Shown one piece after another: positions 1 to 64,000 of a stretch of DNA of 64,000 nt (the first letter of the stretch is position 1; each line of letters opens with the position of its first letter). This stretch comes from Eubacteriales bacterium (GTDB lineage: Bacteria > Bacillota > Clostridia > Oscillospirales > JAAYXM01), in NCBI GenBank assembly GCA_045580305.1, contig JAZNNQ010000001.1, positions 115,340 to 179,339 on the forward strand, read 5' to 3'. Below the pieces are notes generated by a model. It did no database searches. It had not been told where the DNA came from and saw only the letters and a program-made list of their open reading frames with translations. A program made the translations under genes and the position numbers.

Positions 1-1
1 C

Positions 2-376
2 TATCTGACCAATTCTCAGCTTTGGCAGATCGAGGATAGTTGGGACGGCTTTAAGTGGCTTATGCCAGATGAGAGTGATAGAAATATTTTAGCCTTTATA
101 AGACGAAATAAAAGGGGAGAGACCCTTGTTGTGGTTTGTAACTTTTCACCGGTCAGGTGGGAGGGTGCAACCATACCGGTTCCAAGTTCAGGTAATTATG
201 TTCCGGTGTTTACCACCGAGGAGGAGCGCTTTGGCGGTGCAGGTAATAATCTGCGAACCGTTTCAAGTACTCGTGCCAATTACGGCGAGTTTTCTCACGG
301 AATAGTTACAGATATATTACCCATGAGCGTAACAGTCTATCGACGCGAATGTAAAAAATCAGCAAAGGAGAGATAG
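2..376 (+). CDS. glgB: 1,4-alpha-glucan branching enzyme, C-terminal part (5' end outside window)
   Basis: The frame is open from base 2 ([34 protein letters not shown]...VVVCNFSPV), a typical GlgB C-terminus, and lies directly upstream of glgC. Confidence 0.9.
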
Positions 377-377
377 T

Positions 378-1562
378 ATGACTACGAAAAAAGAATGTAT
401 CGCAATGCTGCTTGCCGGCGGACAGGGAAGCCGTCTTGGTGTGCTTACCAAGAATGTTGCAAAACCTGCTGTGCCTTTTGGTGGCAAATATCGCATTATT
501 GATTTCCCGCTGTCTAACTGTGTAAACTCCGGTATTGATACCGTCGGTGTTCTTACACAGTATCAACCTCTTGAGCTTAATACCTATATCGGCAACGGCC
601 AGCCCTGGGATCTCGACCGTACCCGTGGCGGTGTGGCGATTCTCCCGCCTTATATGACCAGCACCAGAGGTGACTGGTATAAGGGTACAGCGAATGCTGT
701 TTGCCAGAACATCAACTTCGTTGATGCATATGACCCGGATTATGTGCTTGTTCTGTCAGGTGACCACATCTATAAAATGAACTACGACTGGATGCTCAAG
801 GAGCATCAGGAAAAGGGTGCTGATTGTACCATAGCGGTAATCGATGTTCCCCTTGAGGAGGCATCCCGTTTCGGTATTATGAACACCCGTGACGATAACC
901 GTATTTACGAATTTGAAGAGAAGCCCAAGAACCCCAAGAGCACAAAGGCTTCTATGGGTGTTTACATCTTCAATTGGCAGGTTCTCCGTCGTTATCTCGT
1001 TGAGGACGAGCGCGACGAAAACAGCAAGAACGACTTTGGCCATGACATCATTCCCAAAATGCTCAGTGATGGTCTTAAGATGTATGCATATGAGTATAAG
1101 GGCTACTGGAAGGATGTAGGTACCATCGACAGCCTTTGGGAGGCTAATATGGACATTCTCCGTAAGGGTAGCGGACTTATTCTCCACGATGAATACTGGC
1201 GCATCTACGCGCGTAATCCCGCACTTCCGCCTCAGTATATTGCAGCGGGTGCAAAGGTTCGTCATTCACTGATTGCCGAAGGTTGTAATGTCGAAGGCGA
1301 GGTTACAAACTCTATTATTTTCTACGGTGTAACCGTTGAAAAGGGCGCTGTGATCCGTGACTCCATCATTATGCCGGGCAGCGTCATCAAAGCAGGCGCT
1401 AAGGTCGAGTGCTCAATTTTGGCAGAGCATGTAACCGTCGGTGCAGGCGCAACAGTGGGTGAGTGCCTGGAGGATAAAAAGATAGCCGTTTTAGGCAGCG
1501 GCGTTGTCATTGCTGACAATGCAAATGTACCGGCAGGCGAAATGCTTGCGGCAGAAGAATAA
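378..1562 (+). CDS. glgC: Glucose-1-phosphate adenylyltransferase
   Basis: [39 protein letters not shown] motifs; RBS aaggag. Confidence 0.97.
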
Positions 1563-1574
1563 GGGGGTGTCGTT

Positions 1575-2693
1575 ATGATGAAGGAAACATTAGGTATCAT
1601 CTTGGTTCAGGAACGCTTTAACGCTATGCGTGAGCTTACCATGCACCGTACAATCGCATCCGTTCCTTTTGGCGGCCGTTACCGCCTTATCGACTTTACT
1701 TTATCAAGCCTTGTTAATTCCGGCGTTCGCGAGGTAGGCATTTCTACAAGAAGTAATTTCTACTCTCTTATGGATCATATCGGTTCCGGTAAGGTTTGGG
1801 ACTTAAACCGTAAAAAAGGCGGCCTCACCGTGTTCCCGCAGTCGGGATCCACTACCGGAAGTCTGGCCGGCGCAAGCAAGGTGGAAACACTTTACAGTAT
1901 GCTGGACTACATTCGTCGCAGCCGCGCAAAGTATGTTCTTGTTTGTGACTCAAATATTGTTGGTAATATTGATTATAATAAGTTATTGGAATACCACATT
2001 GAAAAGCACGCATATTTAACCGTCGCTTATCAGAAGGATGTATTTGATCCTTCACGCTTCCACGGTAATGCATTCCTTGATGTCGACGACAATGGTCGCG
2101 TAATAGATGTTACCATCGACCAGGGTATCCAGCTTCACAGCAAGATGGCTCTCGGTATCTATATTATCGAGCGCGAGCTTCTTGAATTCCTTGTCAGCCA
2201 GTGTATGGCCCACAATAAACTTGATTTTGAGCGCAATATCCTTCAGGAAATGGCGCAGGATCTCGATATTTACGGCTGGTGCTGTGATGAATATGTGGAG
2301 AAGGTTGACTCTATTGAGACCTTCCTGCATGCTAATATGGCACTTCTTGACCCGGAAATCAGAAACGATTTGTTCTCCGGCGATAAGATTTACACCAAGG
2401 TTCGTGATGAAATGCCTACTCAGCACGGTGAAGAGGCTGAGGTTGTTAATTCTATGCTTGCTGACGGTTGTATTATCGAGGGCAAGGTTGAAAATTCAAT
2501 TATCTTCCGTTCTGTAAAGGTGGCAAAGGGCGCAGTGGTAAAGAATTCAATTATTATGCAGTCCACCGAGATCGGCGAGGATGCGGTTGTTGAAAACTGC
2601 ATCACTGATAAAAATGTTGTTATATCCAACGGTATGAAAATCGTTGGTGCTCCAAATTATCCCCTTGTTATTGCCAAGGGAAGTAAAATTTAA
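1575..2693 (+). CDS. glgD: ADP-glucose pyrophosphorylase subunit GlgD
   Basis: GlgC paralogue (ASVPFGGRYRLIDFTLS, WDLNRKKGGL) lacking the GGxGxRL motif; follows glgC as in Firmicutes. Confidence 0.95.
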   Translation: MMKETLGIILVQERFNAMRELTMHRTIASVPFGGRYRLIDFTLSSLVNSGVREVGISTRSNFYSLMDHIGSGKVWDLNRKKGGLTVFPQSGSTTGSLAGASKVETLYSMLDYIRRSRAKYVLVCDSNIVGNIDYNKLLEYHIEKHAYLTVAYQKDVFDPSRFHGNAFLDVDDNGRVIDVTIDQGIQLHSKMALGIYIIERELLEFLVSQCMAHNKLDFERNILQEMAQDLDIYGWCCDEYVEKVDSIETFLHANMALLDPEIRNDLFSGDKIYTKVRDEMPTQHGEEAEVVNSMLADGCIIEGKVENSIIFRSVKVAKGAVVKNSIIMQSTEIGEDAVVENCITDKNVVISNGMKIVGAPNYPLVIAKGSKI

Positions 2694-2709
2694 GTAAGGA
2701 GAGAGTAAT

Positions 2710-4137
2710 ATGAAGATATTATTTGCAGCATCTGAGGCAGTTCCTTATGTGAAATCCGGCGGCTTAGGCGATGTTATCGGCTCGCTCCCGCCCTCACTTG
2801 TCAGTGAAGAGTGCGAGGTTTCCGTTGTTCTTCCTTTATATGATGCGGTACCTCAAGAGGTTCGTGAGCGCCTTACCTTTATCACAAGCGTATATGTACC
2901 CGTTGCTTGGCGTAGCCAGTACTGTGGCATTTTCAAGCTTGAGGAAAACGGTGTTACTTGGTACTTTGTCGATAACGAGTACTATTTCAGACGCGGAACT
3001 TTGTATGGTGCATATGATGATGGTGAGAGATTTTCTTTCTTCTCCCGCGCGGTACTGACACTTATCGGAACACTCGGCGAAAAGCCCGATGTTATCCATT
3101 GTCACGACTGGCAGACCGCTTTGGTACCGGTATTCCTTCGTACCGTGTATGCAACTGACCCTGCATATGCAGGTATCAAGACCGTGTTCACCATTCACAA
3201 TATCGAGTATCAGGGCAGATTTGGCCGCGACATTATGGAAAATGTTCTTGGCCTTCCGTATGAGTTGTTTGATAACGGCGTAATGCGCCATGACCGCGAT
3301 GTTAACCTTTTAAAGAGCGCTATTATCTTCGCGGATAAGGTTACAACTGTAAGCCCCACATATGCTGAAGAAATTAAAACTGCTGCATATGGTCACGGCT
3401 TGGAGTCTGTTTTGAACCGCGAAGCACACAAACTTTCCGGTATCATCAACGGTATCGATATGAACATCTCACCCAAGAACGACCCACGCATTTTCAAGAA
3501 CTACACAGATCGTAGTCTTAAGAATAAGAAGGAGAACAAGGACGCTGTACGGGAATTTGTAAATCTTCCTGTACGCGACGATGTTCCGCTTATTGCTATG
3601 GTTACTCGTCTTGTAAAGCATAAAGGTATGGATCTCGTGTGTGAAGTTCTCGATCGACTCCTTGATATGGATGTTCAGGTGGTTGTACTCGGTAGCGGTG
3701 ACTGGCAGTATGAGCAGTTCCTCCGCGACAAAGCTTGGCAGTATCCCACAAAGCTTGCTGTAAATATCGGTTTTAATGCTGACCTTGCACAGAAGTTCTA
3801 TGCAGGTGCAGATATTTTCCTTATGCCGTCCCAGAGCGAGCCTTGTGGTCTTGCACAGATGATAGCTATGCACTATGGCACAATTCCGGTAGTCCGCGAG
3901 ACCGGCGGTCTTCGCGACACTGTAATTCCGTACAATAAGTATACAAATCAGGGACTCGGCTTCTCATTCTCTCAGTATGATGCAAACGATATGTTCAATA
4001 TCCTCTGCAATGCGATCGCTCTTTGGAATGATGACCGCACTTCATGGGAGAAAATGATGCGCCGTGGAATGAAGTACGACTTCTCATGGAAGAGTTCTGC
4101 AGAGAAATACACCGAGTTATATCGCGAGCTTATATAA
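2710..4137 (+). CDS. glgA: Glycogen synthase
   Basis: KSGGLGDV, HCHDWQT, TIHNIEYQG, EPCGLAQM, TGGLRDTV motifs. Confidence 0.97.
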   Translation: MKILFAASEAVPYVKSGGLGDVIGSLPPSLVSEECEVSVVLPLYDAVPQEVRERLTFITSVYVPVAWRSQYCGIFKLEENGVTWYFVDNEYYFRRGTLYGAYDDGERFSFFSRAVLTLIGTLGEKPDVIHCHDWQTALVPVFLRTVYATDPAYAGIKTVFTIHNIEYQGRFGRDIMENVLGLPYELFDNGVMRHDRDVNLLKSAIIFADKVTTVSPTYAEEIKTAAYGHGLESVLNREAHKLSGIINGIDMNISPKNDPRIFKNYTDRSLKNKKENKDAVREFVNLPVRDDVPLIAMVTRLVKHKGMDLVCEVLDRLLDMDVQVVVLGSGDWQYEQFLRDKAWQYPTKLAVNIGFNADLAQKFYAGADIFLMPSQSEPCGLAQMIAMHYGTIPVVRETGGLRDTVIPYNKYTNQGLGFSFSQYDANDMFNILCNAIALWNDDRTSWEKMMRRGMKYDFSWKSSAEKYTELYRELI

Positions 4138-4165
4138 AAGTTTCCGGTTTTGAAAGGGGATATAT

Positions 4166-6568
4166 ATGACACAAAAGGAACTAAAAAGCGCCCTCGAGGG
4201 AAAATTACGCCGCCACTTTGGCCGTGACCCCGAGGACGCTACAATAGAGCAGGTATATATGACCTGTGCATTCTTGGTGCGAGATATTTTAATGGAAAAG
4301 TGGGTCAAAACCGCTGAAGCTGTTGAAAAGACCGCACCCAAACAGATCTATTATCTGTCTATGGAATTTTTAGTTGGCAGAAGTCTTAAAAGCAATCTGT
4401 TTAACTTAGGCTTGCTTGACGCTTTCAAAAAGTGCGTTAAGAGCCAGTTTAAGGTTGATTTTGATGATCTTTTAGATATCGAGCGCGATGCAGGTCTCGG
4501 TAACGGCGGACTTGGCCGTCTTGCAGCCTGCTATCAGGACGCTCTTGCTACCGGCGGATATCCTGCATGGGGCTTTTCCATTCTTTACGAATACGGTATC
4601 TTCAAGCAGCGCATCGTTGACGGTGAGCAGGTAGAGCTTCCCGATGAATGGCTCAACACCGGTGGCGCTTGGCTTGTACCTAATCTTGACGAGACCCGTG
4701 AGGTTCGCTTCGGCGGTTGGATCGAGGAATGTTGGGAGAATGATCGTCTTGTATTCAAACACCACGACTATGATCTCGTTTTAGCGGTACCGCACGATAT
4801 GTTCGTTTCCGGCTACAAGAGCGATACGGTATCTCCCTTAAGACTATGGCGCGCAAAGAGCAAGGAAACCATCGATATGAGCCTTTTTGCAAAAGGTCAG
4901 TATGTCCGTGCTACTGAGCAGGAGGCTATGGCTGCTGCTATTTCAAAGGTTTTATATCCTGAAGATAACCATCCGGAGGGTAAATCTCTTCGCTTAAAGC
5001 AGCAGTATTTCTTTACTTCTGCTACCATTCAGTTTATCGTGGCTGAGCACAAAAAGCGTCACGGTACTGTTCATAACCTTGCAGATCATGTTGTTATCCA
5101 TGTTAATGATACCCATCCTACCGTTGCTATTCCGGAGCTTATGCGTATCCTTATGGATGAGGAAGGCCTTGGCTGGGATGAGGCTTGGAACATTGTTTCA
5201 CGCTCAATTGCCTATACTAACCATACGGTTATGGCTGAAGCTCTTGAGCGCTGGACTGTATCCCTTTTCAGTTCACTTCTTCCGCGTCTCTGGCAGATCG
5301 TGCAGGAAATCGACCGCCGTTTCTGCTGTGAGCTTCGTGAGAAAATTCCTTATGATGATGCCCGCATTAAGCGTATGTCTATCATTTGTGATAATGAAGT
5401 TCGTATGGCAAACCTCTGTGTTGCCGGTACCTTCTCTACGAATGGCGTTTCCGCATTACACAGTGAGATATTAAAGGACGATGTGTTTAACGAGTTCTAT
5501 ACACTCTATCCGGAGAAGTTTACCAATGTTACCAACGGTATTGCTATCCGTCGTTGGAGTGCACAGTCCAACCCCGAGCTTAATAAGTTAATCAATGAGC
5601 TTATCGGCGGCGACTATTTAAAGAACCCGAGCGAGCTTGAGAAGCTTATTAAGTTCAAGGACGATAAAGAGGTTGCAAAACAGCTTGAGAAGATCAAAAA
5701 GAACAATAAAGAGCGTTTTGTTAAGCGTTACGGTATCCGTAATATCGACGGCGCTATCTTTGATGTACAGGCAAAGCGTCTGCACGAGTATAAGCGCCAG
5801 CTCTTAAATGTTTTAAAGATTATGCGTGATTATCACAGAATCATTGATAATCCCAATGGTGACTTCCAGCCGAAGATTTACTTCTTTGCGGCAAAGGCTG
5901 CGCCCGGCTATGTTATGGCTAAGAGAATTATTAAGCTTATCCATTCTCTTCGCAGCGAGATTGAGGCCCATCCTGTTGCATCCAAGTACCTCCAGGTAGT
6001 ATTCCTTGAGGACTACAGTGTAACCTTGGCTGAGTGTTTAATTCCTGCGGCTGAAGTTTCCGAGCAGATTTCAATTGCAGGTAAGGAAGCATCCGGTACC
6101 GGTAATATGAAGTTTATGTTAAACGGCGCACTTACTCTCGGTACTATGGACGGTGCTAATGTTGAGATTTGTGAGTCTGTTGGTCGTGAGAACATCTACA
6201 TCTTTGGTATGACCAGCGATGAAGTAGATCAGAAGAGACCGAACTATGCACCGCACAGCTACTATGAGCACAACCCCGAACTCCGTCGTATTCTTGATCA
6301 TTTAAGAAACGGAATCGGTGTTGGCATTCACAGAGATGCATACCCCAATGTTGTTAACAGTCTTGTTATGAATGATACCTATATGTTACTTGCTGACTTT
6401 GAGGACTACTGCCGCGTTGCAGACACTTTAGCGGCTGATTATGCTGACCAGCTTACTTGGAACAGCAAATCCCTCGTTAATATTGCGAAAGCAGGTCGTT
6501 TTGCCGCAGATCGCAGTATCTATGAGTATGCAAACAACATTTGGGGTATCAAGCCGTTAGAATTATGA
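4166..6568 (+). CDS. glgP: Glycogen/starch phosphorylase
   Basis: GLGNGGLGRLAAC, NDTHP, KRLHEYKRQLLN, EASGTGNMK (PLP lysine). Confidence 0.97.
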   Translation: MTQKELKSALEGKLRRHFGRDPEDATIEQVYMTCAFLVRDILMEKWVKTAEAVEKTAPKQIYYLSMEFLVGRSLKSNLFNLGLLDAFKKCVKSQFKVDFDDLLDIERDAGLGNGGLGRLAACYQDALATGGYPAWGFSILYEYGIFKQRIVDGEQVELPDEWLNTGGAWLVPNLDETREVRFGGWIEECWENDRLVFKHHDYDLVLAVPHDMFVSGYKSDTVSPLRLWRAKSKETIDMSLFAKGQYVRATEQEAMAAAISKVLYPEDNHPEGKSLRLKQQYFFTSATIQFIVAEHKKRHGTVHNLADHVVIHVNDTHPTVAIPELMRILMDEEGLGWDEAWNIVSRSIAYTNHTVMAEALERWTVSLFSSLLPRLWQIVQEIDRRFCCELREKIPYDDARIKRMSIICDNEVRMANLCVAGTFSTNGVSALHSEILKDDVFNEFYTLYPEKFTNVTNGIAIRRWSAQSNPELNKLINELIGGDYLKNPSELEKLIKFKDDKEVAKQLEKIKKNNKERFVKRYGIRNIDGAIFDVQAKRLHEYKRQLLNVLKIMRDYHRIIDNPNGDFQPKIYFFAAKAAPGYVMAKRIIKLIHSLRSEIEAHPVASKYLQVVFLEDYSVTLAECLIPAAEVSEQISIAGKEASGTGNMKFMLNGALTLGTMDGANVEICESVGRENIYIFGMTSDEVDQKRPNYAPHSYYEHNPELRRILDHLRNGIGVGIHRDAYPNVVNSLVMNDTYMLLADFEDYCRVADTLAADYADQLTWNSKSLVNIAKAGRFAADRSIYEYANNIWGIKPLEL

Positions 6569-8325
6569 TAAAATTTGCTCCACTTGGTACGGCGGAGCAG
6601 GGCGAGTGCGTGTGCTTTCGGGCACACGCACTTCGTAGTACTCACCCGTACCTTTACTTAAGTGTTTACTCCGATGACAGAAGCTTTAACATCACCGAAA
6701 AAATGGAATGGATAGAGCTTTTGGACAACGGTGAGGATGTGTACGAGTTTTGTCTCGATACCTCCGATATGCGCGGCCTCTACTGGTATACAGCAGGGGA
6801 AGAGGTATATCAGTTGTCGATTTATGATAAGAACATTGCGCCGCCGGAGTGGTATGGAAAAGGCGTTACTTATCACATTTTTGTTGACAGATTTAATCGC
6901 GGGAGCACGAAACCGTTGGATAGTGACCCGGATTTTCGCGTGCATCACAATACCGAGGAAATACCGGATTATCTTCCAAATGAGATAAACGGCGATATTT
7001 TTGGCGGTGATCTTGCGGGTATACGAAAAAAACTACCGTATTTAAAATCCTTAGGTGTAAAAACACTGTATTTAAGTCCGATTTTTGAGGCGTGGTCAAA
7101 TCATAAGTACAATACTGCGGACTTTTCAAAGATCGATTCTCATTTTGGCACTGATGCTGACCTTAAAAAGCTTTGCAACAGTGCTAAGCGGCACGGTATG
7201 CGCGTTATTTTGGACGGTGTGTTCAATCATGTGGGTTCAGACAGTATTTATTTCAACCGCGAGGGAAGATACGACACCATTGGTGCCTATCAGTCTGAAG
7301 AGTCGCCATATCGCAGCTGGTTCAACTTTTATGATGGTACCTATGAGTCCTGGTGGGGCATTTTAACACTGCCACAGGTCCGTGAAAATGAAGAGAGTTA
7401 TAAGGCTCACATCGCTGAAATTGCAAGACATTGGATGGATTGCGGAATTTCCGGCTGGCGACTTGATGTTGCCGATGAATTACCCGATGAGTTTATTGCT
7501 CATTTATATGATGTGGTAAAGTCCAAAAAGAACGATGCTCTTATTATCGGTGAAGTGTGGGAAGATGCTTCGAATAAAATCGCATACAATACGCGTCGTA
7601 AGTATTTTACCGAGCGTGAGCTCGACGGCGTAATGAATTATCCAATAAAGGATGCCATTCTCGGCTTTGTAAGCGGCTCTATGAGTGCTGAAGACTCTGC
7701 TGACATAATGCGCACCATCGCACTTCATTACCCGAAAAAAGTTCTCCACTCGCTTATGAACCATATCGGCACACACGATACCGTGCGCGCTCTGACCGCC
7801 CTTGCTCGGCCTGATATAAAAGATATGACACGAGAACAACAGGCGCATTTTAGGCTCAATGAGGACGAAATAAAGCTCGGTAAAGCCCGCCTTATGCGCG
7901 CCGCAACCCTTCAGTATTCTTATCCCGGATCACCAACGATTTATTACGGTGACGAGGTCGGAATGCAGGGAGGTGCCGATCCTTTTAACCGCGCATATTA
8001 CCCATGGGGTAAAGAGGATAATGAGCTTTGTGAGTTTTACAAAAAACTGGGACAGCTTAAAAATAACTCTACAGCCATGCAATATGGTGATTTTGCGGTT
8101 GAGGTGCAGGATGATGTACTTATCTGTGAGCGGCAGGATGAAAAACAGCGCGTTCTTTTCTGCGTTGCAAACGGGGAGAAAAAACTGTATTTAAAATCTG
8201 AGTGTGGTCTTATTGATGTTTTAAACGGCAAAAAGTATCGTGCTCATTTCGGTTATGTTGTTGCAAGCATACCTGACACTGGGTTCTTAATATTGTCAAA
8301 CGATAAAGAACTATTATGTAAGTAA
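6565..8325 (+). CDS. GH13 alpha-amylase family glycosidase (neopullulanase/amylopullulanase-like)
   Basis: GH13 motifs DGVFNH, GWRLDVADE, GEVWEDA, THDT, YYGDE. The start is reassigned to ATG 6565, which overlaps the glgP stop (ATGA). Confidence 0.9.
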   Translation: MIKFAPLGTAEQGECVCFRAHALRSTHPYLYLSVYSDDRSFNITEKMEWIELLDNGEDVYEFCLDTSDMRGLYWYTAGEEVYQLSIYDKNIAPPEWYGKGVTYHIFVDRFNRGSTKPLDSDPDFRVHHNTEEIPDYLPNEINGDIFGGDLAGIRKKLPYLKSLGVKTLYLSPIFEAWSNHKYNTADFSKIDSHFGTDADLKKLCNSAKRHGMRVILDGVFNHVGSDSIYFNREGRYDTIGAYQSEESPYRSWFNFYDGTYESWWGILTLPQVRENEESYKAHIAEIARHWMDCGISGWRLDVADELPDEFIAHLYDVVKSKKNDALIIGEVWEDASNKIAYNTRRKYFTERELDGVMNYPIKDAILGFVSGSMSAEDSADIMRTIALHYPKKVLHSLMNHIGTHDTVRALTALARPDIKDMTREQQAHFRLNEDEIKLGKARLMRAATLQYSYPGSPTIYYGDEVGMQGGADPFNRAYYPWGKEDNELCEFYKKLGQLKNNSTAMQYGDFAVEVQDDVLICERQDEKQRVLFCVANGEKKLYLKSECGLIDVLNGKKYRAHFGYVVASIPDTGFLILSNDKELLCK

Positions 8326-8366
8326 AATTTTCCACCCGAGTTAAAAAACTCAGGTGGAAAATTTTT
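8325..8366 (+). terminator. Intrinsic terminator of the glycogen operon
   Basis: aaattttccacccgag / ctcaggtggaaaattt inverted repeat followed by a T-run. Confidence 0.75.
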
Positions 8367-8375
8367 AAAAAAGTG

Positions 8376-8408
8376 TTGACAAATTCTGAAAATCGGTTAT
8401 ACTATAAT
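8376..8408 (+). promoter_or_regulatory. SigA promoter for tRNA-Gln
   Basis: TTGACA at 8376-8381 and TATACT at 8398-8403 (overlapping TATAAT at 8403-8408), about 25 nt before the tRNA. Confidence 0.7.
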
Positions 8409-8431
8409 AGTTGCCACAAGGCAATGGAAAT

Positions 8432-8505
8432 AGCCGGATTGTGTAAGGGTAGCACAGCAGACTCTGACTCTGTTTGTCTGGGTTCGAATCCTAGTCCGGC
8501 TGCCA
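8432..8505 (+). tRNA. tRNA-Gln (anticodon CTG)
   Basis: Cloverleaf: acceptor AGCCGGA/TCCGGCT, D-arm GTGT/GCAC, anticodon stem GCAGA/TCTGT with loop CT-CTG-AC, T-arm CTGGG-TTCGAAT-CCTAG, encoded G-CCA end. Confidence 0.96.
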
Positions 8506-8653
8506 AAACAAATAAGCACACCACATTGTGGTGTGCTTATTTGTTTTGTAGTTAGATTTGAAGGATTCGAAAGGCGGCTCTTAACAAAGTGCCGGTGGCA
8601 CTTTGTAACCGACGTGGCTTTTCCACAGAAAAGGAACCCTAGTCCGGTTGCCA
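8500..8653 (+). repeat. tRNA-linked structured repeat unit, copy A (ends in a copy of the tRNA-Gln 3' end)
   Basis: 154-bp direct repeat of 10050-10203 with 3 mismatches. It contains a 21-bp perfect inverted repeat (8505-8547), an antisense tRNA-like segment (8548-8571), hairpins at 8584-8606 and 8618-8633, and gaaccctagtccggttgcca (8634-8653; 18/20 to the tRNA 3' end). Confidence 0.92.
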
Positions 8654-8698
8654 AAAGAAGCGAACAATTTAGATGTCATCTAAATTGTTCGCTTCTTT
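8654..8698. terminator. 22-bp perfect inverted repeat directly after the second CCA
   Basis: aaagaagcgaacaatttagatg-t-catctaaattgttcgcttcttt. Confidence 0.75.
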
Positions 8699-8810
8699 CA
8701 ATGGTTTGAGGGCTTTTTCAAAAAAGCAGTTTTGAAACAAAAGGGTAGATGTCAAGCGGTTTTGAACCAGACTTGAACTGAGGACAAAATTTAATCTGTT
8801 TAAATCTTAT

Positions 8811-8844
8811 AAAATGCTATCATTTGAGATTGATAGCATTTTTT
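8811..8844. terminator. Terminator-like hairpin upstream of the cassette-1 promoter
   Basis: aaaatgctatca / tgatagcatttt followed by Ts. Confidence 0.6.
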
Positions 8845-8847
8845 ATA

Positions 8848-8876
8848 TTGCAATAATTTCCTTAATGTGTTATACT
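8848..8876 (+). promoter_or_regulatory. SigA promoter with extended -10
   Basis: TTGCAA-17 nt-TATACT with TG at 8868-8869. Confidence 0.7.
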
Positions 8877-8881
8877 ATATT

Positions 8882-9051
8882 CGCGACATAAATCTTAATA
8901 TTTGACTTATCTCATATAAGTGTGTATTTTTTTACCTTTTGGTAAAAATGCATGCTCTATTTTCGCATACTTGTATGAGATGTCGAGATTTGTGTCGCAG
9001 CAAACGGAGTTGTGCATTTTTCAGTGCGTAGCTTCGGCTGCGCACTTTTTT
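8882..9051 (+). ncRNA. Putative structured ncRNA or attenuating leader (long rod hairpin plus UUCG terminator)
   Basis: 8883-8896 pairs with 8985-8998, 8909-8925 with 8965-8981, and 8929-8936 with 8941-8948; non-Watson-Crick pairs within these stems are G-U. Terminator agtgcgtagc-TTCG-gctgcgcact plus T-run at 9023-9051. Confidence 0.55.
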
Positions 9052-9073
9052 GTCGAGGAGGATATGATGAATA

Positions 9074-10021
9074 ATGGAAATTAAGGAAAAATCTAAAAAT
9101 GAACAGATTGATAATCTAACGGAAGAAACAGAGAGCACTTTTAAGGAAATAAAAAAATCGTTGGTTACAGGTGCAATAATTATTTTATGTTTCCTTGTGT
9201 TGTTTTGCGGATACGCTTTAATTAAAAATAACATAAAAAACACTGATGAAACATACCAAAATATGGAAGAACAGACTGAACAATATATAGATAATGAGCC
9301 ACTTCTTGAAAAAATGTATCCCGAAAGCATAATTGTTGAAAAAGGGGATGATTTTATATTAGAATATTGGCCTAAAAACGTTAAGGAACCCTTTTGTAGA
9401 TGTCGTGAAATAACAGAAACAGGAGAGTTGGATTGGTCAAATGATATAACGGTTAAGGGTTATTGGGATCCAGTACGAGGTTATTCACCACACAACGAAG
9501 AACAAGGCTTTCAAACATTTGTTGCACGAGAGGTTGGAACATTTTACATATGTGACCCAGACCAAGAAAAGAACCTATGCAAGGTAACTGTTGTCGAGAA
9601 AACAATGGAAGAAAAAGAAGAAATCCAGAATGATGTCAATACTCAAAAAAACTCTGTTAATGATAATAAAGCGGAGTGCGAAATAATTGTCAAAAATAAT
9701 TTACCTGAAGAATTTAAATATACTTCTTCGTTTGGTAAATGGTATTCTTCTTGTAAAGTGCATAAGGCAGATGTTATTCAAAAAAACGGAAGCGTTCTTA
9801 TTCAACTTTTATGTGAGAAAACATTTGATGAAAAAAACGGGGCTTCTGCTAAATGTTATATTGTTTGGAAATTATATGATGACCAAAATATAGTGGTTGA
9901 TTCCGGACGTGTATCTAAGCATAATATTTCTGTCAATGAAATGTTTACAGAAACAATTTATATATTTAAAGATCTTGCTCCTAAAAAATACATTTTAGAA
10001 TTTTCAGAATTGCAATTATGA
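9074..10021 (+). CDS. Hypothetical single-pass membrane protein with a probable Ig-like extracellular domain
   Basis: N-terminal TM (LVTGAIIILCFLVLFCGYALI); YPESIIV...VAREVGTFYI...CKVTVV resembles a bacterial Ig-like (Big_2) repeat; AT-rich codons. Confidence 0.7.
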   Translation: MEIKEKSKNEQIDNLTEETESTFKEIKKSLVTGAIIILCFLVLFCGYALIKNNIKNTDETYQNMEEQTEQYIDNEPLLEKMYPESIIVEKGDDFILEYWPKNVKEPFCRCREITETGELDWSNDITVKGYWDPVRGYSPHNEEQGFQTFVAREVGTFYICDPDQEKNLCKVTVVEKTMEEKEEIQNDVNTQKNSVNDNKAECEIIVKNNLPEEFKYTSSFGKWYSSCKVHKADVIQKNGSVLIQLLCEKTFDEKNGASAKCYIVWKLYDDQNIVVDSGRVSKHNISVNEMFTETIYIFKDLAPKKYILEFSELQL

Positions 10022-10049
10022 CTTCACCTGTCATCTAAACCATTCGGCT

Positions 10050-10203
10050 CTGCCAAAACAAATAAGCACACCACATTGTGGTGTGTTTATTTGTTTTGTA
10101 GTTAGATTTGAAGGATTCGAAAGGCGGCTCTTAACAAAGTGCCGGTGGCACTTTGTAACCGACGTGGCTTTTCCACAGAAAAGGAATCCTAGTCCGGCTG
10201 CCA
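10050..10203 (+). repeat. tRNA-linked structured repeat unit, copy B (ends in a perfect 20-nt tRNA-Gln 3' end)
   Basis: Direct repeat of 8500-8653; 10184-10203 gaatcctagtccggctgcca is identical to 8486-8505. Confidence 0.92.
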
Positions 10204-10207
10204 TTAG

Positions 10208-10235
10208 AAGAGCAAGTCGTATGACTTGCTCTTTT
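10208..10235 (+). terminator. Hairpin/terminator just after the copy-B CCA
   Basis: aagagcaagtc-gtat-gacttgctctt followed by Ts. Confidence 0.7.
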
Positions 10236-10372
10236 GTATTTGTGTCCGTATGAGAAAATATTATTATAAGTATGTTGCGCCTTCGGTACAAATACACCTT
10301 GAATATGCAGTTTTTGATTTTTGCGGATAATTTGATTAAATACAACGCCTAAAGAGACTGTTTTGCAAAAAA

Positions 10373-10436
10373 GCAAGCGCTACTTGACAATGTTCCAAAA
10401 GAATTTGGTTGATTTTTCCTCGCGAACTGCTAAAAT
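10373..10436 (+). promoter_or_regulatory. Promoter and probable XRE operator of cassette 2
   Basis: Palindrome caag-cgcta-cttg at 10374-10386; TTGATT-16 nt-TAAAAT with extended TG; RBS aaggagg before TTG 10469. Confidence 0.5.
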
Positions 10437-10468
10437 GATATTATGAACTGAAAAAAGGAGGAACTTTT

Positions 10469-11347
10469 TTGTTAAGCGAAAATATCAAAAAATTTAGAAA
10501 ATCAAATAATATGTCACAAGACGAATTGGCAGAAGAATTAGAAGTTACAAGACAGAGTGTCAGTTTGTGGGAAACAGGGCAGACACAGCCGTCTCTCGAT
10601 AATATAGTTGCCTTGGCTAAATTATTTAATGTTTCTACTGATGATCTATTAACAGACGGTAATTTGAAATCTATTGGAGGAGAAAAAACTATGTGCGAAA
10701 AGAAAAACAAAAGAATATATATTTTAATTGGATGTATTGTAGTAATTGCTGTTTTGCTCGCCGTTGTTCTGCTGTGGAAATTCGGAAATTCTGATTCAAG
10801 CAATACGAGTAATATGGATTCCGGCGATGCTGAAGTAGTTGTATCTGAAAAAAATATTGAAGACTTATATGATTATCTTAAAAATTTCGTAGTTCAAAAC
10901 GGTACTACCAACGGGGACTACTGTTATTATTCTAAAACCGCTGATAATTACGGCGGCAATGCAGCCGAAGACTTTTCGCTATATTATTGGGGAGATACTG
11001 ATACGATAGAGTTTTGCTTACATAGAGTTATAGATGATACATTCAGCATCAATTTTTACTTGTATGTTCCTAAAAATTATACCGGCAAATATGAATATGT
11101 AGCATCTCATTATTACAGAGATACAGGTGAACCGATTTATGAGGCAAAAGGAACGATAACAGCCTCTGAATTCACGGAGAGCTATCCGTTAAATTGCAGT
11201 AAATACACTGGCTCGGCAGATGAACAGAATGAATTTATGGAAATTAGCCGAGAAGGCGTATGCAATCTGATTTCTTGTCTTGAGAATTTCATTTCAGTTG
11301 AAAAGCTTGAATATACATTTGAAGATTTTGGATTTACTGCTTTTTAA
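10469..11347 (+). CDS. XRE/Cro-family HTH regulator fused to a TM helix and an extracellular domain
   Basis: IKKFRKSNNMSQDELAEELEVTRQSVSLWETGQTQPSLDNIVALAKLFNVSTDDLL is an HTH_3-type domain; TM IYILIGCIVVIAVLLAVVLLW follows. Confidence 0.88.
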   Translation: MLSENIKKFRKSNNMSQDELAEELEVTRQSVSLWETGQTQPSLDNIVALAKLFNVSTDDLLTDGNLKSIGGEKTMCEKKNKRIYILIGCIVVIAVLLAVVLLWKFGNSDSSNTSNMDSGDAEVVVSEKNIEDLYDYLKNFVVQNGTTNGDYCYYSKTADNYGGNAAEDFSLYYWGDTDTIEFCLHRVIDDTFSINFYLYVPKNYTGKYEYVASHYYRDTGEPIYEAKGTITASEFTESYPLNCSKYTGSADEQNEFMEISREGVCNLISCLENFISVEKLEYTFEDFGFTAF

Positions 11348-11377
11348 TTTCGCTATGCTCTTATTAGAGGTGGTACT

Positions 11378-11719
11378 ATGAAAATAAACAAAGCCAATGC
11401 ACTTCGTTTGTGGGAAGAATATTTCGGCAATGCTCAATTTGCTGAGGATTTCCACGGGAATCTTATGTGCCGAGACGGATACGGAGATGATGATTTTTGT
11501 GTCAATCATTGGGGCAAAATAATTTATTGCGGTTGGAACATACATCATATTTTGCCGCTTTCTTGTGGTGGTACGAACGAAAAGCACAATCTGATTTGCA
11601 CCAATATCTACACAAATGATGAGGCAGAAGATAAGATCACTTATTGGATCGATGACAGTCTTTATCAAGTTCAAAGGATTTATGGCACACGAGAATATGA
11701 AATAGTTAAGCTTAATTAA
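11378..11719 (+). CDS. HNH endonuclease family protein
   Basis: WNIHHILPLSCGGTNEKHNL...N HNH signature; RBS gaggtgg. Confidence 0.8.
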   Translation: MKINKANALRLWEEYFGNAQFAEDFHGNLMCRDGYGDDDFCVNHWGKIIYCGWNIHHILPLSCGGTNEKHNLICTNIYTNDEAEDKITYWIDDSLYQVQRIYGTREYEIVKLN

Positions 11720-11731
11720 TTGGATATTTCA

Positions 11732-11770
11732 AATAAAGGCACACACCACGATGTGATGTGTGCCTTTATT
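11732..11770. terminator. Bidirectional terminator at the island's right edge
   Basis: aataaaggcacac..cac / gtg..gtgtgcctttatt between the convergent HNH gene and ybaK; similar in sequence to the post-tRNA hairpin. Confidence 0.75.
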
Positions 11771-11784
11771 ATATATCTATTATT

Positions 11785-12258
11785 TTATCTTGTAATAGTT
11801 TCTATTTTTCCATCTATCAAGCTGATTAATTCTGTTGGTGATACCTCCACTTGGTAGCCTATTTTGCCGGCGCTAAAAACTATGGTGTCGAAATTCATAC
11901 AAGAGGCATCGATAACCGTCACATATTGCTTTTTCATACCAATGGGCGAGCAACCGCCTCTTATGTAACCGGTTACCTTATTTATATCCTTGACTTGTAT
12001 CATTTCAACAGCTTTTTCACCCACCGCTTTTGCGCATTTCTTTAAATCAAGCTCGTTTAAAACCGGTACTACAAAAACATAGTAATTTTTAGACGGTGCA
12101 ACTGTGACCAGAGTCTTAAAAACCTGACTTGGATCTTTATCTATCTTTTTAGCAACCGACTGTCCGTCGAAATCGCCGTCACTCTCGTAGGTATGCAAAT
12201 CGTAACTTATTTTATTCGCTTCAAGTATACGCATCGTGTTTGTCTTGAAATTTGCCAT
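11785..12258 (-). CDS. ybaK: Cys-tRNA(Pro) deacylase YbaK/EbsC
   Basis: KTNTMR, VFKTLV, TGYIRGGCSPIGMKK, SAGKIG motifs. Confidence 0.93.
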   Translation of the reverse strand: MANFKTNTMRILEANKISYDLHTYESDGDFDGQSVAKKIDKDPSQVFKTLVTVAPSKNYYVFVVPVLNELDLKKCAKAVGEKAVEMIQVKDINKVTGYIRGGCSPIGMKKQYVTVIDASCMNFDTIVFSAGKIGYQVEVSPTELISLIDGKIETITR

Positions 12259-12263
12259 TTAAA

Positions 12264-13223
12264 TCACCATTCGCCAAAGTATTCGTTCGCAAAGTCTACA
12301 TTGTTGACCTTGAAGGTCTTGCCGTTTAAGTAGGAAAGTTCTCCTGCATCGGTTTTGAAATCAAAGGTCAACTTGTAGGAGTAGAGCGCTTGTATCTGGC
12401 GCTTATACTTTTTATTCAAAGCATAGTCGCCATACTTTCCGTCACCCAGCAGGGGATGTCCCGCGTCTGCCATCTGCGCTCTTATTTGGTGCGTTCTGCC
12501 TGTAATAAGCTCGCACTCTACAAGGGACAGCTCGCCGCGTACTTTAATGGTCTTATAAATAAGTGCGGCACTTTTAGCGCCGGGAGTGCGTGCTTTTTTG
12601 ACATAAACACGGTTTTCCTTTGCATCCTTCCACAGAAAACCCTCGAGCCGTCCGTTTTTCGGATTAAGAGTGCCGGAAACAATGCAAAGATAACACTTCT
12701 TCATTTCGCGAAGTTTTATCTTTGCATTCATAATGCGAAGTGCTGGGGCGTTTTTTGCGGCAATTACAATGCCGCCGGTATTTCTGTCAATTCTGTTGCA
12801 AAGGGCAGGTGCAAAGGAATTTTCGGCCTCAGGGTCCCACTCCTTTTTCTGATATAAGTATGCTTGAATATGATCTATCAGCGTGTCCTTGGACTTATCT
12901 TCGTCCTCATGCACGGAAATACCCGGGCGTTTGTCCAAAAGAAGGATATTCTCATCCTCGTAAACAATGTTCAGCTGAGGTTTTAGGGTCATATAACGCT
13001 GAGATGAGGGTTGCTCATCAAAAAACTCATCATTTACATACATCTCAACTAAATCACCCTCAATTAATCTGAGGTCGCGCTCTGCGCGCTTACAGTTTAC
13101 TTTAATACGCTTTAAGCGAATGTATTTTTGCATTAAATTACTGGGCAGGCGAGGGCATACCTTGAGGATAAACTTATCAAGTCTTTGCCCTGCATCGTTT
13201 TTGCCGATGATAAAATCCTTCAT
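12264..13223 (-). CDS. RluA/RluC-family 23S rRNA pseudouridine synthase
   Basis: S4 domain (GQRLDKFI), NRIDRNTGG catalytic Asp, LITGRTHQIRAQ, GDGKYG. Confidence 0.93.
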   Translation of the reverse strand: MKDFIIGKNDAGQRLDKFILKVCPRLPSNLMQKYIRLKRIKVNCKRAERDLRLIEGDLVEMYVNDEFFDEQPSSQRYMTLKPQLNIVYEDENILLLDKRPGISVHEDEDKSKDTLIDHIQAYLYQKKEWDPEAENSFAPALCNRIDRNTGGIVIAAKNAPALRIMNAKIKLREMKKCYLCIVSGTLNPKNGRLEGFLWKDAKENRVYVKKARTPGAKSAALIYKTIKVRGELSLVECELITGRTHQIRAQMADAGHPLLGDGKYGDYALNKKYKRQIQALYSYKLTFDFKTDAGELSYLNGKTFKVNNVDFANEYFGEW

Positions 13224-13299
13224 AATTAGCTCCTAAAAAGTGATAATAAAACTAACAAGGATATAATATCATATTTTAAAAGAAATTCAAAGAAAAATC

Positions 13300-13328
13300 T
13301 TGACAAATGGGTTAATTAACAGTATAAT
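13300..13328 (+). promoter_or_regulatory. SigA promoter of yceD-rpmF
   Basis: Perfect TTGACA-17 nt-TATAAT. Confidence 0.85.
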
Positions 13329-13357
13329 ACCATTTGTACCATTATGCGAGGTGTAAT

Positions 13358-13843
13358 ATGAAAATTGATTTAAGGCCCATAAAACATGAGGTTGGCGCTC
13401 ATATTCCGTTTTCGATAGACATCTCAATAGTTGACCGTGAACCCACTGTACCGTCTCCGGTTAAGGTTACCGGTGATGTGAGAAACCGTGCCGGCTATTT
13501 AATGCTTGAAATGACAATGGAGGGTGAGATTGAGACGGTTTGTGACCGTTGTATTGAGCCTATTTGTCGCAAGCACACGGTATCCTTTGAAGCGGTTCTT
13601 GCCGACAGTGTTGAAGGCGAGGAAGACGATAGCATTATCGTCTGTGAAAATGATGAATTTATCCCCGATGAACTTGCGGCATCGACATTCATCTTAGAAC
13701 TTCCTACGAAAAATCTTTGTAAGGAAGATTGCAAAGGCCTGTGTCACAAATGTGGTGCAAATTTAAATCTGTCAGATTGCGGCTGCGCAAAGAAAGAAGT
13801 TGACCCACGACTTTCCAAGCTGCTCGAGCTGCTTGACGAATAA
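13358..13843 (+). CDS. DUF177/YceD family protein
   Basis: CDRC and LCKEDCKGLCHKCGANLN...C.C...DPRL motifs; upstream of rpmF; start at ATG 13358 after gaggtg. Confidence 0.9.
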   Translation: MKIDLRPIKHEVGAHIPFSIDISIVDREPTVPSPVKVTGDVRNRAGYLMLEMTMEGEIETVCDRCIEPICRKHTVSFEAVLADSVEGEEDDSIIVCENDEFIPDELAASTFILELPTKNLCKEDCKGLCHKCGANLNLSDCGCAKKEVDPRLSKLLELLDE

Positions 13844-13879
13844 AAAATAACGGAACAAACCCTAAGGAGGTGTCCACTC

Positions 13880-14059
13880 ATGGCAGTACCAAAGAGAAAA
13901 CATTCCAAATCCAGACGCGATATGAATCGTAATGCACACTGGAAGCTGTCCCTGCCGGGAATTTCCGCGTGCCCGAAGTGCGGTGCGATGAGATTATCCC
14001 ACAGAGCTTGCAAGGCTTGCGGATTCTACAACGATCGCCAGGTTGTTGAGGCAAAGTAA
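13880..14059 (+). CDS. rpmF: 50S ribosomal protein L32 (missing from the supplied ORF track, 59 aa)
   Basis: MAVPKRKHSKSRRDMNRNAHWKLSLPGISACPKCGAMRLSHRACKACGFYNDRQVVEAK; RBS aaggagg. Confidence 0.97.
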   Translation: MAVPKRKHSKSRRDMNRNAHWKLSLPGISACPKCGAMRLSHRACKACGFYNDRQVVEAK

Positions 14060-14158
14060 GTGCGTGGCGCTCCTATAAAGCGTATTTGGTTTATGGTATA
14101 AAGGGTAGAGGTGGATGTTTTTATCCCCCTCTATTTTTTCTGTAAGGAGGTGTGTAAG

Positions 14159-15445
14159 ATGGGTGCAAAAATCACAAGTGTCGATAAAAACAGTCCTGCA
14201 TATCGCGCTAAGATTATGGCGGGTGAAACGCTCCTTAAAATCGACGGGCACATTATTCGCGATGTACTTGATTATAAGTTCTATTCCTACGAAGAAAAAC
14301 TTGCCTTAACGCTTGATACTCGTGAGGTAAAGATTAAAAAGCGTGAGGGCGAGGACTTAGGCCTTAATTTTGAAACCTATCTTATGGACAAGCAGAAAAG
14401 ATGTGCCAACAAATGCATCTTCTGTTTTATCGACCAGCTACCTCCCAATATGCGCGAAACTCTTTACTTCAAGGACGACGATGCGCGCATGTCTTTCTTG
14501 ATGGGTAATTACATATCACTCACAAATTTAAGTGAAGACGATATTGAGCGTATGATAGCAATGCGACTTTCGCCAATTAATATTTCCGTACAAGCTACCG
14601 ACCCTGAGGTGCGCCGTTTAATGCTGGGCAATCCAAGAGCAGGCGAGTGTATGAATATAATGCGCCGTTTTGCCGAGGCGGAACTTACGCTTAATTGTCA
14701 GCTTGTTATTTGTCCGGGCGTAAATGACGGTGAAATATTGCAAAAGTCCTTGGACGAGCTTATTTCACTGGCACCCGCGGTTAACAGCATATCCGTTGTA
14801 CCGGTAGGCATAACCAAGTATCGTGACGGTCTGTATCCGCTTACTCCGGTTGACAAGGAAAAAGCCGCCGAAATACTTGATATGGTAAACGAGGTCGGCG
14901 ATAAATGCGCCCAAAAATTCGGCACTCGCATCGTGTATTGCGGTGACGAGTTTTATATAAAGGCGGAGCGCAATATTCCGGATGCTGAGTTTTATGAAGA
15001 GTTCCCGCAGCTTGAAAACGGCGTAGGAATGATGGCGCTGCTTAAGGAAGAGTGGGAGGCTGCACTCAGACTTATGGATAATGGCCCAATTTCCGATTTT
15101 ACTCTTGCAACAGGCGTTTCTGCCGCACCTTTTATGGCAAAACTCATTGACGAACTATCAAAAAAATGTGATAATATATTTAACTACAAAGTGGTCGCGG
15201 TTGAAAATAAGTTTTTCGGCGATACTGTAAATGTGGCGGGACTTGTGACCGGTAAGGATCTTACTGAAGCTCTTCGCGGAAACATAGTTGGAGAGCGGGT
15301 TTTGATCCCCGAGGTTATGTTGCGCCATAAAACCAATGTATTTTTAGATGATGTAACTATTGATGATGTAGAGCGCGAGCTTGGTGTTCGGGTAATTCCC
15401 ACACCCAGTGATGGTTTTGAATTGCTTGACATTATCTTAGCATAG
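14159..15445 (+). CDS. DUF512 PDZ/radical-SAM-like Fe-S protein
   Basis: N-terminal PDZ-like segment, [14 protein letters not shown] CxxxCxxC, QLENGVG; conserved position upstream of der. Confidence 0.88.
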
Positions 15446-15467
15446 ACAGAAAGAGAGGTGCTGTCCA

Positions 15468-16790
15468 ATGGCAAAGCCAATGGTTGCTATCGTTGGTCGT
15501 CCCAATGTGGGTAAATCAATGATGTTCAATAAATTAGTGGGTAAGCGTATGTCCATTGTTGAGGACACTCCCGGTGTTACCCGTGACCGCTTATATGCGG
15601 AATGCGATTGGAACGGCCGTGATTTTATCCTTGTTGATACGGGTGGTATCGAACCACATTCCGATAATCAGATTTTAAAATTTATGCGCGAGCAGGCGGT
15701 TATCGCCATTGAAAACGCGGATGTAATCGTTTTAATGACCGATCTGCGCACAGGTATGACCGCAGCGGATAAAGAGGTGGCAAATATGCTGCTTCGCTCC
15801 AAAAAGCCCATTGTGTTAGCTGTTAATAAGGCGGACAAGGTAGGCGACCCACCTGCAGAGCTTTATGAGTTTTACAATTTGGGTCTGGGTGACCCGATCC
15901 CGGTTTCTGCACTTCACGGTCACGGTACCGGTGATTTACTGGACGCTTGTGTAGAGCATTTTCCGCCAAAGGAAGAGGATGAAGATGCCGAGAGTGATAT
16001 TATAAATATCGCGGTTATCGGCAAGCCCAACGCGGGCAAATCCTCGCTTACCAACCAGATTTTGGGTGAGGAGCGAGTTATTGTAAGTGATGTGCCTGGC
16101 ACAACTCGCGACGCGGTGGACTCTTATTTTGAAAACGAACACGGCAAATACAACATCATTGACACCGCAGGAATTCGTCGTAAATCCCGCGTTACCGATG
16201 AAATTGAAAAATTCTCTGTGCTTCGATCAACCCTCGCGGTTGACAGAGCAGATGTTTGCCTTATTATGATAGATGCTACCGAGGGCGTTACCGAGCAGGA
16301 CAGTAAAATTGCAGGTATCGCTCACGAAGCTGGCAAGGCATCAATTATCGTTGTAAATAAATGGGATATCGTTGAAAAAGACGATAAAACAATGCAAAAG
16401 GTTACCGAGGATGTTCGTCGTGAACTTGGATTTATGCCATATGCGCCGATTTTGTTTATTTCTGCAAAAACAGGTCAGCGTGTGCACAAACTGTATGAAA
16501 TGATAAACCATGTTTACGAGATGAGCTGTATGCGCGTAACCACCGGTATGCTCAACAATGTACTTGCTGATGCAACCGCCCGTGTTCAGCCGCCTACAGA
16601 TCGCGGTAAGCGTCTTAAGGTGTATTATATTACCCAGACTGGCGTTAAACCGCCGAACTTTGTTATGTTCTGTAACGACGCTGAACTGTTTCATTTCTCT
16701 TATCAGCGTTATCTCGAGAATCGCATAAGAGAAACCTTCGGCTTAGAGGGCACTCCGGTGCGAATTGTCATCCGACAGAAAGGGGACTAA
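15468..16790 (+). CDS. der: Ribosome biogenesis GTPase Der/EngA
   Basis: Two GTPase domains (GRPNVGKS...DTGG; GKPNAGKS...DTAG). Confidence 0.97.
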
Positions 16791-16794
16791 TAAT

Positions 16795-17430
16795 ATGTCA
16801 CTTGCGCTTAAATACATTATAGTAATTGTTGTTTCCTATCTTCTCGGAAGTATCAATTCTTCCATTATCGTGTCCAAGGCTCTTATGGGCAAAGATATCC
16901 GCGAATATGGCAGCGGAAACGCCGGCAGTACCAATTCCTATCGTATGATGGGCGGCAAAAAAACCCTCATTGTTATGGCGGGCGATCTGCTCAAGGGTAT
17001 CATCGCGGTTGTTTTTGCGGGTATTCTTTTTGGCGAGCTTGGTCAGCTTGGCGGTATTGGTAAGATGACAGCGGCATCCGCGGTTATTATCGGCCATATT
17101 TTCCCGGTGTTTTTCGGCTTCAAGGGCGGTAAGGGTATCCTTACTGCGGCTGCTGCCTTCGGTGTGTTTGATATACGAGTCCTTGCGATAATTTTAGGTA
17201 CATTTATAATTGTTGTGCTTATCTGCCGCTTTGTTTCTCTCGCATCTGTTTGTGCGGCGGCAATGCTTCCGGTGGCGGTCCTTATTCTGGGCTACGGTGT
17301 TACATCGCCCATATTTATACTGAGTTTTGTAACCGCGGCGCTTGTTATATTTATGCACAGATCAAACATTGTAAGACTTGTCCGAGGCACAGAAAGCAAG
17401 TTTTCGTTTAAGAGAAAGGGTGACAAGTAA
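16795..17430 (+). CDS. plsY: Glycerol-3-phosphate acyltransferase PlsY
   Basis: YLLGSI, GSGNAGSTN, GHIFPVFFGFKGGKG, HRSNI motifs. Confidence 0.95.
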   Translation: MSLALKYIIVIVVSYLLGSINSSIIVSKALMGKDIREYGSGNAGSTNSYRMMGGKKTLIVMAGDLLKGIIAVVFAGILFGELGQLGGIGKMTAASAVIIGHIFPVFFGFKGGKGILTAAAAFGVFDIRVLAIILGTFIIVVLICRFVSLASVCAAAMLPVAVLILGYGVTSPIFILSFVTAALVIFMHRSNIVRLVRGTESKFSFKRKGDK

Positions 17431-18449
17431 TGAAGATTATGGTACTTGGCAGCGGTGGCTGGGGTAGTGCCCTTGCTATTATGCTGGCTGAAAACGGCCA
17501 TGATGTCACAATGTGGTCATTTTTACACGAGGAATATGCAACCCTTGCAAAAGACCGTGAGAATAAGCAGTTTTTAGCCGGTGTAAAATTCCCGGATAAT
17601 TTAGCGCTTACCGATGATATGAACTTAGCAAAGGATGCTGAACTTATTGTTATGGCAACACCGTCATTTGCGGTGTCCACAACCGCGGAGAATTTATCAA
17701 AAATCATCTCCGAGGGAACTATCGTTGTAAATGTTTCCAAGGGTATTGACAGAGCCAGCGGTATGAGACTGAGCGAAGTTATTGAAACAAAGCTTGGTGA
17801 TAAAGCTAAGGTATCAGTACTTTCAGGACCTTCCCACGCGGAAGAGGTTGGTCGCGGCATCCCTACAACCGTTGTTGTTGCAAGCAAAGATAAATCCGTT
17901 GCTGAGACTGTTCAGGATGTATTTATGAATGACCGTTTCCGCGTTTATATCACTCCGGATATGGTCGGTGTCGAGCTTGGCGCGGCACTTAAAAATGTAA
18001 TCGCACTTTGTGCAGGTGTTTGTGACGGTATGGGTCTTGGCGATAATACCAAGGCGGCACTTATGACTCGTGGCCTTACCGAAATGGCGCGCCTCGGTGT
18101 AGCCCTTGGCGGTGCAAGTGAGACCTTTGCGGGTCTTGCAGGTGTGGGTGATCTTATTGTTACTTGTACATCTATGCATTCTCGTAACCGTCGTGCAGGT
18201 ATACTTATAGGTCAGGGAGTATCACCTGAAGAAGCCGTCGAGAAAATCGGTGCGGTTGTTGAAGGATACTATGCAACTCAGACCGGTATGATGCTTGCTG
18301 CGAAGGTGGGTATTGAGATGCCGATAACAAAAGCGGCGTATGATGTTCTCTATAACGGAAAATCTCCTAAGGATATGATGCACTCGCTTATGAGTCGCGG
18401 TAAAAAGAGCGAGACCGAAGAGGTATGGATGACACATATTAAATGGTAA
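17430..18449 (+). CDS. gpsA: NAD(P)H-dependent glycerol-3-phosphate dehydrogenase
   Basis: GSGGWG, SGPSHAEEV, LKNVIA, GDLIVTCTSMHSRN. Confidence 0.96.
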   Translation: MKIMVLGSGGWGSALAIMLAENGHDVTMWSFLHEEYATLAKDRENKQFLAGVKFPDNLALTDDMNLAKDAELIVMATPSFAVSTTAENLSKIISEGTIVVNVSKGIDRASGMRLSEVIETKLGDKAKVSVLSGPSHAEEVGRGIPTTVVVASKDKSVAETVQDVFMNDRFRVYITPDMVGVELGAALKNVIALCAGVCDGMGLGDNTKAALMTRGLTEMARLGVALGGASETFAGLAGVGDLIVTCTSMHSRNRRAGILIGQGVSPEEAVEKIGAVVEGYYATQTGMMLAAKVGIEMPITKAAYDVLYNGKSPKDMMHSLMSRGKKSETEEVWMTHIKW

Positions 18450-18484
18450 GAGGTGGCATATGCCACCTCTTTTTTTCATACAAT
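18449..18484 (+). promoter_or_regulatory. gpsA terminator overlapping a SigE-type promoter
   Basis: Hairpin agaggtggca/tgccacctct plus T6; gcATA (18456-18460)-16 nt-CATACAAT (18477-18484) matches the mother-cell SigE consensus. Confidence 0.6.
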
Positions 18485-18505
18485 TATCACGGGGTGATGC
18501 TGTGT

Positions 18506-19276
18506 ATGAAAAAGAAAACGGATAAGAAAAGCGGAAAAATCTTTTTAATAAAGTTGTGTATTTCTGCATTGATCGTTATTTCGGCTGTGGTTTTGAAAAC
18601 TGTTTCGCCGGATCTTGGGGAAAAACTGTCACAGGTTGTAAACGGTGATATAGATTATAAGCGTGCGGTAAGCGCTATCGGCGAAATTTTCTCCGAAGAG
18701 GAAGCAATTGAGGTATTTGATGAAGAACCGATAGTAGAAGAAAATTTTTATAATGAAAAAGACAATGAGAGTGCCATAGAAGCACTCTCTTTTCAAATGA
18801 GTAGTGAAGAATTGCAGGATGACACAAAAGCGGAGGTTTTTAAAATCCCACCACCAAACTACTGCAGTTATGATAAAGTTAATATTTCTTTTTCCTATAC
18901 AACACCACTACACGGTACCATAACATCAAAGTATGGCTATCGCGACCATCCAATAATAGAGGACGCCAGTTTTCACACGGGAATAGATATAGCGGCAAAA
19001 AGCGGGACTTCGGTGTCGTGCTTTGCAGATGGCAAGGTTCTTGAGGCTAAATATAACGATACCTACGGCAACTATATCCTTATAGAGCATGCAAACGGCA
19101 TACGCTCATTTTACGGGCATAATTCCAAACTGACGGTAAAGAGTGGCGCTAAGGTGAAAAAAGGCCAGAAAATAGCCGAGGTGGGCACCACGGGACTATC
19201 TACCGGTCCGCATCTTCATTTCGAGGTCAGAAACGGAACAAAACGCCTTGATCCGACCCATTACATAAAAGTATGA
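18506..19276 (+). CDS. M23 peptidase-domain membrane protein, SpoIVFA-like
   Basis: N-terminal TM; HTGIDI, YGHNS, STGPHLHFE; overlaps the downstream M50 protease. Confidence 0.8.
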   Translation: MKKKTDKKSGKIFLIKLCISALIVISAVVLKTVSPDLGEKLSQVVNGDIDYKRAVSAIGEIFSEEEAIEVFDEEPIVEENFYNEKDNESAIEALSFQMSSEELQDDTKAEVFKIPPPNYCSYDKVNISFSYTTPLHGTITSKYGYRDHPIIEDASFHTGIDIAAKSGTSVSCFADGKVLEAKYNDTYGNYILIEHANGIRSFYGHNSKLTVKSGAKVKKGQKIAEVGTTGLSTGPHLHFEVRNGTKRLDPTHYIKV

Positions 19277-19845
19277 GGATAGGTAAGTTCTTTATAGGCT
19301 TTGATTTTATTTTGATCTTAGCCGCGTTTTACATACTTGATACCGACGGACTATTCTTGCTTGCGCTTATTGCCGCGGCAGTACACGAGGCAGGACACAT
19401 AATTGCAATGACACTTTGCAACGCCAAAATAGACACAATTTACCTTGGAATATACGGTGCAAAGATCAAAATGAAGCTGTATCCAATAATAAGCTATAAA
19501 AGGGAAATAATAATCGCCCTTGCAGGACCGTTTGCAGGGGCGATTTTGGGGGTAATATTAAGTTTTGCGGGAAACTACACTCTTGCGGGTTTAAGCCTGA
19601 TTTTAACCCTTTTTAACTTGCTGCCCGCATTGCCGCTTGACGGAGGCAGAACTCTTAAGTTTGCAAGCCTTCTTTTATTTGATGAACTGTGGCAGGGCAG
19701 AATAAGTAAAGTGGGAAATGCTGTATCCGCAATATTTTTGATAATACTTTGCATATATGTAAGTGTTCGATACGGAGTGTCGCCAAGTCTTTGTATTTTC
19801 TGTGCTTTTATGGCAGGCAATTTCTTAAAAGAGCTTTTTCAGTAA
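19273..19845 (+). CDS. M50 site-2 membrane metalloprotease, SpoIVFB-like
   Basis: HEAGH, AGP, NLLPALPLDGGR motifs. Confidence 0.85.
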   Translation: MRIGKFFIGFDFILILAAFYILDTDGLFLLALIAAAVHEAGHIIAMTLCNAKIDTIYLGIYGAKIKMKLYPIISYKREIIIALAGPFAGAILGVILSFAGNYTLAGLSLILTLFNLLPALPLDGGRTLKFASLLLFDELWQGRISKVGNAVSAIFLIILCIYVSVRYGVSPSLCIFCAFMAGNFLKELFQ

Positions 19846-20274
19846 CGCTTCACAACCCTCAACAATATCGTCATAGGTTTCATCAAAGTTGCCTGTATAC
19901 CAGGGGTCAGCAATATCCCGGGGATGATCGGTAATGTCAAGTAGTCGCATAATCTTGTTTTCCGGGTCAGATCCAACGATTCTCAGCATATTACGGATAT
20001 TATGCTGGTCCATGGCAAGTAGTAAATCGTACTCATCATAATCTGCCTTTGTCATTTGTACCGCATATTTACCCTTGGTGGAAATACCGAGAGGGGAAAG
20101 TTTTGCAACCGTTCCGTGATGTACGGGATTACCAAGCTCCTCCCGACTTGTAGCAGCAGATGCAATATATACCTTGTCCGAAAGTCCGGCTTTTTTTACC
20201 ATATCACGGAACACAAATTCAGCCATAGGACTTCTGCAAATATTACCGTGACATACAAAAAGAATTTTTTTCAT
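19825..20274 (-). CDS. Low-molecular-weight protein tyrosine phosphatase
   Basis: VCHGNICRSPMAE and DPWY motifs. Confidence 0.93.
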   Translation of the reverse strand: MKKILFVCHGNICRSPMAEFVFRDMVKKAGLSDKVYIASAATSREELGNPVHHGTVAKLSPLGISTKGKYAVQMTKADYDEYDLLLAMDQHNIRNMLRIVGSDPENKIMRLLDITDHPRDIADPWYTGNFDETYDDIVEGCEALLKKLF

Positions 20275-20293
20275 AATAACTCCTTAATACAAC

Positions 20294-20322
20294 AAAAGAG
20301 CCGAGCGTCGCTCGGCTCTTTT
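20294..20322 (-). terminator. groEL terminator
   Basis: aaaagagccgagcg/cgctcggctctttt inverted repeat. Confidence 0.8.
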
Positions 20323-20332
20323 AATTTGCGGT

Positions 20333-22373
<2,041 letters not shown>

Positions 22374-22405
22374 GAGTTCAGCTACCAAATATTGTTACAT
22401 TTTTG

Positions 22406-23518
22406 TTAATAGTACATATAGTACTCACATTTTATCATACCGTTATATAATTTGCGGCGTTTAGTTGGGTTTCTTCCATAAAGGCGGGGAAGTTCCTGGT
22501 GTGATGATATAATATATGTTGGGAACTCTGGATTTCTTCGCATAACTTGACCGAGAGTGCGATAAAGTGCCTCGGCTTTCTGGATATCAAGTAAGCGCTC
22601 ACCATATGGCGGGTTGGTAATTACAATTCCGCTCTCGCTTTCCGGTTTCCATTTGAGTACATCACAGTTTTTGAATTTCAAATACTGTGCGACACCTGCC
22701 TTAGCGGCGTTACCCATTGCAATATTAAGGGCATTGTCGTCTATGTCAGAGCCATAAAGACGGAAATCACGCTTGAATATTTTTCCTTTTGCATCGGAGC
22801 GCAGGCTTGCCCAAAGTTCTGCATTTGAGTTTTCCCAAGCCTCTGCCGCGAAGCGACGGTAAAGACCGGGCGCTCTGTTTTGTGAGATCATTGCCGCTTC
22901 AATTAAAATTGTACCCGAACCACAGAAAGGATCGTACACAACCTCGCGGCCGCGATAATGGGCAATATCTACCATACCGGCGGCAAGTGTTTCTCTGAGC
23001 GGTGCATCATTTGCCTTAGCGCGGTAGCCGCGCTTGTGAAGACCTGCACCGGAGGTGTCTAAATATATGCTGGCAATATCGTTTAAAATACCGAATTGAA
23101 TTTGATATTTAGCACCTGTTTCTGCAAACCAGGAAAGGTGATATGCTTCTTTAAGACGCTCAACAACCGCTTTTTTCACAATACTCTGACAGTCGGGAAC
23201 CGAGTGAAGTTGTGAGTGGAGCGCATAGCCTTTAACCGGAAAAGCGCCGTCCTTAGGAATGAATTTTTCCCAAGAAAGAGCTTTTACATTGTCAAAAAGT
23301 TCGGTAAAGCTTTTGCAGGGGAATTCGGCAAGGCGAATTAGTACTCGCTCACCGGAGCGGATCCAAAGATTGGCGCGTGCCATATCCTCAAAACCACCGG
23401 TAAAGAGAACTCTGCCGTTTTCTACTTTAATATTAGCCAAATTAAGGCGTTTACATTCGTTTCCTACAATTCCTTCCAGACCAAAAAGGCAGGGGATTGC
23501 AAAGGTAAGGTTTTTCAT
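22406..23518 (-). CDS. THUMP-domain rRNA methyltransferase (RlmL/YpsC-like)
   Basis: LHKRGYR, APLRETLAA, DPFCGSGT, NPPYGER. Confidence 0.92.
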   Translation of the reverse strand: MKNLTFAIPCLFGLEGIVGNECKRLNLANIKVENGRVLFTGGFEDMARANLWIRSGERVLIRLAEFPCKSFTELFDNVKALSWEKFIPKDGAFPVKGYALHSQLHSVPDCQSIVKKAVVERLKEAYHLSWFAETGAKYQIQFGILNDIASIYLDTSGAGLHKRGYRAKANDAPLRETLAAGMVDIAHYRGREVVYDPFCGSGTILIEAAMISQNRAPGLYRRFAAEAWENSNAELWASLRSDAKGKIFKRDFRLYGSDIDDNALNIAMGNAAKAGVAQYLKFKNCDVLKWKPESESGIVITNPPYGERLLDIQKAEALYRTLGQVMRRNPEFPTYIISSHQELPRLYGRNPTKRRKLYNGMIKCEYYMYY

Positions 23519-23572
23519 TGATACTCTCCTCTGTTAAATGGTGCTGTCTGACAACAGACAGCACCATATCTT

Positions 23573-26032
23573 TTAAGCTGCGGGGGATTCTGCGACTTCA
23601 TCTTTTGGATCTTCGGTTGAAGAAACATCCTCGGAAGTATCCTCCTCGGGGAGTTCTTCATCAGGCACTTCATCATCCAACGGAACATCTTCACTCTCCG
23701 GATCATCATTCGGTTCTTCAACAGGTGGAGGCGGAGCCTCGGCATGGGTGGTACAAGATTCGTTGAAAGTGGACTTGTTGGCAGCGAAGTAATATTCACC
23801 GCTTGCCGGCGCTTGGTTGTGAATTGTATACTGCTCATCTCCAACCAGAATTCCCGATAAGGGGAATGAACGGGACAGGTCTAAAAGACCAAAGGTTTTA
23901 ATGTTTTCTGCAGGGCAGAATTCGGTGGGTTTTTGCATAGTAGCACTGTCAAGGTCAACACCTGTATGAACGGTACAGCGCTTTGTGGGTACATCGTCCT
24001 TGTGGAAATACCCAGCGATTACTTGAGTTCCGCGAACATCACTTCCGCAATATTCATTGGGAAGCAGGCCGCTTGTGGAACATACATTGACATACTTAAA
24101 ATCATCACTTGCATCGAAATTTTTTGCGGGCAGGCCCTTGTGAATTTCGTTCATAATCTTTTTCCATGTAGTAAGTGCCGGCGAGAGTCCCTTGGGAATA
24201 GATCTGGGGCTGTCATAACCGTACCATACCGCCGCGCTGTAATAGGGGGTATAACCAACATACCAACGGTCTTTATCATCGTCAGTTGTACCGGTTTTAC
24301 CTGCGGCGGGCATATTGCTGAGCCGAGCGAGATTACCGGTACCACCGGGACTCATAACCTTGGAGAGCATATAATTCATATATGTCGCGGTTTTCTTGCT
24401 CATAGCATCGATGACCGCAGGCTTTTTCTCCAAAAGAACATTACCTTGGTTGTCGAGTACCTTGGTATAGGTGTGCGGCTCGATATATGTGCCGTTGTTT
24501 ACAAAGGCGGAGTATGCTGCCGCCATTTCCATTGTGGAAACACCGGTTGTAAGACCGCCCAAAGCAAGGGGTGCTAAGTTCTTGTCGGAATCTTTATTAA
24601 GCTTTGAGAAGCCTAAATTTGTGGTCATAAAGTTATAAGACCGTTCGGGTGTAAGCTCATTCAAGGTCTTGACAGAAATGGTATTGATAGACTCCATAAT
24701 AGCCTTAGTGATCGTCATTCTACCTTGATAGCGCTGGGTTTCGTTTTTCGGATAAGCCTTGCCGTTTAAAACGGTAAAGGGCGTATCATCCATTGCAGTC
24801 TGGGGATTAATAAGTCCGTATTCAATGGCAGGGGCGTAAACCGCAATCGGCTTAATCGAGCTTCCCGGCTGACGGAAGGTCTGGGTAGCACGGTTCCAGC
24901 CTCGGTTCTGAGTTTTGACACCTCGTCCACCCACAAGGCCCTTTACGGCACCAGTATAGGGATCCATAATGACCATGGCACACTCGGGCATACCCTTGCC
25001 ACTGGCAGCGGGGAAGTTGGAGTCGTCGCGGAAATGTTTATCCATAACCGACTGTATATCGGGGTCAACAGTAGCATAAATCTTAAGACCGCCGGAGAAT
25101 ATCATTTTTTCAGCAACCTGATAGGAGAGTCCGTGTTCTGCCATAAGGTCGTCAATGACATCTTCAATTACCTGATCGACAAAGTAGGATTGAATGTTAC
25201 TCTCGATTTTCTCTTCTTTTGTTTTTCTCTTGAACACAAGTTCCTCAGCGATTGCGGCTTCATACTCTTCTTGAGTGATAAATTCAAGCTCAAGCATTTT
25301 TGCAAGGGTATTGCGCTGACGCTTTAAATTGTTTTCGGGATTAATAAACGGGTCGTAATAGGTAGGCAGGTTAGTAATGCCTATAAGGGATGCACATTCT
25401 GCAAGAGTAAGCTCGGACACATCTTTACCAAAATAGACCTCAGCAGCGGTTGATACACCGTAACAGCCTTGGCTTAAGTAAATTGTATTCAAATAAAGCT
25501 CAATAATTATATCCTTCGTATAGTGCCGCTCGATATAAAGAGCGCGGGTGATTTCCTGCAACTTGCGGCGCACGGTATCCTGCTTATCGCCGGTAAGGTT
25601 CTTAATTAACTGCTGTGTGATGGTGGAGCCACCGAAATCACTTCGCATCTGGAACACAAGGTTAACCGCAGCGCCAAAGGTTCGTTTCCAGTCAACACCG
25701 CTGTGGGACTCGAAACGCTCATCCTCAATTGCGATAGCTGCATACTTTAAGTGCTTGGGCATATCCTTAAGGTCTACCCAAGAACGGTTTTGAGTAGCAT
25801 AAAGGGTCTCAAGCTCATGCTCATTTCCGTCATCATCAAGATAACACACGGTGGAAGTATAGTTTAAATTCATTGTTTCCACACCGATATCAACCGCTGA
25901 ATCCAGCGTGAGCAAATAAACACCGAAGGCCAGCAGGCAGATAAGTGCCGTGAACAAGACAATAAAGCCAAAGGTTTTTAAAATAAACTTTAACAAAGTA
26001 TTTTTCTTTTTCTTAGTAGCTTTCCTTTTCAA
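23573..26032 (-). CDS. Class A penicillin-binding protein (PBP1A family)
   Basis: EDERF, GGSTITQQLIKN, RKLQE transglycosylase motifs; SSIK, SIN, KTG transpeptidase motifs; start reassigned to TTG 26032 after ggaggtg; acidic Pro-rich tail. Confidence 0.94.
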   Translation of the reverse strand: MKRKATKKKKNTLLKFILKTFGFIVLFTALICLLAFGVYLLTLDSAVDIGVETMNLNYTSTVCYLDDDGNEHELETLYATQNRSWVDLKDMPKHLKYAAIAIEDERFESHSGVDWKRTFGAAVNLVFQMRSDFGGSTITQQLIKNLTGDKQDTVRRKLQEITRALYIERHYTKDIIIELYLNTIYLSQGCYGVSTAAEVYFGKDVSELTLAECASLIGITNLPTYYDPFINPENNLKRQRNTLAKMLELEFITQEEYEAAIAEELVFKRKTKEEKIESNIQSYFVDQVIEDVIDDLMAEHGLSYQVAEKMIFSGGLKIYATVDPDIQSVMDKHFRDDSNFPAASGKGMPECAMVIMDPYTGAVKGLVGGRGVKTQNRGWNRATQTFRQPGSSIKPIAVYAPAIEYGLINPQTAMDDTPFTVLNGKAYPKNETQRYQGRMTITKAIMESINTISVKTLNELTPERSYNFMTTNLGFSKLNKDSDKNLAPLALGGLTTGVSTMEMAAAYSAFVNNGTYIEPHTYTKVLDNQGNVLLEKKPAVIDAMSKKTATYMNYMLSKVMSPGGTGNLARLSNMPAAGKTGTTDDDKDRWYVGYTPYYSAAVWYGYDSPRSIPKGLSPALTTWKKIMNEIHKGLPAKNFDASDDFKYVNVCSTSGLLPNEYCGSDVRGTQVIAGYFHKDDVPTKRCTVHTGVDLDSATMQKPTEFCPAENIKTFGLLDLSRSFPLSGILVGDEQYTIHNQAPASGEYYFAANKSTFNESCTTHAEAPPPPVEEPNDDPESEDVPLDDEVPDEELPEEDTSEDVSSTEDPKDEVAESPAA

Positions 26033-26120
26033 GAAATAACACCTCCAAGAACAGGTACAATAATACTGCAACATAATTATACCACAACTTTTCCCAATTT
26101 GCACCAAAAAAATAAAAAAA

Positions 26121-26150
26121 GTATAAAATGTATGTAAAAGGGTAAAAATG
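26121..26150 (+). promoter_or_regulatory. SigF/SigG-type forespore promoter
   Basis: GTATA-15 nt-GGTAAAAAT upstream of the bofC-like gene. Confidence 0.55.
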
Positions 26151-26183
26151 CTAATATGCATTTTAAATCGGAGGGGAATTTCG

Positions 26184-26525
26184 TTGCAGGGAAAAATTAA
26201 ATTTTCGAAGCGGAATATTACCATAATTGCTTGTATGTTCTTTATTATGACCGCGTTTATTGCAAATGGCATTTCGCATTTACAAAAGAGTGAAGAGCGT
26301 GAATATACCCCTACGGTATCGCAGCAGATAACCGAGAAGAAGTATATTTTAAAACTTTATAACGGCAAGGTTGCCGTATTCAAAGAAGGTAGTGATACAC
26401 CTTCGGAAATCACAGATATATCCGAGCATTCGCTAAGAAATTTTGATTATGAGCAGTTAAGCCTCGGGGTAGTGGTAATAGGTGACATAGAGCTTGCAAT
26501 GCGACTGGAAGATTACGGAAGTTAA
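26184..26525 (+). CDS. BofC C-terminal-domain-like secreted protein
   Basis: Signal/TM, then YILKLYNGKVAVF...TDISEHSL...QLSLGV...LEDYGS, the pattern typical of clostridial BofC_C proteins; TTG start after ggagggg. Confidence 0.7.
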   Translation: MQGKIKFSKRNITIIACMFFIMTAFIANGISHLQKSEEREYTPTVSQQITEKKYILKLYNGKVAVFKEGSDTPSEITDISEHSLRNFDYEQLSLGVVVIGDIELAMRLEDYGS

Positions 26526-26556
26526 AAAAGCAGAGGGAAGTATCCCTCTGCTTTTT
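26525..26556. terminator. Bidirectional terminator
   Basis: aaaagcagaggga/tccctctgctttt between convergent genes. Confidence 0.75.
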
Positions 26557-27226
26557 ATTTACTTAAAAAATCTATCGCATCTTCCACTGCGTGTTTTGCA
26601 TCGCCCAGTGGCTCATTTGCAAATCTATGGTCAAAGCTCTTTGCAAATTTTGAAACATTTGCAGATAACTTCTCTAAAAGGGCCGCGGTTTTTGCCGTAT
26701 GGTCCTCATAGAAAACTGCAAAATGTTTTTTAGAAAGCTCGTTTTTGGCAAAGTTTAAAAGGCCGGCAAGATGGTGTGGGCAAAAATACTCCTGCTCACG
26801 GGTAAGTTCTTTAAATTCCGGCTCTACCAACCAAAGATGAATTACATTTGAATAATATTTTGAAAGGCGGTCCTTGATTTGTCTGCAAACATAGCAGGCA
26901 TCAACCGCTGTGCTTATTTTGTCTGCAAGAGCGGGAAATTCCTTTTTGCCGGGTGCCTTTTGCGTGATTGCGGAAAGCAATTCCTGAGTATGGCTTTCCA
27001 AAATAAGGGCAAGGGGAAGCTTCTTCTGCATGGCAAGCATATCCTGAAAATGCTTTTTACAAAAGCCGTAACGGTTTGTTTCAATTCGCACATCGGGCTC
27101 CATCATAGCAGCACCCATAACATATTCAAGTGATATTTGTTCTAAGTCCGCCTCTAACTTACATAAAGGACAGCCGCATTTAGCTTCATATGCTTCGTGT
27201 ATAGGTATTGTGTAAATTGTTTCCAT
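26555..27226 (-). CDS. Conserved clostridial Cys-rich protein (DUF6062-like)
   Basis: METIYTIPIHEAY..CGCPLC, GFCKKH, CYVC, FCPHH repeated metal motifs. Confidence 0.75.
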   Translation of the reverse strand: METIYTIPIHEAYEAKCGCPLCKLEADLEQISLEYVMGAAMMEPDVRIETNRYGFCKKHFQDMLAMQKKLPLALILESHTQELLSAITQKAPGKKEFPALADKISTAVDACYVCRQIKDRLSKYYSNVIHLWLVEPEFKELTREQEYFCPHHLAGLLNFAKNELSKKHFAVFYEDHTAKTAALLEKLSANVSKFAKSFDHRFANEPLGDAKHAVEDAIDFLSK

Positions 27227-27301
27227 CCACTTGCACCTCGATTTAAAAGAGTGTATTATAAATTGTAACAAGAATTTTCATATAATGCAAGGAGTACACC
27301 T

Positions 27302-28123
27302 ATGGAAATTATAAAAAAAGCGGGATTTGTAGAAATACACGGTTGTGATGACTTTGTGCCAAGTCTTGTATTCGATTGCGGTCAGTGCTTCCGTTGGGAC
27401 AGCGACGGTGTGGGTATCGCAGGCGGTAAAATCGCAAGGGTAGTGCTGGAGGATCAAATAGTAAAAATATATTGCGATCCAGATGATTTTGATACATTTT
27501 GGTCAAAGTATTTTGATGTTTCATTGGATTACAGCGATATTCGCAGGGGTTTTGCGCAGGATAAAAGAATGAATGATGCAATAAACTTCGGCAAGGGTAT
27601 AAGAATATTAAAGCAGGAGCCGTGGGAAGCGCTTATTTCCTTTATAATATCCCAATGCAATAACATTCCTCGTATCAAAGGGATAATCGAAAAAATGTGC
27701 GCTCTTTTCGGCGAAGAGGTATCATTTGGCGATATAAAGCGTTACAGTTTCCCGACAGCAGAGCGTCTTGCTAAATGTTCTCTTGCGGATTTGGAGCCAC
27801 TGCGTTCGGGGTACCGGGCAAAATACATCTTGTCCGCGGCTCGTCGTGTAGCAGCAAATGAAACCGAGTTGGAGAGGATATCTGAACTCCCCACAAGTGA
27901 TGCGAGAAAAGAACTGCTCAGTTTTGAAGGTGTCGGCAACAAAGTTGCCGATTGCACATTGCTTTTCGGAATGGGAAAGCTTGATGCATTTCCTGTGGAT
28001 GTGTGGATGAAGCGCGCTTTAAGCGAATTTTTTGATAATAAAACACCGGATTTCGGTGCATATGCAGGCATTGCACAGCAATATATTTTCCATTACATAA
28101 GAAATAAGGCTCAAGTCAAATGA
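27302..28123 (+). CDS. 8-oxoguanine DNA glycosylase (OGG, HhH-GPD)
   Basis: CGQCFRW, SQCNNIPRI, GVGNKVADC, FPVDVW. Confidence 0.92.
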   Translation: MEIIKKAGFVEIHGCDDFVPSLVFDCGQCFRWDSDGVGIAGGKIARVVLEDQIVKIYCDPDDFDTFWSKYFDVSLDYSDIRRGFAQDKRMNDAINFGKGIRILKQEPWEALISFIISQCNNIPRIKGIIEKMCALFGEEVSFGDIKRYSFPTAERLAKCSLADLEPLRSGYRAKYILSAARRVAANETELERISELPTSDARKELLSFEGVGNKVADCTLLFGMGKLDAFPVDVWMKRALSEFFDNKTPDFGAYAGIAQQYIFHYIRNKAQVK

Positions 28124-28134
28124 CTTGAGCCTTA
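28105..28134. terminator. Bidirectional terminator overlapping the glycosylase stop
   Basis: taaggctcaagtca/tgacttgagcctta. Confidence 0.7.
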
Positions 28135-28149
28135 AATTTGTTTTAAAGA

Positions 28150-28920
28150 TTATTCTAAGCGAGCGTCAACCTCAGCTGCAAAACGCTCAATATCGCCATT
28201 TTCGATGAGGCGAGTGATGGTAGCATTGATCTTGTCAAGAAGTTCGGTGTTACCCTTCTTAACTGCGATAGCGTACTCTTCGGTAGCGAATGCGCTGTCC
28301 TCAATACCCTTTAAGCCCTCAAAGCTCTGCATAAAGCGGGAAGCAGTGGGGGAGTCGATAACAACAGCATCTAAGCGTCCGTTCTGGAGATCCATAACAG
28401 CGTCGATACCCTTCTTGTAGCGCTGGAGCTCATCGGTGAGACCCATTTCGCCTAAAGCGATGTCGCCGGTGTAACCGGTGATAACGCCAACCTTCTTGCC
28501 CTTAAGGGAAGCAGCGGAAGTGATATCGGTGTTGTCAGCCTTAACAATAATGGTCTGAACAGCAACCCAGTAGGGAGCGGAGAAGTCAGCGTTCTCGCGG
28601 CGCTCAGGCTTGTCGGTCATACCTGCTAAGATAACATCAATCTTCTCGGAAGAAAGGGAAGGAAGAAGAGCGTCAAAGTCGATGTTCTCGATCTTTACAT
28701 CAACGCCGAGGTCCTTACCGATTTCCTTTGCGATTAAAATGTCGATACCGTCATAGTTCTCGATTACACCCTCGCCGGATGTAACAACGAACTCAAAGGG
28801 CGGGAAAGCCGCATTGGTACCGATAACAAGTGTGGTGTCCTCTGCGGTTTCAGTGTTGCCGCAAGCTGCGAAGCAGAAGACCATTGCTGCGCTGAGAATG
28901 AGTGCTAAGATTCTTTTCAT
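28150..28920 (-). CDS. Polar amino-acid ABC transporter substrate-binding lipoprotein
   Basis: Lipobox FAAC; GTNAAFPPFEF; SBP_bac_3 pattern. Confidence 0.92.
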   Translation of the reverse strand: MKRILALILSAAMVFCFAACGNTETAEDTTLVIGTNAAFPPFEFVVTSGEGVIENYDGIDILIAKEIGKDLGVDVKIENIDFDALLPSLSSEKIDVILAGMTDKPERRENADFSAPYWVAVQTIIVKADNTDITSAASLKGKKVGVITGYTGDIALGEMGLTDELQRYKKGIDAVMDLQNGRLDAVVIDSPTASRFMQSFEGLKGIEDSAFATEEYAIAVKKGNTELLDKINATITRLIENGDIERFAAEVDARLE

Positions 28921-28950
28921 AGTGTTTTTCCTCCTAAAAATTTTTTATAA

Positions 28951-29682
28951 TTAAAGCTTGTCGGTGACACGCTTTAAAAATGCTTGAGTTCTGAGGTTTT
29001 GGGGATTAGTGAAAACCTGCTCCGGAGTGCCGTCTTCCATAATAACACCTTCGTCCATAAAGAGAACTCGGGATGCGACCTCGCGAGCAAACGCCATCTC
29101 GTGAGTGACGACAACCATTGTCATACCGTCCTCTGCAAGCTCTTTCATAACCTGTAAAACCTCGCCGACCATTTCCGGATCTAAAGCACTTGTGGGCTCG
29201 TCAAACAGCATAATATCAGGACTCATTGCCATTGCACGGACAATAGCGATACGCTGCTTCTGCCCACCGGAAAGCTGGTTGGGATATGCGTCTATCTTAT
29301 CTAAAAGACCTACCTTTTCCAAAAGCTCAACAGCCCTCTTTTTTGCATCTTCCCGTGTCGCACGACCGGTGGTAACGGGTGCTAAGGTTATATTATCAAG
29401 AACGGTTAAATGGGGGAATAAATGGAATTGCTGGAAAACCATACCCATTTTCTGGCGTATCTTATTGACATTCGCACCATAAGCGGTAATATCTTCTCCC
29501 TGAATGAGAATTGTACCTGCTGTAGGCTGCTCCAAAAGATTTAAACAACGGAGAAAAGTACTTTTACCGGAACCGGAAGGGCCAATAACAACGACCTTTT
29601 CACCTTCTTTAATATCAACATCCAAGCCGCGAAGTACATGGAGATCGCCGAATGATTTATGTAATCCTTGAACTTTAATCAT
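28951..29682 (-). CDS. Polar amino-acid ABC transporter ATPase (GlnQ-like)
   Basis: [27 protein letters not shown]. Confidence 0.95.
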
Positions 29683-29700
29683 TAACAGACACCTCCAATA

Positions 29701-30426
29701 TTAATGCTCGGATTTTTTGAGCCAACGCTCAAATACACCAAGACACAAGGTCAATACTTTAACTACAATATAGTAAATAACTGCGATGATAATAATCGGC
29801 GCAAAAGGTGCGAAGGTAATACTACGCACGATTTCGCTTGCACGGGTAAGGTCATCAAGAGCGATAAGACCAACAATTGCAGTCTCCTTGATCAACACGA
29901 TAAACTCATTCGCGAGGGCAGGGAGAATGTTACGCACAGCCTGGGGAAGAATGATTTTTGCCATAGTCTGTGTCATTGAAAGACCCAGAGAACGACCTGC
30001 TTCCATCTGACCCTTATCAATAGAGTCGAGGCCGGCACGGAAAATCTCGGAAATATAAGCGCCGCTATTTATACCAAAGGCGATAAACGCGATAAAGAAC
30101 TTGCTTACCGAGGAGGTTGCGAAAACAACATAGGTGATGATCATAAGCTGAACCATTGTAGGAGTAGCACGAATAACATCTACATAAATATATCCTATGC
30201 CGTGAAGGATCTTGCCAATTATCCGCAAAAAGATGTTGCGGGAATTCAAGAGTGCGGTAGAACGACGGAGATATGTAGCGAAAAGACCGAGTACAACACC
30301 TAAGGCAATGGAAGCCAAAGATAAAAGAATGGTCGTCTTTAAACCGTCGAGATAGAGCATATAGCGCCCTTCAGCTAAAAAGTTTTTATAGAAGCTATTT
30401 ATAAAAACATCAAAAATGATAACCAC
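29701..30426 (-). CDS. Polar amino-acid ABC transporter permease
   Basis: RATP, SGAYISEIFRAG, GQMEAGRSLG, NEFIVLIKET. Confidence 0.93.
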   Translation of the reverse strand: MVIIFDVFINSFYKNFLAEGRYMLYLDGLKTTILLSLASIALGVVLGLFATYLRRSTALLNSRNIFLRIIGKILHGIGYIYVDVIRATPTMVQLMIITYVVFATSSVSKFFIAFIAFGINSGAYISEIFRAGLDSIDKGQMEAGRSLGLSMTQTMAKIILPQAVRNILPALANEFIVLIKETAIVGLIALDDLTRASEIVRSITFAPFAPIIIIAVIYYIVVKVLTLCLGVFERWLKKSEH

Positions 30427-30561
30427 TTCCTTTCATTGGTTTAATAAGTATACAATATCTTGAATAAAATTTCAAGTCCTTTTAACGGCGCGTCCTTTAA
30501 ATTCAAAGACAGGCAGATTATCTTTGGCTTTTTCATAAATTTTAGTCGAGGAGTTGATAGA

Positions 30562-31260
30562 ATGCCTTTAATATCATCACTACTTGCACTTGCGGCAAAT
30601 AGCTTTTACTTTGCACTTTTCGTATCAAACGGGTCATTTCCAAAAGCGCTGTCAGGTGAGGAAGAACAAAAATATTTAGAACTGATGTCACAGGGCGATG
30701 AAGAAGCGCGGAATAAACTTATCGAGCATAACCTCAGACTGGTGGCCCATGTAATAAAAAAATACTATACATCGGTTGACCAGGAGGATTTGATATCCAT
30801 CGGTACAATAGGGCTTATAAAGGGTGTAACAACTTTTAAACCGGGCAAGGGAACCCGTCTCGCCACCTATGCGGCGCGCTGTATAGAAAATGAAATTTTA
30901 ATGCATTTCCGCGCCGCAAAAAAACATGCAAACGAGGTTTCACTATCCGACTCAATAGATAGGGATAAAGAGGGGAATGCCCTGGCACTTATGGATGTGA
31001 TAAGCGCTGAGTGTGAGGATTTAGATCGTGTAGATGCGCAGGACACGGAATTTAAACTACACCGTCTTGTGCGCAAGGTATTGGATGACAGAGAGCGTGA
31101 AATCATAGCTATGCGTTACGGATTATATGATCTGCAACCCAAAACACAGCGGGAAATAGCCGCAAAATGCAAAATCTCCCGATCATATGTATCGCGAATA
31201 GAATCCAAGGCACTGTCCAAACTAAAAAACGCATTTTTAGAAAGCGAAAAGAAGCCCTGA
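30562..31260 (+). CDS. sigK: RNA polymerase sporulation sigma factor SigK (pro-form, uninterrupted)
   Basis: Hydrophobic pro-sequence, then SFPKALS, HNLRLVAHVIKKY, RLATYAARCIENEILM, TQREIA..ISRSYVSRIE. Confidence 0.9.
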   Translation: MPLISSLLALAANSFYFALFVSNGSFPKALSGEEEQKYLELMSQGDEEARNKLIEHNLRLVAHVIKKYYTSVDQEDLISIGTIGLIKGVTTFKPGKGTRLATYAARCIENEILMHFRAAKKHANEVSLSDSIDRDKEGNALALMDVISAECEDLDRVDAQDTEFKLHRLVRKVLDDREREIIAMRYGLYDLQPKTQREIAAKCKISRSYVSRIESKALSKLKNAFLESEKKP

Positions 31261-31270
31261 GGCTTCTTTT

Positions 31271-31810
31271 CTATTTAAATAATTTTTCAACCGCATCGGT
31301 GATATTCTGCGGCTCGTCATAGGTAACATATACAACATATCGGCCAAATGTCTTTGTCATATTTTGCTGCACCTTTTCAAACTGATCGGGCAGATAATTC
31401 TCCCATGTCCGATACTGCTCGTCGCGTATCTGTTTAACATAATTTTCGAGATCCGGAACATCTGCGTCGGTCTTGGCTTTCAGCACAACAATCATATCGC
31501 TTTTTACATTCATATTATGGGTGATAACCAGTGCATCCTCAAGTTTGTTTTTGTCGTATTCGATGGGAAGTGTGAAATTTTCATCGCTAAGTCGCATTAC
31601 GCTGTAAGAGGGGAGCGCGCCATCTGCAAAATCCTCTTCAACCGCGGCACCCATACTCATTAGATTCGCCTTCATCTCTGCAGTGATGGTCGAGGAAATT
31701 TCGTCAATTGTCGCCATTTCCTTTTGCATATTCATATCCTTACCGCAACCGGCAAATGAGAAGATTGTTCCGCAAATAAGGAGCGGAATTACAATTTTTT
31801 TAATATTCAT
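31271..31810 (-). CDS. Lipoprotein, DUF4358-like
   Basis: Lipobox FAGC; YLPDQFEKV and GRYVVYV C-terminus. Confidence 0.7.
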   Translation of the reverse strand: MNIKKIVIPLLICGTIFSFAGCGKDMNMQKEMATIDEISSTITAEMKANLMSMGAAVEEDFADGALPSYSVMRLSDENFTLPIEYDKNKLEDALVITHNMNVKSDMIVVLKAKTDADVPDLENYVKQIRDEQYRTWENYLPDQFEKVQQNMTKTFGRYVVYVTYDEPQNITDAVEKLFK

Positions 31811-31874
31811 TTTATCGCCTCCATGTATTAGGATTTGATAAAAATATGAAAATATACAAAAAGAGCTAACAATG

Positions 31875-32900
31875 TTAGCTCTTTTTATCGGTCTGTTTAA
31901 TTGATGCAAGGGGATTGACACGCGCCGCCGTGCGTAAATCCTCCTCTTCTACATGGGTGTATATTTCGGTCGTGTTGAGATTTTGATGTCCCAAAATTTC
32001 TTGAAGAACACGAACATCAACACCGCTTCTGTACATGAGAGTAGCTGATGTGTGGCGAAGTTTATGTACGGAAATTTTTGGATCAAGCCCCGCCCAACGG
32101 CAATATTTCTTCACAAGCCACTTCACCGTTTCAGTTGAGATGCGGCGCTTATGCTTGCTTATAAAAAGTGCATTTCTGTCGATGGGGCGGATTTCCTTTA
32201 TTACCTTGCGCTTAAGTAAATATGTATTTATAGCGCTGATGCAGGCATCATTTAAAAATACCACGCGCTCCTTGTTACCTTTACCGATAACTCGCAGTGA
32301 ATCTTCTCTAATGTCCGTTAAATCAATGCCGCAAAGTTCAGATACACGCAAACCGCAATTTAAAAACAGAGTGATGATACAATAATCACGCTCTTTGAAT
32401 TCGCCGTCAATGTGATCAAGAAGAGATACGCTTTCGTTAAGACTTAAATATTTAGGCAAAGAACGGCGAATTTTTGGCGTTTCAAGATCACTCATCGGAT
32501 TTACTTCAATAAGACGCGCCTTTTTTTCCAAATATTTGTAAAATGCACGAATAGATGCTATTTTGCGGGCACGGCTGGTAGCGGACAAGCCGTGCTTGCT
32601 GTTCTTGCTGTTGGGGTGTACCGCACGGTCACGGGCGAGATAATCAAGATAAGCATAAACATCGGTAAGCTTAATGCGGGTAATCAAAGAGAGGTCAACA
32701 TCATCAATGTTAATGGAATCCAGTTCCTCAATTTTGTCCGATGGCACCAGCTCGAAAAACCATTTCATATATCTGAAGAATAGACGCAAGTCCAGATAAT
32801 ATTCGTCGCAGGTCTTTGGCGAACGACCACCAACTGTCGAAAGATAACGGGTAAAGTCATCGAGCAGAGGGAAGGTCTCACTTTTTTTCTTGATATGCAT
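31875..32900 (-). CDS. XerC/XerD-family tyrosine recombinase
   Basis: Catalytic residues intact: GLRVSEL, GKGNKER, HKLRH, LGH, TEIYTH. Confidence 0.92.
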   Translation of the reverse strand: MHIKKKSETFPLLDDFTRYLSTVGGRSPKTCDEYYLDLRLFFRYMKWFFELVPSDKIEELDSINIDDVDLSLITRIKLTDVYAYLDYLARDRAVHPNSKNSKHGLSATSRARKIASIRAFYKYLEKKARLIEVNPMSDLETPKIRRSLPKYLSLNESVSLLDHIDGEFKERDYCIITLFLNCGLRVSELCGIDLTDIREDSLRVIGKGNKERVVFLNDACISAINTYLLKRKVIKEIRPIDRNALFISKHKRRISTETVKWLVKKYCRWAGLDPKISVHKLRHTSATLMYRSGVDVRVLQEILGHQNLNTTEIYTHVEEEDLRTAARVNPLASIKQTDKKS

Positions 32901-32911
32901 AAGTTATCTCC

Positions 32912-33979
32912 TTACGGTGCAATGGGATTGGACATTATGTCGATAACACGCACGGTGAATTTTTGCTTGTTTATGTGTGCAAGTACAGACTTTAATCGAT
33001 TTATCGATGTATCGGATTCATCAAAAAGCAAAACCGTGCTGGCGCGAGTGTTGAGCAGGTTGTTTATCTGTGTAGAGTTGCGTACTCTTGCATCCAAATT
33101 AGTGCCCCACTGGCGGTAACCGTTGACTTCGGCGTCGGATATTTTACTGTCAGCGCGTAAAAGTCGTGATTTTTCTTTTGCTATTGTAAACAGAAGGTCA
33201 TTTGCCTGTGATGCTTCCGCGGTGGAGTTAGCATAAATTCCTATAGAATGTCTGCCGGCACATAAGCGTCTGATGAGGTTGTCATCAATCATTGCATCTT
33301 TTGATATGAAAAGGGTAGCCGGTAGATTGTAGTTGTTCAAAAGTGTTGTAATTTCGTTTAGTTTTTCCGGGCTTTTAATATTCACGGTTATATATACAAC
33401 ATTGTTTGTTAAATCATCTTTTGTATCAGGCACACTGTTGTTTCCCGGATCGGGTTCCGGGGCCGGTGTAACCGATGGCTGACTTTTATTATAAGCGGCG
33501 AGCAGGTCGGGAATGCGGTTTCGCGCAATGTATGTAAACATGGTGTCCGACATACTTGAGGTTGTTCTGAAGCGAAGGGTAGATACCTCGCTTATATATG
33601 AAAAGGTAATACCAAATTGCTCGGCCACAAAGGCGGCGGGAACATATACGGTACCGTTTCTGAAAAAGGAACGCTGATTAAACTGGGTTCCGCCTTCTTT
33701 GTAAGCGGTTCCTTTGCCAACATTAAAAACGAGGGTTACATCCCAGTTATACAGAACGGCAGTACCCAGGTCTTTGTTATAGGATGCGCTTATACCAAGG
33801 TCTCCACGAGTAAAGTCCATATAATCAATATACCAAGTGCCGCCGGAAGAAAAGGGCATCGCATTGTCCAGCGGGAGCATAGCGTTATTTATGCCGACAT
33901 AGACCTCGTTTGCGGCAGTGGAATATAAAGGAATGACCAAAAGCGATAATGTAATCAAAAGGGCAATAATGCGCTTCAA
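32912..33979 (-). CDS. Secreted protein with a copper-amine-oxidase-N-like region and a degenerate polysaccharide-deacetylase-like C-terminus
   Basis: Signal peptide after TTG 33979 (RBS ggaggtg); YVPAAFVAEQFG; Pro-rich linker; VYITVN..ATLF..HSIGI deacetylase-like fold lacking the DDG motif. Confidence 0.6.
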   Translation of the reverse strand: MKRIIALLITLSLLVIPLYSTAANEVYVGINNAMLPLDNAMPFSSGGTWYIDYMDFTRGDLGISASYNKDLGTAVLYNWDVTLVFNVGKGTAYKEGGTQFNQRSFFRNGTVYVPAAFVAEQFGITFSYISEVSTLRFRTTSSMSDTMFTYIARNRIPDLLAAYNKSQPSVTPAPEPDPGNNSVPDTKDDLTNNVVYITVNIKSPEKLNEITTLLNNYNLPATLFISKDAMIDDNLIRRLCAGRHSIGIYANSTAEASQANDLLFTIAKEKSRLLRADSKISDAEVNGYRQWGTNLDARVRNSTQINNLLNTRASTVLLFDESDTSINRLKSVLAHINKQKFTVRVIDIMSNPIAP

Positions 33980-34156
33980 AGTAAAACACCTCCTTTGGAT
34001 AAAAGTATAGCATAAAAAAACGCCTTTAACAAGAGCGATGGCGTTAATGTAACAAAAAAGTAGCAAAAAAAATCCTGTATTCTATGCAAAATACAGTTTG
34101 CACGATGGAAAAAATGTGCTATAATACATTCAAGATAATATTTGGGAGGCATTAAA

Positions 34157-35227
34157 ATGTTAGATATTAAGATTCAAAAGACAACCGCGCCCAAGGCTAA
34201 ACCGGCAAAGGGTGCAAAACTTGGTTTCGGTAAAATTTTTACCGATCATATGTTTATTATGAACTACACCGAGGGCAAAGGCTGGCATGATGCCCGCATT
34301 GAACCCTATGGTAAGCTCTCACTTGATCCCTCTTGTATGGTATTCCATTACGGTCAGGAAATGTTTGAGGGTCTTAAGGCATATCGCGGTGCTGACGGTA
34401 AGGCAAGACTTTTCAGACCGGAAATGAACGCTAAGCGTGCTAATATGAGTAACGAGCGTCTTTGTATTCCCGAGATCCCCGTTGAGGATTTTGTGCAGGC
34501 TGTGAAGGCGATTGTAAAGGTTGACGAGGACTGGATTCCCGAAGATGACGGCACATCACTTTACATTCGTCCCTTTGTTATCGCAACAGACGAATTTTTA
34601 GGCGTTGCTCCTTCTAAGACATATTTATTCATTATTATTCTTGCGCCCAGCGGTGCATATTACGAAAACGGACTGGCTCCGGTTGGTATCTGGATTGAGG
34701 ACGATTATGTTCGCGCTGTTAAGGGCGGTATGGGATTTGCAAAGACCGGTGGTAACTACGCAGCATCTCTTGCAGCTCAGGTAAAGGCTCACGACGACGG
34801 CTATTCTCAGGTTCTTTGGCTCGACGGTGTTGAGCGAAAGTACATAGAAGAAGTCGGCGCTATGAATATCTTCTTCAAGATTAACGGCAAGATCGTTACT
34901 CCGATGCTCAACGGCAGCATTCTCCCGGGTGTTACCAGAAACTCCGTTATCGAAATGTGCAAGTCCTTTGGCTATGATGTTGAGGAGAGAAGAATTTCTG
35001 TTGATGAGTTAGTTGATGCTGCAAAGAGCGGCGCACTTGAGGAGTGCTTCGGTACCGGCACCGCTGCTGTAATTTCTCCGGTTGGTAAGCTCAGATACAA
35101 AAATGATGTATTTGAGATCAATAACAATGAAATCGGCGCTGTAAGCCAGAAACTCTACGACACTATTACCGGTATTCAGTGGGGCAAACTCGAAGACACC
35201 TTCGGTTGGACCGTTTCCGTGGAATAA
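34157..35227 (+). CDS. ilvE: Branched-chain amino acid aminotransferase
   Basis: HYGQEMFEGLKAY, YIRP, KTGGNY, EEVGAMN, ILPGVTR, GTAAVISP. Confidence 0.96.
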   Translation: MLDIKIQKTTAPKAKPAKGAKLGFGKIFTDHMFIMNYTEGKGWHDARIEPYGKLSLDPSCMVFHYGQEMFEGLKAYRGADGKARLFRPEMNAKRANMSNERLCIPEIPVEDFVQAVKAIVKVDEDWIPEDDGTSLYIRPFVIATDEFLGVAPSKTYLFIIILAPSGAYYENGLAPVGIWIEDDYVRAVKGGMGFAKTGGNYAASLAAQVKAHDDGYSQVLWLDGVERKYIEEVGAMNIFFKINGKIVTPMLNGSILPGVTRNSVIEMCKSFGYDVEERRISVDELVDAAKSGALEECFGTGTAAVISPVGKLRYKNDVFEINNNEIGAVSQKLYDTITGIQWGKLEDTFGWTVSVE

Positions 35228-35232
35228 TAACT

Positions 35233-35607
35233 ATGAGCAATAAGGTAGAAACATCAAATGCTCCGGCGGCTATCGGCCCATATTCTCAGGCGATAGTTAC
35301 AGGGAACCTCATCTTCACATCCGGACAAATTCCGCTAAACCCGGAAACCGGCTTGCTGGAAGGTGCAACTATTACCGAGCAGGCACACAGAGTGTGCAAA
35401 AACCTGGAAGCCATACTTGTTGCTGCCGGCAGTTCTCTTGAAAAAGCGGTAAAAACCGTTTGTTTCTTAAGTGATATGGCGGATTTTGCGGCTTTTAACG
35501 AGGTATATGCTCAGTATTTTACCGGGAAACCTGCTCGCTCCTGTGTTGCAGTAAAGCAACTTCCTAAGGGTGCGCTGATCGAGGTTGAAGTTATAGCGGA
35601 AAAGTAA
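35233..35607 (+). CDS. RidA family enamine/imine deaminase
   Basis: APAAIGPYSQA, SGQIP, PARSCV, LPKGALIEVE. Confidence 0.93.
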   Translation: MSNKVETSNAPAAIGPYSQAIVTGNLIFTSGQIPLNPETGLLEGATITEQAHRVCKNLEAILVAAGSSLEKAVKTVCFLSDMADFAAFNEVYAQYFTGKPARSCVAVKQLPKGALIEVEVIAEK

Positions 35608-35623
35608 TAGGCAAATTTACCTA

Positions 35624-35652
35624 TTGACAAGGGAAAACAAAAATAATATAAT
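35624..35652 (+). promoter_or_regulatory. SigA promoter of the T-box-trpB unit
   Basis: Perfect TTGACA-17 nt-TATAAT. Confidence 0.85.
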
Positions 35653-35669
35653 GTAGTAAATTTAATAGT

Positions 35670-35965
35670 TAAACCGTTGAAGCGGAGATAACGGCAATGA
35701 TGCCTTTACAGAGAGCCTGTGTTGCTGAAAGTCAGGTAAGAAACAAGTTGTCAAATGGACCGCTGAGGGTGCAGTCAAATGTGATTTATCACAGAGTATT
35801 CTGCAACGCTTTGGCAGGCGTTACTTGTCGGGGATATGTTTGTATCCTGCTAAGCGCATAGGTATATTCCTATGAATTCAAGGTGGCACCGCGGATTATC
35901 GCGTACTGTTTTGTACTGTATTCGTCCTTGACAGAATAAATAAATTTCTGTCAAGGGCATTTTTT
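35670..35965 (+). promoter_or_regulatory. T-box riboswitch, Trp specifier
   Basis: AGAGA and GCTGAA stem-I motifs, specifier TGG at 35756-35758, T-box AAGGTGGCACCGCG at 35880-35893, terminator ccttgacagaa/ttctgtcaagg plus Ts. Confidence 0.9.
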
Positions 35966-36063
35966 ATATGCAGGAGGTAATCAAAATGCTACTAACCAAA
36001 CGATGGCGAAACTTAAATCTAATATTGAAGTAAACTAAATTATATTATTTGGAGGAAAATAAA

Positions 36064-37281
36064 ATGAAATTAAACAATATTGACTTTGATACATATTTTA
36101 AAAACTATCCGGACGAGAACGGATATTTTGGCAAATACGGCGGTGTATATGTTTCTGATGAACTTAAAGTCGCAATGCGTGATATTACCGAGGCGTATCA
36201 GACAATCTGCAAGTCCAGTAAATTTATAAGCGAACTTCGTCGCATACGCCGTGAGTTCCAGGGCAGACCCACTCCGATTTCACATCTTGACCGTTTATCC
36301 GGTAAGCTTGGTAATGTCCAGCTTTATGTTAAACGCGAAGACTTAAACCATACAGGCGCTCACAAGTTAAATCACTGTATGGGTGAGGCACTTCTTGCAA
36401 AATATATGGGTAAAAAGAAGCTTATTGCTGAGACCGGTGCAGGCCAGCACGGTGTTGCTCTTGCAACCGCTGCTGCATATTTTGGACTTGAGTGTGATAT
36501 TTATATGGGCGCTGTTGATATTAAAAAGCAGGCACCGAATGTTGCCAGAATGAAGATACTCGGCGCTCGCGTCGTTGAGGTAACACATGGGCTCCAGACT
36601 CTCAAAGAAGCAGTCGACGCTGCATTTGAGGCATATTGCAAAGAATACAAGGACGCTATTTACTGTATCGGCTCAGTGCTTGGTCCTCATCCGTTCCCGC
36701 TTATGGTTCGTGATTTCCAGAGTGTCGTAGGCATTGAAGCAAGGGAGCAGTTCCTTGATATGACAGGTGAGCTTCCCGATGCAATCGTTGCTTGTGTTGG
36801 TGGCGGTTCTAATGCTATGGGCTTTTTCTCCGGCTTCTTAAATGACCCTGTTGAGATTTATGGCGTTGAGCCGTTGGGTCACGGTCCAAAATTAGGTGAC
36901 CACGCTGCAAGTCTTATGTATGGTGAAGAGGGTATTATGCACGGCTTTAACAGCATAATGCTTAAAGACGCAGACGGTGAACCGGCACCTGTTTATTCGG
37001 TTGCAAGCGGTCTCGACTATCCGTCCTCCGGTCCTGAGCACGCATTCCTGCGCGACAGCGGTCGTGTTAAGTACGATGTAATCAATGATGAGGATGCGGT
37101 TGATGCATTCTTCGAGCTTTCCCGTATGGAGGGCATCATACCGGCAATAGAAAGTTCCCATGCGGTTGCTTACGGTATTAAACTTGCTAAAGAACGCGGT
37201 AAGGGCTCTGTTCTCATCAACCTCTCCGGCAGAGGCGATAAGGATATGGATTACATCATCGAAAAATATGGTATCAGATAA
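36064..37281 (+). CDS. trpB: Tryptophan synthase beta subunit (stand-alone)
   Basis: [38 protein letters not shown]. Confidence 0.95.
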
Positions 37282-37285
37282 AAAT

Positions 37286-37317
37286 GGCGCAGTCATTAAG
37301 ACTGCGCCTATTATTTT
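37286..37317 (+). terminator. trpB terminator
   Basis: ggcgcagtc/gactgcgcc followed by a T-rich tract. Confidence 0.7.
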
Positions 37318-37330
37318 AAATTTTTTCTAT

Positions 37331-37390
37331 TTACCTATTGACAAAGTAGGTAATAATGTTAGATTATATATGCCAACCAAACAAGTAGGT
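37331..37390 (+). promoter_or_regulatory. metY promoter with a palindromic operator (probably Rrf2)
   Basis: ttaccta-ttgacaaag-taggtaa palindrome encloses the -35 TTGACA; extended -10 TGtTAGATT; second half-site agtaggt near 37384-37390. Confidence 0.55.
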
Positions 37391-37520
37391 AGAATAAAGG
37401 CGATGTTATGGAAAACTATTTTGAGAAACTGGTTCGTGCCAATTTTCGTTTCGGTCGAATGTGATGGTTCGAGATTTTAAATTAACTATTACATTCTAAT
37501 ACTGAAAGGAAGAAACATTT

Positions 37521-38804
37521 GTGTCTAATTATAAATTTGAAACATTACAGGTTCATGTGGGTCAGGAGAAGGCCGATCCTGCAACTGATGCGCGTGCAGT
37601 GCCTATTTATGCAACTACCTCATATGTATTTCACGATTCTGCTCATGCAGCAGCTCGTTTTGGTTTAGCTGATGAGGGAAATATTTACGGTCGACTTACC
37701 AATTCAACTCAAGATGTCTTAGAAAAACGCGTTGCGGCTCTTGAAGGTGGCGTGGCTGCTTTAGCATTGGCTTCTGGAGCTGCGGCTATTGCGTATACCT
37801 TACAAGCTCTTGGCCAAAACGGAGGTCATTTTGTAGCACAGAAAACCATCTATGGCGGAAGTTATAATTTACTTGCGCATACTTTGCCGGGTTTTGGAAT
37901 TACATCTACCTTTGTTGACATTCATAATTTAACTGAAGTTGAAGTGGCAATCAAGGACGATACAAGAGCTATTTATATAGAAACTTTAGGTAATCCCAAT
38001 AGCGATATTCCCAACATTGATGCATTAGCTGAGCTTGCGCATAGATACGGATTACCATTGATTGTGGACAACACCTTTGCAACACCGTACCTTGTCAGAC
38101 CAATAGAGCACGGCGCCGATATTGTAATTCACTCCGCCACTAAATTTCTCGGTGGTCACGGCACTACATTGGGTGGAATAATTGTCGACTCGGGAAAATT
38201 TGACTGGTCTGCGAGCGGTAGATATCCCGCGATTTCCGATCCAAATCCCAGTTATCATGGAGTATCTTTTGTCAAGGCTGTAGGACCGGCGGCATTTGCA
38301 ACTTATATACGCGCAATACTGCTTCGTGATACCGGTGCTACCATTTCTCCATTTGCGGCATTTTTACTGTTACAGGGAATCGAGACATTGTCTTTGCGTA
38401 TAGAACGCCATGCAGAAAACACGAAGAAAGTAGTTGAGTTTTTATCAAATCATCCTCAGGTTGAAAGGGTAAATCACCCCTCTCTTGTAGATAATCCGGA
38501 TAATGTGATATATCGAAAATATTTCCCAAATGGCGGTGGCTCGATTTTCACTTTTGAGATCAAGGGTGGCGTGCAGGAGGCGCAGAAGTTTATCGATAGC
38601 TTAGAGGTTTTCTCCCTGCTTGCCAATGTTGAGGATGTAAAGAGTCTTGTTATTCATCCGGCCACTACTACGCATAGCCAGCTTTCGGAAGAAGAACTTT
38701 TAGATCAAGGAATAAAGCAAAATACCATTCGTCTTTCAATAGGTACAGAGCATATCGACGATATTATCGCCGATTTACAGCGTGGCTTTTATGCTGCTAA
38801 GTAG
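37521..38804 (+). CDS. metY: O-acetylhomoserine sulfhydrylase
   Basis: [26 protein letters not shown] (PLP lysine), IHPATTTH. Confidence 0.92.
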
Positions 38805-38817
38805 GAGGTGTTTTGAA

Positions 38818-39746
38818 GTGTCAAAGATTTTTACATCTGCAGATCAATTGATCGGTAAAACTCCGCTTTTGGAGCTTGTTCATATTGAAAAAAGCAATGC
38901 TCTCAACGCAAAGATCCTTGCTAAGTTAGAATATTTTAATCCTGCCGGCTCAGTTAAAGACAGAATTGCAAAGTCAATCATTGATGATGCAGAAAGTCGC
39001 GGTAAATTAAAACCAAATTCAGTGATTATTGAGCCTACTAGCGGAAATACAGGCATAGGACTAGCATTGGTTGCAGCTGCGCGAGGTTACCGTATAATTC
39101 TTGTTATGCCGGAAACTATGTCCATTGAACGCCGACAGCTTATAAAAGCATATGGTGCTGAACTTGTTTTAACCGAAGGTGCCAAGGGTATGAAAGGCGC
39201 AATTGCAAAGGCTGAGGAATTGGCGGCTGAAATTCTCGATAGTTTCATTCCCGACCAGTTTGCAAATCCTGCAAACCCAAAAGCGCACAGAGAAAATACC
39301 GGACCGGAAGTCTATGAAGATACTGATGGTAAAGTAGACATCTTTGTTGCGGGAGTTGGAACAGGCGGAACAATAACCGGTGTAGGTGAATATCTAAAAT
39401 CTAAGAACCCCAATGTGAAAATTGTTGCAGTTGAGCCAGCTTCATCTGCAGTACTATCAACCGGTGTTGCGGGCGCTCATAAAATACAGGGCATTGGCGC
39501 AGGCTTTGTACCCGAGGTGCTAAATACCGCTATATATGACTAAATCATTACCGTGACCGATGAAGACGCTTTTGCTACCGAAAATTGATCGGCAAAAGTG
39601 AGGGTGTTTTAGTTGGAATTTCATCGGGTGCCACCGCGTGGGCAGCCATAGAGCTTGCCAAACGCTCGTAAAATGCGGGCAAAACGATAGTTGCTCTTTT
39701 CCCTGATACCGGCGATAGATACTTATCTACACCACTGTTTGAATAG
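38818..39746 (+). pseudogene. cysK: Cysteine synthase A pseudogene
   Basis: [17 protein letters not shown] and GVGTGGT are intact. There is an in-frame TAA at 39541-39543, a 1-nt deletion near 39580 and a second TAA at 39669-39671. The C-terminus (EGVLVGISSG...PDTGDRYLSTPLFE*) is readable in the shifted frame to 39746. Confidence 0.9.
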
Positions 39747-39821
39747 AGGTAGTACTTGAAAAGTATCATTTTATGCTGTAAACTTATATGTAGTTAAAAT
39801 GATAAACGGAGGATGGGCATA

Positions 39822-40226
39822 ATGTTGATTTCTACAAAAGGACGCTACGCATTGCGCGTTTTGTTGGATTTGGCCGAAAATCAAAGAGAAGGTTATATTG
39901 CGATGAAAAATGTGGCTGAGCGCCAGGGCTTGTCACTTAAATATATTGAAAGAATTATGCCGGTGCTTTCAAAAAATAACTATGTAAAGGGTGTTCACGG
40001 CAAAGGTGGCGGATACCGTTTGGCTAAGGAACCAAAAGATTATAGAATAGGTGATATTTTGCGTCTTGCAGAAGGCGATCTCGCCCCTGTTGCGTGTTTG
40101 GAATGCGGCGCTAAACCCTGTGACCGTTCTGGCTCGTGCAAGACCTTGCCTATGTGGAAGGAATTTTACAGCATTGTAAATAACTACTTTGACGGAATTA
40201 CCTTAGCTGATTTAATGAAAAGATAA
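39822..40226 (+). CDS. Rrf2 family transcriptional regulator (CymR/IscR-like)
   Basis: ISTKGRYALR, GKGGGYRL, three Cys (VAC..C..C). Confidence 0.92.
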   Translation: MLISTKGRYALRVLLDLAENQREGYIAMKNVAERQGLSLKYIERIMPVLSKNNYVKGVHGKGGGYRLAKEPKDYRIGDILRLAEGDLAPVACLECGAKPCDRSGSCKTLPMWKEFYSIVNNYFDGITLADLMKR

Positions 40227-40316
40227 AAAGGTGCTCTTGCGAGCGCCTTTTTATCTTTTTACTCTTGTAAATTTTCATAAAATCAGCTATTATAAGTGAG
40301 GCGAGGAGGTCGTTAT

Positions 40317-42152
40317 ATGCAAAAAGGATTGGAGCGTATACTCAGCAAAGTACAAAAGCCTGCACGCTATACCGGCGGTGAGTATGGCGCCACTATGAAA
40401 GATAAAAGTAAGGTGGACACAAGAATTGCTTTCTGTTTCCCTGATATATACGAAATAGGTATGTCACATCTGGGCCTTCGTATACTTTACGGCGTCCTTA
40501 ATAATATGGACGGTGTTTGGTGTGAGCGCTCTTTTGCACCTTGGTCGGATATGGAAGAGGAGATGCGCAAAAACGACATCAAACTTTACGGAATGGAGAG
40601 CGGGGATGCGCTTTGCGATTTCGATATTGTTGCATTTACCTTACAGTATGAGATGTGCTATTCCGCGGTGCTCAATATGCTTGATCTCGGTGGCATTGCA
40701 CCTCGGTGTGAGGATAGGGGTGAAGATGCACCGCTTGTTATTGCGGGCGGGCCTTGCGCTTATAACCCTGAGCCTCTTTGTGATTTTATCGATTTATTCT
40801 CAATTGGCGAAGGCGAGGAACATTTACCTGAAATCGTTGAATTGTACAGAAAATTTAGGGCTGAAGGTAAATCAAAAAGAGAATTTTTAATTGCCGCCGC
40901 GCAAATTCCCGGTACTTATGTACCCAGCCTTTACGATGTGACTTACAATGATGACGGCACAATTTCTTCCTTTACTGCAAAAGAAGGTGCACCGGAGAAA
41001 ATTACAAAACGAATAATTCAGGATTTGGACAGCGTATATTATCCGACAGAAATGATTGTTCCTTCTACCGAGGTTGTGCACGACCGTGTTGTGCTTGAGG
41101 TTTTCCGAGGTTGTATACGCGGCTGTCGTTTCTGTCAGGCGGGATATGCATACCGCCCGGTACGCGCTAAAAAAGCAAGCACACTTATTGAGCAGGGAAT
41201 TGCTATGTGCGAAAATTCCGGCTATGAGGAAATTTCACTTGCATCACTTTCAACAAGTGACTACAAAGAACTTCCGGAACTTGCCGACGGGCTCTTGAAT
41301 TGGTGTGAGCCACATAAGACAAGCTTGCAGCTACCGTCACTGAGAGCTGACAACTTCTCTGTTGAACTTATGCAGCGCATACAGAAGGTTCGTAAAAGCG
41401 GCCTTACATTTGCCCCCGAGGCGGGAACCGTTCGCCTTCGTGCGGTTATAAATAAAAATCTGCAGGAGGAGGATGTTCTCAATGCTTGCAGAGTAGCATT
41501 TGAGGGCGGTTGGAGCAATGTTAAGCTCTACTTTATGATTGGACTTCCTACAGAGCGTGATGAGGATTTAGAGGGCATTGCGGACATTGCACACAATGTG
41601 CTTCACACTTGGCGTCAGTATGCGAAGAATAAAAATCGCGGTGTAAAGATTACCGTAAGTGCTTCTTGCTTCGTTCCAAAGCCCGGCACACCATTCCAAT
41701 GGTTTGGCCAAAATACCCGCGAGGAATTCAGACGAAAAGCTCTGTATCTCCGCGAGAAGATTACCGCCAAAGCTGTAACCTATAACTGGCATGAGCCGGA
41801 TACAAGCTATTTGGAGGCTGTTTTTGCTCGTGGCGACAGACGACTTGGCAAGGTTATTGAGGCTGCTTGGAAAAAAGGTGCACGGCTGGATGGCTGGGGC
41901 GACTTCTTTAGCCTTGATTTGTGGCTTGACGCATTTAAGGAATGTGGTGTTGATCCTGACTTCTACGCTCTCCGTGAGCGCGCATTAGATGAAATCCTAC
42001 CCTGGGATCATATCTCTACCGGTGTTGAAAAACGACACCTTATCAAAGAATGGGAGACCGCACTTTCTGAGGCGGTATCACCGGATTGTCGTGTAAAATG
42101 TACTGGCTGTGGTGCTAACAAACTTCTTTGCGGAGGTGTTTGCGATGCGTAA
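40317..42152 (+). CDS. B12-binding radical SAM protein (TIGR03960-like)
   Basis: KPARYTGGE, PDIYEIGMSHLG, RGCIRGCRFC, APEAG, KPGTPFQW. Confidence 0.92.
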   Translation: MQKGLERILSKVQKPARYTGGEYGATMKDKSKVDTRIAFCFPDIYEIGMSHLGLRILYGVLNNMDGVWCERSFAPWSDMEEEMRKNDIKLYGMESGDALCDFDIVAFTLQYEMCYSAVLNMLDLGGIAPRCEDRGEDAPLVIAGGPCAYNPEPLCDFIDLFSIGEGEEHLPEIVELYRKFRAEGKSKREFLIAAAQIPGTYVPSLYDVTYNDDGTISSFTAKEGAPEKITKRIIQDLDSVYYPTEMIVPSTEVVHDRVVLEVFRGCIRGCRFCQAGYAYRPVRAKKASTLIEQGIAMCENSGYEEISLASLSTSDYKELPELADGLLNWCEPHKTSLQLPSLRADNFSVELMQRIQKVRKSGLTFAPEAGTVRLRAVINKNLQEEDVLNACRVAFEGGWSNVKLYFMIGLPTERDEDLEGIADIAHNVLHTWRQYAKNKNRGVKITVSASCFVPKPGTPFQWFGQNTREEFRRKALYLREKITAKAVTYNWHEPDTSYLEAVFARGDRRLGKVIEAAWKKGARLDGWGDFFSLDLWLDAFKECGVDPDFYALRERALDEILPWDHISTGVEKRHLIKEWETALSEAVSPDCRVKCTGCGANKLLCGGVCDA

Positions 42153-42807
42153 GATGAGACTTTTATTCAAAAAAGAAGGCAGAGCTGCATACATTTCCCA
42201 CCTTGATACAATGAGAACACTGCAGAGAGCCATTGCAAGGGCGGGAATTTCTGCAAAGCATACGGAAGGCTTTAATCCTCATGCATATATCGCAATTGCA
42301 CTGCCGTTATCCCTCGGCTATACCAGCGAGTGTGAGATGATGGATTTTGTGCAAACCGATGATATGCCGGCTTTTGATTTAATTGCAAGGTTAAATCGCG
42401 CGCTGCCCGAGGGAATAGTTGCACTTTCGGTTTACGAAGAAGGTCGCAAAGTGCGCGAAATCGCGTCACTTCGTTATAAAATTACCCTTGAATATGATAA
42501 TGGAGTTACAGATGAAACGGTATCTGCAATAGGCGAATTTTTAAATTCAAAGCCTATCATTATATTGAAACGGTCAAAAAGAGGCGAGCGTGAGGTCGAT
42601 ATAAGTGAGCTTATTCGCAGTATTGATGTAAAAAAAGCGGGGGACAATGTGATTATTATAGATGCGGTAGTTGCTGCAGGAAATGACTCATTGAATCCTG
42701 AACTTTTGATTCGCGCTATTGATAAATTCCACCCTGAACTCAACCCTGATTTCGTAAAATATCATCGAGTTGAAGTTTTAGACGGAAATAATGAAAAATT
42801 TGCATAA
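42145..42807 (+). CDS. Radical SAM-associated protein (TIGR03936/DUF2344-like)
   Basis: YISHLD..R..RA, GFNPH, LPLSLG; overlaps the upstream partner gene. Confidence 0.88.
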   Translation: MRKMRLLFKKEGRAAYISHLDTMRTLQRAIARAGISAKHTEGFNPHAYIAIALPLSLGYTSECEMMDFVQTDDMPAFDLIARLNRALPEGIVALSVYEEGRKVREIASLRYKITLEYDNGVTDETVSAIGEFLNSKPIIILKRSKRGEREVDISELIRSIDVKKAGDNVIIIDAVVAAGNDSLNPELLIRAIDKFHPELNPDFVKYHRVEVLDGNNEKFA

Positions 42808-42859
42808 AAATGCTTGACTTTTAGGGAAAAGCTGTGGTAAAATCTTTAGGTCTATATAA

Positions 42860-42900
42860 CGGATGGTCCTCTGTCGCGTGATTTTGCGGCACGAACATCT
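42860..42900 (+). promoter_or_regulatory. L19 ribosomal protein leader
   Basis: ggatggtcctctg...gaacatct stem upstream of rplS resembles the Firmicute L19 leader. Confidence 0.65.
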
Positions 42901-42922
42901 ATGAAGAAGGGAGGAGACATCC

Positions 42923-43264
42923 ATGGATCTCCTTAACATGTTAAACAATTCTCAGCTGAAGAGTGAGCCGCCGGTTGCTAACATCGGTGATACTGTCCGT
43001 GTTCATGCTCTTATTAAAGAGGGAACTCGTGAGAGAATCCAGGTGTTTGAGGGTACTGTCATTGCTAAGAAGCATGGCGGTGTTCAGGAAACCATCACGG
43101 TTCGCCGTATGTCCTTTGGCGTTGGTGTGGAGAAGGTATTCCCGATCCATTCCCCGCATGTTACCAAGATCGAGCTTGTCCGCAAGGGTAAAGTTCGTCG
43201 TGCGAAGCTCTATTATCTCCGCGGTCGCGTTGGTAAGGCAGCTAAGGTCAAAGAAGATATCTAA
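42923..43264 (+). CDS. rplS: 50S ribosomal protein L19
   Basis: [28 protein letters not shown]. Confidence 0.98.
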
Positions 43265-43272
43265 TGTTGAGG

Positions 43273-43305
43273 AAGGGGGACGGAAACCGTCCCCCTTATT
43301 ATTTT
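43273..43305 (+). terminator. rplS terminator
   Basis: aagggggacgg-aaa-ccgtccccctt followed by Ts. Confidence 0.75.
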
Positions 43306-43326
43306 ACTTTTTACGGAGGTGCAAAA

Positions 43327-43896
43327 ATGAGCGAAGATAGAAAAAAAGCCTTTAAAAACGAGCTTTTCGACTGGGCTCAGAATATTGCGATTATCTTAAC
43401 CGTTGTTGTTTTGATGTTCACTTTTGCACTTAGGATTATCGGCGTTGACGGCCCATCAATGATGAACACCTTACATCACGGCGACTGGCTTTTGGTTTCC
43501 GACTTGTTCTATGAGCCGGAATACGGCGATATCGTTATAATTAAAAAGGAACAATTTATGGAAAGCCCTATTGTAAAACGCGTTATCGCAACCGAGGGAC
43601 AGACCGTGAATATAGATTTTGATGCGGGTCGTGTGTGGGTTGATAATGTGCCGTATGATGAGCCGTATGTCAACACTCCCACCAACCGTTCATTTGATAT
43701 GGAATTTCCGCAGACCGTACCTGAGGGCTGTGTATTCGTTCTGGGTGATAACAGAAATCACAGTTCAGACTCGCGTACAGCATCTTTAGGTATGGTTGAT
43801 AAGCGATATATATTAGGTAAGGTTATCTTCAGAATTTTACCTATAAGCGATTTTGGAACAATACAGCAGGATTTTGAACAGGGCGGGGGTAAGTAA
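43327..43896 (+). CDS. lepB: Signal peptidase I
   Basis: GPSMMNTL, VKRVIA, GDNRNHSSDSR. Confidence 0.93.
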   Translation: MSEDRKKAFKNELFDWAQNIAIILTVVVLMFTFALRIIGVDGPSMMNTLHHGDWLLVSDLFYEPEYGDIVIIKKEQFMESPIVKRVIATEGQTVNIDFDAGRVWVDNVPYDEPYVNTPTNRSFDMEFPQTVPEGCVFVLGDNRNHSSDSRTASLGMVDKRYILGKVIFRILPISDFGTIQQDFEQGGGK

Positions 43897-44819
43897 TGAA
43901 TATTCAATGGTATCCCGGTCATATGACAAAAACAAAGCGTATGATGGCGGAAAATATTCGCCATGTAGATGCGGTTTGTGAGATATTGGACGCGAGAATT
44001 CCGGTTTCCAGCCGCAACCCGGATCTTGATAAGATCGCCCGCGGTAAGCCGCGCCTTGTTATATTGAACCGAATTGATTTAGCGGATAACAATGCTACTC
44101 AGGTTTGGTCAAGTTATTTTAAGAATAAAGGTATTGCCGTTGTTGAAATCAACGCGAAAAACGGCCAGGGCGTGAACAAATTTGCACCCGCCCTCCGCGA
44201 ACTTTTAGGTGAGAAAATAACCTATTTTGAAGAACGCGGACTTATAGGCCGTCTTTTAAAGGTTATGATTTGCGGTATTCCCAATGTGGGTAAATCTACA
44301 TTTATAAACCGTGTTGCCGGCCACAATGTGGCAAAGGCTGAGGATCGTCCCGGTGTTACTCGCGGTAAGCAGTGGATCCGCGTAGGTGAAGGCATCGATA
44401 TGATGGACACTCCGGGTATCTTATGGCCGAAATTCGAGGACAAAAGAGCCGGACTTAATCTGGCTTTTACCGGCGCTGTGAAAGACGATATTTTAGATAT
44501 AGAAACCCTTGCGGCATTCCTCATGGAAGAACTTAGTGTTAAATACCCGAAAGCAATTGAAAGCCGTTATAAATTCACACCCGATAGCGAGGCCTGCGGC
44601 TATACATTACTTGAAGAAGCAGCAAAGCGTCGTGGATTTAGAATTTCAGGCGGCGAGTATGACTTAGAGCGTATGGCCCGTGTATTCTTAAATGAATTCC
44701 GTGACGGCACTCTCGGCAGAATGACCTTGGAAATGCCTGAGGATATGGATCGCGCACCGGCAGAGAGTCTTGAACTTCGCGGTTTTGATTCCGATGGAAT
44801 GTTAACATGGGAGTTTTAG
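43896..44819 (+). CDS. ylqF: Ribosome biogenesis GTPase RbgA/YlqF
   Basis: IQWYPGHM, DARIP, GIPNVGKS, DTPGILWP. Confidence 0.95.
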   Translation: MNIQWYPGHMTKTKRMMAENIRHVDAVCEILDARIPVSSRNPDLDKIARGKPRLVILNRIDLADNNATQVWSSYFKNKGIAVVEINAKNGQGVNKFAPALRELLGEKITYFEERGLIGRLLKVMICGIPNVGKSTFINRVAGHNVAKAEDRPGVTRGKQWIRVGEGIDMMDTPGILWPKFEDKRAGLNLAFTGAVKDDILDIETLAAFLMEELSVKYPKAIESRYKFTPDSEACGYTLLEEAAKRRGFRISGGEYDLERMARVFLNEFRDGTLGRMTLEMPEDMDRAPAESLELRGFDSDGMLTWEF

Positions 44820-44821
44820 TT

Positions 44822-45430
44822 ATGTGGGATTACGAAGAAGGCGCGAAGGCGCGTGGTTATAATGTAATTTGCGGTGTTGACGAGGCAGGGCGAGGACCTC
44901 TTGCAGGCCCGGTTTTTGCTGCGGCTGTAATTTTACCTTACGGCATTAAAATTGAAGGATTAAACGACTCCAAAAAACTCTCAGAGCGCAAAAGAGAAGT
45001 GCTTTTTGACATTATTTGCGAAAAGGCACTTGCTTTTGGAATAGCTTCAAGTGATGAGCGCGAAATTGACGAAATAAACATATTAAATGCAAGTCTTCTT
45101 GCTATGAGTCGTGCTGTTAATAAGTTGTCTCTCAAACCTGATATAGCGTTGATCGATGGAAATAAAACACCGAGGCTTGACATTGCGGCAGAGGCTATCG
45201 TTAAGGGAGATGCCCGATCAGCATCTATTGCGGCGGCATCTATTTTGGCAAAGGTAAGTCGTGACAGATATATGTTGGAAATGGCCAAAAACTATCCTCA
45301 ATACGAATTTGAGAAGCACAAAGGCTATCCCACAAAACTCCATTATGAAAAAATAGCCGAGTTTGGCGCATCCCCGATACACAGAGTTACATTTTTGCGT
45401 AAATTTTATGAGCAGGGTGGTTTGAAATGA
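44822..45430 (+). CDS. rnhB: Ribonuclease HII
   Basis: GVDEAGRGPLAGPV, DSKKL, AASILAKV, KGYPT. Confidence 0.96.
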   Translation: MWDYEEGAKARGYNVICGVDEAGRGPLAGPVFAAAVILPYGIKIEGLNDSKKLSERKREVLFDIICEKALAFGIASSDEREIDEINILNASLLAMSRAVNKLSLKPDIALIDGNKTPRLDIAAEAIVKGDARSASIAAASILAKVSRDRYMLEMAKNYPQYEFEKHKGYPTKLHYEKIAEFGASPIHRVTFLRKFYEQGGLK

Positions 45431-45783
45431 GCACACTGTTAGGCAGTTGGGGAGAAGCGAAAACCGCTGAGTATCTGCGCAAAAATGGCTATAAAATAGA
45501 GGCTATGAATTATCATTCGCGTTACGGCGAGATAGATGTAATTGCCAGAAAGAAAAATATTATCGCATTTGTTGAAGTGAAGCTCAGAAAAGGTGATAAA
45601 TTTGCTTCGGCAGGTGAGTTTGTCCACCACTCAAAACAAGAAAAGATAATTCTCACCGCACAAGCTTATTTACAAGAAAAGGACGATAATAAATCTCAGC
45701 CGCGCTTCGATGTGATCGAGATTTATGCGCCCGACGGTATATCTGACAATTTCACCTTAAATCATATAGAAAATGCATTTTGA
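45427..45783 (+). CDS. YraN family putative endonuclease
   Basis: GEIDVIA, FVEVK, RFDVIE, HIENAF. Confidence 0.92.
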   Translation: MSTLLGSWGEAKTAEYLRKNGYKIEAMNYHSRYGEIDVIARKKNIIAFVEVKLRKGDKFASAGEFVHHSKQEKIILTAQAYLQEKDDNKSQPRFDVIEIYAPDGISDNFTLNHIENAF

Positions 45784-45797
45784 TAGGAGACAGAGTT

Positions 45798-47285
45798 ATG
45801 GAATTTTTTAGTACAAGAGACGCATCTCTTCGCGTTACTGCGGCGAAAGCTATAAGCCAGGGCCTCAGCTTTGAGGGTGGCCTTTTTGCACCTGTTGAGA
45901 TTCCTAAATTAACCGATGAGGATATTGATCGCCTTTGCGGTATGCCTTATCCCGAGCGTGCAGCATTTGTTATCGGCAAGTACTTAACCGACTTTACCGA
46001 TGAGGAGCTTGCTCGATTCGCAAATGCAGCGTATCATCAGGACAAATTCTCAAGTGCAGCCATTGCACCGGTGAGAAAGTTAAATGAAACCGCGAGCATC
46101 TTGGAACTTTGGCACGGTCCTACCAGTGCGTTTAAAGATATGGCGCTGCAGATATTACCGCATCTCTTAACTGCATCTATGCGCAAATGCGGTGAAACCA
46201 AAACCGCATGTATCCTTGTTGCGACCTCCGGAGATACCGGTAAAGCGGCGCTTGAAGGTTTTGCGGATGTCGAGGGAACAAAGATCGCTGTATTCTATCC
46301 GAAAGACGGTGTAAGCCGTGTTCAGGAGCTTCAGATGACCACACAGAGTGGTAATAATGTATATGTATCTTCGGTTATCGGCAATTTTGACCATGTGCAA
46401 AGTAAAATGAAAGAAATTTTTGCAGATGAGGAATTGCGTGCAAAAGTAGCAAAGGAAAATGTGTTCTTCTCTTCTGCGAATTCCATTAACTGGGGTCGCG
46501 CTGTACCGCAGATCGCGTATTATGTTTCCGGCTACTGTGACCTTGTAAATTCAGGTGAAATTGCGAAGGGTGAGTCCTTTAATGTTTGTGTTCCCACCGG
46601 CAATTTTGGTAATATCTTAGCAGCATATTACGCTCGTGAGATGGGTATTCCCATTGCAAAGCTTATCTGTGCATCCAATAGAAATAATGTACTTACAGAT
46701 TTCTTCAAGACAGGTAAGTATGACAAACAGCGCGAGTTCTATACAACAACATCTCCTGCTATGGATATCCTGGTTTCCAGCAACTTGGAGCGTCTTATCT
46801 TCCATTTATCCGGCAATGATGATGTTACCGTAAATAAGTATATGTCAAAGCTTTCAAGCGATGGTGCATATACTGTAAATGCTGATATTTTAGCTAAGCT
46901 CAATGATCTGTTCTATGGTGGCTCCTGCGATGATGCGGATACAATGAAGACCATCTCCGAGACATTCAGCGAGTATAATTATCTCGTGGATACCCATACC
47001 GCTGTAGGAATCAATGTTTATAAGCAGTATGTTGAGGAAACAGGCGATAATAAGAAAACTCTTATCGCATCTACGGCAAGTCCATTTAAGTTTGCTGACT
47101 CTGTTCTTTCGGCACTCGGTGTTGACATTGAAATTGACGGTTGTGAACTGCTTGAGATTTTATCAAAGACAACAGGTGTTAAAATTCCGGCACCGCTTGC
47201 CGCTCTTAATGGCAAGGAAGAACGCTTTATAAATACTCTTGAACGCGAGCAAATTATCAATAAAATTTTAGAATTTGTTATGTAG
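45798..47285 (+). CDS. thrC: Threonine synthase
   Basis: ELWHGPTSAFKD, ATSGDTG, SANSINWGR, PTGNFG, TASPFKF. Confidence 0.95.
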   Translation: MEFFSTRDASLRVTAAKAISQGLSFEGGLFAPVEIPKLTDEDIDRLCGMPYPERAAFVIGKYLTDFTDEELARFANAAYHQDKFSSAAIAPVRKLNETASILELWHGPTSAFKDMALQILPHLLTASMRKCGETKTACILVATSGDTGKAALEGFADVEGTKIAVFYPKDGVSRVQELQMTTQSGNNVYVSSVIGNFDHVQSKMKEIFADEELRAKVAKENVFFSSANSINWGRAVPQIAYYVSGYCDLVNSGEIAKGESFNVCVPTGNFGNILAAYYAREMGIPIAKLICASNRNNVLTDFFKTGKYDKQREFYTTTSPAMDILVSSNLERLIFHLSGNDDVTVNKYMSKLSSDGAYTVNADILAKLNDLFYGGSCDDADTMKTISETFSEYNYLVDTHTAVGINVYKQYVEETGDNKKTLIASTASPFKFADSVLSALGVDIEIDGCELLEILSKTTGVKIPAPLAALNGKEERFINTLEREQIINKILEFVM

Positions 47286-47311
47286 CCCGAGGGAGGTACC
47301 CCGGGCGTGGA

Positions 47312-47497
47312 TTAAAGTGCTCCGTCCTTTCTGCTGTAGGTGCTGCAGATTGTGTCTTTTTCATTCTGTGCATGTTTACCGCGTACATCAATGTGGCTTG
47401 CTGTGCAACGGTTTGCCACGCTATGGTGAATACAGCTTTCCACGGAACACGATACGCAAGAAGAAGTCTGGGTTTTATTTAAAAAATTCATTTTCAA
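47312..47497 (-). CDS. Small Cys-rich protein, DUF1540-like
   Basis: CSVESCIHH...CTASHIDV...TICSTY; RBS aggagg. Confidence 0.75.
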   Translation of the reverse strand: MKMNFLNKTQTSSCVSCSVESCIHHSVANRCTASHIDVRGKHAQNEKDTICSTYSRKDGAL

Positions 47498-47576
47498 TGC
47501 CTCCTATCAATACTATTTTGCGCGGTTTCAAGTGTTTAATAACTGAAAAAAATCACCGGAAAAGGAGCGTGTAACC

Positions 47577-48269
47577 ATGTCGGTTTTTGCTATTGGCGAT
47601 CTGCACTTATCATTGACCACGGAAAAACCGATGGACATTTTCGGTGACGGTTGGGCAAATCATATTGAGCGGCTTGAAGAAGGCTTTGAAATAGTCGGAG
47701 AGGATGACTTAACCGTTCTTGCCGGTGATAGTTCATGGGGTATTTCTTTAAAAGAGTCTCTTGAAGATTTTAAGTTCATAGATAAATTACCCGGCAGAAA
47801 ATTACTGCTGAAAGGTAATCACGATTATTGGTGGGAGACCGCTTCAAAAATACATAAATTTTTTGACGAAAATCAGATTACCACCATTGATATCCTGCAT
47901 AATAATGCATATCTCCATGGTGATATTGCCGTGTGTGGGACTCGCGGTTGGTTTGCACCCGAAGAGGGCGATGACCCCCATGCAGAAAAAATCTATAATA
48001 GGGAATTGGGACGACTTAAAACATCTCTCGATGCGGCGAAAGCATTAAATCCCCGTGAAATTCACTGTTTTTTACATTATCCGCCTATTTCAAAGGGATA
48101 TGAGTGTGTCGAAATATGCGAAATGTTACGGGAACACGGTGTTTCTTGCTGTTATTACGGACATTTACACGGTTATGGTCACGGAATTCGCTTCGAGGGT
48201 GAGCATAAAGATGTTGGTTATCGCCTTATTTCATCAGATTTTTTAAGGTTTACACCCCTCAAAATTTGA
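47577..48269 (+). CDS. Calcineurin-like metallophosphoesterase
   Basis: GDLH, GD, GNHD, HYPP, GHLH. Confidence 0.9.
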   Translation: MSVFAIGDLHLSLTTEKPMDIFGDGWANHIERLEEGFEIVGEDDLTVLAGDSSWGISLKESLEDFKFIDKLPGRKLLLKGNHDYWWETASKIHKFFDENQITTIDILHNNAYLHGDIAVCGTRGWFAPEEGDDPHAEKIYNRELGRLKTSLDAAKALNPREIHCFLHYPPISKGYECVEICEMLREHGVSCCYYGHLHGYGHGIRFEGEHKDVGYRLISSDFLRFTPLKI

Positions 48270-48401
48270 TGTTTTATTCATAAAATTTGCGTTTTTTACA
48301 AAATAATTGTTGAAAACTGATAAACTTATAAAAAGGTGTAGCATTCTCGTAAAATTTCTGTTAAAATATTATCTGTTATATAAGATTCAGGAGGAAGAAC
48401 C

Positions 48402-49856
48402 ATGAAGTTAAAATCCGTTGAAAAGCTGGAAAACAGCAAAGTATGTCTTGAAATTGTAGTTGAGCCTGCAGAGTTTGAGGTCGGTCTTGATTATGCTTAC
48501 CATAAGAATGTTGGTAAGATCAACATCCCCGGATTCCGTAAGGGCAAAGCTCCCCGTAAGATGATCGAGCGTATGTATGGCCCGACTGTTTTTGCTGAGG
48601 ATGCTGTTAATTTCGCTTTCCCCATCGCTTATGAAGCGGCTATCAAGGAAAGTGGCGTTGAGCCGGTTGAGCAGGCAGATATAGAAGTTACCGAGTTTGA
48701 GCCGACCACATTTACTTTTAAGGCTACCGTTACCGTATCTCCCGAGGTTACTCTTGGTGAGTACAAGGGTATGACCGCAGTTCGTCCGGCAGCTACCGTT
48801 GAAGCTAAGGATGTTGATGCTGAGATCAACCGTTTAAAAGAGCGTAATTCTCGCCTTGTTTCCGTTGATCGTGCTTCCAAAGAGGGCGATACAGTTGTTA
48901 TCGACTTTGAGGGCTTTGTTGACGGTGTTGCATTCGATGGCGGTAAGAGCGATAATCATAGCTTAAAGCTTGGTTCCGGCCAGTTTATCCCCGGCTTCGA
49001 GGATCAGCTTGTTGGAAAGAGTGCAGGGGATAAGTGTGATGTTAATGTTACTTTCCCCACCGAGTATCATTCTGATGACCTTGCAGGCAAAGAAGCTGTA
49101 TTCAAAGTAAAGGTTAACGAGGTTAAGGAAACCGAGGAACCGGCTCTTGATGATGAGTTTGCAAAAGATGTTTCCGAGTTTGAGACAATGGATGAACTCA
49201 AGAAAGACATTGAGGCTAAGCTTCTTGACAGCCGTGAGAAGATGGCTGACGAAGCATTTGAGAATGCTCTTCTTGATAAGATCATTAATAATATGCAGGT
49301 TGAAATCCCCGAAATTATGATTGAGAACCAGTTGGACCGCGTTACCGACGATTTCGCTAATCGTCTTAATGCACAGGGTCTTACTCTTGAGGCATATCTC
49401 CAGATGAGCGGTATGGATGTTCCCACTTTCCGCAACAACTTCCGTGACGGCGCTACTCGTCAGGTTAAGATCAACTTAGCGCTCAAAGAAATCGCTAAGG
49501 TTGAGAACATTACCGTTTCCGCAGAGGAGATCGAGGAAGAGTATAAGAACCTTGCAGAGCAGTACGATATGCCGATCGAGCGTCTTAAAGGCTTCATCTC
49601 CGTTGATATGATGATGAGCGATATGTTACTTATGAAGACCTCCAAGTTCATTCGTGAGAACAACAAGTCCAGAAAGTCAGCTGCTAAGAAGCCCGCTGCT
49701 AAGAAGGACGACGCTGAGGGCGCAGAAAAGAAGCCTGCTGCTAAAAAGACTACTGCAGCTAAGAAAGCACCTGCTAAGAAGGCTGCAGAGGGCGAAGAAA
49801 AGGCTGCTCCGAAGAAGCGCACAACAACTAAGAAAAAAGCAGAGGATGCTGAATAA
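48402..49856 (+). CDS. tig: Trigger factor with a Lys/Ala-rich C-terminal extension
   Basis: PGFRKGKAP ribosome-binding motif, FKBP domain FIPGFE. Confidence 0.96.
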   Translation: MKLKSVEKLENSKVCLEIVVEPAEFEVGLDYAYHKNVGKINIPGFRKGKAPRKMIERMYGPTVFAEDAVNFAFPIAYEAAIKESGVEPVEQADIEVTEFEPTTFTFKATVTVSPEVTLGEYKGMTAVRPAATVEAKDVDAEINRLKERNSRLVSVDRASKEGDTVVIDFEGFVDGVAFDGGKSDNHSLKLGSGQFIPGFEDQLVGKSAGDKCDVNVTFPTEYHSDDLAGKEAVFKVKVNEVKETEEPALDDEFAKDVSEFETMDELKKDIEAKLLDSREKMADEAFENALLDKIINNMQVEIPEIMIENQLDRVTDDFANRLNAQGLTLEAYLQMSGMDVPTFRNNFRDGATRQVKINLALKEIAKVENITVSAEEIEEEYKNLAEQYDMPIERLKGFISVDMMMSDMLLMKTSKFIRENNKSRKSAAKKPAAKKDDAEGAEKKPAAKKTTAAKKAPAKKAAEGEEKAAPKKRTTTKKKAEDAE

Positions 49857-49974
49857 TTTAAGTTTTTTCTGACTATAACTTTTGTAATGGGGACGGGCGG
49901 CTTTTTATAGGCCGCCCGTCTGTGCAAAAATACTGTTTGTCAGCTTATGTCAAAATTTTTAAGGAGTGACTGTT

Positions 49975-50559
49975 ATGAGTTTAGTACCTACCGTTGTAGA
50001 GCAAACAAACCGTGGTGAGCGTGCATATGATATTTATTCACGCCTTTTAAATGACCGTATCATCATTTTATCCGACGAGGTAAATGACACAACCGCAAGT
50101 CTTGTTGTGGCACAGCTTTTATATCTTGAGTCCCAGGATATGGATCGTGATATCCAGCTTTACATCAACAGCCCCGGCGGCTCCATTACCCCAGGTATGG
50201 CAATTTACGACACAATGAATTACATCAAGTGTGATGTATCAACAATTTGTATCGGTATGGCTGCATCTATGGGCGCATTCCTTTTATCTGCCGGTGCAAA
50301 GGGCAAGCGTTTAGCACTGCCTAATTCCGAGATTATGATCCATCAGCCTTTATCGGGTATGCAGGGCCAGGCTACCGATATCAAAATCCACGCTGATAGA
50401 ATTCTTCGCATCAAGCAAAAATTAAACGAGATTTTATCCGATGTTACCGGTCAGCCTCTTGATAAAATCATAAACGATACCGAGCGTGACAACTTTATGT
50501 CAGCACAGGAGGCACTTGATTACGGCCTTATTGATAAGATTATTGATAAGCGCATCTAA
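49975..50559 (+). CDS. clpP: ATP-dependent Clp protease proteolytic subunit
   Basis: [24 protein letters not shown]. Confidence 0.97.
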
Positions 50560-50578
50560 TTGAAAGGATAGCTTTTAT

Positions 50579-51808
50579 ATGTCAGACAATACTAAAAAAT
50601 GCTCTTTTTGCGGTAAAACTCAGGAAGAAGCGGGTCGCCTTATTGCAGGACAAACCGGTTATATTTGTGATGACTGTGTACTTCTTTGCAAAGAGCTTAT
50701 TGACAGATATATTACCGACAGTGACGAGCCTACCACTATGGATGAGCGTGAGATAACCCTTTTAAAGCCTAAGGAAATACACGAGCGCCTTAATGAGTAT
50801 ATTGTTGGACAGGACAGTGCTAAGATAGCACTTGCAGTAGCGGTTTACAACCATTATAAGCGTATTATGTCCCTTGAAGACAGTGATGATGTAGAGCTTC
50901 AGAAAAGTAATATTCTTATGATCGGTCCTACCGGTTGCGGTAAAACCTTGTTTGCTCAGACCCTCGCTAAGATGCTCAATGTTCCATTTGCTATCGCAGA
51001 TGCAACAACATTAACCGAGGCAGGTTATGTGGGTGAAGATGTAGAGAATATTTTGCTCCGTTTAATTCAAGCGGCTGATTACGACATAGAAGCGGCTGAA
51101 AAGGGCATTATATATATTGATGAAATTGATAAAATTGCGCGAAAGAGCGAGAATGTATCTATCACTCGCGATGTATCCGGTGAAGGCGTACAGCAGGCAC
51201 TTTTGAAACTTCTTGAAGGTACGGTTGCGAATGTGCCGCCTCAGGGTGGCAGAAAGCATCCCCATCAGGAATTTATACAGATAAACACTGCTAACATTCT
51301 CTTTATTTGCGGTGGCGCTTTTGATGGTATTGATAAGGTTATTTCAAAGCGTACTACTAAAAATGGAATAGGCTTTGGTGCTGAAATTACAAGTAAGGAA
51401 GAAAAAGAACTCTCCAGTCTTCTGCAGAAGGTAGAGCCGCACGATTTACTTAAGTTTGGTATCATTCCTGAGCTTGTAGGTCGTCTTCCGGTAATTGCGC
51501 CGTTAGAAGCACTTGATCGCGAGGCCATGATTAAAATCTTAACCGAGCCGAAAAATGCTCTTACAAAGCAGTATAAGAAGCTCCTTTCAATGGATGGAGT
51601 AGAGCTTGAGTTTACACAAGACGCTTTAGAGGCAATTGCCGATAAGGCAATCGAGCGCAAGATCGGTGCAAGAGGCCTTCGTGCAGTGCTTGAAGGCGTT
51701 ATGACAAAGGTAATGTATGATATCCCGTCGGATGAAAGCATATTCAAGGTAACCGTTACCAAGGAATGTGTCACCGACAAGGCGGAGCCCGAAATTGAGA
51801 GAGAGTAA
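50579..51808 (+). CDS. clpX: ClpX ATPase
   Basis: Zn-finger [27 protein letters not shown]. Confidence 0.97.
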
Positions 51809-51844
51809 AAACTAAACTTGCACGGAAAGTGAGGAAGCCCCGAA

Positions 51845-54265
51845 ATGCAAGAAAACACAGCAAAAATTACAGAAATTATGCCGGTATTGCCCCTTCGCGG
51901 ACTTACCGTTTTTCCGGGGATGAATGTTCATTTCGATGTGGGTCGTGAAAAGTCTGCAAAGGCACTTCACGCCGCAATGGGCAGGGGACAAAGAATTTTA
52001 CTTGTCACCCAGAAAGAAATGACCGATGATGACCCCAATATAAGCGATTTATATACATTAGGCACAATTGCCCATGTGGAGCAGATTTTAAAGTTCCCCA
52101 CGGGCGAAAATATGCGCGTGCTTGTAAAAGGTGAAACAAGAGCGATCATTGAAGGCGTTATAAGAACTTCGCCTTATCTTGAAGCTGAAATTTCACGGGC
52201 ACCTACTTTGAATGTCCGCGAAAGCCAACTTAAAATAGAGGCACTTATTCGTTCCACTCATGAGCTTTTTCAGGAGTATGCTGAGCTTGCACCTCGTATG
52301 ACCCAAGATGTTGTTCTTGGCGTTTTGAGTAAAAACGACCCGGGCGAGCTTTCGGACTTTATTGCTCAGAATTTATCCACACCATATCAAAATAAGCAGT
52401 CTATTTTAGAGGAAATACACCCCTTCCGCCGTCTTACTATGACCAATAAGCTTTTAAATCGCGAGCTTGAAATTCTCCGTTTGGAAACCGACATAGCAGG
52501 ACAGGTAAGGGAACAGATAGACAAGAACCAACGCGATTATTTCCTTCGCGAGCAACTTCGCGCCATTCAAAACGAGCTTGGAGAAGGCGAAGAGATAATG
52601 AGCGAGCAGGAGGAGTATCGTAAGAAAATTGCGGCACTCGAGTTACCTGCTGAAGCGGAAGAAAAGCTTCTGCGCGAGGTGGCAAGGCTTTCCAAGATGC
52701 AGATGACATCTCCGGAAGGAACTGTTATCCGCAACTATCTTGATTCATGTCTTGACCTGCCGTGGAATATACGAACAAAGGATAAAAAGGGCCTTGCCGC
52801 AGCAAAAAAAGTTCTTGATCGTGACCATTACGGTATGGAGCGCGTAAAAGAGCGTATTATTGAGTTTATTGCGGCACGCCAGCTTGCACCGGATATTAAG
52901 GGGCAGATTATCTGTCTCGTTGGTCCTCCCGGTGTTGGTAAAACTTCTATCGGTAAGTCTGTAGCTGAGGCACTTGGCAGAAAGTTTGCGCGTCTATCCT
53001 TAGGTGGTGTTCGTGATGAGGCGGATATCAGAGGTCACCGCAAAACATACATTGGTGCAATGCCGGGCAGAATTATGAATGCTCTTAAAATTGCAGGAAG
53101 TAAAAATGCGCTTCTCTTGCTCGATGAGATCGACAAGATGAGCTCTGACTTCAGAGGTGATCCTACGGCGGCTCTTTTAGAGGTACTGGATGCTGAGCAG
53201 AACCACGCGTTCCGCGATCACTACATCGAACTTCCTTTTGATTTATCAGAGGTTATGTTTATTACCACAGCAAATACAACATCAACCATTCCAGCTCCGC
53301 TTCTTGATCGTATGGAAGTAATAGAACTTTCCAGTTATACGACCGAGGAGAAATTTAATATTGCGAAAAAACACCTTCTTCCCAAGCAGATGAAGCGTCA
53401 CGGCCTTGATAAGACAAACTTCAAAATGGAAGACAGCGCTATTTACAAGGCTATTGAATGCTACACACGCGAAGCGGGTGTCAGAACTTTAGAGCGCGAG
53501 CTTGGTACGATTTGCCGTCGTGCTGCAAAGAAGATTGTGGCAGGTGAGGATAAGAAGGTTTGCATTACAACCAAGAATTTGGTTGATTTCTTAGGTGTAA
53601 TTAAATTCCGCTCCGAGCGCAACAACATTATGGAAGAACCCGGTGTTGTAAATGGCCTTGCGTGGACATCTGTCGGCGGTGAGCTTCTTGAGGCTGAAGT
53701 CAGCGTTGTTGAGGGTAGCGGAAAAATCGAAATTACCGGTAATTTGGGCACCGTAATGAACGAGTCTGCAAAAGCTGCGCTTACCTATGTGAGAAGCCGT
53801 GCAGAGGTATTTGATATCGACCACGACTTCCATAAGAAGTCCGATATTCACATTCATTTTCCCGAAGGTGCTATTCCCAAGGATGGCCCTAGTGCCGGTA
53901 TTACAATTGCAACTGCACTTATCAGCGCACTTACCAATATTCCCGCGCATTCAGATATTGCTATGACAGGTGAAATATCAATCCGCGGAAGAGTTTTGCC
54001 TATCGGCGGACTTAAGGAAAAGAGTATGGCGGCATATAGGGCAGGAATCAAGAAGATCATTATTCCGCAGGATAATGTTAAGGATTTAGAAGAAATTGAC
54101 GCTGTTGTGCGGGAGAAGATTGAATTCATTCCCGTTACCCATGCAGACCAGGTTATTTCCAATGCAATTGATATAAGCAAATTGCCTAAGGCCGATACCG
54201 ACAGCAAAGCACCGCTTTTGCCAATAAATAGCAAGAAAAACAAGCCTGTAAGAATTCGCCAATAG
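51845..54265 (+). CDS. lon: Lon protease
   Basis: GPPGVGKT, DEIDK, KDGPSAG, IGGLKEK. Confidence 0.97.
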   Translation: MQENTAKITEIMPVLPLRGLTVFPGMNVHFDVGREKSAKALHAAMGRGQRILLVTQKEMTDDDPNISDLYTLGTIAHVEQILKFPTGENMRVLVKGETRAIIEGVIRTSPYLEAEISRAPTLNVRESQLKIEALIRSTHELFQEYAELAPRMTQDVVLGVLSKNDPGELSDFIAQNLSTPYQNKQSILEEIHPFRRLTMTNKLLNRELEILRLETDIAGQVREQIDKNQRDYFLREQLRAIQNELGEGEEIMSEQEEYRKKIAALELPAEAEEKLLREVARLSKMQMTSPEGTVIRNYLDSCLDLPWNIRTKDKKGLAAAKKVLDRDHYGMERVKERIIEFIAARQLAPDIKGQIICLVGPPGVGKTSIGKSVAEALGRKFARLSLGGVRDEADIRGHRKTYIGAMPGRIMNALKIAGSKNALLLLDEIDKMSSDFRGDPTAALLEVLDAEQNHAFRDHYIELPFDLSEVMFITTANTTSTIPAPLLDRMEVIELSSYTTEEKFNIAKKHLLPKQMKRHGLDKTNFKMEDSAIYKAIECYTREAGVRTLERELGTICRRAAKKIVAGEDKKVCITTKNLVDFLGVIKFRSERNNIMEEPGVVNGLAWTSVGGELLEAEVSVVEGSGKIEITGNLGTVMNESAKAALTYVRSRAEVFDIDHDFHKKSDIHIHFPEGAIPKDGPSAGITIATALISALTNIPAHSDIAMTGEISIRGRVLPIGGLKEKSMAAYRAGIKKIIIPQDNVKDLEEIDAVVREKIEFIPVTHADQVISNAIDISKLPKADTDSKAPLLPINSKKNKPVRIRQ

Positions 54266-54279
54266 GGAGGACTGCCCTT

Positions 54280-54876
54280 ATGACTATCAATTTAAATAAT
54301 GCGGAATTTATCCGTTCTGCGGTGAAAACCGCGGATTTTCCGCAGGATGACCTTAAGAGAGTTGTTTTTGCAGGCAAGTCCAATGTGGGCAAGTCATCGG
54401 TCATAAACAGGCTTTTGAATCGCAAAAATTTTGCAAGAGTTGGCGCCTCACCGGGAAAAACGACACATATCAATTTCTTTATGATTGATAAGGCGTTTTA
54501 TTTGGTAGATTTGCCCGGTTATGGTTACGCTAAGGTTTCTCAAAAGGAGCGTGAGCGTTGGGGTAGACTGATCGAGGAATTCTTTGCTGATGAAAGCCAG
54601 ATATCCTACGGTGTATTTATCGTTGATATTCGACACAAGCCGACGGATAATGACCTAACGATGGCAGAGTGCTTCAAGGGATTAGGAATACCTTTCTGCG
54701 TGGTTGCGAATAAGTCGGACAAGCTTAAAAAAAGCCAGATAGAGCCGGCAATTGACCTGATCGCTGATACCCTTGATATTTCCCGGGATATAATTGTTCC
54801 GTTCTCAGCTGAAAAAGGAGAGGGCAGAGATAGCGTTTTGGAAAAGATTTACTTTAATCTCAGTTTGGAGGGATAG
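54280..54876 (+). CDS. engB: Ribosome biogenesis GTPase YsxC/EngB
   Basis: GKSNVGKSS, PGKT, DLPGYGY. Confidence 0.95.
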   Translation: MTINLNNAEFIRSAVKTADFPQDDLKRVVFAGKSNVGKSSVINRLLNRKNFARVGASPGKTTHINFFMIDKAFYLVDLPGYGYAKVSQKERERWGRLIEEFFADESQISYGVFIVDIRHKPTDNDLTMAECFKGLGIPFCVVANKSDKLKKSQIEPAIDLIADTLDISRDIIVPFSAEKGEGRDSVLEKIYFNLSLEG

Positions 54877-54879
54877 AGT

Positions 54880-56181
54880 GTGATATCTCCGTGTTTATCC
54901 ATAAATGAAAAAGGACACCTTGCAATCGGCGATGTTGATGTACCATCGCTTGCAAAGGAGTATAATACACCGCTCTATATAATGGATGAGGATTTTATCC
55001 GCGAAACCTGCCGTGAATACAGAACGGCTATGAAAAAGTATTACGGCGATAATTTCCTTGTATGCTATGCCAGCAAGGCATTTTGTACCAAGTATATGTA
55101 CCGTATTCTTGCTGAAGAGCAGATGGGTGCCGATGTTGTTTCCGGTGGCGAGCTTTATACAGCAAACAGCGCCGGATTTCCTATGGATAGGATTTATTTC
55201 CACGGAAATAACAAAACAAAAGACGAAATAATGCTTGCGCTTTCTCTTAATATCCGTCGTTTTGTAGTGGATAACTTGGAAGAACTTGAACTTCTCAACG
55301 AATTATCAATTGAAGCGGGGAAAGTGTCTGAAATTTCCTTCAGAATTAAGCCCGGTGTGGATGCACACACTCATGATTTTATCAAAACGGGTAACATCGA
55401 TTCTAAATTCGGCGTTGCATTAGAAAATGGTGAGGCTATCAAGATAATTGAAATCGCGTCAAAAATGAAAGGTATCAAGGTTATAGGTCTTCATTGTCAT
55501 ATTGGATCCCAGATATTTGATAACGAGCCATTTGAACATACCGCCCAGGTTATGATGCAGTTTTTAGCAGACATTCGTGAAAAACTGGGTATTACCATAA
55601 CCGAGCTTAATTTAGGTGGAGGCTTTGGCATTCGTTATATTGAAGCAGATGATCCTGAATCCATTGATACAACCGTGAAACTGTTTACAGATGCGGTTAA
55701 AGCGAAGGCTGAAGCACTATCGTTCCCGCTTCCGTTCTTGGTAATTGAACCCGGCCGTTCGATAGTGGCATCAAGCGGAATAACCGTTTATACCGTTGGC
55801 TCGGTCAAAGAAATAAAAGGTGTCCGCACCTATGTTTCCGTTGATGGTGGTATGACTGACAATCCCAGATATGCGCTTTATCTTGCGGATTACACTGCTT
55901 GTGCGCCTGAAAAAATGAATGAAGAGGCAAGTGAATGTATAACACTTGCAGGTCGTTCTTGTGAGAGCGGCGACTTAATCGGTAAGGACATGATGCTGCA
56001 GAAGGTAGAGAAGGGTGATTTGGTTGCCGTTCTTGCAACCGGTGCATATAACTACTCAATGGCATCAAATTACAACCGTGTACCCAAACCTCCGGTAGTT
56101 ATGGTATCCGGCGGTAAAAGCAAGCTTGTTGTTCGTCGCGAAACCTACGAAGACATAATTGCCAAGGATATTTGTGAATAA
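54880..56181 (+). CDS. lysA: Diaminopimelate decarboxylase
   Basis: YASKA, HIGSQI, EPGR, CESGD, GAYNYSM. Confidence 0.95.
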   Translation: MISPCLSINEKGHLAIGDVDVPSLAKEYNTPLYIMDEDFIRETCREYRTAMKKYYGDNFLVCYASKAFCTKYMYRILAEEQMGADVVSGGELYTANSAGFPMDRIYFHGNNKTKDEIMLALSLNIRRFVVDNLEELELLNELSIEAGKVSEISFRIKPGVDAHTHDFIKTGNIDSKFGVALENGEAIKIIEIASKMKGIKVIGLHCHIGSQIFDNEPFEHTAQVMMQFLADIREKLGITITELNLGGGFGIRYIEADDPESIDTTVKLFTDAVKAKAEALSFPLPFLVIEPGRSIVASSGITVYTVGSVKEIKGVRTYVSVDGGMTDNPRYALYLADYTACAPEKMNEEASECITLAGRSCESGDLIGKDMMLQKVEKGDLVAVLATGAYNYSMASNYNRVPKPPVVMVSGGKSKLVVRRETYEDIIAKDICE

Positions 56182-56185
56182 TGAG

Positions 56186-56223
56186 AAAAGCCTTTTTTCA
56201 TCAATATGAAAAGAGGCTTTTTT
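56186..56223 (+). terminator. lysA terminator
   Basis: aaagccttttttcat/atgaaaagaggcttt followed by Ts. Confidence 0.65.
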
Positions 56224-56310
56224 ACTTAAAAAAATGCGAAATAATTATAGACTTTTTGGAAAAAATATGTTAATATATAAAATGATTTTTGTATATTGGA
56301 GTGAAATTGC

Positions 56311-57702
56311 GTGAAGTTAGAAACTGTTAAAAATTTATATCGAAATACAGCGGATTTTGACGGCAAAAAGGTCACCGTTGGCGGCTGGGCTCGCACCATT
56401 CGCGATTCTAAGGTTTTTGGTTTTATCGAGCTTAATGACGGATCTTTCTTTAAGAGTGTTCAGATAGTGCTTGATGACACACTTCCGAATTTTAAGGAGA
56501 TCATAAAATTAAATGTTGGCAGTGCGCTTGTTGTTACAGGTACTGTTGTAGTTACTCCTGATGCAAAGCAGCCTTTTGAAATTAAGGCTGAGGAAATTGC
56601 CATAGAAGGCGAGAGCACTCAGGATTATCCGCTTCAGAAGAAGCGCCATTCAATGGAGTTTTTACGCACCATTGCATACCTTCGCCCCAGAACAAACACT
56701 TTCTCTGCAGTTTTCCGTGTAAGAAGTGTTGCGGCATATGCAATTCATAAGTTCTTCCAGGAGCGCGGATTTGTTTATGCTCAGACTCCAATCATTACAG
56801 GTAGCGACTGCGAGGGTGCAGGTGAGATGTTCCGCGTTACCACTCTTGATATGGAAAATTTACCTCGTACAGAGGATGGCAAGGTAGATTTTAACGAGGA
56901 CTTCTTCGGCAGAGAGACAAATCTTACGGTATCCGGTCAGCTTGAGGCAGAAACCTTTGCTCTTGCATATGGTAAGACATATACCTTTGGTCCTACTTTC
57001 CGAGCTGAAAACTCAAATACTGCGCGCCATGCGGCAGAGTTCTGGATGATCGAGCCGGAGATCGCATTTGCTGATCTTAAGGATGATATGGAACTTGCTG
57101 AGGCAATGGTTAAGTTTGTTATATCCTATGTTCTTGAGCAGTGTCCTGAGGAAATGGAATTCTTCAACAACTTCTTTGACAAGGGTCTTATTGAGCGCCT
57201 TACTGCAATCGTTAATGCTGATTTCGGTGTTATGGATTACACCGACGGTATCAAAATACTTGAAGAGCACAAGGATGAATTTGAGTATCCTGTTTATTGG
57301 GGTTGTGATTTACAGACCGAGCATGAACGCTTCTTAACTGAGAAAATTATGAAGAAGCCGATGTTCCTTATCAACTATCCGAAGGAGATCAAGGCATTCT
57401 ATATGCGTGTTAATGACGATAATAAGACCGTTGCAGCTATGGACTTGTTTGTTCCCGGTATTGGCGAGCTTATCGGCGGTAGTCAGCGTGAGGAGCGTTA
57501 CGATGTCCTTCTTTCTCGTATTCGTGAGCTTGGCCTTAACGAAGCTGATTATGAGTGGTATTTAAACCTTCGTCGTTTTGGCGGTACACATCATGCAGGT
57601 TTTGGTCTTGGCTTTGAGCGTATGATTATGTACTTAACAGGTGTTTCAAATATTCGTGATGTACTTGCTTTCCCGCGTACAGCAGGCAAGTTTGGTTTCT
57701 AA
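56311..57702 (+). CDS. asnS: Asparaginyl-tRNA synthetase
   Basis: [35 protein letters not shown]. Confidence 0.96.
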
Positions 57703-57725
57703 TTCTTGTTTTTGGAGGAAAATAT

Positions 57726-59003
57726 ATGGCAGCATTTAGTGCTATGAGTAGGGAAGAGCTTACCGCCCTTCGTGATAGACTTTACACAGAATACGAGAGA
57801 TTTAAGGCAAAAGGGTTAAAACTTGATATGTCGAGAGGTAAGCCCGGCGCTGACCAGCTCGATATTTCAAACGAGCTTCTTACTATGGTCTCTTCAACTG
57901 AGGAAGCTAAAATCAATGGTACGGACACTCGTAACTACGGCGGTCTTGACGGTCTTCCTGAAATGAAAAAGTTGTTTGCCGATATGCTTGGTGTTGATAC
58001 TGCTGAAATTATCGTAGGTGGCAACTCAAGCCTTAATATGATGTACGATACCGTTGCTCGCGCGATGATTTTCGGTATTATGGATTCAACCCCGTGGGGC
58101 AAGCTTGACGAGGTCAAATTCCTTTGTCCCGCACCTGGCTATGACCGACATTTCACCGTATGCCAGACCTTTGGTATTAAGATGATACCCGTTGAAATGA
58201 AAGATGACGGTCCGGATATGGATGCTGTTGAAAAATTGGTTTCTGCCGATGAGTCTATCAAGGGTATATGGTGTGTCCCCAAATACTCGAATCCGGGCGG
58301 TGTTACTTACAGTGATGAGGTTGTTCGTCGTTTTGCGGACCTCAAGCCTGCTGCGAAGGATTTTCGTATATTCTGGGATAATGCATATGTTGTACATGAT
58401 TTATATGACACAACCGATCCGCTTCTCAATATTTTAGATGAGTGCAAGAAAGCGGGAAATGAGGATTTATGCTATATTTTCGCTTCCACTTCTAAAGTTA
58501 CTTTCCCGGGCGCCGGAGTTGCGGTTATGGCGGGAAGTGTCGCTAATATGGATGCAACCCGTAAACTTATGACATTCCAGACCATTGGTCCGGATAAGGT
58601 TAACCAGCTTCGCCACATCCGTTTCCTCAAGGATATGGACGGCGTTCGTACCCATATGAAAAAGCATGCGGACATTATAAGACCTAAGTTTGAAATCGTT
58701 TTAAACACACTTGATAAAGAGTTATCTGCCCTTGAAATTGCACAGTGGCACAAGCCTAACGGTGGCTATTTTATCAGTCTCGATGTATATCCCGGATGTG
58801 CAAAGAGGGTACACGCGCTCTTAAAGGATGCGGGTGTTGTTATGACCGGTGCCGGCGCTACTTTCCCATATGGCAATGATCCTATGGATCGTAATCTTCG
58901 TATTGCACCGACATTCCCGACGGTTTCCGAACTTGAAATTGCGGTTAATATGCTTTGCCTTTGCGTAAAACTTACCGCTATTGACAAAATACTTGAAAAT
59001 TAG
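57726..59003 (+). CDS. PLP-dependent class I/II aminotransferase (aspartate aminotransferase-like)
   Basis: LDMSRGKP, PGYDRHF, WDNAY, STSKVTF, RIAP. Confidence 0.88.
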   Translation: MAAFSAMSREELTALRDRLYTEYERFKAKGLKLDMSRGKPGADQLDISNELLTMVSSTEEAKINGTDTRNYGGLDGLPEMKKLFADMLGVDTAEIIVGGNSSLNMMYDTVARAMIFGIMDSTPWGKLDEVKFLCPAPGYDRHFTVCQTFGIKMIPVEMKDDGPDMDAVEKLVSADESIKGIWCVPKYSNPGGVTYSDEVVRRFADLKPAAKDFRIFWDNAYVVHDLYDTTDPLLNILDECKKAGNEDLCYIFASTSKVTFPGAGVAVMAGSVANMDATRKLMTFQTIGPDKVNQLRHIRFLKDMDGVRTHMKKHADIIRPKFEIVLNTLDKELSALEIAQWHKPNGGYFISLDVYPGCAKRVHALLKDAGVVMTGAGATFPYGNDPMDRNLRIAPTFPTVSELEIAVNMLCLCVKLTAIDKILEN

Positions 59004-59022
59004 TTAGAAAAGGTGAGTTCTA

Positions 59023-60453
59023 ATGAACGATAAGTACCAGACACCATTAGGTTCGCGATATGCCAGCGATGAGATGCTCTACATCTTTTCGCCTGATATG
59101 AAATTTAAAACATGGCGCAGACTTTGGATCGCGCTTGCAAAGGCTGAGCACGAGCTTGGTTTGCATGTTACCCAGGAACAAATCGACGAACTTATTTCCC
59201 AGAAAGACAACATAGATTATGATGCTGCTCGCAAGCACGAAAAAGAAGTTCGTCACGATGTTATGGCTCATGTGTTAACTTATGGAGAACAGTGTCCAAA
59301 CGCGAAGCCTATCATTCACCTTGGTGCTACCAGCTGTTATGTAGGCGATAATACAGACATCATTATTATGACCGAGGGTCTCAAGCTTGTTCGTCGCCGC
59401 TTGGTTAGTGTTATTTCTGCACTTTCCAGATTTGCTGATACTTATAAGGATATGCCTACTTTGGGATACACACATTTCCAGTCGGCACAGCTCACTACAG
59501 TTGGCAAGCGAGCAACTCTTTGGATCAATGAACTTCTTATGGATTTGGAGGAACTTGAATTCAGGATTGCCGGTATGAAGCTTCTCGGTTCTAAGGGCAC
59601 AACGGGCACTCAAGCGAGCTTTATGGAATTATTCAAAGGCGACGAGGACAAGATTCGTCGTATGGAAGATATAATTGCAAAAGAAATGGGTTTTGACGGC
59701 GTCGTTCCTGTTTCGGGTCAGACATATTCGCGAAAGATAGATTCTCAGATTCTTGCAACACTTTCGGGAATTGCTCAAAGTGCTTCCAAGTTTGCTACAG
59801 ATTTAAGACTCTTATCACATCTCAAGGAAGTGGAGGAGCCTTTTGAGGGTAAGCAGATCGGTTCATCTGCGATGCCTTATAAGAGAAATCCGATGCGTTC
59901 CGAGCGTATTTGTGCACTTGCTCGTTATGTGATGGCTGATGCAATGAATCCCACTATGACAGCGTCTGTTCAGTGGTTTGAGAGAACACTTGATGACTCT
60001 GCCAATAAGCGTATAGCAGTGCCTGAGGCCTTCCTTGCTATCGATGCAGTGCTTTTGATTTATCTCAACATTGCTTCCGGTATGATTGTTCATCCGAAGG
60101 TTATCGAAAAACATGTTATGAGCGAGCTGCCGTTTATGGCAACAGAAAATATTATGATGAGTGCGGTTGAAAAGGGTGGAGATCGTCAGGAACTCCATGA
60201 GAGAATTCGTATTCATTCAATTGCCGCGGGTAAGCGAATCAAGGAAGAAGGTCTTGACAATGACCTTATTACCAGAATTGCAAACGACCCGATGTTTGGT
60301 GTCAGCGAAGAGGAAGTGCTTGCAAACTTGAATCCTGCGGATTATACAGGCAGGGCTTCGAGCCAGGTAGATGACTTTATCAAGAATTGTGTTGCACCTG
60401 CTATTACCAAATATGAAGGTGAACTTGATACAAACGCTGAGCTTAATGTTTAG
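59023..60453 (+). CDS. purB: Adenylosuccinate lyase
   Basis: RHDVMAH, HLGATS, GSSAMPYKRNP. Confidence 0.96.
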   Translation: MNDKYQTPLGSRYASDEMLYIFSPDMKFKTWRRLWIALAKAEHELGLHVTQEQIDELISQKDNIDYDAARKHEKEVRHDVMAHVLTYGEQCPNAKPIIHLGATSCYVGDNTDIIIMTEGLKLVRRRLVSVISALSRFADTYKDMPTLGYTHFQSAQLTTVGKRATLWINELLMDLEELEFRIAGMKLLGSKGTTGTQASFMELFKGDEDKIRRMEDIIAKEMGFDGVVPVSGQTYSRKIDSQILATLSGIAQSASKFATDLRLLSHLKEVEEPFEGKQIGSSAMPYKRNPMRSERICALARYVMADAMNPTMTASVQWFERTLDDSANKRIAVPEAFLAIDAVLLIYLNIASGMIVHPKVIEKHVMSELPFMATENIMMSAVEKGGDRQELHERIRIHSIAAGKRIKEEGLDNDLITRIANDPMFGVSEEEVLANLNPADYTGRASSQVDDFIKNCVAPAITKYEGELDTNAELNV

Positions 60454-60471
60454 AAAATATTTCTATAGTCA

Positions 60472-60500
60472 TTGACTAAACGGAATATATTGTATATAAT
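60472..60500 (+). promoter_or_regulatory. SigA promoter of secDF
   Basis: TTGACT-17 nt-TATAAT. Confidence 0.7.
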
Positions 60501-60593
60501 ATATGAATGTGTATAGCATATACAACTAAATATGCTATATTACATATACGCAAATTGTTTTAATTTGCGAATTACTTAAGGAGGCAGAAAACA

Positions 60594-61898
60594 ATGGGAA
60601 AGAGTATAGTAACTTTCGTTGCTTCGCTTGTGGTCATTGCCATTCTGGTTACAATTACACTTGTAGGCTTTAACCTTGGCGTTGTCAACATCCCGAAAGC
60701 ACAGGACGGCATTCGTCTTGGTCTTGACCTTAAGGGTGGTTCTGTTATCACTTTTGAGGCTCAGATCGAAGAGGGTATGGACACCTCTAATTTAAAAGAA
60801 GATATGGAAACAGCTCAGACGGTTTTAAGAAAGCGTTTGGATGACCAGATGTACAACGAAGCTACTGTTCAGCTGGTTGGCGATAATCGCATTCGTGTTG
60901 AAATTCCGGAAATTACTAACCCGGAAGAAGCTGTTGAGCTTTTAGGTAAAACTGCGGTATTGGAATTCCGCGATGCTGACGGTGTTGTTGGTATTACCGG
61001 TAACGATATCGAGGAAGCCACAAGTGAATACGGTCAGCTTGAGCAGAATGGTCCTCAGCAGTATTTTGTAAGCTTAACACTTAAGCCCGATGCTGTTGCT
61101 AAGTTTACCGAAATGACCAAGAAGGCAGCTAATCGCAGCGCTGACGGTACCAACTTCATTGCAATTTATATGGATGATGTTATGCAGAGCAGCCCGAGTG
61201 TTGGTGCTGAGTATGCAGCTACCGGTATTAATTCTGAAAAGGTAACCATTACCGTTGGCGGTGGCGGCGAGCTTGGTGAGTCTCCGGCTGAATATGCAAA
61301 GAACCTTGCAAGTATTATCAACTCCGGTCGACTTCCGTTCGCTCTCAAGGATATTGAGCTTCGTTCCGTTGGCCCGACTCTTGGTGAGCAGGCTCTCGAG
61401 ACAAGCTTACTTGCAGCACTTATCGGGCTTATTCTTGTTATGATCTTTATGATCGTTATTTACCGTCTACCCGGTGTTGTTGCTTCAATTTCACTTATTT
61501 TCTACACAGCAATTGTTGTAATCATTCTTGCTGTTCTTAAGATCAACCTTTCACTTCCGGGTATTGCAGGTATCATACTCTCCATCGGTATGGCGGTTGA
61601 TGCTAATGTAATTATCTTTGAGCGTATTAAGGAAGAGTTGAGAGCAGGTAAGACTATCAAGGCATCTATTGATGCAGGCTTTAACCGTGCTGTTACAGCG
61701 GTTATGGACTCCAATATTACTACTCTTATTGCAGCGGTAGTTCTTGGTTTCTTTGGTACCGGTAGTATCCAGGGCTTTGCTTGGACACTCGGTATCGGCG
61801 TTGTTGTTTCACTGTTTACCGCAGTTATTGTTACTCGCTTCCTGCTTAAGCAGCTTGTTGGTATGAATATCAAGTCGCTTAAGGCTTACGGCGCGTAA
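60594..61898 (+). CDS. secD: Protein translocase subunit SecD
   Basis: LGLDLKGG, VGPTLG, GMAVDANVIIFERIKEE. Confidence 0.95.
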   Translation: MGKSIVTFVASLVVIAILVTITLVGFNLGVVNIPKAQDGIRLGLDLKGGSVITFEAQIEEGMDTSNLKEDMETAQTVLRKRLDDQMYNEATVQLVGDNRIRVEIPEITNPEEAVELLGKTAVLEFRDADGVVGITGNDIEEATSEYGQLEQNGPQQYFVSLTLKPDAVAKFTEMTKKAANRSADGTNFIAIYMDDVMQSSPSVGAEYAATGINSEKVTITVGGGGELGESPAEYAKNLASIINSGRLPFALKDIELRSVGPTLGEQALETSLLAALIGLILVMIFMIVIYRLPGVVASISLIFYTAIVVIILAVLKINLSLPGIAGIILSIGMAVDANVIIFERIKEELRAGKTIKASIDAGFNRAVTAVMDSNITTLIAAVVLGFFGTGSIQGFAWTLGIGVVVSLFTAVIVTRFLLKQLVGMNIKSLKAYGA

Positions 61899-61916
61899 GA
61901 GGGGAGGAGAAGAATT

Positions 61917-62822
61917 ATGAAAAACTTAAATTTTGTTAATAAATTCCCGATTTTCGGTGCCGTTGCGGCAGTTTTTTGTATCGTTGGCCTTTTAGCTGTA
62001 GCACTCCTTCCGTTCGGTGTAAACTGGTTCAACCTTGACATTGACTTTGTCGGCGGTACTACAATGCAGTACAATATGCACAAACAGCTTGACAAAGCAG
62101 AGCTTGACAAGATCGAAGCATTGGTTGAAGACACCATCGGCCAGGGCGACTCTGTATCATCTATGCAGAAATCCGGTGTAGGTGATGAAGAGGTTGTTAT
62201 CAAGGCAATAACTCTTGATACCGAAACACGCGACAAAGTATTTGTTGCGCTTCAGAGTGCATACAACTTAACAGAAACCGATATTCTTTCTGTTGACAAT
62301 GTTGACCCGATTATGGGTTCTGACATTCGTGATGCAGCGATCCTTTCAGCTCTCTTAGCGGTTATTTTGATGCTTGTTTACATCGCTATCCGTTTTGACC
62401 TTAAGTCCGGTATTGCTGCGGTTATCGCACTTATCCATGACTTACTCGTAATGCTCAGCTTCTATGTTATTTTACAGATTCCGCTTAATATGAACTTCAT
62501 TGCGGCAGCGCTTACCATTCTCGGTTACTCAATTAACGCTACAATCGTTATCTTTGACCGTGTCCGTGAAAATCGCAAGCTCTTACGCAAGGCAACCTTT
62601 GGCGAAATCGTTAACACAAGTATTCACCAGACCGTTACAAGAAGCTTGAATACGACCATCACTACATTGATTACCATTATTTTGGTTATCGTATTAAGTG
62701 TTGATTCTATCCGCAACTTTGCTATTCCGATCAGTATTGGTATTGTTGCAGGTCTCTATTCTTCCGTATGTCTTTCCGGTCCTATTTGGTCCAGACTTAT
62801 GGGTAACAACAAGAAAGCATAA
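61917..62822 (+). CDS. secF: Protein translocase subunit SecF
   Basis: IDFVGGT, HD, LGYSINATIVIFDRVREN. Confidence 0.95.
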   Translation: MKNLNFVNKFPIFGAVAAVFCIVGLLAVALLPFGVNWFNLDIDFVGGTTMQYNMHKQLDKAELDKIEALVEDTIGQGDSVSSMQKSGVGDEEVVIKAITLDTETRDKVFVALQSAYNLTETDILSVDNVDPIMGSDIRDAAILSALLAVILMLVYIAIRFDLKSGIAAVIALIHDLLVMLSFYVILQIPLNMNFIAAALTILGYSINATIVIFDRVRENRKLLRKATFGEIVNTSIHQTVTRSLNTTITTLITIILVIVLSVDSIRNFAIPISIGIVAGLYSSVCLSGPIWSRLMGNNKKA

Positions 62823-62829
62823 AAGAATT

Positions 62830-62868
62830 TTCAGGACAGCTCATTAATAAGCTGTCCTGAACTTTTTT
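62830..62868 (+). terminator. secF terminator
   Basis: ttcaggacagct/agctgtcctgaa followed by Ts. Confidence 0.75.
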
Positions 62869-62874
62869 ATATTT

Positions 62875-62965
62875 TTCGACAAATATCGACAAAAATGATC
62901 TTAAATTATGAACAAACCCTGAATTTGTTCATAATTTAGACTAATTCTCCCCTTGATATGTCGAA
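62875..62965. promoter_or_regulatory. Spo0A-box cluster and 15-bp palindrome
   Basis: TTCGACA at 62875-62881, aTCGACA at 62885-62891, TGTCGAA at 62959-62965; taaattatgaacaaa/tttgttcataattta at 62902-62938. Confidence 0.55.
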
Positions 62966-63060
62966 ACTTGCGATGAATAGTTGTGGATTTTTGTAAAATA
63001 AAGTTATATAATTTTATTTACCACACTAAATAGGCACAAAGGTAATGGGGGGCGAATATT

Positions 63061-63369
63061 GTGGAGCGTGAAATTTATACTAAAGAAAAGACACTTATGA
63101 TGCAAAGTGGAGAGAGCTTTAAAATAAAGTACGAAATCTTGAAAGACATAACTGATGGTCGTTATTCGTACGGAATTGCCATATCTACCTTTCATAAATG
63201 CGAAAATTTGAACGAATTTGTGGAAATTAATGATATTACAGAAAATTTTGTTGAAATGCAAGCACTATTTATGGTATTATATAAGTATGAGGTAACACCT
63301 ATGACACTATATGATGTTTTGGATGTTTACCTTGCGGATCAAGACACTTTGTTAGCAACATTAAATTAA
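63061..63369 (+). CDS. Small clostridial protein, DUF6514-like
   Basis: YGIAI...INDIT...LYKYEVTPMTLYDVL pattern. Confidence 0.7.
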   Translation: MEREIYTKEKTLMMQSGESFKIKYEILKDITDGRYSYGIAISTFHKCENLNEFVEINDITENFVEMQALFMVLYKYEVTPMTLYDVLDVYLADQDTLLATLN

Positions 63370-63386
63370 TTTATGAGGTGAGTAGT

Positions 63387-63848
63387 ATGAATTGCCCATT
63401 TTGCAATCACCCCGACAGTAAAGTAGTTGATTCCCGTCCCACCGATGAAGGCGGAAGCATTCGCCGTCGTCGCGAATGTCTTGCTTGTCAGCGGCGTTTT
63501 ACCACATATGAAACAATAGAAAAAATGTCAATGTATGTTGTAAAGAAAGATGGCACAAGGCAGCCATTTGACAAGATGAAAATTCTCAACGGCTTAACTC
63601 GTGCTTGCGAAAAAAGACCTGTACCTCTTGCTGTACTTGAATCCGTTGCAAACGATGTTGAGCAGCTTTTACAGAATACCCTTGAGCGTGAGGTTTCCAC
63701 TAATGTAATCGGTGAGCTTATTATGAAAAAGCTTAAAGAGATAGATCAGGTAGCATATATACGCTTTGTTTCGGTTTACCGTTCATTCGATGACATTGAC
63801 TCTTTTCTTAAGGAACTTGAAATTATCAAAACAGATTATCAAAAGTAA
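63387..63848 (+). CDS. nrdR: Transcriptional repressor NrdR
   Basis: CPFC..SKVVDSR..IRRRRECLAC..RFTTYE, ATP cone, VAYIRF. Confidence 0.96.
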   Translation: MNCPFCNHPDSKVVDSRPTDEGGSIRRRRECLACQRRFTTYETIEKMSMYVVKKDGTRQPFDKMKILNGLTRACEKRPVPLAVLESVANDVEQLLQNTLEREVSTNVIGELIMKKLKEIDQVAYIRFVSVYRSFDDIDSFLKELEIIKTDYQK

Positions 63849-63873
63849 GAATATCGCCTTTACCAATGTTCTC

Positions 63874-63899
63874 AACAAGCGTCGCAAGACGCTTGTTTT
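63874..63899 (+). terminator. nrdR terminator
   Basis: aacaagcgtc-gcaa-gacgcttgtt followed by Ts. Confidence 0.75.
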
Positions 63900-64000
63900 C
63901 GGTTATATAGCCGTTTTTATCATTTATGAGTATAAGGGAGTTGACTCGCACGATTAAATCGCTTATTTCGTTTAAATCGCGGTGCATAAGAAAAAGCGCA

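Follow-up and report, generated by a model that had tools for sequence, protein, structure and literature searches.

Integron attC sites are folded, imperfectly palindromic sequences of about 60-140 nt whose structure is conserved above their sequence, and integrons combine them with an adjacent IntI, an attI site, a Pc promoter, a GTTRRRY core and promoterless cassettes. The 178-bp tyrT repeats of E. coli lie directly behind a tRNA gene and each end with the last ~19 nt of that tRNA. They are found at a single locus in one species and only in tandem; we know of no family of such repeats across tRNAs. Group I internal guides and trans-splicing ribozymes share a layout in which the 5′ guide is complementary to target sequence spanning the junction, and a structured core and a 3′ segment identical to the target downstream of that junction follow; bacterial group I introns occur in tRNA genes. 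Tandem tRNA-targeting islands reportedly include the products of ICE/IME/CIME accretion and the ssrA islands of Dehalococcoides. Tycheposons are described as tandem islands behind a tRNA with partial tRNA copies between modules (10.1101/2020.12.28.424599).

The window, i.e. the whole stretch of 64,000 nt that was analyzed, contains a tRNA-Gln(CTG) gene with encoded CCA at 8432-8505 (ARAGORN; Rfam tRNA, 56.7 bits); all features below lie on the same forward strand unless stated. A promoter-like site (TTGACA, 16-18 nt spacer, TATACT) precedes it at 8376-8405, as a consensus match only (11/12 positions). The repeat search returned a pair of direct repeats, 8500-8660 and 10050-10210, with 97% identity (156/161 nt). 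These units A and B were identical at 151 of 154 positions over 8500-8653 and 10050-10203 (mismatches at 8536, 8637, and 8648), as originally noted. Judging from the sequence, chance cannot account for a repeat of this length and identity, and the three to five differences between the units, together with their unique flanks, argue against an assembly duplication.

Each unit closes with 20 nt copied from the tRNA 3′ end, and the two enclose a 1.39-kb low-GC gene. Unit A includes hairpin 1 (8504-8548), which is terminator-like, with 22-bp arms of 100% complementarity and a T-rich run after them. The 5′ arm that follows (8562-8568, AGGATTC) has the reverse-complement sequence of tRNA positions 57-63 (T-loop/T-stem) and forms P1 with 8634-8640, a helix with one A.C mismatch in this copy. 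The conserved core (8569-8633; model R1 match C1:123900-123980, 85.6 bits) comprises P2 (8573-8577 with 8609-8613), P3 (8584-8593 with 8597-8606, loop GGT), and P4 (8618-8623 with 8628-8633, loop CACA). Copy A of tRNA positions 57-76 including CCA (8634-8653) has two mismatches (8637 and 8648), and hairpin 2, with perfect 22-bp arms, lies immediately 3′ of it (8654-8698). Unit B repeats this order, with a copy of hairpin 1 (10054-10098; repeat/inverted-repeat search), the 5′ arm (10112-10118) and core (10119-10183; model R1 match C1:125450-125530 for 10112-10183, 88.5 bits), and copy B of positions 57-76 including CCA (10184-10203), where the final 20 nt of the tRNA (GAATCCTAGTCCGGCTGCCA) are found again without change. 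The tRNA ends noted earlier are present in both units. A terminator-like hairpin 3 (10205-10236) lies 3′ of copy B, and a decayed tRNA-end-like stretch (..TTCGGCTCTGCCA, ~10040-10053) is located just ahead of the hairpin 1 copy in unit B.

The open reading frames lie where they had been placed. The upstream region of cargo 1 (8830-9073) includes promoter-like sites at 8830-8857 and 8848-8876 and a leader with terminator-like hairpins at 8996-9014 and 9023-9046; summed depth at 8936-9102 was high in four faecal or gut runs. The ORF (9074-10021) encodes 315 aa with an N-terminal hydrophobic stretch. This protein matched no Pfam family, which leaves its earlier ‘Ig-like’ label without Pfam support, and the protein atlas contained no usable match. 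GC content was 31-34% for cargo 1 and 31-36% for both cargos, compared with 42-47% in the flanks. Among 40 related genomes there was no convincing relative of cargo 1, only two short, weak matches (E 3.7e-5 and 3.7e-4), and a 969-nt contig with 11 differences was found in run X1. The explanation that we consider most likely reads cargo 1 as a horizontally acquired gene between two units. Cargo 2 (10409-11719) consists of a promoter-like site (10409-10436) and two ORFs. The first (10469-11347, 292 aa) carries Pfam HTH_3 and a predicted membrane segment; the second (11378-11719, 113 aa) matched HNH_5 weakly and below the cut-off (E 0.008; 16.5 bits, cut-off 27.5), so that the HNH assignment is tentative. 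A promoter scan gave 17 sites against 13.9 expected from shuffles, and the promoter-like sites before the cargos, although present as noted, are therefore weak evidence for promoters of their own. Between cargo 2 and a ybaK-like gene (11785-12258, reverse strand; Pfam tRNA_edit) lies a terminal hairpin (11732-11770), which may be the ancestral tRNA-Gln terminator, given its 80% complementarity to hairpin 1 over 30 nt. The interval 8432-11770 contains no recombinase, integrases included, as had been noted; the closest Phage_integrase match that this genome contains lies at window position ~31944-32450.

A covariance model of the core gave six matches in the genome of the window, all 3′ of tRNA genes (tRNA-Gln twice, Ala-GGC, Arg-ACG, Leu-CAA, and Met), and these copies are only 80-86% identical. 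In all six, the core (~75 nt) recurs while the terminal ~20 nt switch to the local tRNA, just as anticipated. The element has three parts: (i) a 7-15 nt 5′ arm, reverse-complementary to the local tRNA starting at T-loop position 56/57; (ii) a conserved ~65-nt core forming a three-way junction (P2-P3 and P4); and (iii) a copy of the local tRNA that runs from position 56/57 through the terminal CCA. The 5′ arm pairs with the beginning of this copy as P1, which covaries with the local tRNA across copies. In a fold test with 30 sequences, 94.7% of cells paired, compared with 42-55% when partners were slid, and 15 of 28 pairs showed changes on both sides. For 94 distinct sequences the figures were 96.8% versus 38-50%, with both-side changes in 22 of 28 pairs; none of 500 shuffles reached the observed values. 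Junction nucleotides were nearly invariant across families. The unit is a real, folded, and recurrent element, and the original observation is confirmed.

Of 32 genomes of the same family, 15 carry the core, as do 7 of 150 sampled other genomes of the class, spread over three further families; outside the family, a same-strand tRNA lay upstream in nine of ten loci of the class-wide sample. A 24-nt core word searched in one-genome-per-species contigs identified at least 119 stretches, and 80 loci were taken further. This set comprises 89 exact word matches, and the records concerned bear titles such as Oscillospiraceae, Faecousia, and Agathobaculum. Which tRNAs serve as hosts varies between genomes. 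Related copies lie behind the same tRNA in sister genera (tRNA-Gln(CTG) in G000, G010, and G013; tRNA-Pro(TGG) in G009 and G012), with unalignable terminators beside them. No Rfam family matches the element, neither Intron_gpI nor any other ribozyme family does so at E up to 1, and full-text literature searches aimed at it yielded no description. The core was absent from the phage collection searched and the exact 24-nt word from the viral contig collection. A looser core pattern detected two viral contigs, L227 (IMG/VR), with the element in a tRNA-operon arrangement, and L228, without a tRNA.

Among the matches listed, 65 of 89 copies follow a same-strand tRNA whose end is at most 400 nt upstream, 9 have too little upstream sequence, and 15 lack such a tRNA; none has only an opposite-strand tRNA. 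Host tRNAs of the listed loci comprise 18 species, with further ones in other searches. Of the 66 copies whose locus includes a tRNA, 51 have a core that ends no more than 135 nt from it with nothing between, the 80-nt core piece sitting at a constant 95-135 nt, and 8 of the 89 copies are located between two same-strand tRNA genes of one operon. At L153, the search found no tRNA in the 50 kb upstream. A terminator-like hairpin lies between tRNA and element in most loci. The tRNA-tail copy is identical to the local tRNA in 30 of 66 cases, has one mismatch in 8 and at least three in 28; identity falls from ~100% over the first 7 nt to 63% at CCA, and the distal part is often lost. Contiguous arm-copy pairing of at least 7 nt was detected in 70 of 83 copies. 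The element shows no conservation at its left end, and the duplicated stretch varies in size (21 nt in L159; ~55 nt including the terminator after tRNA-Ala; extending through the arm after tRNA-Thr and likewise in L025 and L031), and no single cut-and-paste geometry explains both.

In Agathobaculum, tRNA-Arg(TCT) and tRNA-His are 25 nt apart in L175 and 142 nt apart in L159, i.e. the same tRNA is empty in one strain and filled in another. The extra 116 nt consist of a 23-nt spacer, arm and core, and a 21-nt copy of positions 56-76, and the sequence 3′ of this copy is homologous to that 3′ of the tRNA in L175. This pair shows that the unit is inserted or lost on its own, although deletion between the 21-nt repeats could have produced the empty site, which would then not be the pre-insertion state. 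Unit-cargo-unit arrays recur in 5 of the 80 other loci listed (L112, L118, L160, L170, and L135); L112 differs from its cargo-free counterpart L141 by ~2.09 kb of cargo plus one ~154-nt unit. Their cargo is of accessory type (LytTR plus DUF7010, KilA-N, HTH_26 plus a lipoprotein-like ORF). Units also terminate larger low-conservation regions with defence-type genes, e.g. SIR2-NB-ARC-TPR (L153) and an AAA_15/21 ATPase plus HNH (L180). Most copies have no cargo, and where it is present it lies left of a unit, as in islands that close with arm and core, and not behind the unit as had been proposed. A primary role as cassette boundary does not agree with the copies directly behind tRNAs, those within tRNA operons, or the Agathobaculum unit that came or went alone. 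Nor did the contigs compared contain the circular cassettes that had been suggested, or alternative junctions.

No mobilising enzyme was found, and no recombinase family recurs beside the elements in the 80 listed loci. RVT_1 occurs in 3 of 15 family genomes with the element and 4 of 17 without it, Y1_Tnp in 11 of 15 and 8 of 17, respectively; TnpB and IS110 gave nothing over cut-off in the genome of the window. In that genome a classical integrase adjoins tRNA-Thr(GGT). A truncated serine-recombinase gene was noted directly 3′ of tRNA-Tyr at L118, and three such genes upstream of the unit at L153.

The explanation we favour, holding it with evenly balanced confidence, is that the unit belongs to a new family of tRNA-targeted structured insertion elements, small and non-coding, that is widespread in Oscillospiraceae-type Clostridia and whose repeats let accessory genes come and go. 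The element would be read as a single strand, most simply as RNA co-transcribed with the tRNA, possibly as single-stranded DNA. Pairing of the arm with the T-loop would set the landing site or what retains the element, the tRNA-end copy would be a duplication made or carried at insertion, and an enzyme would act in trans. Against this scheme stand the negative searches for a mobilising enzyme, the diverged copies within one genome, and the variable left end and duplicated stretch; nor does any step that we can name account for the 10-15 nt arms that match tRNA-specific bases. The window array most likely arose by recombination at or between units, i.e. by integration of a circular unit plus cargo or by duplication, and recombination between units could also remove the cargo again. 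Since cargo may be added and deleted in this way, the tRNA-Gln locus would behave as a small gene-exchange spot, though without an integron-type machine; ordinary recombination between two ~155-nt repeats would be enough for gain and loss of cargo 1. A small folded element that carries the tail of its local tRNA and is common in a group of gut bacteria suggests that tRNA genes are marked or targeted in a manner not yet described.

An integron-like system, in which arm, core, and copy form an attC-like site, a recombinase encoded elsewhere shuffles cassettes, and units without cargo are empty sites, appears unlikely to us. It would account for the arrays with accessory-type cargo here and in the five other loci, for the pair L112/L141, and for the units closing regions with defence-type genes (L153 and L180); moreover, the stem of the folded strand (arm with copy) repeats the target duplex, as in attC and CTX-phage sites. 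The integron analogy is only partly supported. However, most copies lack cargo and some sit inside tRNA operons, no array has an integrase beside it or a GTTRRRY-type core, the cargos have promoter-like sites of their own, circular cassettes and alternative junctions were absent from the contigs compared, and the length of the repeats would already suffice for ordinary homologous recombination. We consider improbable a host-selected cis-acting RNA that is co-transcribed with the tRNA, maintained by selection, and dispersed through rare duplications; it could act as a processing signal, as a ribozyme that frees a 3′ fragment of the tRNA, or by mimicking the tRNA 3′ end, with T-box leaders, which carry gene-specific specifiers, as a parallel. 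Strong covariation, a location always on the tRNA strand and for some copies within tRNA operons, and copies shared behind the same tRNA by sister genera while neighbouring terminators cannot be aligned favour this possibility, and the 80-86% identity within the genome and the near-invariant junctions fit an old functional RNA family no less well than they fit an active mobile element. Patchy occurrence (15/32 family genomes), host tRNA sets differing from genome to genome, the filled and empty sites of one tRNA, the frequent loss of the distal copy including CCA (at least three mismatches in 28/66), the intervening terminator-like hairpin, and the lack of a matching Rfam family speak against it.

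Highly doubtful, finally, are scars of integrase islands, with the copy as attR, the core as a conserved attP arm, and everything else deleted. Tandem islands split by partial tRNAs are known, as described for tycheposons (10.1101/2020.12.28.424599), and the integrase beside tRNA-Thr(GGT) and the serine-recombinase genes at L118 and L153 would be in line with such an origin. Yet random deletion would not leave an 80-nt piece at constant distance from the tRNA in 51 of 66 loci, and an attP arm has no reason for compensatory changes in four helices or for complementarity to each local tRNA. The core is also absent from the phages searched and, as exact word, from the viral contigs, the looser pattern adding just L227, in its tRNA-operon arrangement, and the tRNA-less L228; L153 has no tRNA within 50 kb upstream.

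Compared with the known systems, the insertion element favoured here resembles integron arrays in placing folded, imperfectly palindromic sites of ~60-140 nt, conserved in structure above sequence, between unrelated accessory genes at a fixed chromosomal address. In contrast to integrons, the window array has no adjacent integrase, attI, Pc promoter, or GTTRRRY core, the site is tied to a tRNA gene, of whose 3′ end it carries a copy, and most sites are without a cassette, while the cargos have their own promoter-like sites. With MITEs and REPINs it shares small size, non-coding multi-copy nature, predicted hairpins, insertion-site duplication, and mobilisation, if any, in trans. It differs in having no fixed terminal inverted repeats, a target-specific ‘terminal repeat’, one gene class as target, and old copies (80-86% identical) instead of a recent burst; also, the presence of Y1 transposase does not track it. 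The order of guide, core, and target segment is that of guide-bearing ribozymes, but the element matches no ribozyme family at E up to 1 and catalysis would be hypothetical; unlike group I introns it does not interrupt the tRNA, and its core is far smaller. Like the tyrT repeats it sits behind a tRNA gene and ends in the tRNA 3′ end, whereas the arm/core architecture is not known from those repeats. Tandem tRNA islands likewise have successive modules split by partial tRNA 3′ ends, some modules without recombinase genes, and accessory or defence-type cargo. In those islands, however, the att site consists entirely of the partial tRNA, and the element is defined by its integrase gene, whereas here a conserved structured core and a tRNA-complementary arm precede every copy, and the commonest form is a gene-free unit of ~100-150 bp, in some cases inside a tRNA operon.

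The tRNA-Gln(CTG) gene at 8432-8505 is followed by a direct repeat of 161 nt with a period of 1550 nt, whose two copies, unit A (8500-8660) and unit B (10050-10210), are identical at 156 positions (151 of 154 over the shorter span taken in the original prediction). In each unit, the last tRNA bases are followed by a terminator-like hairpin of 22 bp and, after a short spacer, by a conserved stretch that leads into a 20-nt copy of the tRNA end. Positions 57-76 of tRNA-Gln, including CCA, are copied exactly at 10184-10203 in unit B and with two mismatches at 8634-8653 in unit A. The original prediction had described repeat units with a tRNA-Gln tail around cargo, and this observation was confirmed by the repeat and its tail copies. 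Between the units lie another hairpin and cargo 1, a single ORF of 315 aa without family assignment. Cargo 2, to the 3′ side of unit B, consists of two ORFs, the first of HTH_3/membrane type and the second small and weakly HNH-like, with no unit behind them; a convergent ybaK-like gene follows. The GC content of the inserted region is 31-36%, compared with 42-47% in its surroundings. Promoter-like sites were present at both cargos, in a weak scan that found 17 sites where 13.9 were expected. ORF and family searches detected no recombinase ORF within 8432-11770, and the four matches to the Phage_integrase domain in the source genome (G000) are all outside the array, the nearest about 20 kb off. 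This nearest match is an ORF on the reverse strand of the window at about 31944-32450 (342-aa frame, 145 bits), with no tRNA gene near. A further hairpin between cargo 2 and ybaK (11732-11770) resembles the first hairpin of the units (80% over 30 nt) and is a candidate for the original terminator of tRNA-Gln, in which case everything from 8506 to about 11730 would be inserted DNA.

Cargo 1 had no convincing relative among the 40 related genomes searched and nothing in the protein atlas, and neither its protein patterns nor a 65-nt unit word matched metagenome contigs. It was found at about 99% identity in contigs from faecal metagenome runs; contigs of four sequencing runs (X1-X4) cover cargo 1 and parts of 8650-9100, the best run containing a fraction of 0.21 of the sampled words. 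At this coverage, which gives blanks no weight as evidence, contigs were absent from 10606-11774 (most of cargo 2), none spanned a unit, and joints were not seen. The leader before cargo 1 (8936-9102, with terminator-like hairpins at 8996-9014 and 9023-9046) showed a summed depth far above its surroundings in four faecal or gut runs. This depth comes from many short contigs with differences, and it looks as though many organisms have the segment, which had no Rfam match, as a common leader or attenuator.

The central ~75 nt of the unit recur at four further sites in the source genome with 80-86% identity, each directly behind a same-strand tRNA gene (Ala-GGC, Arg-ACG, Leu-CAA, and Met). The original prediction had proposed to look for the core behind other tRNAs with flanks switching to the local tRNA, and these four sites show just that. 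The conserved core of the copies in this genome reads GAAAGGCGGC..CCGGTGG..AACCGCCGTGGCTTTTCCGCAGAAAAG, with a tRNA-specific flank on either side. In the 3′ flank, the local tRNA is copied from position 56 or 57 in the T-loop through CCA; the 5′ flank, or arm, is the reverse complement of the start of this copy, e.g. GGATTCG/CGAATCC for Arg, GGGACTT/AAGTCCC for Leu, and GGATTTG/CAAATCC for Met. Trained on 30 copies, a covariance model found exactly the six copies of the source genome. With E-values that are to be taken as rough, the model also detected the element in 15 of 32 genomes of the family (at most 10 copies per genome) and in 7 of 150 other genomes sampled from the class, belonging to three further families; outside the family, a same-strand tRNA lies upstream at 9 of 10 loci.

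A 24-nt core word occurred in at least 119 stretches of a one-genome-per-species collection; the counts for this word that follow rest on the 80 of these loci that were listed, equivalent to 89 exact matches. Record titles comprise Oscillospiraceae, Faecousia, Agathobaculum (two isolates), Butyricicoccus, Vescimonas, Feifaniaceae, Eubacteriales, and Clostridia, besides two odd MAG contigs titled Bacteroidaceae and Hallerella. In 65 of the 89 matches listed, a same-strand tRNA ends at most 400 nt upstream; nine had too short an upstream sequence to be judged, and 15 had no tRNA upstream, including second units behind cargo and units behind partial tRNAs. A tRNA on the opposite strand alone was seen in none of the 89. 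Host tRNAs belong to at least 18 species among the matches listed, with others in further loci, and for 51 of 66 copies among these matches, no more than 135 nt separate the tRNA from the end of the core. Tandem units were frequent (loci L107, L118, L146, L148, and L169, and contig G013:C5). The arrays of L124 and L139 start with a partial tRNA-Pro(GGG) lacking its 5′ half, followed by more elements; this partial gene looks like the attR of a different, larger upstream insertion. In L163 (about 1900-2100, in the element's orientation), the element follows a sequence ending ..GGGGTTCGACTCCCCTCAGCTCCACCA, which we take to be a tmRNA-type 3′ end; ARAGORN made no call there in a tRNA-only scan. 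The phage collection gave no match to the core and viral contigs no exact 24-mer; a looser pattern matched two viral contigs, one resembling a tRNA operon (L227) and one in which no tRNA was found (L228).

Comparative analysis of the element gave a three-way junction, in which P1 is formed by the arm and the start of the copy, P2 by GGCGG and CCGCC, P3 by a 10-bp hairpin whose loop is usually CC-GGU-GG, and P4 by CUUUUC-CGCA-GAAAAG. In 30 hand-collected copies, 94.7% of the cells were paired (42-55% with partners slid), and changes on both sides occurred at 15 of 28 pairs. In 94 distinct copies aligned to the model, the corresponding values were 96.8%, 38-50%, and 22 of 28, and none of 500 shuffles reached the observed pairing values; the pair counts of this alignment are biased towards the structure of the model, to which it was fitted. 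RNAalifold picked another P4; the one given here is favored by compensatory changes (C-G to U-A, U-A to C-G, and a paired insertion). In single-sequence folds of the Gln units, the P2 strand paired competitively with the tRNA tail and z-scores were only -2.0 and -2.7; the comparative structure was relied on instead. When the window segment 7800-12500 and six other loci were searched with Rfam 15, nothing but tRNA passed the threshold; the best other matches were chance-level microRNA models and the trpB motif (33.7 bits, threshold 59).

Pairing between arm and copy was contiguous over 7-15 nt in 70 of 83 copies among the matches listed, 20 of these including a G.U pair. In L143, nearly the whole tRNA end, down to the complement of CCA, is present in the arm as an inverted copy. 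Compared with the tRNA tail, 30 of 66 copies among the matches listed were identical, 8 had one mismatch, and 28 had three or more, mostly with just the first 8-14 nt left. Identity was about 100% over the first 7 nt, a value partly built in because anchoring required at most two mismatches there, fell steadily to 63% at CCA, and was 38% in the next 12 nt. The part of the copy engaged in P1 is thus kept while the distal part decays. In most loci, the duplication ends at the tRNA end; longer duplications run through the terminator (tRNA-Ala, about 55 nt) or through spacer and arm (tRNA-Thr; L025 and L031 in relatives).

Gain or loss of a single element is visible in two cultured Agathobaculum strains, whose loci L159 and L175 share an operon of tRNA-Gly, Arg(TCT), His, Gln(TTG), and Lys. 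The Arg-His spacer measures 25 nt in L175 versus 142 nt in L159. Of the additional 116 nt, 23 form a spacer, which is followed by arm and core, and the last 21 repeat Arg positions 56-76; behind this copy, 26 nt are homologous to the 25 nt behind the tRNA in L175. Behind tRNA-Gln, both strains have an element. The empty site may represent the pre-insertion state or a deletion between the 21-nt repeats. Copies between tRNA genes were found in 8 of the 89 matches listed and in one IMG/VR contig; the Agathobaculum sp. records NZ_UYYD01000002.1 and NZ_JBQKJR010000004.1 contain such copies. Since the Agathobaculum operon elements have no terminator ahead and tRNA genes on both sides, such operon-internal elements must, judging from this gene order, be part of the precursor transcript.

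At the tRNA-Gln(CTG) locus itself, which was parsable in 6 of 22 genomes, the site is empty in G003, G004, and G005, holds one unit in G010 and G013, and holds two in the source genome; terminators differ among the compared loci. A ybaK homologue is present in 14 of 24 relatives and adjoins tRNA-Gln in none of them. Units separated by 1-2.8 kb were found in five of the 80 loci listed (L112, L118, L160, L170, and L135). The genes between them include (i) a LytTR regulator with DUF7010 and another membrane ORF; (ii) a truncated serine-recombinase ORF with KilA-N; (iii) an HTH_26 regulator with a lipoprotein-like ORF; as well as (iv) ORFs without family. The truncated serine-recombinase ORF directly after the tRNA in L118 is the sole such case among the loci listed. 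Identity between L112 and L141 is 98.5% across tRNA-Tyr plus the unit and 93.4% where the second unit begins and beyond; L112 has an extra ~2.09 kb of cargo and a second unit of ~154 nt, both absent from L141, a difference with the geometry of the array in the window.

Units also close longer regions with defence-type genes (L153 and L180). In L153 (G195:C26, about 20200-27000), a 926-aa SIR2-NB-ARC-TPR protein is encoded directly upstream of the unit, with three serine-recombinase genes before it, and no tRNA lies within 50 kb upstream; one large island made up of the recombinases, the SIR2-STAND gene, and the unit was considered but could not be demonstrated. In L180, an AAA_15/AAA_21 ATPase and an HNH protein, which we assume to be Septu-like, are encoded directly upstream of the unit, beside an rve transposase.

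The linkage of structured elements to tRNA ends is not confined to this core. For nine of the 32 assembled tRNA genes of the source genome, the last 16 nt recur once or twice downstream, and three other cores also end in a local 3′-end copy, with an arm spanning its start point in all three. In type 2 (about 130 nt; behind Thr-CGT, Trp, Ser-GCT, and Leu-CAA), the arm is reverse-complementary to the entire T-arm; type 3 (about 150 nt; behind Met and Trp) starts, in the Met copy, with a hairpin whose loop complements the Met anticodon loop; type 4 (behind Pro-TGG, Arg-ACG, Leu-CAA, and Leu-CAG) carries a TTGACA box. These types are located at C3:48153-48400, C33:64221-64700, C54:68270-68455 (- strand), C54:80536-80740, C12:12100-12430 (- strand), and C27:129417-129650. 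Truncated starts of type 2 were noted behind tRNA-Pro(CGG) and tRNA-Leu(TAG). Repeats related to the type-3 core (..GCTGCCGGTGGCAGATGAAGCGAG..GGTCGAAAAAATC..ACCGCAACAG) and lacking a tRNA copy occur in the same genome on C40 (the whole 4.5-kb contig) and at C13:1560-4120. They are about 350 nt apart, lie at contig ends, gave no Rfam match, and flank an ORF block which, by eye, was read as putatively phage portal- and capsid-like.

Established, then, are a conserved fold that requires a single strand, an arm complementary to the target, a copy of the target, the shared strand of element and tRNA, and presence/absence polymorphism with and without cargo. We infer that pairing of the arm with the T-loop segment selects or maintains the site, and that the tRNA-end copy would be made or carried upon insertion. 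As the best explanation, to which we give an even chance, these are non-coding structured insertion elements targeted to tRNAs, forming arrays by recombination between units. For the array in the window, recombination at or between the two units is the simplest account, as it explains both gain and loss of cargo 1 and needs no special machine. The original prediction had instead invoked an integron-like cassette array, with a tRNA-end copy ahead of each cargo and a recombinase acting in trans; recurrence of the tRNA-matched unit stands and cargo exchange is plausible, but an integron mechanism is not supported.

As for an enzyme, no protein cluster or recombinase recurs beside the elements in the 80 loci listed. 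Within the family, RVT_1 was detected in 3 of 15 carrier versus 4 of 17 non-carrier genomes, and Y1_Tnp in 11 of 15 versus 8 of 17; G007 (99% complete, six copies) has neither, and G013 (10 copies) has no Y1_Tnp match. Retro-transposition through a resident RVT_1 enzyme is therefore unlikely, as RVT_1 does not track the element and is lacking in G007. The source genome has a single RVT_1 gene (G000:C35:106132-107097; L100 2233-3198, - strand; 321 aa), whose motifs suggest a retron-type reverse transcriptase. It is located 2 kb downstream of tRNA-Arg(ACG) with its two elements, separated from them by unrelated manganese-exporter-like and ArsR-like genes. An IS200-type route is contradicted by the duplication at the insertion site, and searches of the source genome for TnpB and IS110 gave nothing above cut-off. 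P3 was also considered as a REP-like repeat and rejected: the source genome has just eight hairpins with the loop CCGGTGG and a stem of at least 5, five of them in tRNA-linked elements. The source genome also encodes RtcB (418-aa frame, region G000:C36:21490-24402), and 1.8 kb from this gene ARAGORN made an odd 72-nt 'tRNA-Ser(CGA)' call without CCA, which might be a tRNA-like (Y-RNA-type) gene and not a tRNA.

Two candidate routes remain: the core may itself be active at the RNA level, or common functions of the host may bring about site-specific or homologous recombination. In the most far-reaching reading, arm and core would be a programmable single-stranded device, probably RNA, that pairs with the T-loop region of the tRNA or its gene and attaches itself to the tRNA 3′ segment, with or without a common host enzyme; the elements would then form a new guide-bearing, tRNA-targeting, mobile, ribozyme-like class whose copies secondarily became landing pads for accessory and defence genes. 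We regard this as rather improbable; if true, it would explain why guide, core, and target copy always travel together.

tRNA genes are classic landing sites of genomic islands, and recognition of a short att site by a protein integrase is the accepted cause. In the present family, at no fewer than 18 tRNAs, a compact folded element itself holds the complement and the copy of its tRNA segment. If pairing between arm and target sets specificity, the choice of tRNA gene follows a base-pairing rule that can be read from the sequence. In gut MAGs, the family explains many of the 'partial tRNA' repeats found behind tRNA genes and many contig breaks there, as well as spots where small accessory or defence modules come and go, and it is a predicted source of ~130-nt RNAs inside tRNA operons. 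Its carriers are many uncultured and a few cultured gut Clostridia, and the cultured Agathobaculum strains, in which filled and empty sites both occur, open it to experiments.

Integrons have cassette arrays with folded sites, and E. coli tyrT is reportedly followed by repeats ending in the tRNA tail. In integrons, an IntI-type tyrosine recombinase gene, attI, and Pc lie beside the array, whereas 8432-11770 contains no recombinase ORF. Integron cassettes are mostly promoterless, with one ORF and one attC each. attC has the inverse core sites RYYYAAC and GTTRRRY, with crossover in GTT; these are absent here, the junctions reading ..GGATTCG|AAAGG.. and ..GAAAAG|CGAATCC.. (30 and 94 aligned copies). 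As in tRNA-targeting integrase islands, the inserted DNA of the array has the tRNA 3′ end directly repeated on its far side (8634-8653 and 10184-10203), but those islands contain an integrase, usually by the tRNA, for which the only counterpart among the loci listed is the truncated ORF of L118. Like MITEs and other non-autonomous transposons, the element is short, non-coding, multi-copy (six in the source genome), and associated with a duplication (21 nt in the 116-nt block of L159); unlike them, it has an arm that varies with the tRNA in place of fixed terminal inverted repeats, and no gene for an autonomous partner recurs nearby. IS200/IS605 derivatives (PATE/REP) show no target duplication and always come with a Y1 transposase, in contrast to the 21-nt duplication and the carriers without Y1_Tnp found here. 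Islands that carry an integrase are known to form tandem modules with partial tRNAs between them, as described in the tycheposon preprint (10.1101/2020.12.28.424599).

Searches of Rfam and of the main texts of the full-text literature gave no description of such an element, although Table S1 of PMC8040213, with thousands of gut RNA motifs, may list it. In neither source did we find a gene-less, covarying core that combines, for each host tRNA, the segment from T-loop to CCA with its complement, occurs across many tRNAs and genera, and in some cases lies in tRNA operons. In its layout of guide, core, and target copy, the element may be likened to guide-bearing ribozymes.
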